57,510 nt of DNA, from NCBI GenBank assembly GCA_021813645.1, contig JAKAJW010000158.1, positions 1-57,510 of the forward strand, in the 5' to 3' direction. Source of the stretch: Pseudomonadota bacterium. Lineage in GTDB: Bacteria; Pseudomonadota; Alphaproteobacteria; Rhodobacterales; Rhodobacteraceae. The position numbers and the translations under genes are program-made. The notes under the pieces are model-generated. The model was not told the origin of the DNA and made no database searches. It saw only the letters and a program-made list of their open reading frames with translations. Of this stretch, positions 1 through 57,510 are shown in pieces; positions within the stretch are counted from its first letter, which is position 1, and each line of letters opens with the position of its first letter.

Positions 1-138
1 GTTCTCCCAGGGCATCACCGCCTGGATGACCTCGTGCAGGGCGCGCAGGTTCGTCGTCAGGCTCACCGCGACCCGACGCCAGATGAGCGGTTCGAGATGG
101 GCAAGCTCGATGCGGAGACGAGCGATCTGGTCGGTCAT
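1..138 (-). CDS. plasmid pRiA4b ORF-3 (IS1096 TnpR-like) family protein, 5' part; runs off the window start
   Basis: Not in the ORF track. Manual translation from the ATG at 138 gives MTDQIARLRIELAHLEPLIWRRVAVSLTTNLRALHEVIQAVMPWEN, matching the family pattern P-IWRR...LH-VIQ-xx-W-x-N. Confidence 0.75.
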   Translation of the reverse strand, partial: MTDQIARLRIELAHLEPLIWRRVAVSLTTNLRALHEVIQAVMPWEN

Positions 139-185
139 CGGGGACTTCTCCGGGGCGTCCGACTCGAGGATGGAGGCAGGTTCGC

Positions 186-401
186 ATGGCGACAATCACC
201 GAGCTCCGCGCCCGCCGCGAGGCGCTGGCCGCGCAGCGGTCCTCGGGCGTGGCGCGGGTCAGCTACGATGGCAAGTCGGTGGACTACCGCAGCCTTGCCG
301 AGATCGACCAGGCGCTCGATGCGCTGGATCGCGAGATCGCCGCGGCCGAGGGACGCCGGATCGTCCGGCAGGTGCGCGTGACAACGGCGAAGGGGCTCTG
401 A
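186..401 (+). CDS. gpW-like head-tail joining protein
   Basis: 71 aa, SGVARVSYDGKSVDYRSLAEI motif, immediately upstream of the portal as in lambda. Confidence 0.85.
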   Translation: MATITELRARREALAAQRSSGVARVSYDGKSVDYRSLAEIDQALDALDREIAAAEGRRIVRQVRVTTAKGL

Positions 402-404
402 GCG

Positions 405-1913
405 ATGGGCTTCTTCGATCGCTTCCGCCGCCAGAGCACCGGCGGCCCTGCTGCCGTTCGCGCCCGTCTCGAGGGCGCCATGGCGAAGCGCCGACTGCGC
501 GGCTGGAACCCGCCCTTGGAGAACATCAACGCGCTGGTCGCCTCGGGCGGCCCGCGGCTGCTGGCGCGGTCCCGCGAGCTGGTGGTGACCAATGGCTATG
601 CCGCGAATGCCTGCGAAGCCTTCGCCGCGAACCTCGTCGGCGACGGGATCAAGCCCTCGTCGCTGATCGGGGACGCCGACTTGCGCGACCGGGTCCAGCG
701 GCTCTGGCTTGCCTGGACGGACGAGGCCGATGCGGATGGGCTGACCGACTTCTACGGCCTGCAGGCCATGGTCGCCCGCGAGATGTTCGTCGCGGGCGAG
801 TGCTTCGTCCGGCTGCGCCCGCGCCGGGCGGAGGACGGGCTGCTGGTGCCGCTGCAACTCCAGCTTCTCCAGTCCGAGATGCTGCCATTCGAGAAGACCG
901 AGACCGCGGCCAACGGCAACCGCATCCGCTGCGGGATCGAGTTCGACGGGATCGGGCGGCGGGTGGCCTACCACTTCCGCCGCCGCCATCCGGGCGACAG
1001 CACCGATCGGAGCGCGGTGATCCCGGAGACGGTGCGCGTGCCGGCGACAGACGTGCTCCACGTCTACCGCCCCATCGATGCCGGACAGATCCGGGGCCTG
1101 CCGCATATCGCGCCCGCGATGGTGCGGCTGTTCCTGCTCGACCAATACGATGACGCCGAACTTGATCGGAAGAAGACCGCGGCGATGTTCGCGGGCTTCA
1201 TCACCAAGACCGCGCCGGAAGAGCCGATGATGGGCGAGGCGCAGGCGGATCTCGACGGCGCTGCCATTGCGAGCCTCGAGCCCGGCACGATGCAGGTGCT
1301 GCTGCCGGGCGAGGACGTGAAGTTCTCGTCTCCGGCCGATGTCGGTGGCGGCTACGAGGCGTTCCAGTATCGGACGCTCCTCTCGGTCGCGGCCTCGCTG
1401 GGGCTGCCCTATCACCTCGTGACCGGCGATGTCCGGCAGGCGAACTACTCGAGCTTGCGTGCGGAGCTCGTCGAGTTCCGCCGCCGCATCGGCCAGTTGC
1501 AGCACGGGGTGCTCGCGCATCAGCTCTGTCGCCCGGTGTGGCAACGCTGGCAGGAGACCGCGGTGCTGTCGGGTGCGCTCGATGCCAATCCGGGCGCGAT
1601 GCGGCCGGTGCAATGGATCCCTCCACGCTGGGACTGGGTCGATCCCTTGAAGGACATCCAGGCGCAGGTGCTGGCGATGGAGGCCGGCATCACCTCGCGG
1701 CGCAAGGTGGTCGAGGCGACCGGCTACGACATCGAGGAAGTCGACCGCGACAACGCCGCCGACGCCGCCCGCGCCGCGGCGATGGGGCTCAGCTATCGCA
1801 CCAGCCCCGGTGAGACCCAGGGCGCGCGCGCCACGCCGACGGCGGTGCCCGATCCGGGTACGGCCCCCGCCGACCCGAACGCCGATCCGAATGCCGACCC
1901 GTCGGCGGCCTGA
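405..1913 (+). CDS. lambda-family phage portal protein
   Basis: 502 aa; motifs RSRELVVTNGYA, GQIRGLP, ANYSSLR and WVDPLKD are typical of gpB-like portals. Confidence 0.95.
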   Translation: MGFFDRFRRQSTGGPAAVRARLEGAMAKRRLRGWNPPLENINALVASGGPRLLARSRELVVTNGYAANACEAFAANLVGDGIKPSSLIGDADLRDRVQRLWLAWTDEADADGLTDFYGLQAMVAREMFVAGECFVRLRPRRAEDGLLVPLQLQLLQSEMLPFEKTETAANGNRIRCGIEFDGIGRRVAYHFRRRHPGDSTDRSAVIPETVRVPATDVLHVYRPIDAGQIRGLPHIAPAMVRLFLLDQYDDAELDRKKTAAMFAGFITKTAPEEPMMGEAQADLDGAAIASLEPGTMQVLLPGEDVKFSSPADVGGGYEAFQYRTLLSVAASLGLPYHLVTGDVRQANYSSLRAELVEFRRRIGQLQHGVLAHQLCRPVWQRWQETAVLSGALDANPGAMRPVQWIPPRWDWVDPLKDIQAQVLAMEAGITSRRKVVEATGYDIEEVDRDNAADAARAAAMGLSYRTSPGETQGARATPTAVPDPGTAPADPNADPNADPSAA

Positions 1914-1929
1914 CAGGAAAGGACAATCC

Positions 1930-2955
1930 ATGCCGACCTGGTATGACATCCGCGCCCGCGCCGCGGGGGCGGAAGTGGCGATCTATGACGAGATCGGGGC
2001 CTATGGCGTTACCGCGAAGGGTTTTCTGGCCGAACTCGGGGCGCTGCCCACGGGCACGCCGGTCGATCTGCGGCTCAACAGCCCGGGCGGATCGGTCTTC
2101 GACGCGGTCGCGATCCACAACGCGCTGAAGCGGCATGACGGGCCCGTCACGGTCTGGATCGACGGCATCGCCGCCTCGGCCGCCTCCTATGTGGCGATGG
2201 CGGGTGACGAGATCGTCATGCCCGAGAACGCCTTCCTGATGATCCACGATCCGGCCGGTCTTGTGATGGGCACGGCTGAGGACATGCGCGCCATGGCCGA
2301 GGCGCTCGACAAGGTGAAGGGCAGCCTCGTCGGGGGCTACGCGGCGAAGTCCGGCCGGGCGCCGGAGGAGGTCTCCGCGCTCATGGCCGCCGAGACCTGG
2401 TTCGACGCCGCGGACGCCGTAGCGCAGGGCTTCGCCGACCGGATCGCCGACCCCGTCCGCATTGCCGCAACCTTCGACATCGCCCGCTTCCGCAACGCGC
2501 CGCCGGTGCTGGCCGAGGCGGTTGCAGCGGACCCGGCCCCGGCCGAGACGACCGAAGGCCTGAATGCCGAGCGGGGCGAGGACAGCGATGACGTCGCCGC
2601 CGCCGATCCGGTCGCGGATGCCGATGGCGAGCAGACCATCGCGCCCGACACCCCGAAGTCGTCCGCCCAAACCCCACCTCCGAGCGGCGCACCGCCGGAT
2701 CCCGCCGCGATCCGCGCCGAAGCCATCGGCCACGCTCGTGCCGTCGTTGATCTCTGCCGCCTTGCGGGCCAGCCGCAGATGGCCGGCCGGTTCCTCGAAG
2801 AGGACGCGAGCCTCGACGAGGTGCGCAGCCGCCTTCTCGCCGCGAAGGCCGAGGCCGCGCCCGAGATCGCGCCGCATCACCCGCAGCCCGGCCAGCAATC
2901 GGCCGCGCGTCCCTGGGGCGAGATCGTCGCCCGCACCTTCAAGCTGAAAGGCTGA
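1930..2955 (+). CDS. ClpP-like head maturation protease with C-terminal scaffold
   Basis: ATG 1930 after GGAAAGGA; motifs LNSPGGSV, GIAASAAS, LMIHDP and ETWF; acidic/Pro-rich linker, then a helical tail. Confidence 0.92.
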   Translation: MPTWYDIRARAAGAEVAIYDEIGAYGVTAKGFLAELGALPTGTPVDLRLNSPGGSVFDAVAIHNALKRHDGPVTVWIDGIAASAASYVAMAGDEIVMPENAFLMIHDPAGLVMGTAEDMRAMAEALDKVKGSLVGGYAAKSGRAPEEVSALMAAETWFDAADAVAQGFADRIADPVRIAATFDIARFRNAPPVLAEAVAADPAPAETTEGLNAERGEDSDDVAAADPVADADGEQTIAPDTPKSSAQTPPPSGAPPDPAAIRAEAIGHARAVVDLCRLAGQPQMAGRFLEEDASLDEVRSRLLAAKAEAAPEIAPHHPQPGQQSAARPWGEIVARTFKLKG

Positions 2956-2959
2956 CACC

Positions 2960-3325
2960 ATGACCATCCTCACCGAAGGCCGGCATCCCGGCGGCTTCCT
3001 CGTCTGGGAAGCCTTCCGCGACTACACCCGCGAGACGATCACCGTCGCGAGCGGTACGCTCGAGCCCGGCACCGTGCTCGGCAAGATCACCGCCTCGGGC
3101 AAATACGCCGGGCACGATCCGGCCGCGACCGACGGCACCGAGACCGCCGTGGCGGTGCTCTGGGGCAAGGCGGATGCGTCGGGGGGCGATGCACCGGCCG
3201 TCGCACTCGTCCGCGGTCCTGCCATCGTCAACCGCTACGACCTCGTCTTCGCGGCCGACCTCACCGATCCCGAGGTCGCGGCAGCCCATGCGGGGCTCCT
3301 CGCCGCTGGCATCCTCGTCCGCTGA
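2960..3325 (+). CDS. head decoration protein (gpD-like)
   Basis: 121 aa, GTVLGKIT...DGTETAVAVL; sits between protease and capsid. Confidence 0.88.
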   Translation: MTILTEGRHPGGFLVWEAFRDYTRETITVASGTLEPGTVLGKITASGKYAGHDPAATDGTETAVAVLWGKADASGGDAPAVALVRGPAIVNRYDLVFAADLTDPEVAAAHAGLLAAGILVR

Positions 3326-3367
3326 TCGCGGGCGCTTCCCACGCAATCCTGACCCGGAGGCATTCCC

Positions 3368-4381
3368 ATGGCGACCATGGACATCTTCGAAGGCGATGCC
3401 TTCACCATCATCGAACTGACGCGCGCGCTGGAGAACATCCCCTTCAAGCCCGCAATCCTGTCGGGCGCGGGCCTCTTCAGCCCGCGCGGGGTCCGCTCGC
3501 GCACCGTCGTCATCGAAAGCCGCGACGGCACGCTCTCGTTGATCCCGTTCTCTGAACGCGGCTCGGCCGCCGAGCAACAGGTGCCCGAGCGCCGCGACAT
3601 GCGCGCCTTCGTCTGCCGACAGTTCAAGAAGCAGGACGTGCTCTGGGCCTCGGAAATCCAGGGCATCCGCGACTTCGGCTCCGAGACCGCGACCCAGCAG
3701 GTGCAGACCGAAGTGGCCCGCCGTCTCGGCCGCCTGCGCCAGGACGCCGAGGCGACCTTCGAGTATCACCTCCTGAACGGCATCCAGGGACTGGTGAAGG
3801 ACCCGAAGGACAATGCCACGGTGATCAACTACTTCACCGAGTTCGGCATCGCGCCGGCGGCCGAGATCGACTTCGACCTCGACAACGCCACGCCGGCCTC
3901 GGGCGCGCTCCGCAAACGTTGCCAGGCGCTGATCGAGGATGTCGAAGGGTCGATGGGCGGCCTTGCTGCCGGGGCGATCCAGGTCCGCGCCGAATGCGGC
4001 TCGGCCTTCTTCGCCGATCTCGTGGCCCACAAGGAAGTGCGCGAGACCTATCTCAACACCGCCGCGGCGGCCGATCTGCGGGGCCGCGTCGCCGACGAGG
4101 TCAGCTTCGGCGGCATCACCTTCCGCCGCTACCGCGGCGGCGCGGGCTTCGGCGTGCCGACCGACAAGGCCTTATTCTATCCCGAGGGGATCGACGGCCT
4201 CTTCGAGATCTATCACGCCCCCGCCGACACCTTCGAGACGGTCAACACCCTCGGCCAGCCGCTCTATGCCCGCACCATCCCCGACCGGGATCGTGACGAG
4301 TGGGTTCGGCTCGAGATCGAGAGCAACCCGCTCCCGATCTGCACCCGGCCGCAGGTGCTGCGACAGGCCAGGCGGACGTGA
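3368..4381 (+). CDS. major capsid protein (gpE-like)
   Basis: 337 aa, GGAGG RBS; C-terminal ETVNTLGQPLYA...ESNPLPICTRP typical of this capsid family. Confidence 0.92.
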   Translation: MATMDIFEGDAFTIIELTRALENIPFKPAILSGAGLFSPRGVRSRTVVIESRDGTLSLIPFSERGSAAEQQVPERRDMRAFVCRQFKKQDVLWASEIQGIRDFGSETATQQVQTEVARRLGRLRQDAEATFEYHLLNGIQGLVKDPKDNATVINYFTEFGIAPAAEIDFDLDNATPASGALRKRCQALIEDVEGSMGGLAAGAIQVRAECGSAFFADLVAHKEVRETYLNTAAAADLRGRVADEVSFGGITFRRYRGGAGFGVPTDKALFYPEGIDGLFEIYHAPADTFETVNTLGQPLYARTIPDRDRDEWVRLEIESNPLPICTRPQVLRQARRT

Positions 4382-4391
4382 CCAGCGCTGG

Positions 4392-5168
4392 CTATCTGGC
4401 GCGCGGGCGGTCCCAGACCATGTCCACCAGGCGCGGATCCGGCGCGAAAGTATCGCGCCCAAACTCGAGGCCAATCCTCGGGTGCTCTCGGATGGCCTGC
4501 GCGCCGCTCTGCCCGACGCGAATGCGCCAGGTCTGGCGGTCTACCGGTTGCGGGGCCGCGAAGGCCCCGCAGGTCAGCACGGCAAGGTTCGTGCCGTTGT
4601 CGGGGTCGCGGACTGATGCGTATCGGATGACCTCGGCCCCGATCTCGCGGGCGGTTTCGGCAAGCTGTTGGCAGGGGGCATAGTCGGTCAGATGGCTCCA
4701 GAAGGGGTGACCTGTGGCAAGCTCCCCCGAGGTGAGGTCAAGACAAACCGGTGTCGCCAGTTCGACGCAAAAGGCGGTATATTCCGCCGCATCGTCGGGG
4801 AACGGGGTGTCGGGGCTCTCGGCGTAAAACAGGAACCGATAGAAGACCATCTCGGCCGCTGCCGTTTCCGGTCGTTCGGCGCCGTACCAGACGCCGGGCG
4901 TCAATCCAGCGCGGCGGAACCGTGAGCCGTTCGGATAAGGGCGATAGCGGAACGGCGTGGAGAGGAGGTAGTCGAGGTGGCGGCACGCGTCAGGCACTGG
5001 CGGCTTGGTCTCCTCAAGAATGTCCTCCAGAGCCGCCTGTTCTGCGAGACTGTCGACAAGCTTCAGGGTCGAGACCCGGTGCTGGGCCTCGACAAACCGC
5101 CATGCCTGACCGTTGAACGGCAGCGCCTCAGACCGGAGCGCGTCGGGCGTCAAGATAAGTCGTGACAT
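4392..5168 (-). CDS. RES-domain toxin (NAD+ phosphorylase family)
   Basis: Conserved R (GSRFRR), WYGAE...AAAEM and IRYASVR...GTNLAVL; start MSRLILTPDAL overlaps the antitoxin 3' end. Confidence 0.9.
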   Translation of the reverse strand: MSRLILTPDALRSEALPFNGQAWRFVEAQHRVSTLKLVDSLAEQAALEDILEETKPPVPDACRHLDYLLSTPFRYRPYPNGSRFRRAGLTPGVWYGAERPETAAAEMVFYRFLFYAESPDTPFPDDAAEYTAFCVELATPVCLDLTSGELATGHPFWSHLTDYAPCQQLAETAREIGAEVIRYASVRDPDNGTNLAVLTCGAFAAPQPVDRQTWRIRVGQSGAQAIREHPRIGLEFGRDTFAPDPRLVDMVWDRPRAR

Positions 5169-5508
5169 CGACAAGTCCCTGAATCGTCGCCATCCGTTCG
5201 ATTGGCGGTGCGGCAAGCGCGGTATTGGTCGCCGTCATCCACACGCGGGCAACCGCCTCGTCGCCGCCTGTGATGGCGTCGAGCGAGCGGAACGAGCGAA
5301 CGAGAAGTGCGGCGAGTTCAAAAGGTTTCGACCCGGCCTCGAGCGTGGCCTCGCCACGCTTGAGGCGCGACACCGTGGCTTCGGAAACGCCGACGATTTC
5401 GGCAAGTTGCCGTCCGGACAGACCCAGCCGCTCGGCGGCACGAAGCATGGCCTTGGTCAAGACCGCGTTGCGATCCGGGGCGGGAGCAAGATTGCGAGGG
5501 TGTGTCAT
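5128..5508 (-). CDS. Xre/MbcA/ParS antitoxin
   Basis: HTH LSGRQLAEIVGVSEATVSRL plus C-terminal WM..N.AL...P....QGLVDV..YLD; AGGAGG RBS; upstream of the RES gene. Confidence 0.9.
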   Translation of the reverse strand: MTHPRNLAPAPDRNAVLTKAMLRAAERLGLSGRQLAEIVGVSEATVSRLKRGEATLEAGSKPFELAALLVRSFRSLDAITGGDEAVARVWMTATNTALAAPPIERMATIQGLVDVTTYLDARRAPV

Positions 5509-5566
5509 GGCGTCCTCCTGTCTTCTGGAAACATAGTGCACATAACTTCCACACGAAAGGGTAAAG

Positions 5567-5881
5567 ATGTCGCTCGCCTTTGAAAACGCGCTCGACTTGC
5601 TCTTCGCCGACCCAAACCTCGGTCGGGATGCGGTCTACATCGCCGACGGCGGCACGCCCGTCCTGGTGCGCGTCGTCACGCGGCGCGCCGATGCCGTCAC
5701 CGACTTTGGCGAAGCGCGGCTCTGGTCGGAAACCACCCGCGTCGACCTGCGTGTGGCCGAGGTCCCGAACCCGCGCCCTGGTGAGCGGATCGAGATCGAC
5801 GGCGATGCCTTCCTCATTCAGGGCGAGCCTGTCCGCGACCGCGAGCGGCTGGTCTGGACCGTGGACCTGAGGCCGACCTGA
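5567..5881 (+). CDS. head-tail joining protein (gpFII-like)
   Basis: 104 aa beta-rich, PRPGERIEIDG...DRERLVW; first structural gene after the capsid. Confidence 0.75.
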   Translation: MSLAFENALDLLFADPNLGRDAVYIADGGTPVLVRVVTRRADAVTDFGEARLWSETTRVDLRVAEVPNPRPGERIEIDGDAFLIQGEPVRDRERLVWTVDLRPT

Positions 5882-5886
5882 TCGCG

Positions 5887-6519
5887 ATGAAGCTGAAGCT
5901 CGACATCGATCCGGACATCGTCGCCATGATGACTGCGGAAGTGGCTGCGGGAGAAAAGGCGGTGACGGCCGCCATGCGCCAGGCCGGGACCGGACTGAAG
6001 ACCGCCTGGCGGGCGCAGATCACGGGCGCGGGTCTGGGCCAGCGGCTGGCAAACTCAATCCGGCTCGCCAGCTTCCCGAAGACGGGCGAGAGCCTCGATG
6101 CGGCGACTCTGGTCTGGTCCAAGGCACCGGTGATCATTGGCGCGCATGACACCGGCCCGCTGATCCGCTCGAAAAACGGCTTCTGGCTGGCGATCCCGAC
6201 ACCCGCCGCCGGCAAGTCCCTGCGCGGCGGCCGGATCACCCCCGGCGAATGGGAACGGCGCACCAGCCTGCGCCTGCGGTTCATCTTTCGCCGCTCCGGC
6301 CCGAGCCTGCTGGTGGCCGAGGGGAGGCTCAACACCAAGGGCCGCGCCGTGGCGTCACGGTCGAAGACCGGCCGCGGGCTGACCACGGTGCCGATCTTCC
6401 TGCTGGTGCCGCAGGTCAAGCTGCCGAAGCGGCTGGACCTGGCGCGGGATGCGGAGCGAGCGGCGAGCGCCGTGCAGGGGTTGATCGTAGCGAATTGGGT
6501 GGAGGAGAAGATTGGTTGA
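5887..6519 (+). CDS. neck/tail completion protein (DUF6441-like)
   Basis: 210 aa, basic; connector position; motifs GFWLAIPT and VPIFLLVPQVKL. Confidence 0.65.
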   Translation: MKLKLDIDPDIVAMMTAEVAAGEKAVTAAMRQAGTGLKTAWRAQITGAGLGQRLANSIRLASFPKTGESLDAATLVWSKAPVIIGAHDTGPLIRSKNGFWLAIPTPAAGKSLRGGRITPGEWERRTSLRLRFIFRRSGPSLLVAEGRLNTKGRAVASRSKTGRGLTTVPIFLLVPQVKLPKRLDLARDAERAASAVQGLIVANWVEEKIG

Positions 6520-6563
6520 CTGCATTCAATCGGAAGTCAGCGTAGGGCGCCGGAAAGAAACGA

Positions 6564-6941
6564 TTATTCGGCGCCGATCCATTTCAACGCCGCTCGCGCC
6601 TCTTCCGAATTATGTACCCGGAGCTTCAATTCTCCGCGCGACGTTTCTTCGGCAGAGGAAAAGCGCCCCTTGGTTTCAACCGGGTCGATAAGCCCAGCCT
6701 TCAAGGCAGGCTTCCGAAAATACCACAGAACCCACTTCTGATTGAGGACAGCAGAGTAAAGCCAGTCGCCCTTAGACTCAAAGCGAAGCTCGCGTTCGAT
6801 GAAACCATGTCCGGCAGGGCGGACAGTGGTGCCGTCGGGGAATCGAGCATGGGCGAACGTAAGGTAAGCGGCGCGGACGGCTCCGTCGACGGCTGCTGCA
6901 TCTCGCAACTGCTCTTCAAGTCGATGCGCGTCAACCAGCAT
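6564..6941 (-). CDS. hypothetical protein (prophage cargo), 125 aa
   Basis: ATG at 6941 preceded by GGGAGGG; ORF fills the gap between two + strand structural genes; visibly more AT-rich than its neighbours. Confidence 0.65.
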   Translation of the reverse strand: MLVDAHRLEEQLRDAAAVDGAVRAAYLTFAHARFPDGTTVRPAGHGFIERELRFESKGDWLYSAVLNQKWVLWYFRKPALKAGLIDPVETKGRFSSAEETSRGELKLRVHNSEEARAALKWIGAE

Positions 6942-7031
6942 TGGTTCCCTCCCGTCGCCTGGCTTCAGACGGCCGCGATCATACGAACCGCCATCGAAAC
7001 ATGCGTCAAGAGCGAAGTCCTCCGAGACACC

Positions 7032-7451
7032 ATGCCCACCCCTCGCGAAACCATCCTTGCCGCGCTGCACGCGCGGCTCTCGGCGCTGCCCGCCGCCGCC
7101 TTGCGCGGCGAGGTGCTGCCCGAGCGCGTGCCGGCCGAGGGCCTGCTGATCCTGCGCGACGGCGAGCCGGGAGAGCCCGAAGTGACGCTATCGCCGCTCG
7201 CCTACCACTATCAGCACCGCGCCGAGATCGAGGCGGTGGTTCAGGGCGCTGAACGTGACACCACTTTCGACGCACTGACCGCCAGCATCGGTGCGGCGCT
7301 CGCCGCCGACCGCACGCTGGGCGGGCTCTGCGACTGGGTCGAGGCGGAAGCGCCGAGGCCGGTCGATCTGCCGGTCGAGGGCGCGGCCAGCCTGAAGGCC
7401 GCCGTGATCCCGGTCGTTCTGTATTACACGGCGGCCGATCCGCTGGCCTGA
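7032..7451 (+). CDS. tail terminator protein
   Basis: 139 aa MPTPRETILAAL...DRTLGGLCDW, directly before the tail tube gene. Confidence 0.72.
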   Translation: MPTPRETILAALHARLSALPAAALRGEVLPERVPAEGLLILRDGEPGEPEVTLSPLAYHYQHRAEIEAVVQGAERDTTFDALTASIGAALAADRTLGGLCDWVEAEAPRPVDLPVEGAASLKAAVIPVVLYYTAADPLA

Positions 7452-7475
7452 CACCACCTAAAACAGGAGAAGAAC

Positions 7476-8420
7476 ATGGCACGCGCCCAGGGGGCGCGGG
7501 CGCTGATGGCGCTTGCGTTCGAGACGACCTATGGAACGCCGCCCGCGGGCGGCTTCACCCGCATGCCCTTCGCCAGCACCTCGCTCGGCGCGGAGCAGCC
7601 GCTCCTGAACTCGGAGCTTCTCGGCTACGGCCGCGATCCGCTGGCACCGATCAAGGACGCGGTCACGGCCGACGGCGACGTCGTGGTGCCGATCGATGCC
7701 ACGACCTTCGGCTTCTGGCTGAAAGCCGCCTTTGGGGATCCGGTGACAAGCGGCGTGGCGCCCGGGCCCTTCACCCACGAGTTCCGCTCCGGCGCCTGGG
7801 ACCTGCCGTCCCTGTCTATCGAGACGGCGATGCCGGAGGTGCCGCGCTTTGCGATGTACTCGGGATGCATGCTCGACCAACTGACCTGGCAGATGCAGCG
7901 GTCGGGGCTGCTGACGGCGACCGCGAAGCTGGTGGCGCAGGGTGAAACGTCGGCGACGGTCAGCGCCGCCGGGGCGCCGGCCGCGCTGGACCTGAAGCGC
8001 TTCGGTCACTTCAACGGACAGGTCGCCCGCAACGGGACCACCCTCGGCAATGTCGTCTCGGCCGAGATCACCTATGCCAACAACCTCGACCGCATCGAGA
8101 CGATCCGGAGCGATGGCCGGATTGACGGCGCCGACCCGTCCATCGCGGCGCTGACCGGCAAGATCGAGGTGCGTTTCGCCGACAGCATGCTTGTCGACCA
8201 GGCGCTGGACGGCACGGCTTGCGAACTGGAATTCGGCTACGCGCTGCCATCCGGCGAGAGCTTCACCTTCACCGTCCACGCCGTCTACTTGCCACGCCCG
8301 CGGATCGAGATTTCCGGGCCGCAGGGCGTGCAGGCGAGCTTCGACTGGCAGGCTGCGCAGGACGCCATGGGCCGGATGTGCACCGCAACCCTCGTCAACG
8401 ATGTGGAGACCTACGCCTGA
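7476..8420 (+). CDS. tail tube (major tail) protein
   Basis: 314 aa MARAQGARA...FETTYGTPP, AGGAG RBS, followed by chaperones and tape measure. Confidence 0.85.
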   Translation: MARAQGARALMALAFETTYGTPPAGGFTRMPFASTSLGAEQPLLNSELLGYGRDPLAPIKDAVTADGDVVVPIDATTFGFWLKAAFGDPVTSGVAPGPFTHEFRSGAWDLPSLSIETAMPEVPRFAMYSGCMLDQLTWQMQRSGLLTATAKLVAQGETSATVSAAGAPAALDLKRFGHFNGQVARNGTTLGNVVSAEITYANNLDRIETIRSDGRIDGADPSIAALTGKIEVRFADSMLVDQALDGTACELEFGYALPSGESFTFTVHAVYLPRPRIEISGPQGVQASFDWQAAQDAMGRMCTATLVNDVETYA

Positions 8421-8857
8421 TGCTGACCCTTGACCTCACCAATACCCCGCGCTGGCACGACCTCGTGCCGGGCGTGCGGATGCAGCTGCGCCCGCTCACC
8501 ACCGCCCTTATGGTGGCGACGCGCGCCGACCACGCGGTGGAAGCCGTGCCCGCGGCCGCCTCGGACGAGGAACGCGCACTGGCCTTCGCCAAGGCCCTCG
8601 CCCGCCGGGCGGTGCTCGCCTGGGACGGGATCGGCGGTGCCGATGGCAATCCCATCGACCCGAGCCCGGAGGCGATCGACGCCGCGCTCGACGTCTGGCC
8701 GCTCTTCGAGGCCTTCCAGCTCGGCTATGTCTCGAAAGGTCTGCTGCTGGAACAGGAAAAAAACGCCTCCGCGCCCTTGCCGAGTGGTCCTTCGGCGGGG
8801 GCGACGGCTACTGCACAGCCTGCCCGCAGACCTGCCCGGACTGCCCCGCGCGGCTGA
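8420..8857 (+). CDS. tail assembly chaperone (gpG-like)
   Basis: TGATG coupling to the tail tube stop; 145 aa; contains EQEKN at the slippery site. Confidence 0.82.
   Translation: MLTLDLTNTPRWHDLVPGVRMQLRPLTTALMVATRADHAVEAVPAAASDEERALAFAKALARRAVLAWDGIGGADGNPIDPSPEAIDAALDVWPLFEAFQLGYVSKGLLLEQEKNASAPLPSGPSAGATATAQPARRPARTAPRG
8758..8764 (+). other. programmed -1 ribosomal frameshift heptamer A AAA AAC
   Basis: X XXY YYZ heptamer in the correct frame of the chaperone ORF; the -1 frame stays open to 9099. Confidence 0.82.
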
Positions 8858-9099
8858 ACCAGCCCGCGACGTGGGAGGGCTGGCAGGTCTGGGACCTCGC
8901 CGGGCGCCTCGGCGGTCAGCTCCGGGTGGCGCCTGGCGCGGTGATCGGCTGGGACATGGGCGCCGCGCTGGCGCTGGCCGCGGCGTTGGGCGTGCCGGTC
9001 CTCGCGGCGGCAGAACTCCTGCCGGTCATCGAGGCGGCGATGGTCACTAAACTCAACGAACAGAGCGGATCAGGCGGCCTGGAGGGGTGTGATGTCTGA
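8764..9099 (+). CDS. gpT-like extension of the tail chaperone, reached by -1 frameshift
   Basis: Not in the ORF track. The -1 frame reads RLRALAEWSFGGGDGYCTACPQTCPDCPARLNQP...GWQVWDL...LLPVIEAAMV...GCDV*. Confidence 0.8.
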   Translation, partial: RLRALAEWSFGGGDGYCTACPQTCPDCPARLNQPATWEGWQVWDLAGRLGGQLRVAPGAVIGWDMGAALALAAALGVPVLAAAELLPVIEAAMVTKLNEQSGSGGLEGCDV

Positions 9100-9360
9100 G
9101 ACATCGACGGTCTCGCGGGCGCGGGCGATATCCCAGGCGCGCTGCAGGTTCATCCAGTATTCCGGCGTGGTGCCAAAGAACTTCGCGAGCCGCATCGCGC
9201 TGTCCACGGTGAGCGCGGTCTCGCCCTTCACCAGGCGTTCGATCCGCGTGCGGGGAACATGCAGATGCCTGGCAAGGGCAATCGGGCTCATCCCCAGGGG
9301 GTCAAGATACAGCTCCGCCAGAACTTCGCCAGGGTGAGAAGGGTTCTTCATCAGTGTCAT
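9070..9360 (-). CDS. higA: HigA family antitoxin
   Basis: 96 aa, HPGEVL...LARHLHVPRTRI...AMRLAKFFGTTPEYWMNLQ. Confidence 0.93.
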   Translation of the reverse strand: MTLMKNPSHPGEVLAELYLDPLGMSPIALARHLHVPRTRIERLVKGETALTVDSAMRLAKFFGTTPEYWMNLQRAWDIARARETVDVSDITPLQAA

Positions 9361-9371
9361 CTCGCGCCCTT

Positions 9372-9653
9372 TCAATGATAGTCGACGATCTCGACATCGG
9401 CCGGCCCCTGATCGGTCCACACGAAGCAGATGCGCCACTGGCCGCCCACCCGCACCGAGTGCTGCCCCGCCCGGTCGCCCTTCAGTTCCTCGAGATGATT
9501 GCCCGGTGGAAACCGGAGATCTTCGAGGACCACGGCGGCATCGAGTGCCGACAGCATCGCCCGCGTTCGCTTGACCAGGTCGGCCGGGAAACCCTTGCCG
9601 AACCGGTCTTCCACCGCGTTCGCCGCGAGCTTGCCCTTCGTGCTGACGATCAT
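9372..9653 (-). CDS. higB: HigB (RelE/ParE superfamily) toxin
   Basis: 93 aa, DLRFPPGNHLEELKGDRAGQHSVRV..QWRICFVW...VEIVDYH; toxin precedes antitoxin. Confidence 0.93.
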   Translation of the reverse strand: MIVSTKGKLAANAVEDRFGKGFPADLVKRTRAMLSALDAAVVLEDLRFPPGNHLEELKGDRAGQHSVRVGGQWRICFVWTDQGPADVEIVDYH

Positions 9654-9658
9654 GTTGC

Positions 9659-9687
9659 TATGTATCACGCCGTGATACGTCACACAA
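9659..9687 (-). promoter_or_regulatory. higBA promoter with palindromic operator
   Basis: Minus strand TTGTGT-N17-TACATA, 5 nt from the ATG; perfect inverted repeat GTATCAC-gcc-GTGATAC at 9662-9678. Confidence 0.7.
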
Positions 9688-9743
9688 GGGGTCTGGCGCG
9701 GCGTGCGCTCCGCTGACCCTTCCTTCATCAGGAACCTGACCCA

Positions 9744-12239
9744 ATGGCTGAAAAGCGCGTCTCTGTTCGCCTTGCCGCGGTGGGCGGCCGGCAGGTGCGG
9801 GCCGAGCTCGAGGGCATCGGCACGGCCGGGGCCAAGGGCTTCGGTCGGCTCTCGGCCGAGATGGAGGCGGCGAATGCCCGGCTGGCCGCATTCTCGCGGA
9901 AGGTGGCGATCGCTGCGGGTGCGGCGGTGGCGGCGGCTGCCGCGGCGGGCGTCGCAATGGTGCGCTCGGGGCTCGAGACGGTCGATGCGCAGGCCAAGCT
10001 CGCGCAGTCGCTCGGCACCACGGTGGCCTCGATCCAGGTCCTGGCGCGCGCGGGCGATCTTGCGGGCGTCGCGATGTCGGGGATCGAACAGGCGACGAAG
10101 GATCTCACGCGCCGGCTGAGCCAGGCGGCGGCAGGTGGCGGTCCTGCGGCGCAGGCGCTCGACCGGCTCGGGCTCTCCGCCAAGGGCCTGCTGGCCCTGC
10201 CGCTCGACGAACGGGTGGGCGCGATCAACGCGGCCATCGCGAAGTTCGTGCCGGTGGCCGAGCGCGCCGCGGTGGCAGGCCAGCTCTTCGGCGAGGAAGG
10301 CTCGATCGCGATGAGCCGGATCGACACGGCCACGCTGCGCCAGGCGACCGAGGACGTTACGGCCTTCGGGGTGGTGGTGTCCGAGCAGGATGCCGACCAG
10401 ATCGAACGGACGAACGACGCGATCTCGCGGCTCGGTCTCGTCTGGACCGGGCTCTCGAACCAGCTCGCCGTTGCCGCGGCCCCGGCGCTCGAGGCGGTGG
10501 CCAATGCGCTGGCGGCGCTCGCGAGCCGCACCGGCCCGCTCGGGATCGCGATCCGCGGCCTCTTCGACAACATCGGCTGGCTTCTCGCCTATGCCGGCGC
10601 TTTCGCCGCCGTCCTCGGCGGGCGCTGGGTCGCGGGGCTCGCCGCGGCGGCGCTGTCGGTCCGCGGGCTCGCGACCGCGCTCGTGGTGATGCGCGGGGCA
10701 CTGATCCGCACCGGCATCGGCGCGCTGATCGTCGGCGCGGGGGAACTCGTGTTCCAGTTCGCGCGCCTCGTGCAGGGCGCGGGCGGGTTCGGCGCGGCGC
10801 TCGGGCTTCTCGGCGATCTCGCCGCCGAGGTCTGGGACCGGCTTGGCAGCGGCGCCGGGGCTGTCGGCGCCACCGTGATGGCGGCGATGGCCGATCTTGA
10901 GGCCGGGATCGCCGATGCCCTGCAGGCGGCGCTCGAGGCGGTCACCGGCTTTGCCAATCGCACGATCCAGACCTTCGACGGCGCGCTGAAGGCCGTGGGC
11001 GCGCTCTGGGGCGCCTTGCCGGGGCTCATTGGCGATCTGGCCTTTCAGGCGGCCAATGCGCTCATCGCCGGGGTCGAGGCGATGCTGAACGGTGTCGTCT
11101 CGCGGATCAACGGCTTCGTCGGCGGGATCAATGCGGCCCTCGAGGCACTCGGCTCCGAGCGGCGGATCACGCTCCTGCCCGAGGTCGATCTCGGCCGGAT
11201 CGCGAACCGCTTCGAGGGTGCCGGCAAGGACGCCGCGGAAGCCGCCCGCACCGCCTTCGAGAGCGCCTTCGCGGCGGCCCCCCTGTCTGTGCCCGATCTC
11301 GGGCTAGGTGCCGCGGCCGACAGCGCGCGCGCCACGGCCGAGGGCTGGCGGCAGACGGCAGCGACACTCGGCGAGGCCGCCCGGGCGCCGCTTGCCTCGA
11401 TCGGCGCGCTGACGACCGCGCTCGATGCCGCCTCCGCTTCGGCGGACCGGCTCCTCGCTCCGAACCCGCCGCCCGGCAGCGGCACGACAGACGCGCTCGA
11501 CGCCGCCTCGTTCGCCGCGGGACGCGCTGGCAGGGCGATGAAGGGCGCGGCCGAGACGGCGAGCGCGGCCTGGAAAGCGGCGCAGGCGGCGCTCGAACGC
11601 ACGAAGGAAATCGCGCAAGGTCTGGTCGAGGACATCACCGGCCCCATCAAGGACGCGCTCAAGTCGGGCGAGATCAGCTGGCAGAGCTTCGCGGGCGCCA
11701 TCTCGGGGATCGCGCGGAACCTCGCGAACCGGCTGATCGACACGGCCTTCAAGCCGATCGAGGATGCGATCGTCCGCGCCTTCTCGGGGACCGGCACGGG
11801 TGGTGGCGGGGGCGGCCTCTTCGGCTGGCTCACCTCGGCGATCGGCGGCCTCTTCGGGATCGGCGGGGCCTACGCGAACGGCGGCGCCTTCGGACCAGGA
11901 GGCGAGATCACTGCCTTCGCGACGGGCGGCGTGCTTTCCGGCGGGATCGTCACGCGGCCGACGGTCTTCCCCTTTGCCCGAGGCATCGGGCTCATGGGCG
12001 AAGCCGGGCCCGAGGCGATCCTGCCCCTGCGCCGCGGCCCGGGCGGGCGGCTCGGGGTCGAGGCGGGCGGCGCCACGCCACCGGCCGCACCGGCGCAGGT
12101 TACCCCAACCGTGTCCGTCACCCCACGGATCGTCAACGTGCTCGACCCCGCGCTGGTCGGCGACTATCTCGCCACGCCTGCCGGCGAGAAGGCCATCGTC
12201 AACGTGATCCGCCGCAACCGGGGTGCCTTCGATGGCTGA
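9744..12239 (+). CDS. tail tape measure protein
   Basis: 831 aa, Ala/Gly-rich and helical; C-terminal FATGG...GLMGEAGPEAILPL motif. Confidence 0.92.
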   Translation: MAEKRVSVRLAAVGGRQVRAELEGIGTAGAKGFGRLSAEMEAANARLAAFSRKVAIAAGAAVAAAAAAGVAMVRSGLETVDAQAKLAQSLGTTVASIQVLARAGDLAGVAMSGIEQATKDLTRRLSQAAAGGGPAAQALDRLGLSAKGLLALPLDERVGAINAAIAKFVPVAERAAVAGQLFGEEGSIAMSRIDTATLRQATEDVTAFGVVVSEQDADQIERTNDAISRLGLVWTGLSNQLAVAAAPALEAVANALAALASRTGPLGIAIRGLFDNIGWLLAYAGAFAAVLGGRWVAGLAAAALSVRGLATALVVMRGALIRTGIGALIVGAGELVFQFARLVQGAGGFGAALGLLGDLAAEVWDRLGSGAGAVGATVMAAMADLEAGIADALQAALEAVTGFANRTIQTFDGALKAVGALWGALPGLIGDLAFQAANALIAGVEAMLNGVVSRINGFVGGINAALEALGSERRITLLPEVDLGRIANRFEGAGKDAAEAARTAFESAFAAAPLSVPDLGLGAAADSARATAEGWRQTAATLGEAARAPLASIGALTTALDAASASADRLLAPNPPPGSGTTDALDAASFAAGRAGRAMKGAAETASAAWKAAQAALERTKEIAQGLVEDITGPIKDALKSGEISWQSFAGAISGIARNLANRLIDTAFKPIEDAIVRAFSGTGTGGGGGGLFGWLTSAIGGLFGIGGAYANGGAFGPGGEITAFATGGVLSGGIVTRPTVFPFARGIGLMGEAGPEAILPLRRGPGGRLGVEAGGATPPAAPAQVTPTVSVTPRIVNVLDPALVGDYLATPAGEKAIVNVIRRNRGAFDG

Positions 12240-13908
12240 GCTCTGGCCCTTCGCCGCCCATGGCCCCGTCGGCGAGGTTCTGGAATGGCGCACGGATGTG
12301 CTGCAATCGGCGGCCGCCGAACAGCGCCTCGCGCTCCGCGCCGCCCCGCACGAGACGCTGACCCTGACCCACCGGCTCGACGCCGCGGGGCTGGCGCAGG
12401 CGCTTGCCATCGCCCGCCGAGGCATGGGATCGGACTGGATCGTGCCGCTCTGGCAGATGGCAGCGCGGACGGTGTCTGACCCGCAGGCGGGCGACACCAC
12501 GCTCGCTGTGGATACCCTTTCGGCCGACTACCGCGCCCCGGGATTTGCCGTCCTCGCGACAGCGGGCGGCCCGGCGCAACTCGTCGAGATCGCTGCGGTG
12601 CGCCCGGACGGCCTCGATCTCGCCGCCCCGCTGCCGGCGGGCCTTGTGGCCCCCGTCGTCGCCCCGGCCCGCGCCGGCCGCCTCCTGGCCCCGCTCGACA
12701 TCTCCCGCACCCGGGCGGGGCTCGCGACGGTCACCGCGCGGTTCCTGCTGGGCGATCCCGCTGATCTCTCGGGGCTGCGCGGCACCGCGCTCTATGTCGC
12801 CATCGACACCAGCGGGTCGATGGCCGGGACCAAGATCGCCGCCGCCGTCGCCGCGGTGCAGGCGCTTCTGGGCGAACTCGGCGCCAGCGTGCCGCCAGTC
12901 CTGCGGAACGACCTCTGCCTCGTCCTCTGGAATGCCACCGTCTCGGGCATGGAGATCCGCCGCGACGCGGACCAGGCCGATTGCGCGGCGCTCGCCGCCT
13001 GGCTTGCCGCCTCGGCCGCAGCCGGTGGCGGCACCGACTTCGCCGTGGCGCTCGGACCGGCGCCCGACTTCTTCGCGGGCGCGGGGACCAAGCGGCGGGT
13101 GATGCTGTTCCTGACCGATGGCGAGCCCTCGCCGACAAGTTCGGCTGCGGCGGCGGTGGCGCTGCGCGATACGATCGCCGACCTCGAGGTCTTCGGCTTC
13201 AACATCGAGCTCGCCAACACGACCTGGACGGCGATGCTCGACACCACGCCCAGCGACGGCGTGCCGGTCATCGCCCCGGGCGACACTGGGGCGCTGCGGG
13301 ACACCCTTCTCGGCGCGCTCTTCGGCCTGCCACGGCATCTGGGCCATGACGTGCTGATCGACCCGAGCCTCCTGCGGCAGCCGCTGGCGGAGACACTGGC
13401 GCACCCCGTCGAGGCGGTCGAGAGCGGACTCGGGCCTGTCGCCTTCGAGCCGCTGCGCGATCTTGTCGCCCGGGGATCGATGATCACCCTGAAGGACCGG
13501 CGCCCCGCCGCCGCCTGGACCCGGCGGCGCTGGCTGCATCGCCTCCGCGGTCGCACCGGCGCCTTCTGGCTGCCGAGCTGGGGCCGGGAACTGACCCTGC
13601 TGGCCCCGGCCGCGCCGGGCGATACCGAGCTGCTCGTCGCCGCCGGTCTCGATCCCGCCGAGTGGCTCGGCCGGTCGGTGCTCTTCGATCTGCCGGACGG
13701 GCCGCTGATCCGGAGCATCACCGCCGCCATCTACGACGCGCTCGGGCTCCGTCTGACCGTCGGCGCACTCGACCGGGCGCTGCCGGTGACGACGCCCGGC
13801 CATCTCCTGACGCTCTCCCGCCTCGACACCGACCGGATCGAGATCGACCACCGGCCAGGCGGCGCCGAGCTGAGCCTCGCCACGCTCGAAGCCCCGGACC
13901 CGGTCTGA
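12232..13908 (+). CDS. distal tail/baseplate protein with an inserted von Willebrand A domain
   Basis: EVLEWRTDV...EQRLALR N-terminus and LRGRTGAFWLPSW C-terminus flank a MIDAS motif DTSGS (12805-12819)...GGTDF...FLTDGEP. Confidence 0.82.
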   Translation: MAELWPFAAHGPVGEVLEWRTDVLQSAAAEQRLALRAAPHETLTLTHRLDAAGLAQALAIARRGMGSDWIVPLWQMAARTVSDPQAGDTTLAVDTLSADYRAPGFAVLATAGGPAQLVEIAAVRPDGLDLAAPLPAGLVAPVVAPARAGRLLAPLDISRTRAGLATVTARFLLGDPADLSGLRGTALYVAIDTSGSMAGTKIAAAVAAVQALLGELGASVPPVLRNDLCLVLWNATVSGMEIRRDADQADCAALAAWLAASAAAGGGTDFAVALGPAPDFFAGAGTKRRVMLFLTDGEPSPTSSAAAAVALRDTIADLEVFGFNIELANTTWTAMLDTTPSDGVPVIAPGDTGALRDTLLGALFGLPRHLGHDVLIDPSLLRQPLAETLAHPVEAVESGLGPVAFEPLRDLVARGSMITLKDRRPAAAWTRRRWLHRLRGRTGAFWLPSWGRELTLLAPAAPGDTELLVAAGLDPAEWLGRSVLFDLPDGPLIRSITAAIYDALGLRLTVGALDRALPVTTPGHLLTLSRLDTDRIEIDHRPGGAELSLATLEAPDPV

Positions 13909-13944
13909 GCCGACAGCCCGCGACGACAAGGAACCCGCCTCGAC

Positions 13945-14796
13945 ATGCCAACTTACGACGATCTCGAGACATCGACCGCCGAGGGGCGGCCGTTCTTTCT
14001 TTACCGCTTCGCCGAAGGGAGCGACCTCTGGCGCTTCACCAGCCGGGCCACGGACTGGGTGGTGCCCGCGGGCACGCTGGCCGACGAGGCGGGCGCGATG
14101 ACCTGGACCGCATCGCCCCTCTCCCACGGCAATGTCGTCCAGAGCGGCGATCCGCGCCGGGTGGACCTTGCACTGACCTTTCCCTTGTCCGATCCCTTCG
14201 CCCGGCGCTGGCTCGGGCCCCGCGGCGGGACCGTCACCACGCTCACGATCTTCCGCGGCCACGAGCAGGTGCCGGGCGAGCTTGTCGCGCACTGGAAGGG
14301 CCGGATCGTCTCGGCGCGCGTCGAGGGGGTGCGGATCACGCTGCAGGCGGAGTCGCTCTTCACCGCGCTCCGCCGCCAGGGCGTGCGTGCCCGCTACCAG
14401 CGGCTCTGTCGCCATGTGCTCTATGCCGGCGGCTGCCGGCTCGCCCTCGCGGACTTCCTCGTGCCCGCGACGGTCACCGCCCGCGCCGGGCTGACCCTGA
14501 CGGTGCCGGAGGCAGCGGCCCGCCCCGATGGCTGGTACCGCGGCGGCATCCTGCGCCATGCCGGAGTGCCGGGCTTCGTGGTCGGGCATGCGGGCACAAG
14601 CCTGACGCTTGCGGGCCTGATGCCCGGACTGGAAGCGGCGGTGGATGCGGGCACCGGGCCTGTCGCCATCGAGATCGCCCCCGGCTGCGATCTGCGCCGC
14701 GACACCTGTGCGGGCCGGTTCGGCAACCTTCTGAACTTCGGCGGCTTTCCGGACATCCCGGGCCGCAATCCCTTCGGCGGCAGCAGTATCGTCTGA
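13945..14796 (+). CDS. BR0599/DUF2163-family baseplate hub protein
   Basis: C-x-H-x-LY...C and C-terminal PGCD....TC..RFGNLLNFGGFP.IP..NPF. Confidence 0.9.
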   Translation: MPTYDDLETSTAEGRPFFLYRFAEGSDLWRFTSRATDWVVPAGTLADEAGAMTWTASPLSHGNVVQSGDPRRVDLALTFPLSDPFARRWLGPRGGTVTTLTIFRGHEQVPGELVAHWKGRIVSARVEGVRITLQAESLFTALRRQGVRARYQRLCRHVLYAGGCRLALADFLVPATVTARAGLTLTVPEAAARPDGWYRGGILRHAGVPGFVVGHAGTSLTLAGLMPGLEAAVDAGTGPVAIEIAPGCDLRRDTCAGRFGNLLNFGGFPDIPGRNPFGGSSIV

Positions 14797-14823
14797 CCCG
14801 CTCCTCCCTGACGGACTCCCCCC

Positions 14824-15072
14824 ATGGTCTGGAACTTCCTCGTCCAGATCGTCGCGAGCCTCGTGCTCACGGCGATCTCCTATGTGCTGGCCCCGCGGCC
14901 GAAGACCACGCCGCCCAAGGCCGCGGGGCTCGACGACCTCACCCTGCCGACGGCCGAGGAGGGCCGGGCGATTCCGGTCGTCTTCGGCACGGTGCTCCTG
15001 CGCGGCGCCAATGTGGTCTGGGCCGGTGATCTGAAGGTCGATCCGATCCGCAAATCCGGAGGCAAGAAGTAA
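14824..15072 (+). CDS. small tail assembly protein
   Basis: 82 aa, PTAEEGRAIPVVFGT...NVVWAGD. Confidence 0.8.
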   Translation: MVWNFLVQIVASLVLTAISYVLAPRPKTTPPKAAGLDDLTLPTAEEGRAIPVVFGTVLLRGANVVWAGDLKVDPIRKSGGKK

Positions 15073-15293
15073 TGACCCGCGTCACCGTCCAGGACCTGCG
15101 CGCCTCCCGGCTCTGCTTTCAGGGCGCGCGGCCCTGGTTCCGCCGCCACGGGCTCGACTGGCAGGCCTTCCTCGCCACCGGGCTTGACGCCGAGGTGCTG
15201 CGCGCCACTGGCGATGCGCTGGCGTTGCGGGTGATCGCCATCGCCGAGGCGCGCGAGGCGGCAGAAGCCGGGCGGGAGCCCAGCAATGGGTAG
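15072..15293 (+). CDS. small tail-module protein
   Basis: 73 aa, C..GAR.WF.RHGLDW..FL..G...TGDALA; TAATG coupling to the upstream gene. Confidence 0.78.
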   Translation: MTRVTVQDLRASRLCFQGARPWFRRHGLDWQAFLATGLDAEVLRATGDALALRVIAIAEAREAAEAGREPSNG

Positions 15294-18009
15294 CCGCGGG
15301 TCCTCCTCCCAGATCGTCGGCTACCGCTATTCCCTCGGCGCGCATCTCGCCCTCTGCCACGGCCCGGTCGATGCCATCCGCGAGATCCGCGTCGATGACC
15401 GGGTGGCCTGGGCGCTGGGCGACGGGACCACCACTGGCGGCGGGGTCGGTGCCACCCAGGTGCTGGGCACCTTCGCCAGCGTCAGCGCGGTGCCGGCGAG
15501 CGGCGTGGCGACGACGGCGCGGGTCGAGATCGCCTCCGCAGCTGGCCTGTCTGGCCTCTCCATCGGCCAGTCCCTCGATCTCGCGCTGCAGAGTGACGGC
15601 GTCACGCGGCGGATCGCGGTGCAGGGCATCGGCCATGACGCGGGCGCGGGGCTCACCACGCTCGCCGTCACTCCGGCAAGCCTCGCCTTCGCCGCCCAGC
15701 CGGTGACGATCACCACCGTCGCCGAGGGCGCAAGCACCGCCGATGGTGTGAGCCGCATCCGCATCGATCAGCCCGACCTCTTCGGCGGCGAAAGCCGCGA
15801 GGGCGGGATCGTCGGCGAGATCGACCTGCTGCTCGGCGGCCCCGATCAGGGCGCGAACGACTATTTCGCCGCGCGCGCGGGCGCTGCGGTGCCGGGTTTC
15901 CGCGGCATCTGCTCCCTGGTCCTGCGGCAGGTCTATCTCGGCCTCAACCCCTATCTGAAGCCCTGGGCCGTACGCCTCACCCGTGTGCTGTCGGCCGAGG
16001 ACGGGGCCGCGCAATGGTATCCCGAGACGGCGGAGATCGCGCCGCCCGACCCGGCGCTCGGGCCAATTCTGGGGCCCGACATGAACCCCGCCCATATCCT
16101 GCGCGAATGCCTGACCAACCGCGCCTGGGGCCTCGGTTACGGCGAGGCCGATATCGGCCCGAGCTTCACCGCCGCGGCCGACCGGCTTCATGCCGAGGGC
16201 TTCGGCCTCTCGCTCCTCTGGCAGACCGACGCCAGCCTCGAGGAGTTCCTCGGCGACATCCTCCATCACATCGACGCCCAGCTTTACGTCGACCGCGGGA
16301 CCGGGCGCTGGGAGGTCCGGCTCATCCGCGACGATTACGATCCCGCAACGCTCCCCGTCTTCGACGACAGCAATGTCCTCGACTGGGGCGAGCTCGGCCG
16401 GCGCGAGGCGGCGGACCTCGTCAATTCCGTCACCGTCACCTTCTCGGACGCCCGCACCGATGCGACCGGCTCGGTCAGCGTCACCGACACCGCCCGGGTC
16501 CAGCTGATGGGCCAGGTCATCGCCACCACCGTCGATTACCCGGGCGTCCGCCACGAGGCGCTGGCCGTCCGGCTTGCCGAGCGCGACCTGCGCGCCCTCT
16601 CGGCGCCGCTCCTGACCGGCGAGATCACCGTGAACCGGCAGGGCGCAAGCCTCGATCCCGGCGATGCGATCCGGCTCGAGAACCCCCGCCGCGGGCTCGA
16701 GGGCGTCATCGCCCGGGTGGTCGAGATCGACCATGGCGACGGGCGCGACAACGGTGTGCGGCTCCGCATCGTCGAAGACGCCTTCGCGCTGGCCGCCACC
16801 GCGCTCGTCGGCGGCGACGGGGGCGCGGTGACCTCGTCCTTCGTCGCGGCGCCGAAGCCGCTCGCGCGGCGGCTGGTCGCGGAGGCGCCCTACTGGCTCA
16901 TCGTGCAGGAGCTCGGCCACGCCCAGGCGGATGCGGAACTTGGCTCCGACCCCGATGCCGGGGCGCTGATGGCCGTGGGCGAGCGGCCCTCGTCGGACGC
17001 GCTGACCGCGCAGGTCTGGATCGATGCGGGCACGGGCTTCACGGCCGACGATCCCGCGGGCTTCGTGCCGACGGCCGTGCTCGACGCCGACCTCTCCGAC
17101 GATCCGGAGGCGACCCTCGTTGCCGTGCGCGACTGGACCGGGCTCGCCGATCTGGTGACCGGAACCTTGGCCTCGATCAGCGACGAGTTCGTCCGCATCG
17201 ACGGGATCAGCGCCGACACGCTGACCGTCGCCCGCGGCTGCCTCGACACCGTCCCCGAGGCCCATGCCGCCGGCACGCCCGTGATCTGCTGGCAGAGTGC
17301 GGCGCGGCCGACGCGGACCTCCTACCTCGCGGGCGAGACCATATCCGTGAAGCTCCTGCCCCAGACCGGGCTCGGCACCCTGCCGCTGGCGCAGGCGCCC
17401 GCCGACGCGGTGACGCTCGCCTCCCGCGCCATCCGGCCCCTGCCGCCCGGGCGGCTCCAGGCCGACGGGCTCTGGCTCCGGACGCTCGCCACCCCGGCCG
17501 CAACACTCACCTGGGCGCATCGCGACCGGCTGAGCCAGACCAGCGCGGTCTTCGACGGCTACACCGCCGGCGATATCGGCCCCGAGCCCGGCGTCGCCTA
17601 CGAGATCCGCATCCACTGGGTCGATCCCGACACGGAGGCCACGCTGGAACCGGCCGCGGTGGTGATCCCCGCCGGGCAGGCCACCGGCTGGAGCCTGACC
17701 GATGCCGACTATCCCGAGCCGCCGCTTGGCGTGGAACTTGCGGCGATCCGGGTGCGGGCCACGCGCGATGGATATGACGACCGCGCCTTCCGCGAGCTCC
17801 GCGTGAGCCTCGGCGGCAAGGTCCAGGTCGGCGGCCAGGAACTGCTGGTCCTCTGCGCCGGGCCGGGGATCGACCTTCTGGCGCAGGACCTCGTGCTCCT
17901 CGCCGCCGGTCCGGGCGTCGATGTCCCGCATCTTGCCCTGATCCTCGACGCCCGCGCGCCGGGGCTCGGCGTCATCCACCAGGAGCTCGTTCTCGAGGCC
18001 GCGCCCTGA
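15286..18009 (+). CDS. tail tip / central fibre protein
   Basis: 907 aa, GYRYSLG.H..LCHGPVD, DLFGGESREGG, NPYLKPW, DMNPAHILRECLT, RGCLDTVP..H.AG. Confidence 0.88.
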   Translation: MGSRGSSSQIVGYRYSLGAHLALCHGPVDAIREIRVDDRVAWALGDGTTTGGGVGATQVLGTFASVSAVPASGVATTARVEIASAAGLSGLSIGQSLDLALQSDGVTRRIAVQGIGHDAGAGLTTLAVTPASLAFAAQPVTITTVAEGASTADGVSRIRIDQPDLFGGESREGGIVGEIDLLLGGPDQGANDYFAARAGAAVPGFRGICSLVLRQVYLGLNPYLKPWAVRLTRVLSAEDGAAQWYPETAEIAPPDPALGPILGPDMNPAHILRECLTNRAWGLGYGEADIGPSFTAAADRLHAEGFGLSLLWQTDASLEEFLGDILHHIDAQLYVDRGTGRWEVRLIRDDYDPATLPVFDDSNVLDWGELGRREAADLVNSVTVTFSDARTDATGSVSVTDTARVQLMGQVIATTVDYPGVRHEALAVRLAERDLRALSAPLLTGEITVNRQGASLDPGDAIRLENPRRGLEGVIARVVEIDHGDGRDNGVRLRIVEDAFALAATALVGGDGGAVTSSFVAAPKPLARRLVAEAPYWLIVQELGHAQADAELGSDPDAGALMAVGERPSSDALTAQVWIDAGTGFTADDPAGFVPTAVLDADLSDDPEATLVAVRDWTGLADLVTGTLASISDEFVRIDGISADTLTVARGCLDTVPEAHAAGTPVICWQSAARPTRTSYLAGETISVKLLPQTGLGTLPLAQAPADAVTLASRAIRPLPPGRLQADGLWLRTLATPAATLTWAHRDRLSQTSAVFDGYTAGDIGPEPGVAYEIRIHWVDPDTEATLEPAAVVIPAGQATGWSLTDADYPEPPLGVELAAIRVRATRDGYDDRAFRELRVSLGGKVQVGGQELLVLCAGPGIDLLAQDLVLLAAGPGVDVPHLALILDARAPGLGVIHQELVLEAAP
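17821..18006 (+). repeat. four 16-codon degenerate repeats at the tail-tip C-terminus
   Basis: VQVGGQELLVLCAGPG / IDLLAQDLVLLAAGPG / VDVPHLALILDARAPG / LGVIHQELVLEAAP, at a 48-nt period. Confidence 0.75.
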
Positions 18010-18030
18010 CCGCAAACGCTGGAGACCCCC

Positions 18031-19023
18031 ATGACCGACTATCTCATCACGAACAGCGCCGCCTTCCTCGGCGGGACCGAGGACGCCTCGGTCGCCGGCA
18101 GCTTCGACCCGGCCTGGGCCGATCATGCACTCCGCTTCGGGCCCTCGGACGAGGCCGCGATCACCCTGCCGGCGATCAACGCGGTCTGGATCCACGCCGA
18201 CTGCTTCTACGACGACTTCGACACCACGTCGGCGGGCGACGGATACATGTGGACGGTCTCGGTCGCCAATGCCGACATCGCCACGGTCGATCTCCTCAAC
18301 GGGCTCAAGACCTTCAACTACACCACCCTCTACGGCACCAGCGCCACGACGAAGGGGGCACCGGCCGACGGCATCCCCAATGCCACGCTCTTCACCCTCG
18401 ATGTCCATGTCGAGACCGGCGCCGCGGTCAACGGCAATATCGACGACTACCGCGTGACCTTCTACGTGGGTGGCACGCTGCTCGGCCAGGTCGTCAGCAA
18501 GTGCGATCAGGTCAACGGCGCGCCCCCGGTGAAGTTCGCCTTCGGCGGCGCGAACTTCCTCGATGGGAACGGCCGCTTCTTCCTCTCGAACGTGCTCGTC
18601 TCGGACGCCGACACCCGCGGCCGCCGCTTCCGCATCCTGCGCCCCGCCGGGCCCGGGGCCGAGGCCACCGCCGTCGGCGGCCATGCCGAACTGGGCGATG
18701 CCGATCTCGCCACCTTCGCCTATGCCCGCGCCGCCGGCCAGGCGGTGACCTCGACGCTCGCGCCGGGCGCCGCCATGCCGGGCACCATCGGCCGAGTGGT
18801 GCTGCGGAGCTACGCGCGCAACGCCGTGGCGAACCCGGTGCCGGCGCAGATCGTGAACCGGTTGCGGATCGGGGGCACCGACTACGACGCCGCCCCGCAG
18901 GCGCCGACCGGCCAGAGCATCGAGGGGCTCGAAAGCGCCTGGGACCTCAACCCCGCCACCGGACTGCCCTGGACCTGGGACGATCTCGCGACGCTCGAGA
19001 TCGGCTTTGCCGGCAGCGCCTGA
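18031..19023 (+). CDS. putative receptor-binding virion protein (beta-sandwich/lectin-like)
   Basis: 330 aa, beta-rich; C-terminal NPATGLPWT...LEIG motif; last gene of the tail module. Confidence 0.65.
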   Translation: MTDYLITNSAAFLGGTEDASVAGSFDPAWADHALRFGPSDEAAITLPAINAVWIHADCFYDDFDTTSAGDGYMWTVSVANADIATVDLLNGLKTFNYTTLYGTSATTKGAPADGIPNATLFTLDVHVETGAAVNGNIDDYRVTFYVGGTLLGQVVSKCDQVNGAPPVKFAFGGANFLDGNGRFFLSNVLVSDADTRGRRFRILRPAGPGAEATAVGGHAELGDADLATFAYARAAGQAVTSTLAPGAAMPGTIGRVVLRSYARNAVANPVPAQIVNRLRIGGTDYDAAPQAPTGQSIEGLESAWDLNPATGLPWTWDDLATLEIGFAGSA

Positions 19024-19079
19024 GGCGCCGGGCCGTCCCACCCATCCGACATCACCCCAACCGACGGCAGGAGGCCGCC

Positions 19080-19415
19080 ATGACACTTCTGAACGGAGAG
19101 CCGGGAGGCATCTTACTTGGCCGCAGCCTGGCCTGGACCATCGTGGTCGGGCTGGTCACGGGCGGCATCTGGGTCGGCACCACCGTGACCCGGCTCGACC
19201 AGACCACGCAGGAACTGCGCGCCACCCTCGCCGCAATGGAACGGGCCAACGCGCAGGTCGATGCCGATCAGGGCGTCGAGATCCGCGCCCAGTCCGACCG
19301 GCTGCGCGCGCTCGAGATCACCGGCGCCTCGACCCGCTCGACGCTGGAAGGCATGGCCGCCGATCTCCGCGACATCAAGGCCACGCTCGGCGATCTCGCC
19401 AAGGGGAGGAACTGA
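19080..19415 (+). CDS. single-TM plus coiled-coil lysis-region protein (holin/antiholin-like)
   Basis: AGGAGG RBS; 111 aa with TM segment LAWTIVVGLVTGGIWVG; immediately before the endolysin. Confidence 0.6.
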   Translation: MTLLNGEPGGILLGRSLAWTIVVGLVTGGIWVGTTVTRLDQTTQELRATLAAMERANAQVDADQGVEIRAQSDRLRALEITGASTRSTLEGMAADLRDIKATLGDLAKGRN

Positions 19416-19416
19416 G

Positions 19417-20160
19417 ATGGAGGCGAACCGTGCCGCCTGCATGGCCTTCGTCCTGCACGAAGAAGGCGGCTATGTGAACGACCCGCGCGATCCGGGTGGC
19501 GAGACGAAGTTCGGCATCTCGAAGCGCAGCCACCCGGGCCTCGACATCAGGGCACTGACCGAGGCGGACGCCATCGCGCTCTACACCGCAAACGAGTGGC
19601 GGGCGCTGGCCTGTTCCGACCTCCCCGCCGGCCTCGATATCGTCGCCTTCGACGCTGGGGTGAACAGCGGCGTCACCCGCGGCGCGCGCTGGCTGCAGGG
19701 CGCGCTGAAGGTGCCGGTGGACGGGCGCATCGGGCCGGTGACGCTGGCCGCGGCGCGGTCACAGGCGCCGCTGCCGGTGATCGAAGCGGCCTGTGCCACC
19801 CGCATGTCCTTCCTGCGGGGGCTGCGGACCTTCACGACCTTCGGCCGGGGCTGGACGGCCCGCGTCGCCCGTGTCGAGGCCCGCGCAACGGCGATGGCGG
19901 TGGTGACAACCGGCAGCGATCTTAGGCCGGTGCTTGCGGCGAAAGCCGCAGCCGCCGAGGGCGCCGCCAGAGCCCAGACGACACGCGCCGCCGCCACCCT
20001 CGGCAGCGGCGGCGTCCTCGCAGGCGCCACCCCACTCCCGGATTGGGCTCTCGCGGCGCTCGTCGCGATCATCGCTGTGGCGGCGGTCGCCCTGATCCTC
20101 AAACGACAGCAGCACCGGGCGCGCGCCGCGGCGTTCCGCATCGAAGGAGACCTGACATGA
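19417..20160 (+). CDS. glycoside hydrolase family 108 endolysin
   Basis: EEGGYVNDPRDPGGETKFGIS, FDAGVNSG, DGRIGPVT, FGRGWTARV; hydrophobic C-terminal tail. Confidence 0.92.
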   Translation: MEANRAACMAFVLHEEGGYVNDPRDPGGETKFGISKRSHPGLDIRALTEADAIALYTANEWRALACSDLPAGLDIVAFDAGVNSGVTRGARWLQGALKVPVDGRIGPVTLAAARSQAPLPVIEAACATRMSFLRGLRTFTTFGRGWTARVARVEARATAMAVVTTGSDLRPVLAAKAAAAEGAARAQTTRAAATLGSGGVLAGATPLPDWALAALVAIIAVAAVALILKRQQHRARAAAFRIEGDLT

Positions 20161-20390
20161 AAGCCCTCATCAACCGCCTGCGCGGCTGGCGCACGCTGAT
20201 CCTCGCCACCGTCCTCGGCCTTGCCCCGCTCTGGGACGTCCTGAAGGAAGTCCTGCCGATCCTTGCCACCGACCCGAACCTGCCACGCCTCATCCCCGAG
20301 GCCTGGATGCCGGCCTATTCGCTGGCGGTCACGCTCGTGATGATCTGGATGCGGCTCATCACCACCACCCCGGCAGGGAGGCGGCCGTGA
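20157..20390 (+). CDS. putative holin (2 TM)
   Basis: 77 aa, LRGWRTLI...MRLITTTPAG; ATGA overlap with the endolysin. Confidence 0.65.
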   Translation: MKALINRLRGWRTLILATVLGLAPLWDVLKEVLPILATDPNLPRLIPEAWMPAYSLAVTLVMIWMRLITTTPAGRRP

Positions 20391-20632
20391 TCGGGTGGGT
20401 CCTCGGGACGCGGTTCGGACGGAAGGCGCTCGGCCTGATCCTCGCCGCCGCAACCACCCTGCTGTTCCTGTTCAACCTGCGCCGGGCTGGCGAACGCGCC
20501 GGACGTGCGGCCGAGCGGCTTGCCACACGGGAGAGAAACGATGCCATCCAGCGCGAGATGCTCGATGCCGCTGCCCGCCGTCCTGCTGATCGGGACGCTC
20601 TGGCTGAACGGCTGCGCGACGGCCGGTTCTGA
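20387..20632 (+). CDS. putative inner-membrane spanin (Rz-like)
   Basis: N-terminal TM followed by a charged helix; its 3' part overlaps a lipoprotein gene. Confidence 0.68.
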   Translation: MIGWVLGTRFGRKALGLILAAATTLLFLFNLRRAGERAGRAAERLATRERNDAIQREMLDAAARRPADRDALAERLRDGRF

Positions 20633-20786
20633 GGCCGCCATCGCCTGCCCACCCGTCGTCACCTACAGCCGCGCCGATCAGACACGCGCGGTCGACGAGA
20701 TCGCCGCGTTGCCGGACGGCGCGATGATCCTCCGGATGCTCAGCGACTACGCCGTCCTGCGCGACCAGGCGCGGGCGTGCCGGTGA
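20541..20786 (+). CDS. putative outer-membrane lipoprotein spanin (Rz1-like)
   Basis: GGGAGAG RBS; signal VLLIGTLWLNG|C lipobox; CPPVVTY...DYAVLRDQARAC. Confidence 0.72.
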   Translation: MPSSARCSMPLPAVLLIGTLWLNGCATAGSEAAIACPPVVTYSRADQTRAVDEIAALPDGAMILRMLSDYAVLRDQARACR

Positions 20787-20958
20787 CATCCGGGCCGGGC
20801 GATAGCCTCACGGGAAGCGCGGAACGCCTCGACCGCGGCGCAGCGCCCGGCCCGGGTCATGGATTCACGATGTCAAGACGCAGGACAGAGTCGCTGCCAG
20901 CACATGGTGGCGGGTACGGCCAGGCCCGTCTCGCATGGCGGCGGGCACAATTGTGCAC

Positions 20959-21456
20959 CTCTCGGTCTCTGCCGACGGCAGCACCTTCTTCGACGGGCTG
21001 AGCGTCGACAACGCCAGTGGCATCTTCGATCAGCCGCGGCTCCCACGGTTCAAGGGATACACCAACTGCGACAACCATGTCGGCGTCGGAACCTGGACGA
21101 AGATCGGCCTCAACAACACCGATTACGACGATCAGGGCGCGTTCGACGCCGCGAACAACCGTTTCGTGGCCCAGGTCGACGGCACCTGTCTCTTTGGCGA
21201 CACGCTGCTCTACAAGGTAAATGCCAGCACCACGGCAAGGATGCGCGGGCGCCTCGTGCCGAAAGGAGCCAGGGAAATCCGCGGCTTCCTCGGTGAAATC
21301 TCCGCCCCCCACGACTCGCTCGCCATCGCGATCTGGCTGCAGACCATGGTCCCGCTGACCGCGGGCGATACCGTCGAGCGGCAGGATTATTGCCGGGTCG
21401 CGGACGGGTATTTCGCGGCCGATTACACGGCATTCCGGGACTGCAAGGTCGGCCGA
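20959..21456 (+). pseudogene. relic C-terminal half (C1q-like) of a DUF2793 tail-fibre gene
   Basis: LSVSADGSTFFDGL...LPRFKGYTN...WTKIG.NNTDY.DQGAFDAANNRFVA...LTAGDTVE; N-terminus missing; CGA at 21454 where a stop is expected. Confidence 0.72.
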
Positions 21457-21503
21457 GCGACAATTCCCATCACGAAAAAAGCTCTTCGCGCTGCTGCTCC
21501 CTC

Positions 21504-22805
<1,302 letters not shown>

Positions 22806-22820
22806 GGTATCGTCTCTCCT

Positions 22821-24550
22821 TCAGGTCAGCCGGAACTTGCGTTCGGCGTAATAGTAGAGCGGGCGCCAGAACAGGCGATTCAGGATCACGACAAAGCCGC
22901 TCATCACGGCGATGCCCAGAACGATGCGCGGGAAATCCCCGGCCTGCGTCGCGTCGGCGATATAGGCGCCCAGACCATGGGCGCGCAGCGTGGTGTCGCC
23001 CCAGCTCGCCACCTCGGCAACGATTGCGGCGTTCCACGACCCGCCCGAGGCGGTGATGGCCCCGGTCATGTAGAAGGGAAACACCGCCGGCAGGGCGATC
23101 CTGCGCCACCACAGCCAGCCGCGGACTCGCAGGCTGGTGCCGATGTCGCTCAGCTCTGTGGGCAGCGTAGAGGCCCCGGCGATGACGTTGAACAGGATGT
23201 ACCATTGCGTCCCCAGCACCATCAGTGGGCTGAGCCAGACGTCGGGATCGAGCCGCAGCGCGACGATGGCAGAGACCGCCAGCGGAAACAGCAGGTTTGC
23301 CGGAAACGAGGCGAGGAACTGCACGATGGGCTGGGCGATCTGCGCGGCGCGCGGGCGCATCCCGATCCAGACGCCGACGGGCACCCAGACAAGGCTAGCA
23401 AGCGCGATCAGCACCATCACGCGGATCAGCGTGAGCCCCCCAGAAGAACCGGCTGAAGAACATCGGCCAGTGTCAGGGTCGTGCTGAGAAAGCGGCCGAT
23501 GGCCCAGAGGCCCGCCAGCGATGCCAGCAGCACCGCGCCCTGCCAGAGGCGGTCAACGGCGGTGGCGCGGCGTGCCTCGCCCGGGGGGGCGGGCATCCGT
23601 TCCCGCCCTTTGGGCGCAAACCGGTAGCCCAGCGACCACAGATCCGCGACCGGACGGGATGCTACCTCGACCACCCGCGAGCGGCGCAGCATGGTCAGCA
23701 CCCAGGAGGTCGGCTGCGACACCTCGCTTTCCTGCACAAAGCGGAAGCGGTCGGCCCAGGCGATGAGCGGGCGGAACAGGAACTGGTCGAAGATCAGGAT
23801 GACCGCCATCATCGCCAGCACGGCAAGGCCGATGGCCGGCAGATCGCGCTGTTCGATCGCGAGCGCGATCCACGAGCCGACGCCCGGCAAGGCGACGGTC
23901 GTATCGCCGACGCTGATCGCCTCGGAGGCGACCACGAAGAACCAGCCGCCCGCCATCGACATCATCATGTTCCAGATCAGCGCGGGCATCGCGAAGGGCA
24001 CCTCGAGCTTCCAGAAGCGCATCCAGGGGCCAAGGCGCAGCGAATAGCTGGCCTCGGTCAGGTCCAAGGGCACGGTGCGCAGCGACTGGTAGAAGCTGAA
24101 GGCCATGTTCCACGCCTGGCTTGTGAAGATGGCGAAGATCGCCGCAAATTCCGCGCCTAGCGTGCGTCCGGGCGTCAGCGACAGGAAGAACGTGACCGTG
24201 ACCGAGATGAAGCCGAGAATGGGCACCGATTGCAGCGTATCGAGAAGCGGGATGAGTATCGCCTCCGCCCGCCGGCTCTTGGCGGCGAGGGTGGCATAGG
24301 TCAGGGTGAACAGAAGCGACAGCGCCATCGCTGCCAGCATCCTGAGCGCCGTGCGCAGGGCATAGCCAGGCAAGGCAGCCGGATCGAGCGTGACGGCCTC
24401 CCCGGCCGCGGGCAGCGGTGCCACGATGCCGCGCCATGCGGTCGCAAGAAGAACCAGGGTGGCAAGCACCACTACGATGGCCGCCGCGTCCCACGGACCG
24501 AAGCGCGCGGATTGGCGTTTGATCGAGGTTGGAAGGGCGCCTGGGTTCAT
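22821..24550 (-). pseudogene. ABC anion transporter duplicated permease (COG4986-like), split by a 1-nt frameshift
   Basis: ORFs 23426-24550 and 22821-23420 join (LLGGLTLIRVMVLIAL) if the C6 run at 23436-23441 is C7. May be a sequencing error. Confidence 0.82.
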
Positions 24551-25017
24551 GCGGCCGACCTCCCGGCTGCATCCGTCGCGGGCACTTGTCGAACCTGATG
24601 GGCGAAGAGAGCGCGCATCCCCGAACCTCCGTTGACCCGGATCGGGCCCGGAGGTGATCCGGAGGCCGATCAGTCGTGTTGAATGTTAGATCGACTGTCG
24701 TCGGACATGATGACCTGATTGACCTCGGTCGCGGCGGCGTGCCGCGGCTCTGGATAGGCCGGGCTGGACACCGTGTCATCAGGAGATCGCGCGGTATCAG
24801 CCACGATCACGCAATCGCGAGCAAAGATATCAGCTTGCCAGAGGTTTCCATTTCGGCAATACGCGGTGGATATGTTGCACCGAACTCAACCGCCCCGCCA
24901 CGATCTGCGCACCGTCTCGGGCGAGACCGGCGTGATGCACCCGGGGACGGCCGGGCGTTCGGGGACAATCCCCCGAACGCTGCCGATCGAGAGGGATGCG
25001 GGCAGGACGACGACCCG

Positions 25018-25824
25018 ATGATTCGGCCCGCGGGCCTTGCCCTGGCGGGGCTCTGGGGCGCCGTGATCGGCGCGCTCGGCGGTCTCATCGGCCTCGGCGG
25101 GGCGGAGTTCCGGCTGCCGGTCCTGGTCAGTGTCTTCCGCTTTGCCACGCTGGAAGCGATCATCCTGAACAAGGCGATGAGCCTGGTCACCGTCGCGGCC
25201 GCGCTGCCGTTTCGCGCCGGAACCGTGCCCTTCGGTGTGATCGCCGATCACTGGCCTGTCATCGTGAACCTGCTCGCTGGCAGCCTGCTCGGAGCCTGGG
25301 CCGGGGCGAGTTGGGCCACACGGCTGAGGGTCCGCGCGCTGGACCGCGTCATCGCCATCCTGCTGATCGCCATCGCGGCCGTCCTGGTGTTCGGTCACGG
25401 CCACGAGGGCGCCGGCGCCCTTGTCGGGGCCGGACCCGCCCGGATCTTCCTTGGGGTCGGGGCGGGCTTCGTCATCGGCATCGTGGCGGCGCTTCTCGGC
25501 GTAGCGGGCGGCGAGCTCCTGATCCCGACACTGGTCATCCTTTTCGGCGCGGACATCAAGCTGGCGGGCAGCCTCTCGCTCGCCATCAGCCTGCCGACCA
25601 TGCTCACTGCCTTCGCGCGCTACAGCCGGGACGGCAGTTTCGCGGTGCTCGGCCGCAACCGGGGCTTCGTTCTGGTCATGGCCGCGGGCTCGGTTCTCGG
25701 CGCCTTCATCGGTGGCCGGCTTCTCGGGATCGTCCCCGAGGCCGTGCTGTTGCCCGCGCTGGCGGCTATTCTGGCCACGTCGGCGCTGCATATGCTCAGA
25801 CGCAAGGGGAACGGTCCTGCATGA
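25018..25824 (+). CDS. sulfite exporter TauE/SafE family membrane protein
   Basis: Two repeats GGLIGLGGAEFRLP and LLGVAGGELLIP; 268 aa, hydrophobic. Confidence 0.88.
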   Translation: MIRPAGLALAGLWGAVIGALGGLIGLGGAEFRLPVLVSVFRFATLEAIILNKAMSLVTVAAALPFRAGTVPFGVIADHWPVIVNLLAGSLLGAWAGASWATRLRVRALDRVIAILLIAIAAVLVFGHGHEGAGALVGAGPARIFLGVGAGFVIGIVAALLGVAGGELLIPTLVILFGADIKLAGSLSLAISLPTMLTAFARYSRDGSFAVLGRNRGFVLVMAAGSVLGAFIGGRLLGIVPEAVLLPALAAILATSALHMLRRKGNGPA

Positions 25825-25918
25825 GATGCGTCAGGCACTGGCAGCCGTTGGTCTGCTCCGAATTCCCGCACGCCCGATCAGGATTTGACTGGCGTTCACG
25901 TTCGAGTAGCGTGACCGC

Positions 25919-26242
25919 ATGGCCCTTCTGATCTTCCTCGCCGCCGCTCTTGCGGAGATCGCCGGATGCTTCGCCTTCTGGGCGTGGGCGCGCTCGGGCC
26001 AGTCCGTTCTCTGGCTCGGCCCCGGTGTTGCCTGTCTCGTCCTCTTCGCCTGGCTTCTGACGCTCTGCCCCACGGCCTTCGCCGGGCGCGCCTACGTCGT
26101 CTATGGCGGCATCTACATCGTCGCCTCGCTCGGCTGGCTCTGGGCGGTCGAGGGACAGCGGCCGGATGGCTGGGATATGGTCGGCGTGGCACTCTGTCTC
26201 GCGGGCGCCGCCCTGATGCTTTGGGCCCCGCGGGGCGCCTGA
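25919..26242 (+). CDS. ynfA: YnfA/UPF0060 small membrane protein (SMR-like)
   Basis: [13 protein letters not shown]...AGRAY..YGGIYI..SL.WLW.VEG.RPD.WD. Confidence 0.9.
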
Positions 26243-26347
26243 GCGCCGACAGTCACCCCCTGACACGTCAGAAGCGTCGGCGCGACCTGGTGCACGGCAC
26301 CGGATCGCGCTACGAAGCGCTGCGTGACGCCGAGATTGGGAACGCCA

Positions 26348-26376
26348 TTGCAATGTTACCACCGTAACAATATTAT
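26348..26376 (+). promoter_or_regulatory. sigma70-like promoter with an operator palindrome in the spacer; probably a leaderless transcript
   Basis: TTGCAA-N17-TATTAT; TGTTAC-cacc-GTAACA at 26354-26369; ATG 7 nt after the -10 box and no Shine-Dalgarno. Confidence 0.75.
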
Positions 26377-26383
26377 TGTCCTC

Positions 26384-26935
26384 ATGAGTGACATTCACTG
26401 GCTCCTCCTGACCTACAAGGTCCCCCCCGAGCCCGCGTCGAAGCGGGTCTCGATCTGGCGCAAGCTGAAGGGGATGGGCGCGGTCTATCTCCAGAACGGC
26501 GTCTGCCTGCTGCCGAAGACTGACGACCACGTGCGCCGGCTGAAGATGCTGGAAAATGACGTCGGCGGGGCGGCGGGTGAAAGCGTCATCCTGGAGACGG
26601 TCGGGCTCGACGCGATGCAGGAAGAGAAGGTGGTCGCGCGGTTCAAGGCCGACCGCGACGCCGCCTACGAGGAGTTCATCGACAAGTGCGACGACTTCGA
26701 GCGCGAGGTCGCCAAGGAGATCGCCGCCAACCACTACACCTATGCCGAGCTCGAAGAGAACGACGTCGATCTGAAGAAGCTGCAGGGCTGGCTCGCCAAG
26801 ATCCGCAAGCTCGACTTCTACGGCGGCACGCGGGCCGGCGAGGCCGAAGAACGGCTGAAGGGGTGCGAAGCCGTGCTCGACGATTACGCGCGCCGGGTGT
26901 TCGACGCCCACGAGGAGAACGGGGGAGCGTCATGA
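26384..26935 (+). CDS. ChrB N-terminal-domain (PaaX-like) putative regulator
   Basis: 183 aa, WLLLTYKVPPEP...RV.IWRKLKGMGAVYLQNGVCLLP...F...R...YEE; no chrA nearby. Confidence 0.82.
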   Translation: MSDIHWLLLTYKVPPEPASKRVSIWRKLKGMGAVYLQNGVCLLPKTDDHVRRLKMLENDVGGAAGESVILETVGLDAMQEEKVVARFKADRDAAYEEFIDKCDDFEREVAKEIAANHYTYAELEENDVDLKKLQGWLAKIRKLDFYGGTRAGEAEERLKGCEAVLDDYARRVFDAHEENGGAS

Positions 26936-27141
26936 GCGCCGTTTTTCAGGAGTTCGCGCCGCGCACCGCCTTCTTCCCGCGCTTACCGCCGGAGGAACTA
27001 ACGGAGGCACAGTCGCGCCTGCTTCTCTGGCTGGACCGGCAGCGTCAGCGGGCGCGCCTGGCAGAGCTCGAAGACTGGCAACTCGATGATATCGGCGTCA
27101 GCCGGTCGGCGGCAGTGACGGAAAGCCGACGCTGGGACTGA
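26932..27141 (+). CDS. DUF1127 small protein
   Basis: RQRQRARLAELEDWQLDDIGVSR motif; ATGA coupling. Confidence 0.85.
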   Translation: MSAVFQEFAPRTAFFPRLPPEELTEAQSRLLLWLDRQRQRARLAELEDWQLDDIGVSRSAAVTESRRWD

Positions 27142-27172
27142 TCCGGGCGCAGGCAGAAAGGGAGTGTTCGAC

Positions 27173-27922
27173 ATGTTGGCATGGTCCACCGCAGCCCCGG
27201 CGATCGGATCGGCGTTCCTCGCTTCGATCGTCGAGGTGGTCGAGGCGTTCACCATCATCCTCGCGGTCGCGACCCTGCGCGGCTGGCGTCCCGCGGTTCT
27301 CGGGACCGGCGCCGCGCTCGGGCTTCTGGGCGCCATCGTGCTGGCGCTCGGCCCGCTGCTCGACCGCGTGCCGCTGCACCTGCTGCAACTCATCATCGGC
27401 GTGCTGCTGCTGCTGTTCGGCATCGGCTGGCTGCGCAAGGCCTCGCTCCGGGCGGCAGGGGTCATTCCGCTGCATGACGAGGACGCGATCTTCGCCTCGG
27501 AATCCGCCCATCTGTCAGAGGAAGCCCGGCGGAAGAAGACCTCGCTCGACTGGATCGCGGGCATTACCGCCTTCAAGGCGGTCCTTCTTGAAGGGCTGGA
27601 GGTCGTCTTCATCGTCATCGCGGTCGGGGCCGGCAGGGGCCTTTTGTGGCCTGCGAGCCTCGGGGCGCTTGGCGCCTGCGCGCTCGTGCTGATGGTCGGG
27701 GCCTTCGTGCACAAGCCGCTGTCGCAGGTGCCGGAGAACACCTTGAAGTTCGGCGTCGGCGTCATGCTCTCGGCCTTCGGAATGTTCTGGACCGGCGAAG
27801 GGCTCGGCGTCGAATGGCCCGGAGCCGATCTGGCGCTCCTCGTCTTTGCGCTTCTCTTTCTCGGGGCGGGACTGCTTGCCGCCCAGATCGCCCGCACCAT
27901 GCAACCGGAGGCCGCGAAATGA
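27173..27922 (+). CDS. COG4280-type membrane protein (repeated ExxE motifs, putative ion transporter)
   Basis: ASIVEVVEAFTI and AVLLEGLEVVFI repeats; VPENTLKF.VG.MLSAFG.FW.GEG. Confidence 0.82.
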   Translation: MLAWSTAAPAIGSAFLASIVEVVEAFTIILAVATLRGWRPAVLGTGAALGLLGAIVLALGPLLDRVPLHLLQLIIGVLLLLFGIGWLRKASLRAAGVIPLHDEDAIFASESAHLSEEARRKKTSLDWIAGITAFKAVLLEGLEVVFIVIAVGAGRGLLWPASLGALGACALVLMVGAFVHKPLSQVPENTLKFGVGVMLSAFGMFWTGEGLGVEWPGADLALLVFALLFLGAGLLAAQIARTMQPEAAK

Positions 27923-28161
27923 CCATTCTGACGGATGTCCTGTCCGAACTGTTCGGCATGTTCGTGGGCGATGCGCGCCTCTCCGCGGCGATCCTTGTCG
28001 TCGTCGCGGCGGCCGCCGGCACGATTCGGCTGACCGGCGCCTCGCCGCTCGCCGGAGGGGCTTTGCTTCTTCTGGGCTGTCTGGCGGTGATGATCGGCGC
28101 GGTCCTGCGCGCGGCGCGGTTGCGTGCACGGACGGCGCGGGCGGAACGCACACAAGGCTGA
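27919..28161 (+). CDS. small membrane protein
   Basis: 80 aa, ELFGMFVGD plus two TM segments; GGAGG RBS and ATGA coupling. Confidence 0.72.
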   Translation: MTILTDVLSELFGMFVGDARLSAAILVVVAAAAGTIRLTGASPLAGGALLLLGCLAVMIGAVLRAARLRARTARAERTQG

Positions 28162-28163
28162 TC

Positions 28164-28568
28164 GTGGATATTCGTCGCCCGATCCTCTGGGTGGCGCTTG
28201 GCAGCGCCGCGGGCGGGGTCGCCCGGTTCTTCGTCTCTGGCGTCGTCGCGCGCGGCATCGGCGGGACCTTTCCCTGGGGGACGATGGTGGTGAACGTCAC
28301 CGGCGCCTTCGCCATCGGCGTCCTGTCGGCGGCGGCCGGGCGGCATCGGTTCTTCGCCCGGCCGGAGGCCTGGCCGCTTCTTGTCACCGGGTTTCTTGGC
28401 AGTTACACGACCGTGGCGTCCTTCAGCCTGCAAACGCTCGCGCTTGCGCGGGACGGTGAAACCCGGCGGGCCGTGGCCAACCTTCTTTTGACCCTCGCGC
28501 TCGGCCTCGCCGCCGTTGCGGCCGGTGCCTTCGCCGCGCCCTGGCTGCTGCACGGGATCGGCGCATGA
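28164..28568 (+). CDS. crcB: fluoride channel Fluc/CrcB, paired (heterodimer)-type subunit
   Basis: GSAAGGVARF, FPWGTMVVNVTG, TGFLGSYTTVASF. Confidence 0.88.
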   Translation: MDIRRPILWVALGSAAGGVARFFVSGVVARGIGGTFPWGTMVVNVTGAFAIGVLSAAAGRHRFFARPEAWPLLVTGFLGSYTTVASFSLQTLALARDGETRRAVANLLLTLALGLAAVAAGAFAAPWLLHGIGA

Positions 28569-28914
28569 GGCGCGACGGGCTGACGATGGCGCGATGGCGC
28601 GATGGCGCGCGTTCCGAGGCGGCGTTCTTCTCTACGCCTTCGTCGCCGCAGGCGCCGCCATCGGCGGCGTCGGGCGCGCGCTGGTCTCGCTCGCATCAAT
28701 CGAGCTTGCCGGTTCCCGTTTTCCTTGGGGAACGCTTGTCGCCAATGCCGTTGGCTCCTTCTTCATTGGCTTCTACGCCACCCTGACGGAACCCGGCGCC
28801 AATATCGGTCTTTCGATCGTGTCCTCGCTGCTTGCGGTCTGGGCGGGAGCCATCATGGCGGCGAGGTTGAACCGGCTGTCCGGAGACCGTGCCCCGTCCG
28901 CATCAACAGAATGA
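28565..28914 (+). pseudogene. crcB: second CrcB subunit, disrupted by an 8-nt repeat frameshift and an internal deletion of TM3
   Basis: GAAIGGVGR and FPWGTLVANAVGSF are present, then EPG joins ANIGLS (near 28797) with no GxxGxxTTFS segment. Confidence 0.85.
28584..28607 (+). repeat. tandem repeat (CGATGGCG)x3
   Basis: Three exact 8-nt units read directly from the sequence. Confidence 0.9.
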
Positions 28915-29283
<369 letters not shown>

Positions 29284-29301
29284 GACGATTCTACGTGGGC
29301 G

Positions 29302-31740
29302 TCAGCGGCCGGTCTGGCGCTGGGAGAGTTCATCACTGTCGCTCCAATCCGACGGATCGGCATTTCCCATGAGCCCCGTCCTGTTGAGCAATCCTGTCTT
29401 GATCTGGTCCAAGAGCACAGTGGCGGCAAGGACCGCCGCGAATGTGCCGACAAGCAGACTGACGGGCAAAGATGCCATCAGGATGCCGCCTGCCGCCAGG
29501 ATGGAGGCGATGGCGACGTTGCTGAGCGTCGCGGCCGCGACATAGCGGCTGGGTGGGATGCACCAGAAGCGGCCGGGCACGCGCGTGATGTAGATCGTGG
29601 CCTGGGCGGAATAAATAAGATAGACGAACATCAGCGTCTGGATCTGCGTGGTCGTCAGGTGCAGCACGGCCATTGCCACCCAGAGAATGGCAAAGGCAAG
29701 CACCAGCCAGCCGATGGCCAGAACGCCGCCGACTTTGGCGATTTCGCGCACGTCCCAGTGTTGCGGTGCCGAAGCCCCCTGCACCCGGTCGGTCGCCAGC
29801 GTGATCGTGACGACATCATTCAGCACGACGATCACCGCGATCAGTTCAAGTGGTACCGGGAAAAAGCCGGTCGCGATGTAACCGAAGGTAAGCAGCGCCG
29901 CGAGTTCGACGGTCCGCGCGATCTTGGTGATCGTCCAGGTCAGCATGCGCCGATAGACGCGCCGTCCGCCCTGCACCACCGAGACGATGCCTTGCAGACC
30001 CGGAGCCGTCAGCACGACCTGTGCCGATGCCTTGGCAACATCCGTGGCCGAATGGACCGCGATGCCCACATCCGCCTGTTTCAGGGCGGGCGCGTCGTTC
30101 ACGCCGTCGCCGGTCATCCCCGTGGCATGACCGGACTTCTGCAGCGCCTGAACCAGGTGGAATTTCTCCTCCGGGAAGAAGCTTGCAAAGCCATCGTATT
30201 CCAGCGGGCTGCTCACGGCAGCCGCGGCGTCGCCGAACCGGTCGCCAAGCCCGACCGCGTGACCGACGGCCCGGGCCGTCATGGCCGTATCCCCGGTGAC
30301 CATCAGCACTCGGATACCGAGCTGACCGATGGCTTTGACAAGCTGGGCCGCGTCCTCGCGCAAGGCATCGCCAAGGGCGACGAGGCCACGGAGGGTCAAT
30401 TGGCCCTCGGGCCCTGCGGCAATGGCCAGCACGCGCGCGCCCGTCGCGGCCAGTTTTTCGACTTCGGGTCCGAGGTCGGGCAGCGGGGCGGCGAGTGATT
30501 GGACGACCTGCGGCGCGCCCATCACCACATGGGTGCCTTGCCCGTCCCGGATGACAATGGCTTCCGACAGCTTGGTCGCGGGGTCGAAGGCCACAAAGCT
30601 CTGCCGGGCGAGCGGTGCCAGCGCGCGGGTCCTGAAAGCGCGCAGGATCTCAATCTCGACAGCCCCTTGCGCCGCCTCGTCGCAGGCTGCGGCGGCGAGG
30701 GTCAGCACCTGATCCTCGCTTTCCCCGTCAAAGGGGGCGATGGCGGCGAGGGTCTCCTTGTTTTGGGTCAGCGTGCCGGTCTTGTCGATGCACAGCACGT
30801 CCATGATGGCGGCTTCCTGCAGCGCCGACAGGCCGGTGACCAGAACGCCCTGGCTCACCAATTCGCGGGCCTCGACCGCGTTGGCGACGGTAAAGGCCGT
30901 CGGCATCGTGACCGGCACCGTGGCGATGATCAGCACCAGAAAGAACGGGATCAGCGGCAGAAGGCCGGATCCGCTCCACAACACCGCCGCCACCAGCACC
31001 ACGGCCAGCACGCCGTCGATGCCGATCAGATAGCGCACGACGGTGAACAGAAGGTGGTCAAGGTGACCGGCCGACCCTGCCGTCCGCACGAGTTCGGCGG
31101 TGCGCCCATAAAAGCTCTGCTTGCCGGTGGCAGTGATCGTTCCGGTGGCCTCGCCCCGCGCGACGATGGAGGCCGAATAGATCGTCTCCCCAGCCGACCG
31201 CCGGACCACGCCGGATTCTCCCGTCAGCGCGGACTGGTTGACGTCCAGTGTCCCATCGAGGACCGTCAGGTCGGCCGGCACGATATCTCCCGTCCTGATC
31301 CTGACCAGATCGCCCGGCACCACCTCGCGCGCGGCAAGGGTCCGCCAGGTGCCCGATCGGCGCACTTGCGCATTGACCTGCAAGCGGCTGCGCAAAAGGT
31401 CCAGCGCGGTCTGCGCCCGGCGTTCCTGCACCCCGCCGAGGACCGCGCTGAAGATCAGCCAGCCCGCGATCAATGCCGGAGCCGCCACCTTGCCCAGAAG
31501 CACTTCCAGCACGAGCGCCGCCTCGAGCATCCAGGGGATCGGGCCCCAAAGGCGTTTCAGAATACCGCGCAGCAGGTTGGGCGGCGCTTCGCTGATGTCG
31601 TTCAGGCCAAATTGGCCCAGGCGGGCTGCCGCCTCCGCCTCCGAAAGACCGTCCGCGGACCCTGGATTGACGCCGTGTGACTGCGCAGCTTCGGCTTTCA
31701 CAAGCGGCGTTGCGGAAGCGGGGTCGTCGGCTGCGGTCAT
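29302..31740 (-). CDS. P-type ATPase, P3A plasma-membrane H+-exporting type
   Basis: WGPIPWMLEAA, LTGES, VPVTMP, DKTGTLT, GDGVNDAPALK; TM6 VLNDVVTITLATD. Confidence 0.85.
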   Translation of the reverse strand: MTAADDPASATPLVKAEAAQSHGVNPGSADGLSEAEAAARLGQFGLNDISEAPPNLLRGILKRLWGPIPWMLEAALVLEVLLGKVAAPALIAGWLIFSAVLGGVQERRAQTALDLLRSRLQVNAQVRRSGTWRTLAAREVVPGDLVRIRTGDIVPADLTVLDGTLDVNQSALTGESGVVRRSAGETIYSASIVARGEATGTITATGKQSFYGRTAELVRTAGSAGHLDHLLFTVVRYLIGIDGVLAVVLVAAVLWSGSGLLPLIPFFLVLIIATVPVTMPTAFTVANAVEARELVSQGVLVTGLSALQEAAIMDVLCIDKTGTLTQNKETLAAIAPFDGESEDQVLTLAAAACDEAAQGAVEIEILRAFRTRALAPLARQSFVAFDPATKLSEAIVIRDGQGTHVVMGAPQVVQSLAAPLPDLGPEVEKLAATGARVLAIAAGPEGQLTLRGLVALGDALREDAAQLVKAIGQLGIRVLMVTGDTAMTARAVGHAVGLGDRFGDAAAAVSSPLEYDGFASFFPEEKFHLVQALQKSGHATGMTGDGVNDAPALKQADVGIAVHSATDVAKASAQVVLTAPGLQGIVSVVQGGRRVYRRMLTWTITKIARTVELAALLTFGYIATGFFPVPLELIAVIVVLNDVVTITLATDRVQGASAPQHWDVREIAKVGGVLAIGWLVLAFAILWVAMAVLHLTTTQIQTLMFVYLIYSAQATIYITRVPGRFWCIPPSRYVAAATLSNVAIASILAAGGILMASLPVSLLVGTFAAVLAATVLLDQIKTGLLNRTGLMGNADPSDWSDSDELSQRQTGR

Positions 31741-32127
31741 CTGGGCACCTCGGATTTCCGAACGTCAGGAAAAGTCGCTGTCGCGGTCATGTTACGCCGA
31801 CACGCCCCCTGCGCGAAAGCCGTGGGCCTGAGTCATCCCGGTCGCCTTGCCCTGCATCAATAGGCAATCGACCGGCAGGGAATAGGTGCCGTTTCGTCAA
31901 CCTCAGGCAAACGTGCGGGAATTGGCCTGCGCCACCGCCATGCAGGCCATGGGCGGGGCCTTGCCGCAAGGGCCCCATGCGTGCCCCGCGACAAGACCCC
32001 CCGGGCGTTCGGTTTTCATGGAAGTCTCCGGCGCAAGAGATTAACGTCCGCAGTGACGCGGACCGGCGCGCATCCGTGGTGATCCGAATTGGTCCCGAAA
32101 CCGGACCGCAAGACAAGAGGTGGTGAG

Positions 32128-33393
32128 ATGACAGCCCGTATCGAACGCATCGACGCATTGGAAATCCTGGATTCACGCGGCAATCCGACGATCCGGGTGA
32201 ATGTGCATCTGGACAATGGCATCACCGGCACAGCCTCGGTGCCCTCGGGCGCATCCACCGGCGAGAACGAGGCCGTCGAGTTGCGCGATGGCGATGCGGG
32301 CCGCTATGGCGGCAAGGGCGTGCGCAAGGCCGTCGAGAACGTGGAGGGGCGCATTTCGGCGGCGCTGAAGGGACGCGATCCCCTGGACCAGGCCGAACTG
32401 GACCAGATCATGATCGATCTGGATGGCACCCCGACCAAGGCGGACCTGGGCGCCAATGCCATCCTCGGCGTTTCGCAAGCCCTGTGTCGCGCGGCGGCGG
32501 CAACCTCGGGGATGCCGCTTTACGCCTATCTTGGCGGCGTTGGCGCCACCCATCTGCCAATCCCGATGATGAACGTTCTGAACGGCGGAAAACATGCGGA
32601 CTCAGGCATGGATTTCCAGGAATTCATGATCTACCCCCACGGAGCGCCGTCCTTCGCCGAGGCGCTGCGCTATGGGGCCGAGACCTTTCACGCCCTCAAG
32701 AAAATCCTGACCAAGCAGGGATACAGCACCGGCGTCGGGGACGAGGGCGGATTTGCGCCGAAGCTGAAAAGCAACGACGAGGCCTGCGATCTGATCGTGG
32801 AGGCCATCGAAGCGGCGGGCTACCGGCCCGGCGCGGACATCGCCATTGCCCTCGATCCCGCAGCGAGCTCGTTCTTTGAGGAGGGCGTCTATCGGCTCAG
32901 CCGCAGCGGGCAGGGCGATCTGTCGTCGGACGACATCGTGGCTCTGTTCAGGCGCTGGGTCGAAAAATACCCCATTGTGTCGATCGAGGACAGCCATGCG
33001 GAGAGCGACTGGGCCGGGTATTCGGCCATCACCGCCGCGCTGGGGGATCGCATCCAGATCGTCGGCGATGACAACCTGGTGACCAACACCCGCTTCATCG
33101 CCAAGGGCATCGCGGAGAAGGCCTGCAACGCGGCCCTCATCAAGCTCAACCAGATCGGCACCGTCAGCGAGACCGTCTCGGCCATCCAGATGTGCCGCAA
33201 GGCGGGCTGGGCCTACGTGATCTCGCACCGCTCGGGCGAGACGGAGGACCCCTTCATCGCGGATTTCGCGGTGGCGATGGGCGGCGGCCAGATCAAGACC
33301 GGATCGGCCTGCCGTTCGGAACGCATCGCCAAATACAACCGGCTCCTCGAAATCGAGCATGCCTTGGGATCGCGCGCCGTTCTGGGCGCCTGA
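32128..33393 (+). CDS. eno: enolase (probably an accessory copy)
   Basis: EILDSRGNPT, VPSGASTG, NGGKHAD, QEFMI, GDEGGFAP, LIKLNQIGT, SHRSGETED, QIKTG, ERIAKYNRLLEIE. Confidence 0.96.
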   Translation: MTARIERIDALEILDSRGNPTIRVNVHLDNGITGTASVPSGASTGENEAVELRDGDAGRYGGKGVRKAVENVEGRISAALKGRDPLDQAELDQIMIDLDGTPTKADLGANAILGVSQALCRAAAATSGMPLYAYLGGVGATHLPIPMMNVLNGGKHADSGMDFQEFMIYPHGAPSFAEALRYGAETFHALKKILTKQGYSTGVGDEGGFAPKLKSNDEACDLIVEAIEAAGYRPGADIAIALDPAASSFFEEGVYRLSRSGQGDLSSDDIVALFRRWVEKYPIVSIEDSHAESDWAGYSAITAALGDRIQIVGDDNLVTNTRFIAKGIAEKACNAALIKLNQIGTVSETVSAIQMCRKAGWAYVISHRSGETEDPFIADFAVAMGGGQIKTGSACRSERIAKYNRLLEIEHALGSRAVLGA

Positions 33394-33456
33394 TCGCAGC
33401 GCGCGGGACCTTGATGGTGCGCCGAAGGATCGTGCAACCCGGACACCGATTCCGGT

Positions 33457-33485
33457 TTGACGACAAGGATCGTTCGGCCTATCCA
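33457..33485 (+). promoter_or_regulatory. sigma70-like promoter for riboswitch 1
   Basis: TTGACG-N17-TATCCA ending 7 nt before the aptamer. Confidence 0.55.
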
Positions 33486-33492
33486 AAGGCTA

Positions 33493-33538
33493 CGGGATGG
33501 AGTTCCCGGTAACCGCCGTCATGGCTGATGACTCCTGC
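33493..33538 (+). ncRNA. fluoride riboswitch (crcB motif) 1
   Basis: CGGGA-TGGAGT-TCCCG-GTAACC-GCC-GTCAT-GGC-TGATGACTCCTGC: P1, P3 and the GGAGT/ACTCC pseudoknot are all present. Confidence 0.93.
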
Positions 33539-33573
33539 GCAGATACCTGGGCCTTGCCGAGGAGAGGTGTGCA

Positions 33574-34206
33574 GTGGCGCAAGAGGCAAACCCGTCAGAC
33601 GACCGGAATCCGGTCGAGGCGCTGCTGAATGATCCGATGGTCCGGATGATGATGGCAGCCGATGGTGTGAGTGCGGACGAACTGCGTGCCCGGCTTGTTG
33701 AAACCGGGGTGCGGCTATCCACGCCGCTGCAGGACGCATCATTCGGGGTCTATCGCTACGGTGTGGGCATCATTCTCTTCAATATGGCAGGTGATGTGCT
33801 GATGGCGCGGCGCATCGGTTCGACGGACGGAACCTGGCAGATGCCGCAGGGGGGAATCGAGCCCGGCGAAACCCCGATCGCGGCCGCCCTGCGCGAGTTG
33901 CAGGAGGAAATCGGCACGACCCATGCCGAGGTCCTTGCAGAAAGCGCAAGCTGGTATCGCTACGATCTGCCCGAGCCGTTTCGCAGGGCAGCGCGCCACA
34001 AGGGGTTTGACGGTCAGGTGCAGAAGTGGGTCGCCCTGCGCTTCACCGGCAGCGACACCGAAATCGACCTGAAGACAGCCGAACCCGAGTTCGAGTCCTG
34101 GTGCTGGGTCAGCGCGGACGCGGTGCCGGGCCGGGCCTCGCCGTTCCGGCAGGCGTTGTATCGCGCGGTGATCGACGAGTTCCGGGCGTTTGCCTGCCCG
34201 CCGTGA
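33574..34206 (+). CDS. rppH: RppH-like Nudix hydrolase with an N-terminal extension
   Basis: YRYGVGIILFN, WQMPQGG, Nudix box GGIEPGETPIAAALRELQEEIG, GQVQKW, EPEFESW.W. Confidence 0.88.
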   Translation: MAQEANPSDDRNPVEALLNDPMVRMMMAADGVSADELRARLVETGVRLSTPLQDASFGVYRYGVGIILFNMAGDVLMARRIGSTDGTWQMPQGGIEPGETPIAAALRELQEEIGTTHAEVLAESASWYRYDLPEPFRRAARHKGFDGQVQKWVALRFTGSDTEIDLKTAEPEFESWCWVSADAVPGRASPFRQALYRAVIDEFRAFACPP

Positions 34207-34313
34207 TCCGCCGTCGGCTGGCGAGCAACTCCCCTCGGGCGGGGCCGGCGCGCGCCGCAGGGCAACTTCATCCGGCCTCGGGCGGCGAGGACTGCGGCCT
34301 GGCCCGCCACCCT

Positions 34314-35135
34314 TCAATGCGACATGAGCAGGGTGATCTCGTCATGCCGCAACATCTCGTCGGTCGTATGGCCGATAAGCCACTCGATCCAGGGGCCGTG
34401 GCGGTGAGCCCCCATGACGAGCAGCGTGGCGCCCAGCGCCTTGGCCCGCGCGGCAATCTGGTCACCCAGTTTCTCGTTGTCGCGCGCGACCGCGGCGATC
34501 TCGAAACGCACGTCGGCGGCCTTCAGTTCCGCCATGACATCTTCGGCCATTTCGGCCCCTTCCGCGATCAGCAGCACCACGGCGCGGGTGGTGTGCCGGA
34601 GGAAGGGCATTGCGGCCTGTGCCGCCCTGCGACAGGCCGGTGTGCCGTTCCAGGCAATGACGATGCACTTGGTCAGTTGTCCCGCCGTGGCCGCAGGCGG
34701 CTGACGGGGGGCAACCAGAAACGGACGCTCGACGCCATAAGAGGCGGCGAACATGGCATCACGGCCATCCAGATTGTGGCTGCGCGGGACAACCAGCAGG
34801 TCGAAGGCGCGCGCTTCGGACGCGATCACATCGGTTTCCATGCCCGCAACCTGCTTCCACTCTGCGGACACCGGGGCGTCCGGGTGAGCGCCGGTCCAGG
34901 CCGCGAACGCAGCCCTGGTCGCCGCCGCGCGATCCTCGGCCGATCCTTCGCTGCGGATCCGCAGATATTGCAGGTCAACCTCTTCCGAACTTGCGATCAT
35001 CCTGGCTGGATCCACCATGACGTGCAGAGCTTCGATCGTGGCGTCACCAAGGCAGGCCGCCGCCGCTTCGGCGGTGTCAAGGCATGTCTGGACTGTCTGC
35101 GCCTCGGGGAGAATGGCCAGGATTTTCGTCGTCAT
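34314..35135 (-). CDS. universal stress protein (tandem USP)
   Basis: IVIAWNGTPACRRA...AMPFL and LLVMGAHRH...GHTTDEML. Confidence 0.88.
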   Translation of the reverse strand: MTTKILAILPEAQTVQTCLDTAEAAAACLGDATIEALHVMVDPARMIASSEEVDLQYLRIRSEGSAEDRAAATRAAFAAWTGAHPDAPVSAEWKQVAGMETDVIASEARAFDLLVVPRSHNLDGRDAMFAASYGVERPFLVAPRQPPAATAGQLTKCIVIAWNGTPACRRAAQAAMPFLRHTTRAVVLLIAEGAEMAEDVMAELKAADVRFEIAAVARDNEKLGDQIAARAKALGATLLVMGAHRHGPWIEWLIGHTTDEMLRHDEITLLMSH

Positions 35136-35328
35136 TGCTTAGTGGTCCGATCAGATTCAAGGCGATGCCGGCGGTCTGGCTCGTGCGTGACTGGTCGCGC
35201 ATGGCTAGGCCGCATCTGCGCGCCGTGGTGGTCGCAGTCAGCGGGGCTGATGATTTCACTGTGCCGGTCGCATTGCAAGATTGCTTCATCGTGATCGGAA
35301 GGGGAGGTTGCCGCCCGTCGCCCCGAGA

Positions 35329-35356
35329 TTGACAAAGCACACGGCGGGCCTACACT
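35329..35356 (+). promoter_or_regulatory. sigma70 promoter for riboswitch 2
   Basis: TTGACA-N16-TACACT ending 6 nt before the aptamer. Confidence 0.7.
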
Positions 35357-35362
35357 CGCCAC

Positions 35363-35408
35363 AGGTGATGGGGTTCACCTTGTAACCGCCTTATGGCTGA
35401 TGACTCCT
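35363..35408 (+). ncRNA. fluoride riboswitch (crcB motif) 2
   Basis: AGGTGA-TGGGGT-TCACCT-TGTAACC-GCC-TTAT-GGC-TGATGACTCCT. Confidence 0.93.
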
Positions 35409-35441
35409 TTTCTGGCTGTCCGGTCTGGGAAAGGCTTGTGC

Positions 35442-35522
35442 ATGAACCTCTTCTTCTTCTTCCTGCGTTTGATCTTGGCATTCAGACTGCTTGGATCGGC
35501 CCTGAGGGTTGCTTCCTCGTGA
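35442..35522 (+). CDS. putative 26-aa hydrophobic leader peptide or small protein
   Basis: MNLFFFFLRLILAFRLLGSALRVASS*; RBS GGGAAAGG is complementary to the riboswitch 3' tail. Below the ORF-track size cutoff. Confidence 0.45.
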   Translation: MNLFFFFLRLILAFRLLGSALRVASS

Positions 35523-35880
35523 TGCAGCGCGACAGTCTTTTGCAGATTCCGCGGGTTATCCCGGCGCTTCCGCAGGCACCGCTGTTCCAGGGCATCATCC
35601 TGCCGTTCGAGGAACGGATGCAGCGCTCTGGCAGTGTCCCCAGCCCCTTCCGCCCTGTCGAGATCTGGCCATGCGGTTGCACGAGGACGGGTGCGCCGTT
35701 TGGGTCGGCAGATGTCGCCTCTTGCCGCGCAGGCGGTGATCCGAGACAAGGTCGAGCGGTGCGACGGACGCGCGGGCCCCTGCGCCGCAGCCGCGCCATC
35801 TCGACCTCTGTCTGGCCCGCCTCCGGGCGCGGCCTGTGCCGATCCGGACGCCGGAGATGTGCAGATGGAAAGGAACCGTG

Positions 35881-36255
35881 GTGTTGACCTATCTCTGGAT
35901 CGCCGTCTTCGGCACGCTGGGCTGCATCGGGCGCTATGGCATGACCCGGCTCATTCAGGGCCTGTTGGGGAACACGTTTCCCTATGCGACGCTGGTCATC
36001 AACGTATCGGGCGCCTTCCTGATGGGGTTCCTTTTCGTCGCGACGCTTGAGCGGCTGACCGTCAACCCGCAGTTGCGCACCGGCATCCTGACCGGTTTTC
36101 TGGGCGGCTATACGACGTTTTCGACCTATGCCATGGAATCGCTCACCCTCGCCGAACAGGGCGAAACGGGGCGGGCGCTGCTCTACATGGGGCTGTCCAA
36201 CGGTGTCGGCATTCTGGCGGCCTTCCTTGGGGCGTTTGTGGCCCGCGCTCTTTGA
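35881..36255 (+). CDS. crcB: fluoride channel Fluc/CrcB, intact
   Basis: 124 aa, GTLGCIGRY, FPYATLVINVSG, canonical TGFLGGYTTFSTY; GAAAGGA RBS. Confidence 0.94.
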   Translation: MLTYLWIAVFGTLGCIGRYGMTRLIQGLLGNTFPYATLVINVSGAFLMGFLFVATLERLTVNPQLRTGILTGFLGGYTTFSTYAMESLTLAEQGETGRALLYMGLSNGVGILAAFLGAFVARAL

Positions 36256-36278
36256 GCCCGCCCGCCGCGCGGGCTCAA
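36252..36278. terminator. hairpin between convergent crcB and mutS-like genes
   Basis: TTGAGCCCGC-N7-GCGGGCTCAA; each arm contains one gene's stop codon; no long U tract. Confidence 0.5.
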
Positions 36279-37837
36279 GCCGCATCGACAAAGTAGCGGC
36301 GATAGACATCTGCGCCAAAGCTGGTCGTGAGCGGTTCGCCTTCATGCAGGCGGAACGAAGCCGCACCGTTCTCGGCCGGGTCGGCGCGCAGGAAGAAGCT
36401 GTGTTCGGACTGGGCATGCAATGTGCCGGTAAAGGCGTAAAGGTGCGACACGGTGACCTGCTTCACCCGCCGCGCCTGCAGCGCCCGCGTCACCTGAAGC
36501 GCGATTTCGGACCCTTCGCGCTCGTTGGTCGCGGCGAAAGCCTCGTTGAACAGGACCAGAGCATCGGGCGCCAGATGGTCGATGATGCCGCTCATCCGCG
36601 CCAGTTCCTCGTCCAGCTTTCCGCTGGACATGCTCGCATCCTCCTCGCGCTTGAAATGGGTGAAGATACCCTGTGCCACGTCGGCCGAGTAGGTCGCGGC
36701 AGGGACAAACATGCCCGCCTGCATCATCAGCTGCGCCTGACCCAGACTGCGCAGGAAGGTGGTCTTGCCGCCCCGGTTGGCGCCGGTCACCACGATAAGG
36801 TCCGAAGTCCCCGCATCCACGGTATTGCCCACGATCTTTCGCCCCATGCCAAGGGCAAGCGCCAGATCGTAAAGCTCGCGGCAGGTCGTGGCGCGGCCAC
36901 CCTTCGGCCGGGGGTCGGGCAGACAGGTCGGCATGCCCAGTTCGCCCAGCCTGTCCTTCAGGTTGAGACATGCGACATAGAATGCAAGCTCGGTGCGCAA
37001 CATGTCGAAGAAGCTGTGGATGTGATCGACCGATTGCCCCAACGCATCGGCCACCTGCGCCAGGCCGCGGTCGCGCAGTTCACCCAGCGCGGTCGCCCCG
37101 GCATCGTCGCGCGGCGCAAGGGTGAGGGTGTAACTTTCCTCGTGCGGACCGAAGAGCCAGTTCAGCCAGCCCGCGTTTTCTTCCGACGGCATGCGCAGCA
37201 CATAATCCCTGGCCTTGCAGGTCTGTCCCATCTCGGCGCTGATCGGCACGCCATGGCGAAACTCCAGCCGTTTTAGATGTGCCGCGACCTCTGCAAAATA
37301 GCTGTCGTCAAGTTCCTCGCCCAGCATTGCGAACAGTCGGGAAAAACCGGGGGAGCGGAAATCCGGCCCTGCAAGGGTGGCGATGTCGCGCAGACGGCGC
37401 AACGACTCCATGTAGGATTTCATCGCCTCGACCGACCGGCTGAGGATGCTGGACGGTTGGCTGAACCCCAACCCGCCGCCCGCCTTGCGCACCGCCTCGT
37501 TCGCCTCGATCGACAGCGCATAGATGTCGCGCACGACCCCAGGATTGGTCAGGGCGTCGCGCAGGATCGCCTGCCGGTAGAGGCTGGTGTCACGGTCAAG
37601 CCTGCTGCCGGACAGGAGCCCGCGACGGCTAACTTCGTAGAGGAAGAGGTCATCCCTTGCCATCGCTTGCAGGATCGGCTCGAGTTGCAGATCCCGGAAC
37701 AGCGCCTCGGACAGCGGCGGCAGGTTTTCCCACGGGCCAGGCGGCTGCCCGTCTCGGCGCGGATAGGGGTTTGCGATCACGATCAGCCACTGATCGGGGT
37801 CGAAATCACGGTCGGGGAACATCAGGAAAGCCTTCAT
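36275..37837 (-). CDS. MutS-related ATPase B (domain V; no mismatch-binding or Smr domain recognised)
   Basis: 520 aa from MKAFLMF; VTGANRGGKTTFLR, FTHFKREED, GKLDEEL, LFNEAFAATN. Confidence 0.88.
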   Translation of the reverse strand: MKAFLMFPDRDFDPDQWLIVIANPYPRRDGQPPGPWENLPPLSEALFRDLQLEPILQAMARDDLFLYEVSRRGLLSGSRLDRDTSLYRQAILRDALTNPGVVRDIYALSIEANEAVRKAGGGLGFSQPSSILSRSVEAMKSYMESLRRLRDIATLAGPDFRSPGFSRLFAMLGEELDDSYFAEVAAHLKRLEFRHGVPISAEMGQTCKARDYVLRMPSEENAGWLNWLFGPHEESYTLTLAPRDDAGATALGELRDRGLAQVADALGQSVDHIHSFFDMLRTELAFYVACLNLKDRLGELGMPTCLPDPRPKGGRATTCRELYDLALALGMGRKIVGNTVDAGTSDLIVVTGANRGGKTTFLRSLGQAQLMMQAGMFVPAATYSADVAQGIFTHFKREEDASMSSGKLDEELARMSGIIDHLAPDALVLFNEAFAATNEREGSEIALQVTRALQARRVKQVTVSHLYAFTGTLHAQSEHSFFLRADPAENGAASFRLHEGEPLTTSFGADVYRRYFVDAA

Positions 37838-39432
37838 GACACGATCCTTTCGGCGATCTGCTCGGCAGTCAGCCCATGCCGGCGGGCGAGGAAGATGGCG
37901 AAGGCGTTGCCGTCGGCGGGTTTGCGGATGATCTTGAAGGTGCGCTCGACCGGGTTCTCCGGAACGACCGTGCTGGCGCAACTGACCACTGTCGGACCCA
38001 AGCGCGAAATCTCGTCCAGGAAGGTCACGCAGACGCAGATCAGGTCGCGTTCAATGATTTGCGTCATCACCTTGGTGGCCAGTTCCACCGCATCGGTCAG
38101 CGAGGTCGAGGCAAAGATCTCATTTATGATCACCACGCTGTCCGATGTGGCGGCCTGAAGGATCTCGTGGATGCGAAACACCTCGTCCTCCAGCTTGCCG
38201 CGCTGGGTGGCCACGGTTTCCTCGCGCTCGAAATGGGTGAAGAGCCGGTCGAAGAGAAACAGCCGTGCCGAGGCGCCGGGGACCGGGCAGCCCAAGGCCG
38301 CCAGATAATGAAGCTGGCCCACCATGCGCGCGAAGGTGGTCTTGCCGCCCTGATTGGGACCGGTGATGACGATGACACGCTCTGGCCCGTCCAAATGAAA
38401 GTCGTTGGTGACGATTGCCGTTCCCGCCGCCACCATCTTGTGGGCCAGGGCGATGTCGAACGTGGCCTCGACGCTTTCAGTCTTGTCGGTCCGCGAAAGC
38501 TTGGGCGTGCAGACGGGCAATCCTGCCTGCCGCAGCGGTGCGAGATAGGCCGACCAGGCGAGGTAGAACTGGATCTCGCGGTCGAACCGCAGGATCACCG
38601 GGTCGATGAACGCGGACCAGGTTTCAGCGAAGGAGGACAGTCGGGCGAAGGGTTCGGGGAAAAGCAGGGCGACGCGGTCGAGGATTCCGGATTCCACATG
38701 GTTCATCTCTGCCATCTCGGGGAATTTCCAGTCGCGGCCCTTGCCGGCGCGCTGGCGGAATTTCTCGAAGGTGCGTGTCACGATGTCGCTGTAATCCCCG
38801 CTTTCGTTGTAGCGGCTCACGCGCACCGTGCCGGCCCCGATCAGCAGGCTGTAGCGCAGGCTTGCCATCGCGCCGCGCACCGCGGTCGCCTCGGCGCACA
38901 GCGTTGTGAACCGCGACCCGGCGACGTGGTCCGACAACCAGGCACCGAAGGCCGTCAGCCCGCGCGATGTCGGCTTCGCCGACGCAAGGTCGGCCGACAG
39001 GGCAGAGACGACGGCGACGTAATCTTCGGCGGCAGCGACCAGACCGGCCTGCTTCTGGCGAACGTAATAGAATTTGCCGGTGCGCGTCAGGGTTTCGCGC
39101 ACTTTGCGCATGCGCTCCGCGAAGGACAGCAGTGCCTGATACACAGGCGCGGCCTCAAGGTCGCGGAACACCTCGTGCCGCCAGGCCAAGGCATCGAGAT
39201 CTCGCAGGGGCTGATGGAAGAACGCCTCCAGCGCGTATTCCGTGAAGCCCGAAATGGCCTGCTTCACGATCTGATCGAGGTTCAGATCGTGAAAACAGTC
39301 CGGCTGCAGCGGGGGCGGCGATTGCAGCAGATCCTTCGGACCGAAGAGAATGCTGGAAAATCCCTCGGCAGAACCCGCGGCCGACATCGGAACGACCGGG
39401 CTAGCCAGATCCGAACTGTCTTTCCGATCCAT
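37834..39432 (-). CDS. MutS-related ATPase A (domain V; no mismatch-binding or Smr domain recognised)
   Basis: 532 aa; FHDLNLDQI, ITGPNQGGKTTFAR, FTHFEREE, GKLEDE, IINEIFASTS; ATGA coupling to B. Confidence 0.88.
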   Translation of the reverse strand: MDRKDSSDLASPVVPMSAAGSAEGFSSILFGPKDLLQSPPPLQPDCFHDLNLDQIVKQAISGFTEYALEAFFHQPLRDLDALAWRHEVFRDLEAAPVYQALLSFAERMRKVRETLTRTGKFYYVRQKQAGLVAAAEDYVAVVSALSADLASAKPTSRGLTAFGAWLSDHVAGSRFTTLCAEATAVRGAMASLRYSLLIGAGTVRVSRYNESGDYSDIVTRTFEKFRQRAGKGRDWKFPEMAEMNHVESGILDRVALLFPEPFARLSSFAETWSAFIDPVILRFDREIQFYLAWSAYLAPLRQAGLPVCTPKLSRTDKTESVEATFDIALAHKMVAAGTAIVTNDFHLDGPERVIVITGPNQGGKTTFARMVGQLHYLAALGCPVPGASARLFLFDRLFTHFEREETVATQRGKLEDEVFRIHEILQAATSDSVVIINEIFASTSLTDAVELATKVMTQIIERDLICVCVTFLDEISRLGPTVVSCASTVVPENPVERTFKIIRKPADGNAFAIFLARRHGLTAEQIAERIVS

Positions 39433-39505
39433 CTCACTGACCCCCACTGTCCGGTCCGAATGCCCGGATGGATTTGGGCAGCTTGCGCAAGCCCAAGTGG
39501 AAACG

Positions 39506-39551
39506 TCAGGAGTCATCAGCCAAGACGGCGGTTGTGGGGAACCCCATCCCC
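39506..39551 (-). ncRNA. fluoride riboswitch (crcB motif) 3
   Basis: Minus strand GGGGA-TGGGGT-TCCCC-ACAACC-GCC-GTCTT-GGC-TGATGACTCCTGA. Confidence 0.93.
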
Positions 39552-39560
39552 GTCAACCAG

Positions 39561-39588
39561 AGATTGGAGTGTTCCGTCTCAATGTCAA
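39561..39588 (-). promoter_or_regulatory. sigma70-like promoter for riboswitch 3
   Basis: Minus strand TTGACA-N16-CAATCT just upstream of the aptamer. Confidence 0.55.
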
Positions 39589-39862
39589 GCGGGGAAGGTT
39601 CGTTGCGTGCTGATTACCAAAAGGCCAGCTTTGCGCCGTCACCGACAAGCAAGGCACGGGCATGCAGGGTGAAGCCCGTGACGATGGCCGATCGCCAGAG
39701 AAGGTTCGACCGCAGTCCCTTTCCCTCCGCCAATCAGCCCTTTTTCCTTCTCCTGTCGCCGAAGATGTGCCGGTTCCTGCGCTTGGCCTTGGCGTGGCTG
39801 GGGTCCTGGCGCGGCTGGGGCCGTGCCGTGCAGGGGGGGGCAGCTTCGGCTCGATTCTCAAT

Positions 39863-39904
39863 TTGACAGAACTGGAACGTTCTAATAAAAACTGGAACGT
39901 TCCA
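39863..39904 (+). promoter_or_regulatory. sugar operon promoter with tandem LacI-type operators
   Basis: TTGACA at 39863; TGGAACGTTCTA (39873-39884) and perfect palindrome TGGAACGTTCCA (39893-39904), 20 bp apart. Confidence 0.8.
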
Positions 39905-39926
39905 CATTCCGGGGGGAGGAATCAGT

Positions 39927-40922
39927 ATGCGGTGGGGTCTCGCGGGGGCGAGCACGATTGCGGCCGAGCACATGATCCCGGCCTTCCGGGCGCATGGCGA
40001 CGAGATCGCATGGGTGGCCAGCGGCAATCCGGACCGCGCGCGGCGCTACGCCGCCGAGCATGGCATCGGCCGGGGCTACGGCGCGCTGGACGAGGCGCTG
40101 GCCGCGGGCGGCGTCGACGCGCTCTACATCTCCTCGACGAACGAGAAGCATGCGCCCCAGGCGCTCGCCGCCATCGCCGCCGGTGTGCATGTCCTGTGTG
40201 AGAAGCCGCTCTCCATTTCGGTGGACGAGGCCGCCGGGATGGTGGCGGCGGCCGAGCGGGCGGGCCTGGTCTTCGCCACCAACCATCACCTGCGCTGCGC
40301 GGGCAGCCATCGGGCGATCCGCGAGTTGATCGCCTCCGGCGCGGTCGGCCGGGTGTTGTCGCTGCGCGTGCATCACGCGGTGTATCTGCCGCCGCATCTG
40401 CAGGGCTGGCGCATCAACGATGCCGGGGCCGGGGGCGGGGTGATCCCCGACATCACCGTGCATGACGCCGACACCGTGCGTTTTCTGCTGGGCGAGGACC
40501 CGGTCGCGGTGGTGGCGCTCGACGGCACCTCGGGCCTGGGCGAGGGGGTCGAGGATTCCGTCATGTCGGTCTGGGCCATGCCCTCGGGCGCGATGGTCAC
40601 CGCGCATGAGAGCTTCACCCATCCCTTCGCCGGCAGCGGGCTCGAGGTGCATGGCACCGCGGGCTCGATCTTCGCGCGCGGGGTGATGACGCAGCGGCCG
40701 GTCGGCGAGATCGAGCTGGTGACGGCCGAGGGGCGCCGGCCGGTCTCCTTCTCCGGCCACAATCTCTATGTCGAAGGCGTCCGGATGTTCCGCGAGGCCG
40801 TCGCGGGCCAGGGCCAGCCGGCGGCCAGCGGGGCGGACGGCATCAAGTCGCTGACGGTGGCGCTCGCGGTGCGCGCGGCGGCGCGCAGCGGGCAGCGCGT
40901 TTCAGTCGAGTACGGAGCATGA
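39927..40922 (+). CDS. afr: Gfo/Idh/MocA oxidoreductase, 1,5-anhydro-D-fructose reductase-like
   Basis: WGLAGASTIA, HVLCEKP, TNHHLR, HHAVYLPPHLQGWR, DITVHDAD. Confidence 0.8.
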   Translation: MRWGLAGASTIAAEHMIPAFRAHGDEIAWVASGNPDRARRYAAEHGIGRGYGALDEALAAGGVDALYISSTNEKHAPQALAAIAAGVHVLCEKPLSISVDEAAGMVAAAERAGLVFATNHHLRCAGSHRAIRELIASGAVGRVLSLRVHHAVYLPPHLQGWRINDAGAGGGVIPDITVHDADTVRFLLGEDPVAVVALDGTSGLGEGVEDSVMSVWAMPSGAMVTAHESFTHPFAGSGLEVHGTAGSIFARGVMTQRPVGEIELVTAEGRRPVSFSGHNLYVEGVRMFREAVAGQGQPAASGADGIKSLTVALAVRAAARSGQRVSVEYGA

Positions 40923-42496
40923 CGATGGGCAAGGTCGTTTCGCCAGAGGAGGCCGCGCGCCGCATCCCCGACGGGGCGGTGATCACGGTCTCGTCTTCCT
41001 CCGCGCTCGGCTGCCCGGACCGCATGTTGCGGGCGATCGGCGAGCGGTTCGACCAAGAGGGGCATCCGCGCGATCTGACCGCGCTGCACCCGATCGCGGC
41101 GGGCGACATGTATGGCGTCAAGGGCGTCGACCACATCGCCAAGGACGGGCTGCTGGCGCGGATCCTGGCCGGCTCGTATCCTTCGGGCCCGTCGAGCCTG
41201 CCGATGCCGGAAATCTGGAAGATGGTCGTCGAGGACCGCGTTGCGGCCTATAACGTGCCCTCGGGCATCCTGTTCGACATGCACCGCGAGGCGGCGGCGC
41301 GGCGGCCCGGCGTGCTGACCAAGGTCGGGCTGGAGACCTTCGCCGACCCGATCCGGGAAGGCTGCGCGATGAACGCCCGCGGCGCCGCCCGGCCGATCGT
41401 TCGCCGGGTGGAGTTCGACGGCGAGACCTGGCTGCATTTCCCGAACATCCAGCCCGATGTCTGCATCCTGCGGGCCACCACCGCCGACGAGCGCGGCAAC
41501 CTGACCTACGAACACGAGGGCGCCTATCTCGGCGGGCTGGAGCAGGCCATCGCCACGCGCAACCACGGCGGCCTGGTCATCGCCCAGGTCAAGCGGGTCA
41601 CCGCCGCCGGATCGCTGCGGCCGCATGACGTGCGGGTGCCGGCGCATCTGGTCGATCTGATCGTGGTCGATCCCGATCAGAAGCAGACCTGCGAGACGCC
41701 CTACGATCCGGCGATCTCGGGTCAGGTCATGCGGCCCTGGTCGAGCTTCCATCTGGCTGAGCATGGGGTGGAGAAGGTCATCGCCCGCCGCGCGGCGCTG
41801 GAGCTGAAGGCGGGGATGACGGCCAATCTCGGCTTCGGCATCTCGGCCATCGTGCCGCGCATCCTGCTGGAGGAAGGCGCGCCGCAGGCGGTGACCTGGG
41901 CCATCGAGCAGGGCGCAGTGGGCGGCATGCCCTTGACCGGTTTCGCCTTCGGCTGCGCGTCGAACGCCGACGCCTATGTGCCCTCGCCGCAGCAGTTCAT
42001 CTACTTCCAGGGCGCCGGCTTCGACATGTCGTTCCTGTCGTTCCTCGAGGTCGACGTCGAAGGCAACGTGAATGTCTCGAAGCTCGGCAAGAAGCCCTAT
42101 CTGACGGCCGGCTGCGGCGGCTTCGTGGACATCACCGCCCATGCGCGGGAGATCGTCTTCTCCGGCTGGTTCGAGGCCGGGGCGGAGGTCGAGCTGGGCG
42201 AGGTCGGGCTGACGGTGAAGAAGCCCGGCAAATTCGCCAAATTCGTCGACAAGGTCGAGCATGTCACCTTCTCCGGCCGGCGCGCGCGCGCGCAGGGCCA
42301 GGTGATCCTCTACGTCACCGAGCGCTGCGTGGTGCGGCTGACCGAGACCGGCCTTGTCGCGACGGAGATCATGCCCGGGATCGTGCCGGAGCGGGACATC
42401 GTCGCCGCTTCGCAGGGCCGGGTGCAGATTGCGCCCGATGCCAAGGCGATGCCGCTGAGCCTGCTGAAGCGCGCGCCGATGGGGTGGCAGCCATGA
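40919..42496 (+). CDS. acyl-CoA:acetate/3-ketoacid CoA transferase (fused alpha/beta)
   Basis: TTADERGNL, ANLGFGI, IEQG, GNVNVSK, GCGGFVDIT, YVTERCV. Confidence 0.9.
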   Translation: MTMGKVVSPEEAARRIPDGAVITVSSSSALGCPDRMLRAIGERFDQEGHPRDLTALHPIAAGDMYGVKGVDHIAKDGLLARILAGSYPSGPSSLPMPEIWKMVVEDRVAAYNVPSGILFDMHREAAARRPGVLTKVGLETFADPIREGCAMNARGAARPIVRRVEFDGETWLHFPNIQPDVCILRATTADERGNLTYEHEGAYLGGLEQAIATRNHGGLVIAQVKRVTAAGSLRPHDVRVPAHLVDLIVVDPDQKQTCETPYDPAISGQVMRPWSSFHLAEHGVEKVIARRAALELKAGMTANLGFGISAIVPRILLEEGAPQAVTWAIEQGAVGGMPLTGFAFGCASNADAYVPSPQQFIYFQGAGFDMSFLSFLEVDVEGNVNVSKLGKKPYLTAGCGGFVDITAHAREIVFSGWFEAGAEVELGEVGLTVKKPGKFAKFVDKVEHVTFSGRRARAQGQVILYVTERCVVRLTETGLVATEIMPGIVPERDIVAASQGRVQIAPDAKAMPLSLLKRAPMGWQP

Positions 42497-43260
42497 GCCA
42501 GATCCGCATGCATCTGCGCGGGCCGGTGGCCGAGCTCAGGCTCGACAACCCGTCCAAGCTGAACGCCTTCACGGTCGAGATGCTGCGCCAGCTCGCCGAG
42601 TTCTGCGACACGCTCGACCGGCGCACGGATGTGCGGCTGGTGCTGGTGACAGCGGAGGGCGAGCGCGCCTTCTGCGCCGGCGCGGACATCACCGCCTGGG
42701 GCGGGCTGTCGCCGGCGGAATTCGCCCGCCACTGGGTGCGCGACGGCCACCGCATCTTCGACCGGCTGGCGCGCCTGTCGAAGCCGACCGTCGCGGCGAT
42801 CTCCGGCCATGCCTTCGGCGGCGGGCTGGAGCTGGCCGCGGCCTGCGACCTGCGGGTGATGGCGCCGAAGGCCACGCTGGCGCTGCCGGAAGCCGGGGTT
42901 GGGATCGTGCCCGGATGGTCGGGCACGCAGCGGCTGGCCCGGCTGATCCCGGAGCCGATGCTGAAGGAAATGGCGCTGTTCGGCCGCCGTCTGACGGCCG
43001 AGCGGGCGCTGGCCTGCGGCTTCGTGGCCGAAGTCGCGGAAGATGCCAGGGCCGCCGCCGAGGCCTTGGCCGAGCGTATCGTCGCCAGCTCGCCGCGCTC
43101 GATCGAGATCAGCAAGGCGATGATCCACGCCGCCGTCGGCGAGGATCGCGGCGCCTCGGTCGAGATGCTCGGCTCGGGCATGATTGCGGCGACGGAAGAC
43201 CGCGCCGAGGGCGTCACCGCGTTCCGCGAGAAGCGCAAACCAGAATTTCCAGGGACTTGA
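42493..43260 (+). CDS. enoyl-CoA hydratase/isomerase
   Basis: AFCAGADI, AFGGGLELA..CDLR, LPEAGVGIVPGW.GTQRL. Confidence 0.92.
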   Translation: MSQIRMHLRGPVAELRLDNPSKLNAFTVEMLRQLAEFCDTLDRRTDVRLVLVTAEGERAFCAGADITAWGGLSPAEFARHWVRDGHRIFDRLARLSKPTVAAISGHAFGGGLELAAACDLRVMAPKATLALPEAGVGIVPGWSGTQRLARLIPEPMLKEMALFGRRLTAERALACGFVAEVAEDARAAAEALAERIVASSPRSIEISKAMIHAAVGEDRGASVEMLGSGMIAATEDRAEGVTAFREKRKPEFPGT

Positions 43261-43262
43261 GC

Positions 43263-44786
43263 ATGACCGAACTTACCCTCATCGCCGCCTTTGAAGCCGT
43301 GGATCATGGCGCCTTCGAAGGCCGCCACCTGATCGGCGGCGCCTGGCGGGGCAGCGAAGACGGGGCGACCTTCGACCGGCTCTCGCCCTCGCATGGCATT
43401 CTGGTGAGCCGTTCCGCGCAGGGCGGGGCGCAGGAGACCGAAGCGGCCATTCAGGCCGCCCGGGCCGCCTTCGACAGCGGCATCTGGAGCCAGGCGACCG
43501 GCAAGAGCCGCGCCGCTGTGCTGCTGAAGGTCGCCGAGTTGATCGAGCGGGACGCCGAGAAGATGGCCCGGCTGGAGACGCTGGAAACCGGCAAGCCGAT
43601 CACCCAGGCCCTGGGCGAGGTGTCCGGCGCGGCCGATCTGTGGCGCTACGCGGCGGCGCTGGCCCGGACGATGCATGGCGACAGCCACAACACGCTGGGG
43701 CCGGACATGCTGGGCGTGGTGCTGAAGGAGCCGATCGGCGTCGTCTCGATCATCACGCCGTGGAATTTCCCGTTCTGGATCCTTAGCCAGAAGCTGCCCT
43801 TCGCACTGGCCGCGGGCTGCACCTGTGTGGTCAAGCCGTCCGAACTCACCCCCTCGACCACGGTGATGCTGGGCGAGCTGCTGATCGAGGCCGGGCTGCC
43901 GGCCGGGGTGGTGAACATCGTGCTGGGCTACGGCAAGCCGGTGGGCGCGCTGATGGCGGAGCATCCGGCGGTGGACATGATCACCTTCACCGGCTCGACC
44001 GCCGTCGGCCGGTCGATCGCGGCGGCCGCCGCGGGCACGCTGAAGAAGGTGGCGCTGGAGCTGGGTGGCAAGAACCCGCAGGTGATCTTCCCGGACGCCA
44101 ACCTCGACGACGCGGCCGATGCGATCACCTTCGGCATCTACTTCAACGCCGGCGAATGCTGCAATTCGGGCAGCCGGATCATCGTCCACGAGGATGTCGC
44201 CGAGGCGATCGTCGAGCGGGTCGTCGCCCTCTCGCGCAAGGTGGCCTTCGGCGACCCGCTGCATCCCGAGACGCAGGTTGGCGCCATCGTTTCGAAGGCG
44301 CATCAGCAGAAGATCGACGGCTATGTGCGCGAGGCGGTCGCTGCCGGCGCCCAGGTTCGCCTCGGCGGGGCGGCGCTGCAGATCGAGGGGCTGCCGGGGG
44401 AGTTCTATCAGCCCACCGTCGTCTCCGGCGTGACCCCCGACATGGCGATCGCGCGCGAGGAGGTGTTCGGCCCGGTGCTTTCGGTGCTGACCTTCCGCAG
44501 CCTCGACGAGGCCGTGGCGCTGGCCAATGACGCCGCCTATGGCCTGTCGGCCGGGGTGTGGAGCGAGAACGTGCATACCTGTCTCGATTTCGCGCGCCGG
44601 GCGCAGGCCGGGACCGTCTGGACCAACACCTGGATGGACGGCTTCCCCGAACTGACCTTCGGCGGCATGAAGCAGAGCGGGCTCGGCCGCGAGATCGGGC
44701 CTTACGGATTGGAGGAGTTTCTCGAGGTGAAAACGGTCGCGATGCGGATCGGCCGCACGCGGGCGCCTTGGGTAAAGACCCGCTGA
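43263..44786 (+). CDS. NAD(P)-dependent aldehyde dehydrogenase (sorbosone-dehydrogenase-like)
   Basis: [30 protein letters not shown]. Confidence 0.92.
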
Positions 44787-44835
44787 CGGAGCGTCGGCGG
44801 CTGGACGGACTACGCAAACAAATGGGAGGAACTTG

Positions 44836-46089
44836 ATGCGTGGCTATCTTGGCAAGACTATGAAGGCGGTTGCCGTCCTCGCGCTCACCACCGGTGTGGC
44901 GCGCGCGGAGGGCAGCGTGGAAGTGCTGCACTGGTGGACGTCGGGCGGCGAGGCCGCGGCGCTCAACGTGCTGAAGCAGGACCTGCAGAAGGAAGGCATC
45001 TCCTGGAAGGACATGCCGGTCGCCGGCGGCGGCGGCGAGCAGGCGATGACGGTGCTGCGGGCGCGGGTGACCGCGGGCGACCCGCCGACGGCCGTGCAGA
45101 TGCTCGGCTATGACATCCTCGACTGGGCCAAGCAGGGCGTGCTGGCCAATCTCGACGCCGTGGCCAAGAAGGACAACTGGGACGCGGTCGTGCCCGACGC
45201 GATCAAGAAGTTCTCCAAGTATGACGGCCACTGGATCGCCGTTCCGGTCGATGTCCACTCGACCAACTGGGTCTGGGCCAACAAGCACGTGCTCGACAGC
45301 CTCGGCATCGCCCAGCCGAAGACCTGGGACGATTTCATCGCCGCCATGCAGAAGGTGAAGGACGCGGGCAAGATCGCGCTCGCCATGGGCGGCCAGCCCT
45401 GGCAGGAAGCCACGATGTTCGACGGCGTGGTGCTGTCGGTCGGCGGGCCCGAGTTCTACAAGAAGGCCTTCATCGACCTCGACCCGGCCGCGCTCGGCGG
45501 GCCGCAGATGGTCGAGGCCTTCAAGCGGATGGGCCAGCTGCGCAGCTTCGTCGACCCGAACTTCTCGGGCCGCGACTGGAACCTGGCCTCGGCCATGGTC
45601 ATCAAGGGCGACGCCGCCTTCCAGATGATGGGCGACTGGGCCAAGGGCGAGTTCCTGCGCGCGAACCAGAAGCCAGGCGTCGATTTCGAATGCTTCCGCA
45701 CCCCGGGCACCGAAGGCGACGTAACCTTCAACTCCGACCAGTTCGTGATGTTCAAGGTCGGCAAGGCGCAGCAGCCGGCGCAGGACGCGATGGCCGAGGC
45801 GGTGATGTCGCCGGCCTTCCAATCCTCGTTCAACGTGGTGAAGGGCTCGGTTCCGGCCCGGACCGACGTGCCGGACACCGCCTTCGACGCCTGCGGCAAG
45901 ATGGCCATGGCGCAGCTGAAGGCGGCCGACAAGAACGGCACGCTGCTGGGCTCGATGGCGCATGGCCATGCCAATCCGGCGGCGGTGAAGAACGCGATCT
46001 ACGACGTGGTGACCGCGAACTTCAACGGCCAGTACAGCGCCGAGCAGGCCGCCAAGGAACTGGTCAAGGCCGTGGCGCTGGCGCAGTAA
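44836..46089 (+). CDS. sugar ABC transporter substrate-binding protein (glucose/mannose-type)
   Basis: Signal peptide; [25 protein letters not shown]. Confidence 0.92.
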
Positions 46090-46097
46090 TCCAGCCA

Positions 46098-46124
46098 TGG
46101 GGGCCGGCCGCGCGCCGGCCCCCA
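46098..46124 (+). terminator. GC-rich stem-loop after the binding-protein gene (mRNA stabiliser or attenuator)
   Basis: GGGGCCGGC-cgcgc-GCCGGCCCC with no U tract. Confidence 0.45.
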
Positions 46125-46152
46125 CCCAACGCAGGTATCAAGGGAGGAAGCC

Positions 46153-47046
46153 GTGGCCCGCTCGACCGCGATCGACATGCGCACCCGGCTGCAGGAATGG
46201 ATCCCGAAGATCGTGCTGGCGCCCTCGGTCGCCACGACGCTGATCTTCGTCTATGGCTTCATCCTGTTCACCGTCTATCTCTCGTTCACGAACAGCAAGA
46301 TCCTGCCGACCTACGGTTGGGTGGGCTGGCACAACTACTGGCGGCTGTTCCAGCTGCCGATGTGGAGTGTGGCGCTTGAGAACCTGGCGATCTTCGCCTC
46401 GCTCTACATCGCGATCTGCATCGCGATCGGGCTGGGGCTGGCGATCTTCCTGGATCAGAAGATCCGGGGCGAGGGCATGCTGCGGCCGATCTTCCTCTAT
46501 CCGATGGCGCTCAGCTTCATCGTGACCGGCACCGCCTGGAAGTGGCTGCTCGACCCCGGCATCGGCATCGAGCACACGCTGCACCTTTGGGGCTGGACCA
46601 GCTTCCACTTCACCTGGATCAAGGACTCGAACTACGCGATCTATTGCGTGGTGCTGGCGGCGGTCTGGCAGACCTCGGGCTTCGTCATGGCAATGTTCCT
46701 GGCCGGGCTGCGCGGGATCGACAACGAGATCCTGAAGGCCGCGCAGATGGACGGCGCCTCGAACTGGAATCTCTACCGGCGGATCATCATTCCGCAGCTG
46801 CGGCCGGCGTTCCTGTCCGCCTTCGTGATCCTCGCTCACCTGGCGATCAAGTCCTACGATCTCGTCGTGGCGCTGACCGGCGGGGGCCCGGGCTGGGCGA
46901 CCCAGTTGCCCGCGACCTTCATGTATTCCTACACCTTCACCCGCAACGAGATGGGCGTCGGGGCCTCGTCTGCCGTGATCATGCTGATGATGATCGCCGC
47001 GATCATGATCCCCTACCTCTACGCCGAATTGAAGGAGCCGAAGTGA
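46153..47046 (+). CDS. sugar ABC permease
   Basis: EAA-like loop ILKAAQMDGA; multiple TM segments. Confidence 0.92.
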   Translation: MARSTAIDMRTRLQEWIPKIVLAPSVATTLIFVYGFILFTVYLSFTNSKILPTYGWVGWHNYWRLFQLPMWSVALENLAIFASLYIAICIAIGLGLAIFLDQKIRGEGMLRPIFLYPMALSFIVTGTAWKWLLDPGIGIEHTLHLWGWTSFHFTWIKDSNYAIYCVVLAAVWQTSGFVMAMFLAGLRGIDNEILKAAQMDGASNWNLYRRIIIPQLRPAFLSAFVILAHLAIKSYDLVVALTGGGPGWATQLPATFMYSYTFTRNEMGVGASSAVIMLMMIAAIMIPYLYAELKEPK

Positions 47047-47927
47047 TGTCCGCCGCGACCCCGGGAAATGCGGTCAGCACCGGCCGGTTCACCCGCGTGC
47101 TGATCTATGTGACGCTGCTGATCTTCGCGCTGTTCTATCTGCTGCCGCTCGCCGTGATGCTGCTCAACTCGGTCAAGCCGCTGAGCGAGATCACCGGCGG
47201 CAACATGATGGCGCTGCCGAAGGTCTGGACGATCAAGCCCTGGCTCGAGGCCTGGTCCACCGCCCAGATCGGCGTGCAGCCGACCGGCCTGCGGCCTTAT
47301 TTCATCAACTCGATCGAGATCGTGGTGCCGGCGGTGGTGATCTCGACGGTGCTGGGGGCGCTGAACGGCTATGTGCTGACCAAGTGGCGGTTTCGCGGCG
47401 CCCAGGTCCTGTTCGGGCTGATGCTGTTCTCCTGCTTCATCCCGTTCCAGATCGTGCTGATCCCGATGGCGCGGGTGCTGGGCCTGCTCGGCCTGGCCGG
47501 CACCGTGCCGGGGCTGATCCTGGTTCATGTCGTCTATGGGATCGGCTTCACCACGCTCTATTTCCGCAACTACTATGCGGCCTTCCCGACCGAGTTGGTG
47601 CGGGCTGCGCAGATCGATGGCGCGGGGTTCTTCCGCATCTTCTGGCGCATTCTGCTGCCGCTGTCGGGGCCGATCATCGTGGTCTCGGTGATCTGGCAAT
47701 TCACCAATATCTGGAACGACTTCCTGTTCGGCTCCTCGTTCGCGGGCCAGGCCAGCCAGCCGATTACGGTGGCCCTCAACAACCTGGTGCAGAGTTCCAC
47801 CGGGGTGAAGGCCTACAACGTCCATTTCGCGGGGGCGATCTACGCGGCGCTGCCCACACTCGTCGTCTACATCGTCTCGGGCCGGTTCTTCGTGCGCGGC
47901 CTGATGGCGGGATCGGTCAAGGGATAA
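47046..47927 (+). CDS. sugar ABC permease
   Basis: ELVRAAQIDGAG, WNDFLF, GLMAGSVKG; TGATG coupling. Confidence 0.92.
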   Translation: MSAATPGNAVSTGRFTRVLIYVTLLIFALFYLLPLAVMLLNSVKPLSEITGGNMMALPKVWTIKPWLEAWSTAQIGVQPTGLRPYFINSIEIVVPAVVISTVLGALNGYVLTKWRFRGAQVLFGLMLFSCFIPFQIVLIPMARVLGLLGLAGTVPGLILVHVVYGIGFTTLYFRNYYAAFPTELVRAAQIDGAGFFRIFWRILLPLSGPIIVVSVIWQFTNIWNDFLFGSSFAGQASQPITVALNNLVQSSTGVKAYNVHFAGAIYAALPTLVVYIVSGRFFVRGLMAGSVKG

Positions 47928-47932
47928 TTGCC

Positions 47933-49045
47933 ATGGGCTTTCTGGATATCGCCAACGTCACCAAGTCCTATGGGAATGTCGAGGTCCTGCATAAGGTCGA
48001 TATCTCGGTCGCGGAGGGCGAGTTCCTCGTCCTCGTCGGCCCCTCGGGCTGCGGCAAGTCCACCTTGCTGAACATGATCGCCGGGCTCGAAGGCATCACC
48101 TCGGGCGAGATTGCGATCAAGGGCCGAGCGATGAACGGGGTGCATCCCTCGAAGCGCAACATCGCCATGGTGTTCCAGAGCTACGCGCTCTACCCCAATA
48201 TGACGGTGGGGCAGAACATCACCTTCGGGCTCGAGATGCACGGCACGCCGAAGCCGGAGCGCGAGGCGGCGATGAAGAAGGTCGCCGCCATGCTGCAGAT
48301 CGACAAGCTCTTGGACCGCAAGCCCGGCCAGCTGTCGGGCGGCCAGCGGCAGCGCGTCGCGATGGGGCGGGCGCTGGTGCGCAACCCCGACGTGTTCCTG
48401 TTCGACGAACCGCTGTCGAACCTCGACGCCAAGCTGCGTGTCGACATGCGCACCGAGATCAAGAAGCTGCACCAGTCGCTGAAGACGACGATTGTCTATG
48501 TCACCCACGACCAGATCGAGGCGATGACGCTCTCGACCCGGATCGCGGTGATGAACAAGGGCTATGTCCAGCAGCTCGGCACGCCCAAGGAGATCTACGA
48601 CACGCCGGCGAATATCTTCGTGGCGACCTTCATGGGCTCGCCGGCGATGAACATCGTTCCGGCGCGGGTGGTGATGCAGGACGGCGCCCCGCATGCCGAG
48701 GTGCGAGATGCCAGCGGCGGCGTGCAGCGCCTGCGGTTCAGCCAGCAGAACCTGGCGGGCTGGCAGGGGCGCGAGATCGCGTTGGGCATCCGTCCCGAGG
48801 CGATCACCGATCCGGAGGGGGCGGACCGCAAGTCGGGCAATATCCAGACCCTGACCAATCTGGTGGGCGTCACGGAGCCGGCCGGCTCCGATACCTTCGT
48901 CACCATGGCGCTGTCGGGCAAGGACGTGATCGGGCGCATGCGCGCCGATGCCGCCGTCGTGGCCGGCCAGACCTTCGAGTTCGCGGTGAACATGGAGAAG
49001 GCGGTGGCCTTCGATCCGGCGACGGAAGAACGCATCGCGCCATGA
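47933..49045 (+). CDS. sugar ABC ATP-binding protein (MalK-like)
   Basis: GPSGCGKST, LSGGQRQR, FDEPLSNLDAKLR. Confidence 0.95.
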   Translation: MGFLDIANVTKSYGNVEVLHKVDISVAEGEFLVLVGPSGCGKSTLLNMIAGLEGITSGEIAIKGRAMNGVHPSKRNIAMVFQSYALYPNMTVGQNITFGLEMHGTPKPEREAAMKKVAAMLQIDKLLDRKPGQLSGGQRQRVAMGRALVRNPDVFLFDEPLSNLDAKLRVDMRTEIKKLHQSLKTTIVYVTHDQIEAMTLSTRIAVMNKGYVQQLGTPKEIYDTPANIFVATFMGSPAMNIVPARVVMQDGAPHAEVRDASGGVQRLRFSQQNLAGWQGREIALGIRPEAITDPEGADRKSGNIQTLTNLVGVTEPAGSDTFVTMALSGKDVIGRMRADAAVVAGQTFEFAVNMEKAVAFDPATEERIAP

Positions 49046-50541
49046 CGGCCCCCGACATCGTCATCATCGGCTCGGGCATGGGGGGCGCGACGCTGGCCGC
49101 GGCGCTCGCCCCGACGGGCCGAGCCATTCTGATCGTCGAGCGTGGCGAGCGCCTGGCGAACACGCCGGAGGCGCGCGACGCCGGGGCGATCTTCGCGCGC
49201 GGACATTTCCGCCCGCGGGAGGAATGGCTCGATGGCGCGGGGCAGCCCTTCAACCCGGGCAATTACTACTACGTCGGCGGCAATTCGAAGTTCTACGGAG
49301 CCGTGCTGATCCGCTACCGCGCCGAGGATTTCCGCCCGCTGCGCCATATCGGCGGCACCACCCCGGGCTGGCCGATCTCCTACGCCGAGATGGAGCCGTT
49401 CTACAGCGCGGCGGAGGCGCTCTACCGCGTTCGCGGGTGCACGGGCGAGGATCCGACGGAGCCGCCGCGCTCGCAGTCCTATGCCTATCCGCCGGTTCCC
49501 GACGAGCCCGATATCGCCGATTTCCGCCGGCGGCTGGAAGCGGTGGGCCTGCATCCGGCCTCGCTGCCGCTCGGGGTGGACATTTCCCGCTGGCTCGCCT
49601 CGGGCCAGACCCCCTGGGATGCCTTTCCCGACACCTGCGGCGGCAAGATGGATGCCGAGACGGTCGGCCTGGCCGAGGCGCTGAAACATCCGAACGTGAC
49701 GCTGGCGAGCGGGACCAAGGCGGTTCGGCTCGAGGCCGGGCCGGACGGCCGGATCGCCGGGGTGGAGATCGAGACGGCGGGGCGGCGCGAGGTCGTGCGG
49801 GCGCCGTTGGTCGTGCTTTCGGCCGGGGCGGTGCAGTCGGCGGCGCTTCTTCTCGGCTCGGCCACCGCGGCATGGCCGAAGGGGCTGGCGAACGCGTCCG
49901 ACCAGGTCGGCCGCAATTTCATGAACCACAACTGCTCGGCAGTGCTGGCGCTGCATCCGTTGCGGCGCAACCGGTCGGTCTATGAAAAGACCCTTATGGT
50001 CAACGATTTCTACCTGAGCGGCGGGCCGAATGGCGAGCCGCTGGGCAATATCCAACTGCTTGGCAAGATCTCCGGGCCGATCCTCGCCGCGGTCTCCTCC
50101 CTGCCGCGTCCGCTGGCCGGCTGGATCGCCGGGCGGTCGATCGATCTCTATGCCATGTCCGAGGATCTGCCGAACCCGGAGAGCCGCGTCACCCTCGAGG
50201 GTGGGCGCATCCGGCTCGATTGGAAACGCTCGAACTGGGAGGCGCATCTTGCGCTTGTCGCCCGGCTGAAGGGCCTGTTGCGCAGGGCCGGCTACCCGGT
50301 CGTGCTGTCGCGGCCGTTCGACCGTCGCACCCCTTCGCATCAATGCGGCACGGCGCGGATGGGGGCGGATCCCGCCGCCAGCGTCGTGGACAGCTATTGC
50401 CGGAGCCACGACCACAGGAACCTCTTCGTGGTCGATGCCTCGGTGCTGCCCACGTCGGCCGCGGTCAATCCGGCCTTGACGGTGGCCGCGCTGGCGCTCC
50501 GCGCGGCGCAGCATATCCGCCAGACGGAGTTCGCGGCATGA
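49042..50541 (+). CDS. GMC oxidoreductase
   Basis: GSGMGG, VGGNSKFYG, HQCGTARMG, AVNP. Confidence 0.9.
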   Translation: MTAPDIVIIGSGMGGATLAAALAPTGRAILIVERGERLANTPEARDAGAIFARGHFRPREEWLDGAGQPFNPGNYYYVGGNSKFYGAVLIRYRAEDFRPLRHIGGTTPGWPISYAEMEPFYSAAEALYRVRGCTGEDPTEPPRSQSYAYPPVPDEPDIADFRRRLEAVGLHPASLPLGVDISRWLASGQTPWDAFPDTCGGKMDAETVGLAEALKHPNVTLASGTKAVRLEAGPDGRIAGVEIETAGRREVVRAPLVVLSAGAVQSAALLLGSATAAWPKGLANASDQVGRNFMNHNCSAVLALHPLRRNRSVYEKTLMVNDFYLSGGPNGEPLGNIQLLGKISGPILAAVSSLPRPLAGWIAGRSIDLYAMSEDLPNPESRVTLEGGRIRLDWKRSNWEAHLALVARLKGLLRRAGYPVVLSRPFDRRTPSHQCGTARMGADPAASVVDSYCRSHDHRNLFVVDASVLPTSAAVNPALTVAALALRAAQHIRQTEFAA

Positions 50542-50611
50542 CGGCGAGAGTCAACAACAGCAAGGCACGCGCTGCGAAGGCCGTCCGGGCTGCGCTAGGA
50601 TAGAGGAAGCG

Positions 50612-52195
50612 ATGCAGGCTAACTTCGACTTTATCATCGTCGGCGGCGGCTCGGCCGGGTCCGTGGTCGCGGCCCGGCTGACCGAAGACCCGGCCGTGAA
50701 GGTTCTGCTGCTCGAGGCCGGGCCGCGGGACTGGCATCCGTTCTTCCATGTCCCTGCCGGCTTCGCGAAGATGACCAAAGGGATCGGGTCCTGGGGCTGG
50801 GAAACGGTTCCCCAGCGCCACATGCAGAACAAGGTGTTCCGCTACACTCAGGCCAAGGTGATCGGCGGCGGCTCGGCGATCAACGCCCAGATCTACACCC
50901 GCGGCAATGCGCAGGACTACGACGACTGGCGCCAGAGGGGCTGCGCGGGCTGGGGCTATGAGGACGTCTTGCCCTATTTCCGCAAGGCCGAGGACAACGA
51001 CACCTACGACAACCGCTATCACGGCAAGGGCGGCCCGCTCGGCGTCAGCCAGCCTATCGCGCCGCTGCCGGTCTGCGAGGCCTATTTCGAGGCCGCCGCG
51101 GCGCTGGGGATTCCGCGCAATCCGGACGTGAACGGAGAACGGCAGGATGGCGTCGCCTATTACCAGCTGACCCAGCGCAAGGCGCGCCGGTCCTCGGCCG
51201 CGATGGCCTATCTGGCCCCGAACCGCGGCCGCAAGAACCCCACGGTCAGGACCGGAGCGGACGTCCGCCGGCTGCTCGTGGCCAACGGCCGGGCGACCGG
51301 GGTCGAACTGATGACCGGCGAGCGGCTGCTGGCCGGGGTCGAGGTCATCTTGTCCTCGGGCGCGATTGGCACGCCGCGGCTGCTGCAGCTGTCGGGGATC
51401 GGCCCGGCCGCGCATCTCGAGAGCCTCGGGATTCCGGTCGTCTACGATCAGCCGGGCGTCGGGGAGAACCTGCAGGACCATCTCGATCTCTACTGCATCT
51501 GCGAGCTCAACGGGCCCTACAGCTATGACCGCTATGCCAAGCCGCAGTGGGCGGCGCTAGCGGCGTTGCAGTACCTCTTCACCCGCAAGGGGCCGGTCGC
51601 CTCGTCGCTGTTCGAGACCGGCGGGTTCTGGTACGCCGATCCGGACGCCCGTTCGCCGGACATCCAGTTCCACCTCGGGCTCGGCACCGGGATCGAGCAT
51701 GGCGTTGCCTCGATGCCGATGGGGGGGATCACCCTCAACTCCTGTTACCTGCGCCCGCGCTCGCGCGGGACGGTGCGGCTGCAATCGGCCGACCCGGCGG
51801 CGGCGCCGCTGATCGACCCGAACTACCTGCAGGATGCGCGCGACCGTGAGATGTCGATCCGGGGCCTGCAGATCACGCAGGAGATCCTGGCCCAGGCGCC
51901 GATGAAGCGCTTCATCAAGGCTGAGCGCCTGCCGGGCCCGGAGGTGAAGACCGATCAGGACTATTTCGACTTCATCTGCCAGCACTCCAAGACCTCGCAT
52001 CACAGTGCCGGCACCTGCCGGATGGGGCCGGATGCCGAGGCGGTCGTCGATATCCGCCTGCGGTTCAACGGCATCGAGGGGCTGCGCGTGGTGGACAATT
52101 CGATCATGCCCACCGTGATCTCGTCGAACACCAACGCGGCGGCGATCATGATCGGCGAGAAGGCCTCTGACCTGATCCGCCAGGATCATGCATGA
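50612..52195 (+). CDS. GMC oxidoreductase (choline/sorbose dehydrogenase-like)
   Basis: GGGSAG, GGGSAINAQIYTRG, VGENLQDH, HSAGTCRMG, NTNA. Confidence 0.92.
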   Translation: MQANFDFIIVGGGSAGSVVAARLTEDPAVKVLLLEAGPRDWHPFFHVPAGFAKMTKGIGSWGWETVPQRHMQNKVFRYTQAKVIGGGSAINAQIYTRGNAQDYDDWRQRGCAGWGYEDVLPYFRKAEDNDTYDNRYHGKGGPLGVSQPIAPLPVCEAYFEAAAALGIPRNPDVNGERQDGVAYYQLTQRKARRSSAAMAYLAPNRGRKNPTVRTGADVRRLLVANGRATGVELMTGERLLAGVEVILSSGAIGTPRLLQLSGIGPAAHLESLGIPVVYDQPGVGENLQDHLDLYCICELNGPYSYDRYAKPQWAALAALQYLFTRKGPVASSLFETGGFWYADPDARSPDIQFHLGLGTGIEHGVASMPMGGITLNSCYLRPRSRGTVRLQSADPAAAPLIDPNYLQDARDREMSIRGLQITQEILAQAPMKRFIKAERLPGPEVKTDQDYFDFICQHSKTSHHSAGTCRMGPDAEAVVDIRLRFNGIEGLRVVDNSIMPTVISSNTNAAAIMIGEKASDLIRQDHA

Positions 52196-52282
52196 GCGGG
52201 ACCGGTCAGCCGGTCCCCGCTTGCCCGGGAACCTCGCTTAGGGTCAGGTTGATCGGCACCGAACAGAGACGGAACGAGCGCA

Positions 52283-53344
52283 ATGGAGCGTAGACCGACG
52301 ATCATCGACGTGGCGCGCAAGGCGGGCGTCTCCAAGTCCACCGTGAGCCTCGTCCTGCAAAACAGCCCATCGGTGCGCGAGCAGACCCGCCAGCAGGTGC
52401 GCGATGCAATGGCGGAGATCGGCTACGTCTACAACCGCGCGGCCGCCAACCTGCGCAGCGCGGGGGCGGGGCTGATCGGGCTGGTCATCAACGACCTACG
52501 CAACCCGTTCTTCACCGAGTTCGCCACCTCGCTGCAGATGGCGCTTTCGGCCCGGGGCTTCGCGACCGTCGTTGCCAATACCGATGAGGATCCGCGGCTG
52601 CAGGCGCAGGTGATCGCCGCGATGATCGAACACGGGGTTTCGGCGCTCATCATCTCGCCCGCCTATGCGGATGGCGACGGCGCCTTCGACGCGATCGCGC
52701 GGGCCGGCATCCCCACCATGCAGGTTTTGCGCAAGGTGGATGCGCGGGTCGAGCTGTTTCCCTTCGCCGCGCCGGACTATCTGGCGGGCAGCCGGATTGC
52801 GACCGCTCATCTACTTGACGGCAAGGCCCGCCGCATCGCCTTCGTCGGCGGGCTCGAGGGCCGCAGCGTGACCCAAGAGCGGATGGCCGGCTATCTGGAA
52901 GTGCTGAAATCGGCTGGCATGCCGCCCTTGACGCTCTTCGGCCGGTCGAGCCGGAGCTTCGGCCGCGATGTCGCCCGACGGTTGGCGCAGGAGCACCCCG
53001 AGGTGGACGCGGTTGTCTGCTTCAACGATCTCGTGGCGCTCGGGCTGATTGCCGGTTGTGCCGAGATCGGCCGGCCGGTCGGCGGCGCGGGGCTGCGGGT
53101 CGTCGGTTTCGACGATATCGAGGAATGCAGCCAGATCTGGCCGAGCCTCTCCTCTGTCCGCTGCGGCATTGCCGGCTTCGGCGAGGCGATCGCCGCGACC
53201 ATCCTCGGCTGGCTGGAAGATGGCCGGGTGCCGCCGCCGGAAAGTCGGACGGCGGTCCAGCTGATGATCCGCGATTCCAGCGCCCTGTCGCCCGCGCCTC
53301 GGCCGGGCAGCCCACGTCACGCCGAACCGGAGGTTCCCTCTTGA
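52283..53344 (+). CDS. LacI-family transcriptional regulator
   Basis: TIIDVARKAGVSKSTVSLVL HTH; VVGFDDI. Confidence 0.95.
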   Translation: MERRPTIIDVARKAGVSKSTVSLVLQNSPSVREQTRQQVRDAMAEIGYVYNRAAANLRSAGAGLIGLVINDLRNPFFTEFATSLQMALSARGFATVVANTDEDPRLQAQVIAAMIEHGVSALIISPAYADGDGAFDAIARAGIPTMQVLRKVDARVELFPFAAPDYLAGSRIATAHLLDGKARRIAFVGGLEGRSVTQERMAGYLEVLKSAGMPPLTLFGRSSRSFGRDVARRLAQEHPEVDAVVCFNDLVALGLIAGCAEIGRPVGGAGLRVVGFDDIEECSQIWPSLSSVRCGIAGFGEAIAATILGWLEDGRVPPPESRTAVQLMIRDSSALSPAPRPGSPRHAEPEVPS

Positions 53345-55416
53345 GCCTGGATATTCCGCAGCACATCCTCGACTCCCTGACCGATGTCGACATGCCCCGG
53401 CTGGGGCGAGAGCCCGAACTGGCAGAGCGACTGTCGGTCGCCGGCCACGGCCTCCCGGTCTTCTCGGCCGGTGCGTTGGTCGTCGGCAGCGGCGCGGCGG
53501 GGCTGCGCGCGGCGGTGGAGCTGAAGCGCCGCGGGGTGGATGTCGCGATCCTGACGCAGAGCGCCTGGGGCGGCACCTCGGCCTGTTCCGGTTCGGACAA
53601 GCAGACCCTGCACACGGCCAACACCTCCGACCAGGGCGACAATTACCGCGACATGGCGGCGGCGATCCGCGCCGGCGGCGCGATGGACGAAGACACGGCC
53701 TATGTCGAGGCGGTGGGCTCCGCCCGGGCGATGGCCTCGCTGCAGTTCCTCGGGCTGCCGCTGCCGCAGGACCGGCTTGGCGGCACGCTGCGCTACAAGA
53801 CCGATCACGACGAGGTCGGCCGGGCCACCAGTTGCGGACCGCGCACGTCGCGGCTGATGGTCAAGGTGCTGGCGCAGGAGGCGATCCGGCTCGGTATTCC
53901 GGTCTTCAACCAGATGACCGCGGTTCGTATCCTGCGGGGCGAGGGCGGCGACGTTCTGGGCCTGGTCGCGCTTCGCGCGAAGGAGCGGGGCGACGGCAAT
54001 CCGCTGGGCGCCGTGTTCTTCCGTGCCCCGGTTCTGGTGCTTGCCGCCGGGGGCCCGGGCGAGCTCTACCGTGACAGCGTGTTCCCGAACGGCTGTTTCG
54101 GTTCGCTTGGGCTAGCGCTCGAAGCGGGGCTGGACTTGGTCAACCTCACCGAAAGCCAGTTCGGCATCGGCACGAGGCGCGAAGGGTTCCCTTGGAACCT
54201 GTCGGGCACCTATGTGCAGGTGATCCCGCATATCTACTCGGTGGATGCCGCCGGGACGGAGCACCACTTCCTGGCGGACTATTACCGCAGCACCCAGGAA
54301 CTGGCCTCGAACGTCTTCCGCAAGGGCTATCAGTGGCCGTTCCACGCAACCCGGATGCTCGACTTCGGCTCGAGCCTGGTCGATCTGGCGATCTTCCACG
54401 AGGGCGCCCTGGGGCGGCGGGTCTTCATGGACTTCAACCGCAATCCGCTGCCGGTGCCGGGCGATCTCCCCTTCGACCTCGGACGGCTCGACGCCGACGT
54501 GGCCGCCTATCTGCGCAAGTCTGGCGCCGACCAGGCGCTGCCGATCGACCGCTTGCGCCACATGAACCCGCTCGCGATCGAGCTCTACCGCCGCTACAAG
54601 GTCGACATCGCGGCCGAGCCCCTCGAGTTCGCCGTCAACAACCAGCACATGAACGGCGGCATCGCGGTCGATGTTTGGGGCCAGAGCTCCGTGCCCGGCA
54701 TCTATGCCGTGGGAGAGGCAGCCGGCACGCATGGCGTCACCCGGCCGGGGGGGGCGGCGCTGAATGCCGGTCAGGTGTTCGGAATCCGGGTCGCCGAACA
54801 TATCGCGGGAAGCGGGCGGACCGCGCAGCCGGCGGCCGGGGATCCCGCGGCCGCCCTGCAGCAGGCGCTGGCGGCGATCGAGGCCGTGGCGCGGGCCGAC
54901 AGCCCGTTGACGCTACGCGGTGTCCGGCAGGAGGTGCAGGCGCGGATGAGCGAGAAGGCCGGCATCCTCTGCGCGCCGGACGAGGTTCGCGCCGCCCTGG
55001 CCGAGGCGCATCGGCTGAACGCCGAAATCCGTCAGCATGGCATTCGCCTCGACCGCCCGTCCGAGCTTGCGCGCCTGGTCCAGTGGCAGCAGATGGCCCT
55101 GGCCTCCGAGGCGGTTCTGGCGGCGCTCGACTTCTACATCGCGCAGGGCGGCGGCAGCCGTGGCGCCCGCGCGATCCGCGATCCAGCGGGCAGCGGCCTT
55201 CCGATGGCGAAGGCGGGGCCGCTCGAGGCCTATCGCTTCCGCGCGGAAAGCCCCGCCCATCGGGGCGAGCAGATCGTTGCCCGGCTCGCAGGCGGCAAGA
55301 TCGGCCTGTCGGTCCGGCCAAACCGCGGCAGCGACGCCGCCGAAAGGCCGTTTTTCGAGCGCGACTGGCCGGCCTGGCTGACCGGGGCAATCTACGCGCC
55401 GGGCGACGCGCGATGA
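53341..55416 (+). CDS. SdhA/FrdA/NadB-like FAD-binding protein
   Basis: TTG start overlapping the LacI stop; GSGAAGLRAA, LAAGG, HMNGGI, AVGEAAGTHG..RPGG.ALN. Confidence 0.82.
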   Translation: MSLDIPQHILDSLTDVDMPRLGREPELAERLSVAGHGLPVFSAGALVVGSGAAGLRAAVELKRRGVDVAILTQSAWGGTSACSGSDKQTLHTANTSDQGDNYRDMAAAIRAGGAMDEDTAYVEAVGSARAMASLQFLGLPLPQDRLGGTLRYKTDHDEVGRATSCGPRTSRLMVKVLAQEAIRLGIPVFNQMTAVRILRGEGGDVLGLVALRAKERGDGNPLGAVFFRAPVLVLAAGGPGELYRDSVFPNGCFGSLGLALEAGLDLVNLTESQFGIGTRREGFPWNLSGTYVQVIPHIYSVDAAGTEHHFLADYYRSTQELASNVFRKGYQWPFHATRMLDFGSSLVDLAIFHEGALGRRVFMDFNRNPLPVPGDLPFDLGRLDADVAAYLRKSGADQALPIDRLRHMNPLAIELYRRYKVDIAAEPLEFAVNNQHMNGGIAVDVWGQSSVPGIYAVGEAAGTHGVTRPGGAALNAGQVFGIRVAEHIAGSGRTAQPAAGDPAAALQQALAAIEAVARADSPLTLRGVRQEVQARMSEKAGILCAPDEVRAALAEAHRLNAEIRQHGIRLDRPSELARLVQWQQMALASEAVLAALDFYIAQGGGSRGARAIRDPAGSGLPMAKAGPLEAYRFRAESPAHRGEQIVARLAGGKIGLSVRPNRGSDAAERPFFERDWPAWLTGAIYAPGDAR

Positions 55417-56378
55417 CGGCTGGTGCCCACAAGGTTGTCGCCATCGGCGAAGCCATGCTCGAGATGGCGCCGGTCGGGCAGGGGCTCTACCGGCGCGGCT
55501 TCGCGGGCGACACGTTCAACACCGCCTGGCATATGGCCCAGCTTTTGGGCCGGGCCGCGTCGGTCGGCTTCGCCACCCGCGTCGGGCAGGACAGCCTCTC
55601 GCAGGGGTTCTTGGCGGAGCTGCGGGCGGATGGGCTCGACGTCTCGGGGATCGGTCTCGACCCGCTGCGCAGCCTCGGTCTTTACCTGATCGAGTTGGAA
55701 GGGGTCGAACGCCGGTTTCACTACTGGCGCAGCGCCTCCGCCGCGCGCGCGCTAGCGGACGACCGCGCCGGGCTGGAAGCGGCGGTTTCCGGCGCCGCGT
55801 TGATCCATTTTTCCGGCATCACGCTCGCCATCCTGAGCCCGGGCGCGCGCCAGACGTTGCTGAGCGTCCTGCGCGCGGCGCGGGCCGGCGGCGCGCGGAT
55901 TTCCTTCGACCCCAACATCCGGCCGCGGCTGTGGGCGTCGCCCGCCGAGAGCCGCGCGGCGATGCGGGATTTTCTGACGGTGACGGATATCGCGCTGCCG
56001 AGCTTTGACGACGAGGCCGCCCTGTGGGGCGATGCAACACCGGCCGTCACGGTGGAGCGGTACCGGAACTTCGGGATTGCCGAGATCGTCGTCAAGGACG
56101 GCGCGAAGCCGGTGCATGCATTCGCCGATGGCGCCGCGCAGGTCTTGGCGACGCCGGAGGTTCCCGACGCTTGCGACACGAGCGGGGCAGGGGATGCCTT
56201 CAACGCCGGCTATCTCGCCGCCCGCCTGCTGCGGCTTGGCGCGACGCTGTCGCTCGCGACCGGCCAGGCGCTGGCGGCGGAGGTGATCAGGACCTACGGC
56301 GCGCGTGCCGAGAAAGCCCGTGTCGCCGGGCTGATGCCGGCCCGGATCGCCGGGGAGGGCGGCCTGGCGCCGCTCTAG
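55413..56378 (+). CDS. kdgK: PfkB kinase, 2-keto-3-deoxygluconate kinase-like
   Basis: IGEAMLEM, AGDTFNTA, FDPNIRPRLW, DTSGAGDAFNAG. Confidence 0.85.
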   Translation: MTAGAHKVVAIGEAMLEMAPVGQGLYRRGFAGDTFNTAWHMAQLLGRAASVGFATRVGQDSLSQGFLAELRADGLDVSGIGLDPLRSLGLYLIELEGVERRFHYWRSASAARALADDRAGLEAAVSGAALIHFSGITLAILSPGARQTLLSVLRAARAGGARISFDPNIRPRLWASPAESRAAMRDFLTVTDIALPSFDDEAALWGDATPAVTVERYRNFGIAEIVVKDGAKPVHAFADGAAQVLATPEVPDACDTSGAGDAFNAGYLAARLLRLGATLSLATGQALAAEVIRTYGARAEKARVAGLMPARIAGEGGLAPL

Positions 56379-56443
56379 CGGCGGCGCCTTCGGGGCGGGG
56401 GCCCCCGTTTCGCAGAGCGGCGCCGCTGCGATCCGCCTGGCGA

Positions 56444-57510
56444 CTATTGCAGGTCGTCGGGCAGCAGCGCCTCGGGCATGTTCTGATAGCAGACCGGCCG
56501 CAGGAAGCGGCGGATCGACAGGGTTCCGACCGAGGTCGCCCCGAAGTTGGTGGAGGCAGGGTAGGGGCCGCCATGCACCATCGCGTCGCAGACCTCGACC
56601 CCCGTCGGGAAGCCGTTGGCCAGGACCCGTCCGGCCTTGCGTTCGAGGACCGGCATCAGCTGGCGGGCCAGTGCGCTGTCGGCGGAATCGAGGTGCAGCG
56701 TCGCGGTCAACTGGCCTTCCAGCGACCGGGCGATGGCGAGCATCTGATCCGGGTCGCGGGCGGTGACGATCAGGCCCAGGGGGCCGAAGACCTCTTGCGA
56801 CAGGGTGTGGTTGGCCAGCCAGTCGTCGCCCGCGACGACGAACAGGTAGGGCGTTGCGTTCCGGAGGTCGCAGACCGAGGTGAGCACTTCGCGCACGCCG
56901 GTGCCCGCGGCGATTCGGTCGCGCCCGGCCCGATAGGCCGAGGCGATGCCGTCGGTCAGCATGACCTGCGCGCCGATGCTGGCGAGCGCGGTCTTCGCGG
57001 CCTCGGCGATGGCCGCGGCCTGCGTCTCCAGCACCACGGCGATGCCGGGATTGGTGCAGAACTGCCCGGCGCCCATCGTCAGCGAGCCGGCCCAACCCTT
57101 CGCGATCTCGGCCCCACGCGCGGCGACCGCGGCGGGCAGCAGGAACATCGGGTTGACCGAGCCCAGTTCGCCGAAGAAGGGGATCGGCTCGGGGCGCGCG
57201 GCGCAGAGGTCGAAGAGCGCCCGGCCCCCGGCCAAAGAACCGGTGAAGCCCACCGCCCGGATCAGCGGATGCTGCACCAGCGCCCGGCCCACCTCGCGCG
57301 CGCCGCCATGGACGAAGCTGAACACGCCCGGCGGGAGGTTGCAGCGCGCGATGGCAGCGGTGATCGCCTCGGCCACGATCTCGCCGGTGCCGGGATGCGC
57401 CTCATGGCCTTTCACCACCACCGGGCAACCCGCGGCCAGCGCCGCCGCGGTGTCGCCGCCGGCGGTCGAGAAGGCGAGCGGAAAGTTCGAGGCGCCGAAC
57501 ACCGCCACCG
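56444..57510 (-). CDS. alpha-ketoglutaric semialdehyde (NADP) dehydrogenase, 5' end outside the window
   Basis: VFGASNFPLAFSTAGGDTA, GELGSVNP, GQFCTNPG, HGGPYPAS. Confidence 0.92.
   Translation of the reverse strand, partial: VAVFGASNFPLAFSTAGGDTAAALAAGCPVVVKGHEAHPGTGEIVAEAITAAIARCNLPPGVFSFVHGGAREVGRALVQHPLIRAVGFTGSLAGGRALFDLCAARPEPIPFFGELGSVNPMFLLPAAVAARGAEIAKGWAGSLTMGAGQFCTNPGIAVVLETQAAAIAEAAKTALASIGAQVMLTDGIASAYRAGRDRIAAGTGVREVLTSVCDLRNATPYLFVVAGDDWLANHTLSQEVFGPLGLIVTARDPDQMLAIARSLEGQLTATLHLDSADSALARQLMPVLERKAGRVLANGFPTGVEVCDAMVHGGPYPASTNFGATSVGTLSIRRFLRPVCYQNMPEALLPDDLQ

What the first reader, a model, noticed from the sequence alone, without database searches (positions are those of the whole stretch)
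36275..39551. Fluoride-riboswitch-controlled pair of MutS-like ATPases with Asn in Walker B
Seen: promoter, aptamer and two ATGA-coupled paralogues (532 and 520 aa). Each has a helical N-region and a MutS domain V, with no mismatch-recognition or nuclease domain recognised. Both read NE (IINEIF, LFNEAF) where MutS proteins have DE. Known: MutS ATPases act as dimers, MutS-like genes have been noted behind this riboswitch class, and metal fluorides trap ATPases; I know of no assigned function. Inference: a heterodimeric clamp for fluoride stress, such as rescue of trapped ribosomes or enzymes. Best candidate here for an uncharacterised system.
Basis: partly seen in the sequence, partly recalled or inferred. 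Interest (0 to 1): 0.82.

Follow-up and report, generated by a model that had tools for sequence, protein, structure and literature searches.

The report
Fluoride-switched MutS4A/MutS4B ATPase pair
Two overlapping genes for stripped-down MutS-type ATPases sit behind a fluoride-sensing RNA switch in a fluoride-resistance gene island; they are a copy of the named but functionally unexplained MutS4A/MutS4B pair, which likely works as a two-part ATP clamp that would free cell machinery jammed by fluoride rather than repair DNA mismatches.

Summary
Observation confirmed: Rfam fluoride riboswitch (54 bits), two ATGA-coupled ORFs of 532 and 520 aa, only Pfam MutS_V, Asn-Glu Walker B in both. The promoter is only partly supported. 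The pair is MutS4A/MutS4B (Lin 2007): 40% and 45% identical over full length to accessions published as MutS4A/B, and grouped with them in a tree. It lies in an island with three fluoride riboswitches, crcB, a second enolase and a P-type ATPase; no MutS4-level match in 60 relatives. In 80 related loci from 15 phyla, 67 carry the riboswitch, 46 directly upstream. So does the published Mycobacterium branderi pair; Kim 2017 read this family as recombination genes. Both ATP sites are rebuilt: DE to NE, signature STF to GKL, and A lacks the H-loop His. The predicted fold equals the MutS2 core without KOW/Smr. The heterodimer prediction gives weak support (0.56 vs control 0.34). The target is unknown; I commit to rescue of stalled ribosomes, with DNA clamp and enzyme reactivase as rivals. 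The family (2007) and the mutS-riboswitch link (2010) are in print, and this scan found the same pair five times on other DNA. New member of a known, unsolved kind.

The parts
39583..39588 (-). Putative -35 box (TTGACA); weak -10 candidate CAATCT at 39566-39561
   Evidence: Sequence. Same 36-37 nt offset of TTGAC before all three island aptamers. Not found by the consensus scan.
39500..39560 (-). Fluoride riboswitch aptamer (crcB motif, RF01734) in front of mutS4A
   Evidence: 54 bits, E 3.1e-12, model positions 1-64
39433..39499 (-). Leader between aptamer and start codon, with a G-rich ribosome-binding site at 39445-39441; possible translational expression platform
   Evidence: No terminator-like site in it. 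The cost of opening the RBS falls from 11-16 to 7-10 kcal/mol when the aptamer is forced, in 6 of 6 transcript lengths, but the RBS stays paired in both states; no shuffle control.
37834..39432 (-). mutS4A, 532 aa: MutS core/lever, clamp arm, ABC ATPase, C-terminal helices. Walker A GPNQGGKTT, Walker B NE, H-loop Phe (F471) instead of His, signature GKL
38119..38124 (-). Codons for Walker B Asn437-Glu438 of MutS4A
   Evidence: NE in 79 of 79 loci and 147 of 148 distant representatives
37834..37837 (-). ATGA stop/start overlap coupling A to B
   Evidence: ATGA in 72 of 80 related loci, GTGA with the B start in 3 more
36275..37837 (-). mutS4B, 520 aa: same architecture. Walker A GANRGGKTT, Walker B NE, H-loop His kept (H465), signature GKL, invariant RDxxG in the arm
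36542..36547 (-). Codons for Walker B Asn431-Glu432 of MutS4B
   Evidence: NE in 68 of 70 loci
35836..36255 (+). Context: crcB/Fluc fluoride channel, convergent on mutS4B
   Evidence: Pfam CRCB E 5e-26
35355..35416 (+). Context: second fluoride riboswitch, upstream of crcB
   Evidence: 50.8 bits
34314..35135 (-). Context: universal stress protein
   Evidence: Pfam Usp E 4e-10
33484..34206 (+). Context: third fluoride riboswitch (33484-33544) followed by a Nudix hydrolase (33574-34206; RppH-like is my label), second copy in the genome
32089..33393 (+). Context: enolase, second copy (57% identical to the other copy over 193 aa)
29302..31740 (-). Context: P-type cation ATPase
   Evidence: Pfam E1-E2_ATPase, Cation_ATPase_N
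25919..29283 (+). Context: YnfA/UPF0060, ChrB_N, OFeT-like membrane protein, crcB, partial crcB, DUF190-like gene with an internal stop
   Evidence: DUF190 label by likeness to the cluster annotated

Best explanation
The two genes are MutS4A and MutS4B, coupled by an ATGA overlap behind a fluoride riboswitch, and they likely form a heterodimeric ATP-driven clamp that is predicted to be made when fluoride rises and would keep cycling while Mg-fluoride jams ordinary phosphoryl-transfer enzymes, prying apart stalled nucleoprotein machines, most likely stalled ribosomes. Steps: (1) Shown: riboswitch, coupling, MutS4 identity, island context. (2) Inferred from the riboswitch class: fluoride turns expression on, possibly by freeing the ribosome-binding site. 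(3) Inferred from obligate coupling, complementary active sites and the MutS fold: an A-B dimer with two unequal composite ATP sites; site B keeps the H-loop His and is the likely hydrolysing site, site A has Phe and is likely slow or regulatory. (4) Inferred from the E. coli D693N mutant: the Asn weakens Mg binding while ATP binding, hydrolysis and clamping remain, and the Lys that replaces the STF signature may supply the missing charge, so the site would be less easily trapped as ADP-Mg-fluoride. (5) Least certain: the target. The fold equals the MutS2 core, which is the part of MutS2 that splits collided ribosomes. My odds per step: MutS4 identity 0.97, fluoride regulon 0.9, heterodimer 0.8, active rescue clamp 0.55, ribosome as target 0.3.
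For: Identity: 40% over 507 aa and 45% over 518 aa to M. branderi WP_083134047.1 and WP_083134046.1, listed as MutS4A/B in Kim 2017 Table S3; tree clades with SH-aLRT 96 each, and 99 against MutS1/2 (quick tree). Regulon: riboswitch in 67 of 80 loci, same strand within 450 nt upstream in 46 of 80; 0 pattern hits in 240 shuffled loci and in 21 MutS1/MutS2 loci of about 3.5 kb; all 3 hits of the 2.8-Mb genome lie in this island. Evenly drawn class sample: 4 of 400 genomes hold the pair, and 3 of 3 with upstream DNA have the riboswitch. Neighbours: enolase 30, CrcB 17, DUF190 17, hydrogenase-like subunits 10 and 8, Na/H exchanger 8, Usp 6, pyrophosphatase 5 of 80; most of these are named fluoride-regulon genes in PMC11139923 and PMC5533749 (passages). 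Asymmetry: A has TF/SF in 79 of 79, B has His in 70 of 70. Mg: D693N binds ATP alike with and without Mg (KD 0.5 vs 0.4 uM; wild type 0.034 vs 0.32), still hydrolyses and still forms clamps (PMC2857095, results parts 1 and 3 of 3 read). Fold: model residues 43-516 align to MutS2 residues 1-492 and to E. coli MutS 268-771, Z 26-30. Complex A+B: weak support, ipSAE 0.56 against best control 0.34; runs agree in 94% of contacts, partner pLDDT 79-80; at 0.60 or under only 18 of 157 solved complexes and both passing mismatches lay, and MutS dimers are solved, so memory may explain it. In B. subtilis the ATPase core does the splitting, and KOW/SMR mutants are only modestly impaired in vivo (PMC10897456 passages).
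Against: No target is shown by any search. MutS4 lacks KOW and SMR, which recruit MutS2 to collisions. The pair occurs at 46% identity in archaea as well as bacteria (L023, L057), which suits a domain-neutral target such as DNA or enolase better than a ribosome surface (inference). 4 of 5 genomes checked also keep MutS1 and MutS2, so it is not a simple replacement. The only experiment found in print reports more recombination (55 vs 22 colonies; Kim 2017). 8 of 80 loci show no riboswitch even below threshold (three of them short contigs). [quoted passage not shown] The STF-to-GKL reading rests on sequence alignment only; I had no coordinates to inspect. The RBS stays paired in both modelled states.
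Confidence: 0.4

Rival explanations
1. MutS4AB is a fluoride-induced DNA clamp that acts on recombination or stalled-fork intermediates (like MSH4-MSH5 or MutS2 on junctions), needed because fluoride blocks pyrophosphatase and so stalls polymerases.
For: The listed structural matches are DNA-clamp MutS proteins or MutS2. The arm of B is net basic (median +5). Kim 2017 saw more and longer recombination tracts with the M. yongonense operon. DNA is a domain-neutral target.
Against: The arm of A is neutral (median -1) and both proteins are acidic overall (median pI 5.8 and 6.3). The most conserved arm motif of B is R-D-x-x-G rather than a basic patch. Kim's effect is small (18 vs 7 colonies per trial) and, in the parts read, was run without fluoride, although the M. 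branderi orthologue sits 33 nt behind a riboswitch. The pyrophosphate link is inference.
Confidence: 0.25
2. MutS4AB is a protein reactivase, like the MutS-like ATPase KamC, that releases Mg-fluoride from a trapped enzyme such as enolase, a dynamin-like GTPase or pyrophosphatase.
For: NCBIfam names a 508-position MutS-like ATPase 'lysine 5,6-aminomutase reactivase KamC'; both proteins hit it weakly (53 and 65 bits, cut-off 300). Enolase occurs in 30 and dynamin-like GTPases in 26 of 80 loci, as co-directional next neighbour in 10 and 11. Enolase is conserved across domains.
Against: No partner is constant: 33 of 80 loci have neither enolase nor dynamin, and this genome shows no dynamin-type motif (Dynamin_N only as 34-40-position P-loop matches; genome 71% complete). 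MutS2 and MutS1 match the KamC model far better than MutS4 does (173-229 vs 48-78 bits). No KamC paper was found; its function is known to me only from the model's name and from recall.
Confidence: 0.17
3. The pair is a fluoride-gated switch: the Mg-weak sites close only when ADP plus metal-fluoride mimics ATP, and the closed dimer signals or holds a process until fluoride falls.
For: Asn and Phe at site A and a Lys at the signature are near invariant. MutS binds ADP-BeF3 (PDB 1nne). Asn and Phe as fluoride contacts in Fluc channels is recalled, not tested.
Against: The catalytic Glu and Walker A Lys are kept in both subunits, which suits true hydrolysis. A second sensor behind a sensor needs an output, and none is seen.
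Confidence: 0.1
4. It is an ordinary mismatch-repair MutS, or a passenger in the island.
For: Databases name it 'DNA mismatch repair protein MutS'; Weinberg 2010 listed it under DNA repair.
Against: No domain I or II by Pfam or fold; far below the MutS1 cut-off (71 of 642 bits); separate clade; its own riboswitch in 46 of 80 loci.
Confidence: 0.05

Closest known systems
MutS4A/MutS4B subfamily (Lin, Nei and Ma 2007, PMC2190696: passages and supplement table read; Kim et al. 2017, PMC5742357: text parts 1-3 of 6 and supplement passages)
   Same: Adjacent paralogues, stop of A overlapping start of B, MutS ATPase domain, patchy spread by transfer; 40% and 45% full-length identity and shared clades with accessions listed as MutS4A/B.
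   Different: No difference of kind. Neither paper, in the parts I read, mentions the riboswitch, the NE/TF/GKL sites or fluoride ('fluoride' 0 times in Kim's supplement). Kim reads the island's enolase and hydrogenase genes as pathogenesis-related and MutS4 as a recombination factor.
Fluoride riboswitch (crcB motif, RF01734) and its regulon (Weinberg 2010, PMC2864571, passage read; reviews PMC7266159 and PMC11139923, passages; E. cloacae FRM operon, PMC5533749, passages)
   Same: Full-length aptamer; island with crcB, enolase, Usp, P-type ATPase. Weinberg 2010 already names mutS among the genes behind the motif.
   Different: Those texts do not say which MutS, and the 2024 review has 0 occurrences of MutS. 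Baker 2012 was not held, so its gene list could not be checked.
MutS2/RqcU ribosome-splitting ATPase (Park et al. 2024, PMC10897456, passages; PDB 7qv3, 7vuf)
   Same: Core/lever, clamp and ABC ATPase without domains I and II; the model aligns over residues 43-516 with MutS2 1-492 (Z 26-28, rmsd 3.6-3.8).
   Different: MutS2 is a homodimer with KOW and SMR, and DE, STF and TH motifs. MutS4 is a two-gene pair without them, 15-19% identical, in a separate clade.
MutS1 and its D693N mutant (Lebbink 2010, PMC2857095, abstract and results parts 1 and 3 of 3)
   Same: Domains III-V; the natural Asn equals the engineered D693N change.
   Different: No mismatch-reading or connector domain; signature and H-loop also changed.
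KamC reactivase ATPase (NCBIfam NF052383)
   Same: Similar length, MutS-like ATPase, named for a non-DNA job.
   Different: 53-65 bits against a cut-off of 300, ATPase part only; not a member.

Membership tests
MutS4A/MutS4B | MutS ATPase (MutSac/MutS_V) domain in each of two paralogues | tested here: met
   Pfam MutS_V 74 and 61 bits, cut-off 30; full-length paralogy
MutS4A/MutS4B | Adjacent genes, stop of A overlapping start of B | tested here: met
   ATGA at 37837-37834; definition read
MutS4A/MutS4B | Groups with named MutS4A and MutS4B, apart from MutS1/MutS2 | tested here: met
   Quick IQ-TREE on 67 ATPase domains: SH-aLRT 96, 96 and 99; references are Kim 2017 Table S3 accessions found in L093, L095, L096; full-length identity 40% and 45%
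MutS4A/MutS4B | Distinct from MutS3 and MutS5; direct comparison with Lin's 2007 reference proteins | not tested
   No MutS3, MutS5 or Lin accession was in hand; the link to Lin runs through Kim's table, which shares Acidothermus cellulolyticus with Lin's
Fluoride riboswitch RF01734 | Covariance-model score above the gathering cut-off, in the 5' leader of a gene | tested here: met
   54 vs 34 bits; ends 67 nt before the ATG of A
Fluoride riboswitch RF01734 | Expression platform that couples binding to expression | tested here: inconclusive
   No terminator; RBS easier to open in the bound model but still paired
Fluoride riboswitch RF01734 | Binds fluoride and induces the genes | not testable with these tools
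   Needs in-line probing or a reporter
MutS1 (mismatch repair) | Mismatch-binding domain I and connector domain II | tested here: not met
   No Pfam MutS_I/II at E<=10; the confident part of the model aligns to E. coli MutS from about residue 268; 532 and 520 aa
MutS1 (mismatch repair) | TIGR01070 above cut-off; DE, STF and TH motifs | tested here: not met
   71 and 47 bits of 642; NE, GKL, TF/SH
MutS2/RqcU | Core/lever, clamp and ATPase without domains I-II | tested here: met
MutS2/RqcU | C-terminal KOW and SMR domains; TIGR01069 above cut-off | tested here: not met
   Proteins end after the ATPase and C-terminal helices; 62 and 60 bits of 400
MutS2/RqcU | Binds and splits collided ribosomes | not testable with these tools
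   Needs gradients and an in vitro splitting assay
KamC reactivase ATPase | NF052383 above cut-off | tested here: not met
   53 and 65 bits of 300
Heterodimeric MutS (MSH2-MSH6 type) | The two paralogues bind each other | tested here: inconclusive
   Weak support, 0.56 vs best control 0.34; no homodimer control; may rest on solved MutS dimers

The most novel reading that the evidence does not exclude
MutS4AB is a third arm of fluoride resistance beside export and enzyme overproduction: a fluoride-proof ATP machine whose Asn, Lys and Phe-rebuilt sites escape Mg-fluoride trapping and which actively frees jammed ribosomes or enzymes, spread by transfer across at least 13 bacterial and 2 archaeal phyla and misfiled everywhere as a mismatch-repair gene.
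Probability: 0.3. Interest if true: 0.85.

Novelty: new member of a known kind. Interest (0 to 1): 0.5.

Why it matters
MutS4 has had no settled function since it was named in 2007, and the mutS genes behind fluoride riboswitches have been an unexplained part of that regulon since 2010. The evidence here says these are one and the same thing, and gives both questions a cheap test: fluoride is the inducer and the condition to assay. It would also recast the one published MutS4 experiment, whose island (enolase, hydrogenase) has the make-up of a fluoride island. If the rebuilt ATP site resists metal-fluoride trapping, it is a natural solution to a general weakness of P-loop enzymes, of use for engineering microbes that release or tolerate fluoride. 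The locus itself is an ordinary member.

Tried and rejected
Natural A-B fusion as evidence of a complex: the one 1026-aa hit (P0271) has the last ~80 residues of A replaced by out-of-frame text and is on one contig, so it is likely a frameshift artefact; rejected. Consensus promoter scan: 0 found. Leader folding: z -1.2; the anti-RBS switch is not clean. Expression: no RNA holder listed. Dynamin or MFS as a fixed third part: 26 and 22 of 80 loci, none here; rejected as core parts. Anti-phage system: only marginal P-loop hits in PADLOC; one partial unannotated record in 50,697 phage records. MutS4 as a stand-in for a missing MutS1/MutS2: 4 of 5 genomes keep both. A-versus-B distance correlation r=0.70 over 69 loci is expected of linked genes and was not counted as co-evolution. 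The careful tree did not finish; the quick tree was used, with every fourth locus, and no MutS3/MutS5/KamC rows. Riboswitch count: pattern search on all 80 loci, Rfam on the 28 pattern-negative ones and on 9 of 52 positive ones, of which 7 reached the gathering score (L003, L016 did not). The 80 loci are the best of 572 by likeness to A from a scan that covered 34 of 64 parts, and kin are not independent. Literature searches that found no paper linking MutS4 to fluoride; KamC. Baker 2012 not held; Weinberg's supplements gave no hit for mutS, MutS4 or dynamin in the 8 files held as text; one Lin file was not searched. Subscription papers on MutS classification are outside the library and may hold the motifs.


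Full report
OBSERVATION. Rfam finds the fluoride riboswitch at 39560-39500 on the minus strand (54 bits, cut-off 34), and two more at 33484-33544 and 35355-35416. These three are the only ones found in the 2.8-Mb, 71%-complete genome. Gene A (39432-37834, 532 aa) and gene B (37837-36275, 520 aa) share ATGA. Pfam gives only MutS_V; NCBIfam scores for MutS1, MutS2 and KamC are far below cut-off. A and B are homologous along 452 columns. The promoter has an exact -35 box but a weak -10 and is missed by the consensus scan; a TTGAC box lies 36-37 nt before each of the three aptamers.

SURROUNDINGS. From 21.5 to 39.6 kb the contig carries an ABC transporter, TauE, YnfA, ChrB_N, an OFeT-like protein, three crcB genes (one partial), a broken DUF190-like gene, a P-type ATPase, enolase, a Nudix hydrolase and a Usp. 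Enolase and the Nudix gene are second copies. None of 60 relatives, 7 of them from the genus, has a MutS4-level match; their best hits are at most 63 bits, and the 11 examined are MutS1-type. The pair therefore likely came with an acquired fluoride island. Four DNA runs labelled mine drainage metagenome hold the stretch; they are flagged as its possible source and are not independent support.

WHAT IT IS. Lin, Nei and Ma (2007) defined MutS4A/MutS4B as adjacent paralogues with overlapping stop and start (passages). Kim et al. (2017) list accessions in Table S3. Four of them lie in three records I fetched: M. branderi WP_083134047.1 and WP_083134046.1, Rhodococcus WP_064074690.1, Rubrobacter WP_051590080.1. 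A is 40% identical to the M. branderi MutS4A over 507 aa and B 45% to MutS4B over 518 aa. In a quick tree of 67 ATPase domains, A groups with MutS4A and B with MutS4B (SH-aLRT 96 each), both apart from 21 MutS1/MutS2 rows (99) (no MutS3, MutS5 or KamC rows). The family is large: both word searches filled their ~8000-candidate limit at E<=1e-20, a count that includes other MutS proteins; 45 plasmid records match over at least 80% of A.

THE FAMILY IS TIED TO FLUORIDE. I examined 80 loci, the best of 572 from a partial scan, covering 13 named bacterial and 2 archaeal phyla, 8 unassigned. B follows A in 79; the remaining contig ends just after the start of B. The junction is ATGA in 72 and GTGA with the B start in 3. 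A fluoride riboswitch is present in 67, and lies on the same strand within 450 nt upstream of the A match in 46 (pattern plus Rfam; Rfam confirmed 7 of the 9 pattern-positive loci I sent). Five more have sub-threshold hits; eight have none. Controls: 0 hits in 240 shuffled loci and in 21 short MutS1/MutS2 loci. In 400 genomes drawn evenly from the class, the same 4 hold A and B, and 3 of the 3 with upstream DNA have the riboswitch. Neighbours among the 80: enolase 30, dynamin-like GTPase 26, MFS 22, CrcB 17, DUF190 17, hydrogenase-like subunits 10 and 8, Na/H exchanger 8, Usp 6, pyrophosphatase 5. None is constant: 33 loci have neither enolase nor dynamin. The published M. branderi MutS4A starts 33 nt behind a riboswitch, near three more and a hydrogenase operon. 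The M. yongonense island of Kim et al. holds enolase and hydrogenase genes, the usual fluoride-regulon cargo; I could not fetch that island itself. Of the four plasmid loci only L093 has the aptamer directly before A; L094 has it two genes upstream, and L095 and L096 have it elsewhere in the island.

ANATOMY. AlphaFold2 models are confident (pLDDT 87 and 84) except in the arms. The listed Foldseek matches are all MutS-family chains. Model residues 43-516 align with MutS2 1-492 and E. coli MutS 268-771, Z 26-30: core/lever, clamp arm, ATPase, C-terminal helices; no mismatch, connector, KOW or SMR domain. Three changes set the ATP sites apart from all 21 MutS1/MutS2 rows. Walker B DE becomes NE (A 79 of 79, B 68 of 70; 147 of 148 distant A representatives). 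The signature STF becomes GKL/GKF. The H-loop His becomes Phe in A only (A TF/SF 79 of 79, B His 70 of 70). Walker A Lys and the catalytic Glu are kept. The arm of B has a near-invariant RDxxG (R 74, D 76, G 76 of 76) and is net basic; the arm of A is neutral.

MECHANISM. The natural Asn equals E. coli D693N, which has an empty Mg site in its crystal structure, binds ATP equally with and without Mg, hydrolyses at the wild-type rate at 10 mM Mg and faster at higher Mg, still forms clamps, and repairs mismatches poorly. The signature Ser is the most conserved stimulator in ABC-type sites, and Lys fingers from the partner subunit are a known alternative (bioRxiv 10.1101/2022.06.23.497298, passages). 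I infer a heterodimer with one working and one degenerate site, less dependent on tightly held Mg and so less open to ADP-Mg-fluoride trapping. The complex prediction gives weak support only: 0.56 against a best control of 0.34, 94% contact agreement between runs, no homodimer control, and solved MutS dimers to remember. For the target I commit to stalled ribosomes at about 0.3, because the fold is the MutS2 core and that core does the splitting, with KOW/SMR mutants only modestly impaired in vivo. That fluoride complexes jam translation GTPases is recalled, not checked. Against: no recruiting domains, presence in archaea, and Kim's recombination result (55 vs 22 colonies). A DNA clamp (0.25), an enzyme reactivase like KamC (0.17) and a fluoride-gated switch (0.1) remain open. 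For the switch itself, no terminator was found; forcing the aptamer lowers the cost of opening the RBS in 6 of 6 lengths, yet the RBS stays paired.

NOVELTY. The family is in print since 2007 and the link between the crcB motif and mutS since 2010. My searches found two papers naming MutS4A/B and none joining MutS4 to fluoride or describing the NE/TF/GKL sites; Baker 2012 and subscription papers could not be read. This scan reported the same pair five times on other DNA; my reading was written down before that look-up, and those notes are not independent evidence. Verdict: a real, intact, ordinary member of a known but unsolved family, with a clear test. Interest 0.5; 0.85 if it proves to be an active fluoride-rescue machine (probability 0.3).

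Noticed in passing
window 186-21546: A run of phage-like head, tail and lysis genes directly before the island; only the GH108 lysozyme (19261-20160) was confirmed by Pfam, the rest is recognised from the translations.
   Followed up: no
window 28516-29283: Decay at the left end of the island: a crcB copy that matches only part of the model and a DUF190-like gene with an in-frame stop.
   Followed up: partly
26 of 80 loci, e.g. L005 3697-5523, L018 2919-4613, L043 63-1784: A dynamin-like GTPase (Pfam Dynamin_N) lies near the pair, as co-directional next neighbour in 11 loci, three of which (L018, L043, L052) show no riboswitch in the DNA held; none found in this genome.
   Followed up: partly
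L093 7439-12965 (Mycobacterium branderi plasmid): Four fluoride riboswitches: before a hydrogenase/Nudix operon, a Usp, a PE-PPE-WXG100 cassette (9093-9153) and mutS4A. A fluoride switch before a PE/PPE/esx-type cassette is unexpected.
   Followed up: no
L094 7925-21536 and plasmid hits H12-H40: Citrobacter, Klebsiella, Enterobacter, Salmonella and E. coli plasmids carry an A orthologue; in L094 the pair converges on usp-eno-gpmA-crcB-P-type ATPase, the gene order of the E. cloacae FRM fluoride operon.
   Followed up: partly
L003 5876-5926, L016 5769-5823 and similar: A riboswitch variant with matched changes on both pseudoknot strands falls below the Rfam gathering score in some Chloroflexota and Syntrophobacteria loci, so Rfam likely undercounts the class.
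   Followed up: partly
L037 3830-4297, L022 1610-2041, L076 9357-9641, L008 9511-9930: Small recurring proteins in MutS4 islands: three clusters with no Pfam family (6, 5 and 4 loci) and a zinc-ribbon plus HEAT-repeat protein (8 loci).
   Followed up: no
protein P0271: Apparent A-B fusion of 1026 aa, most likely a frameshift artefact.
   Followed up: yes
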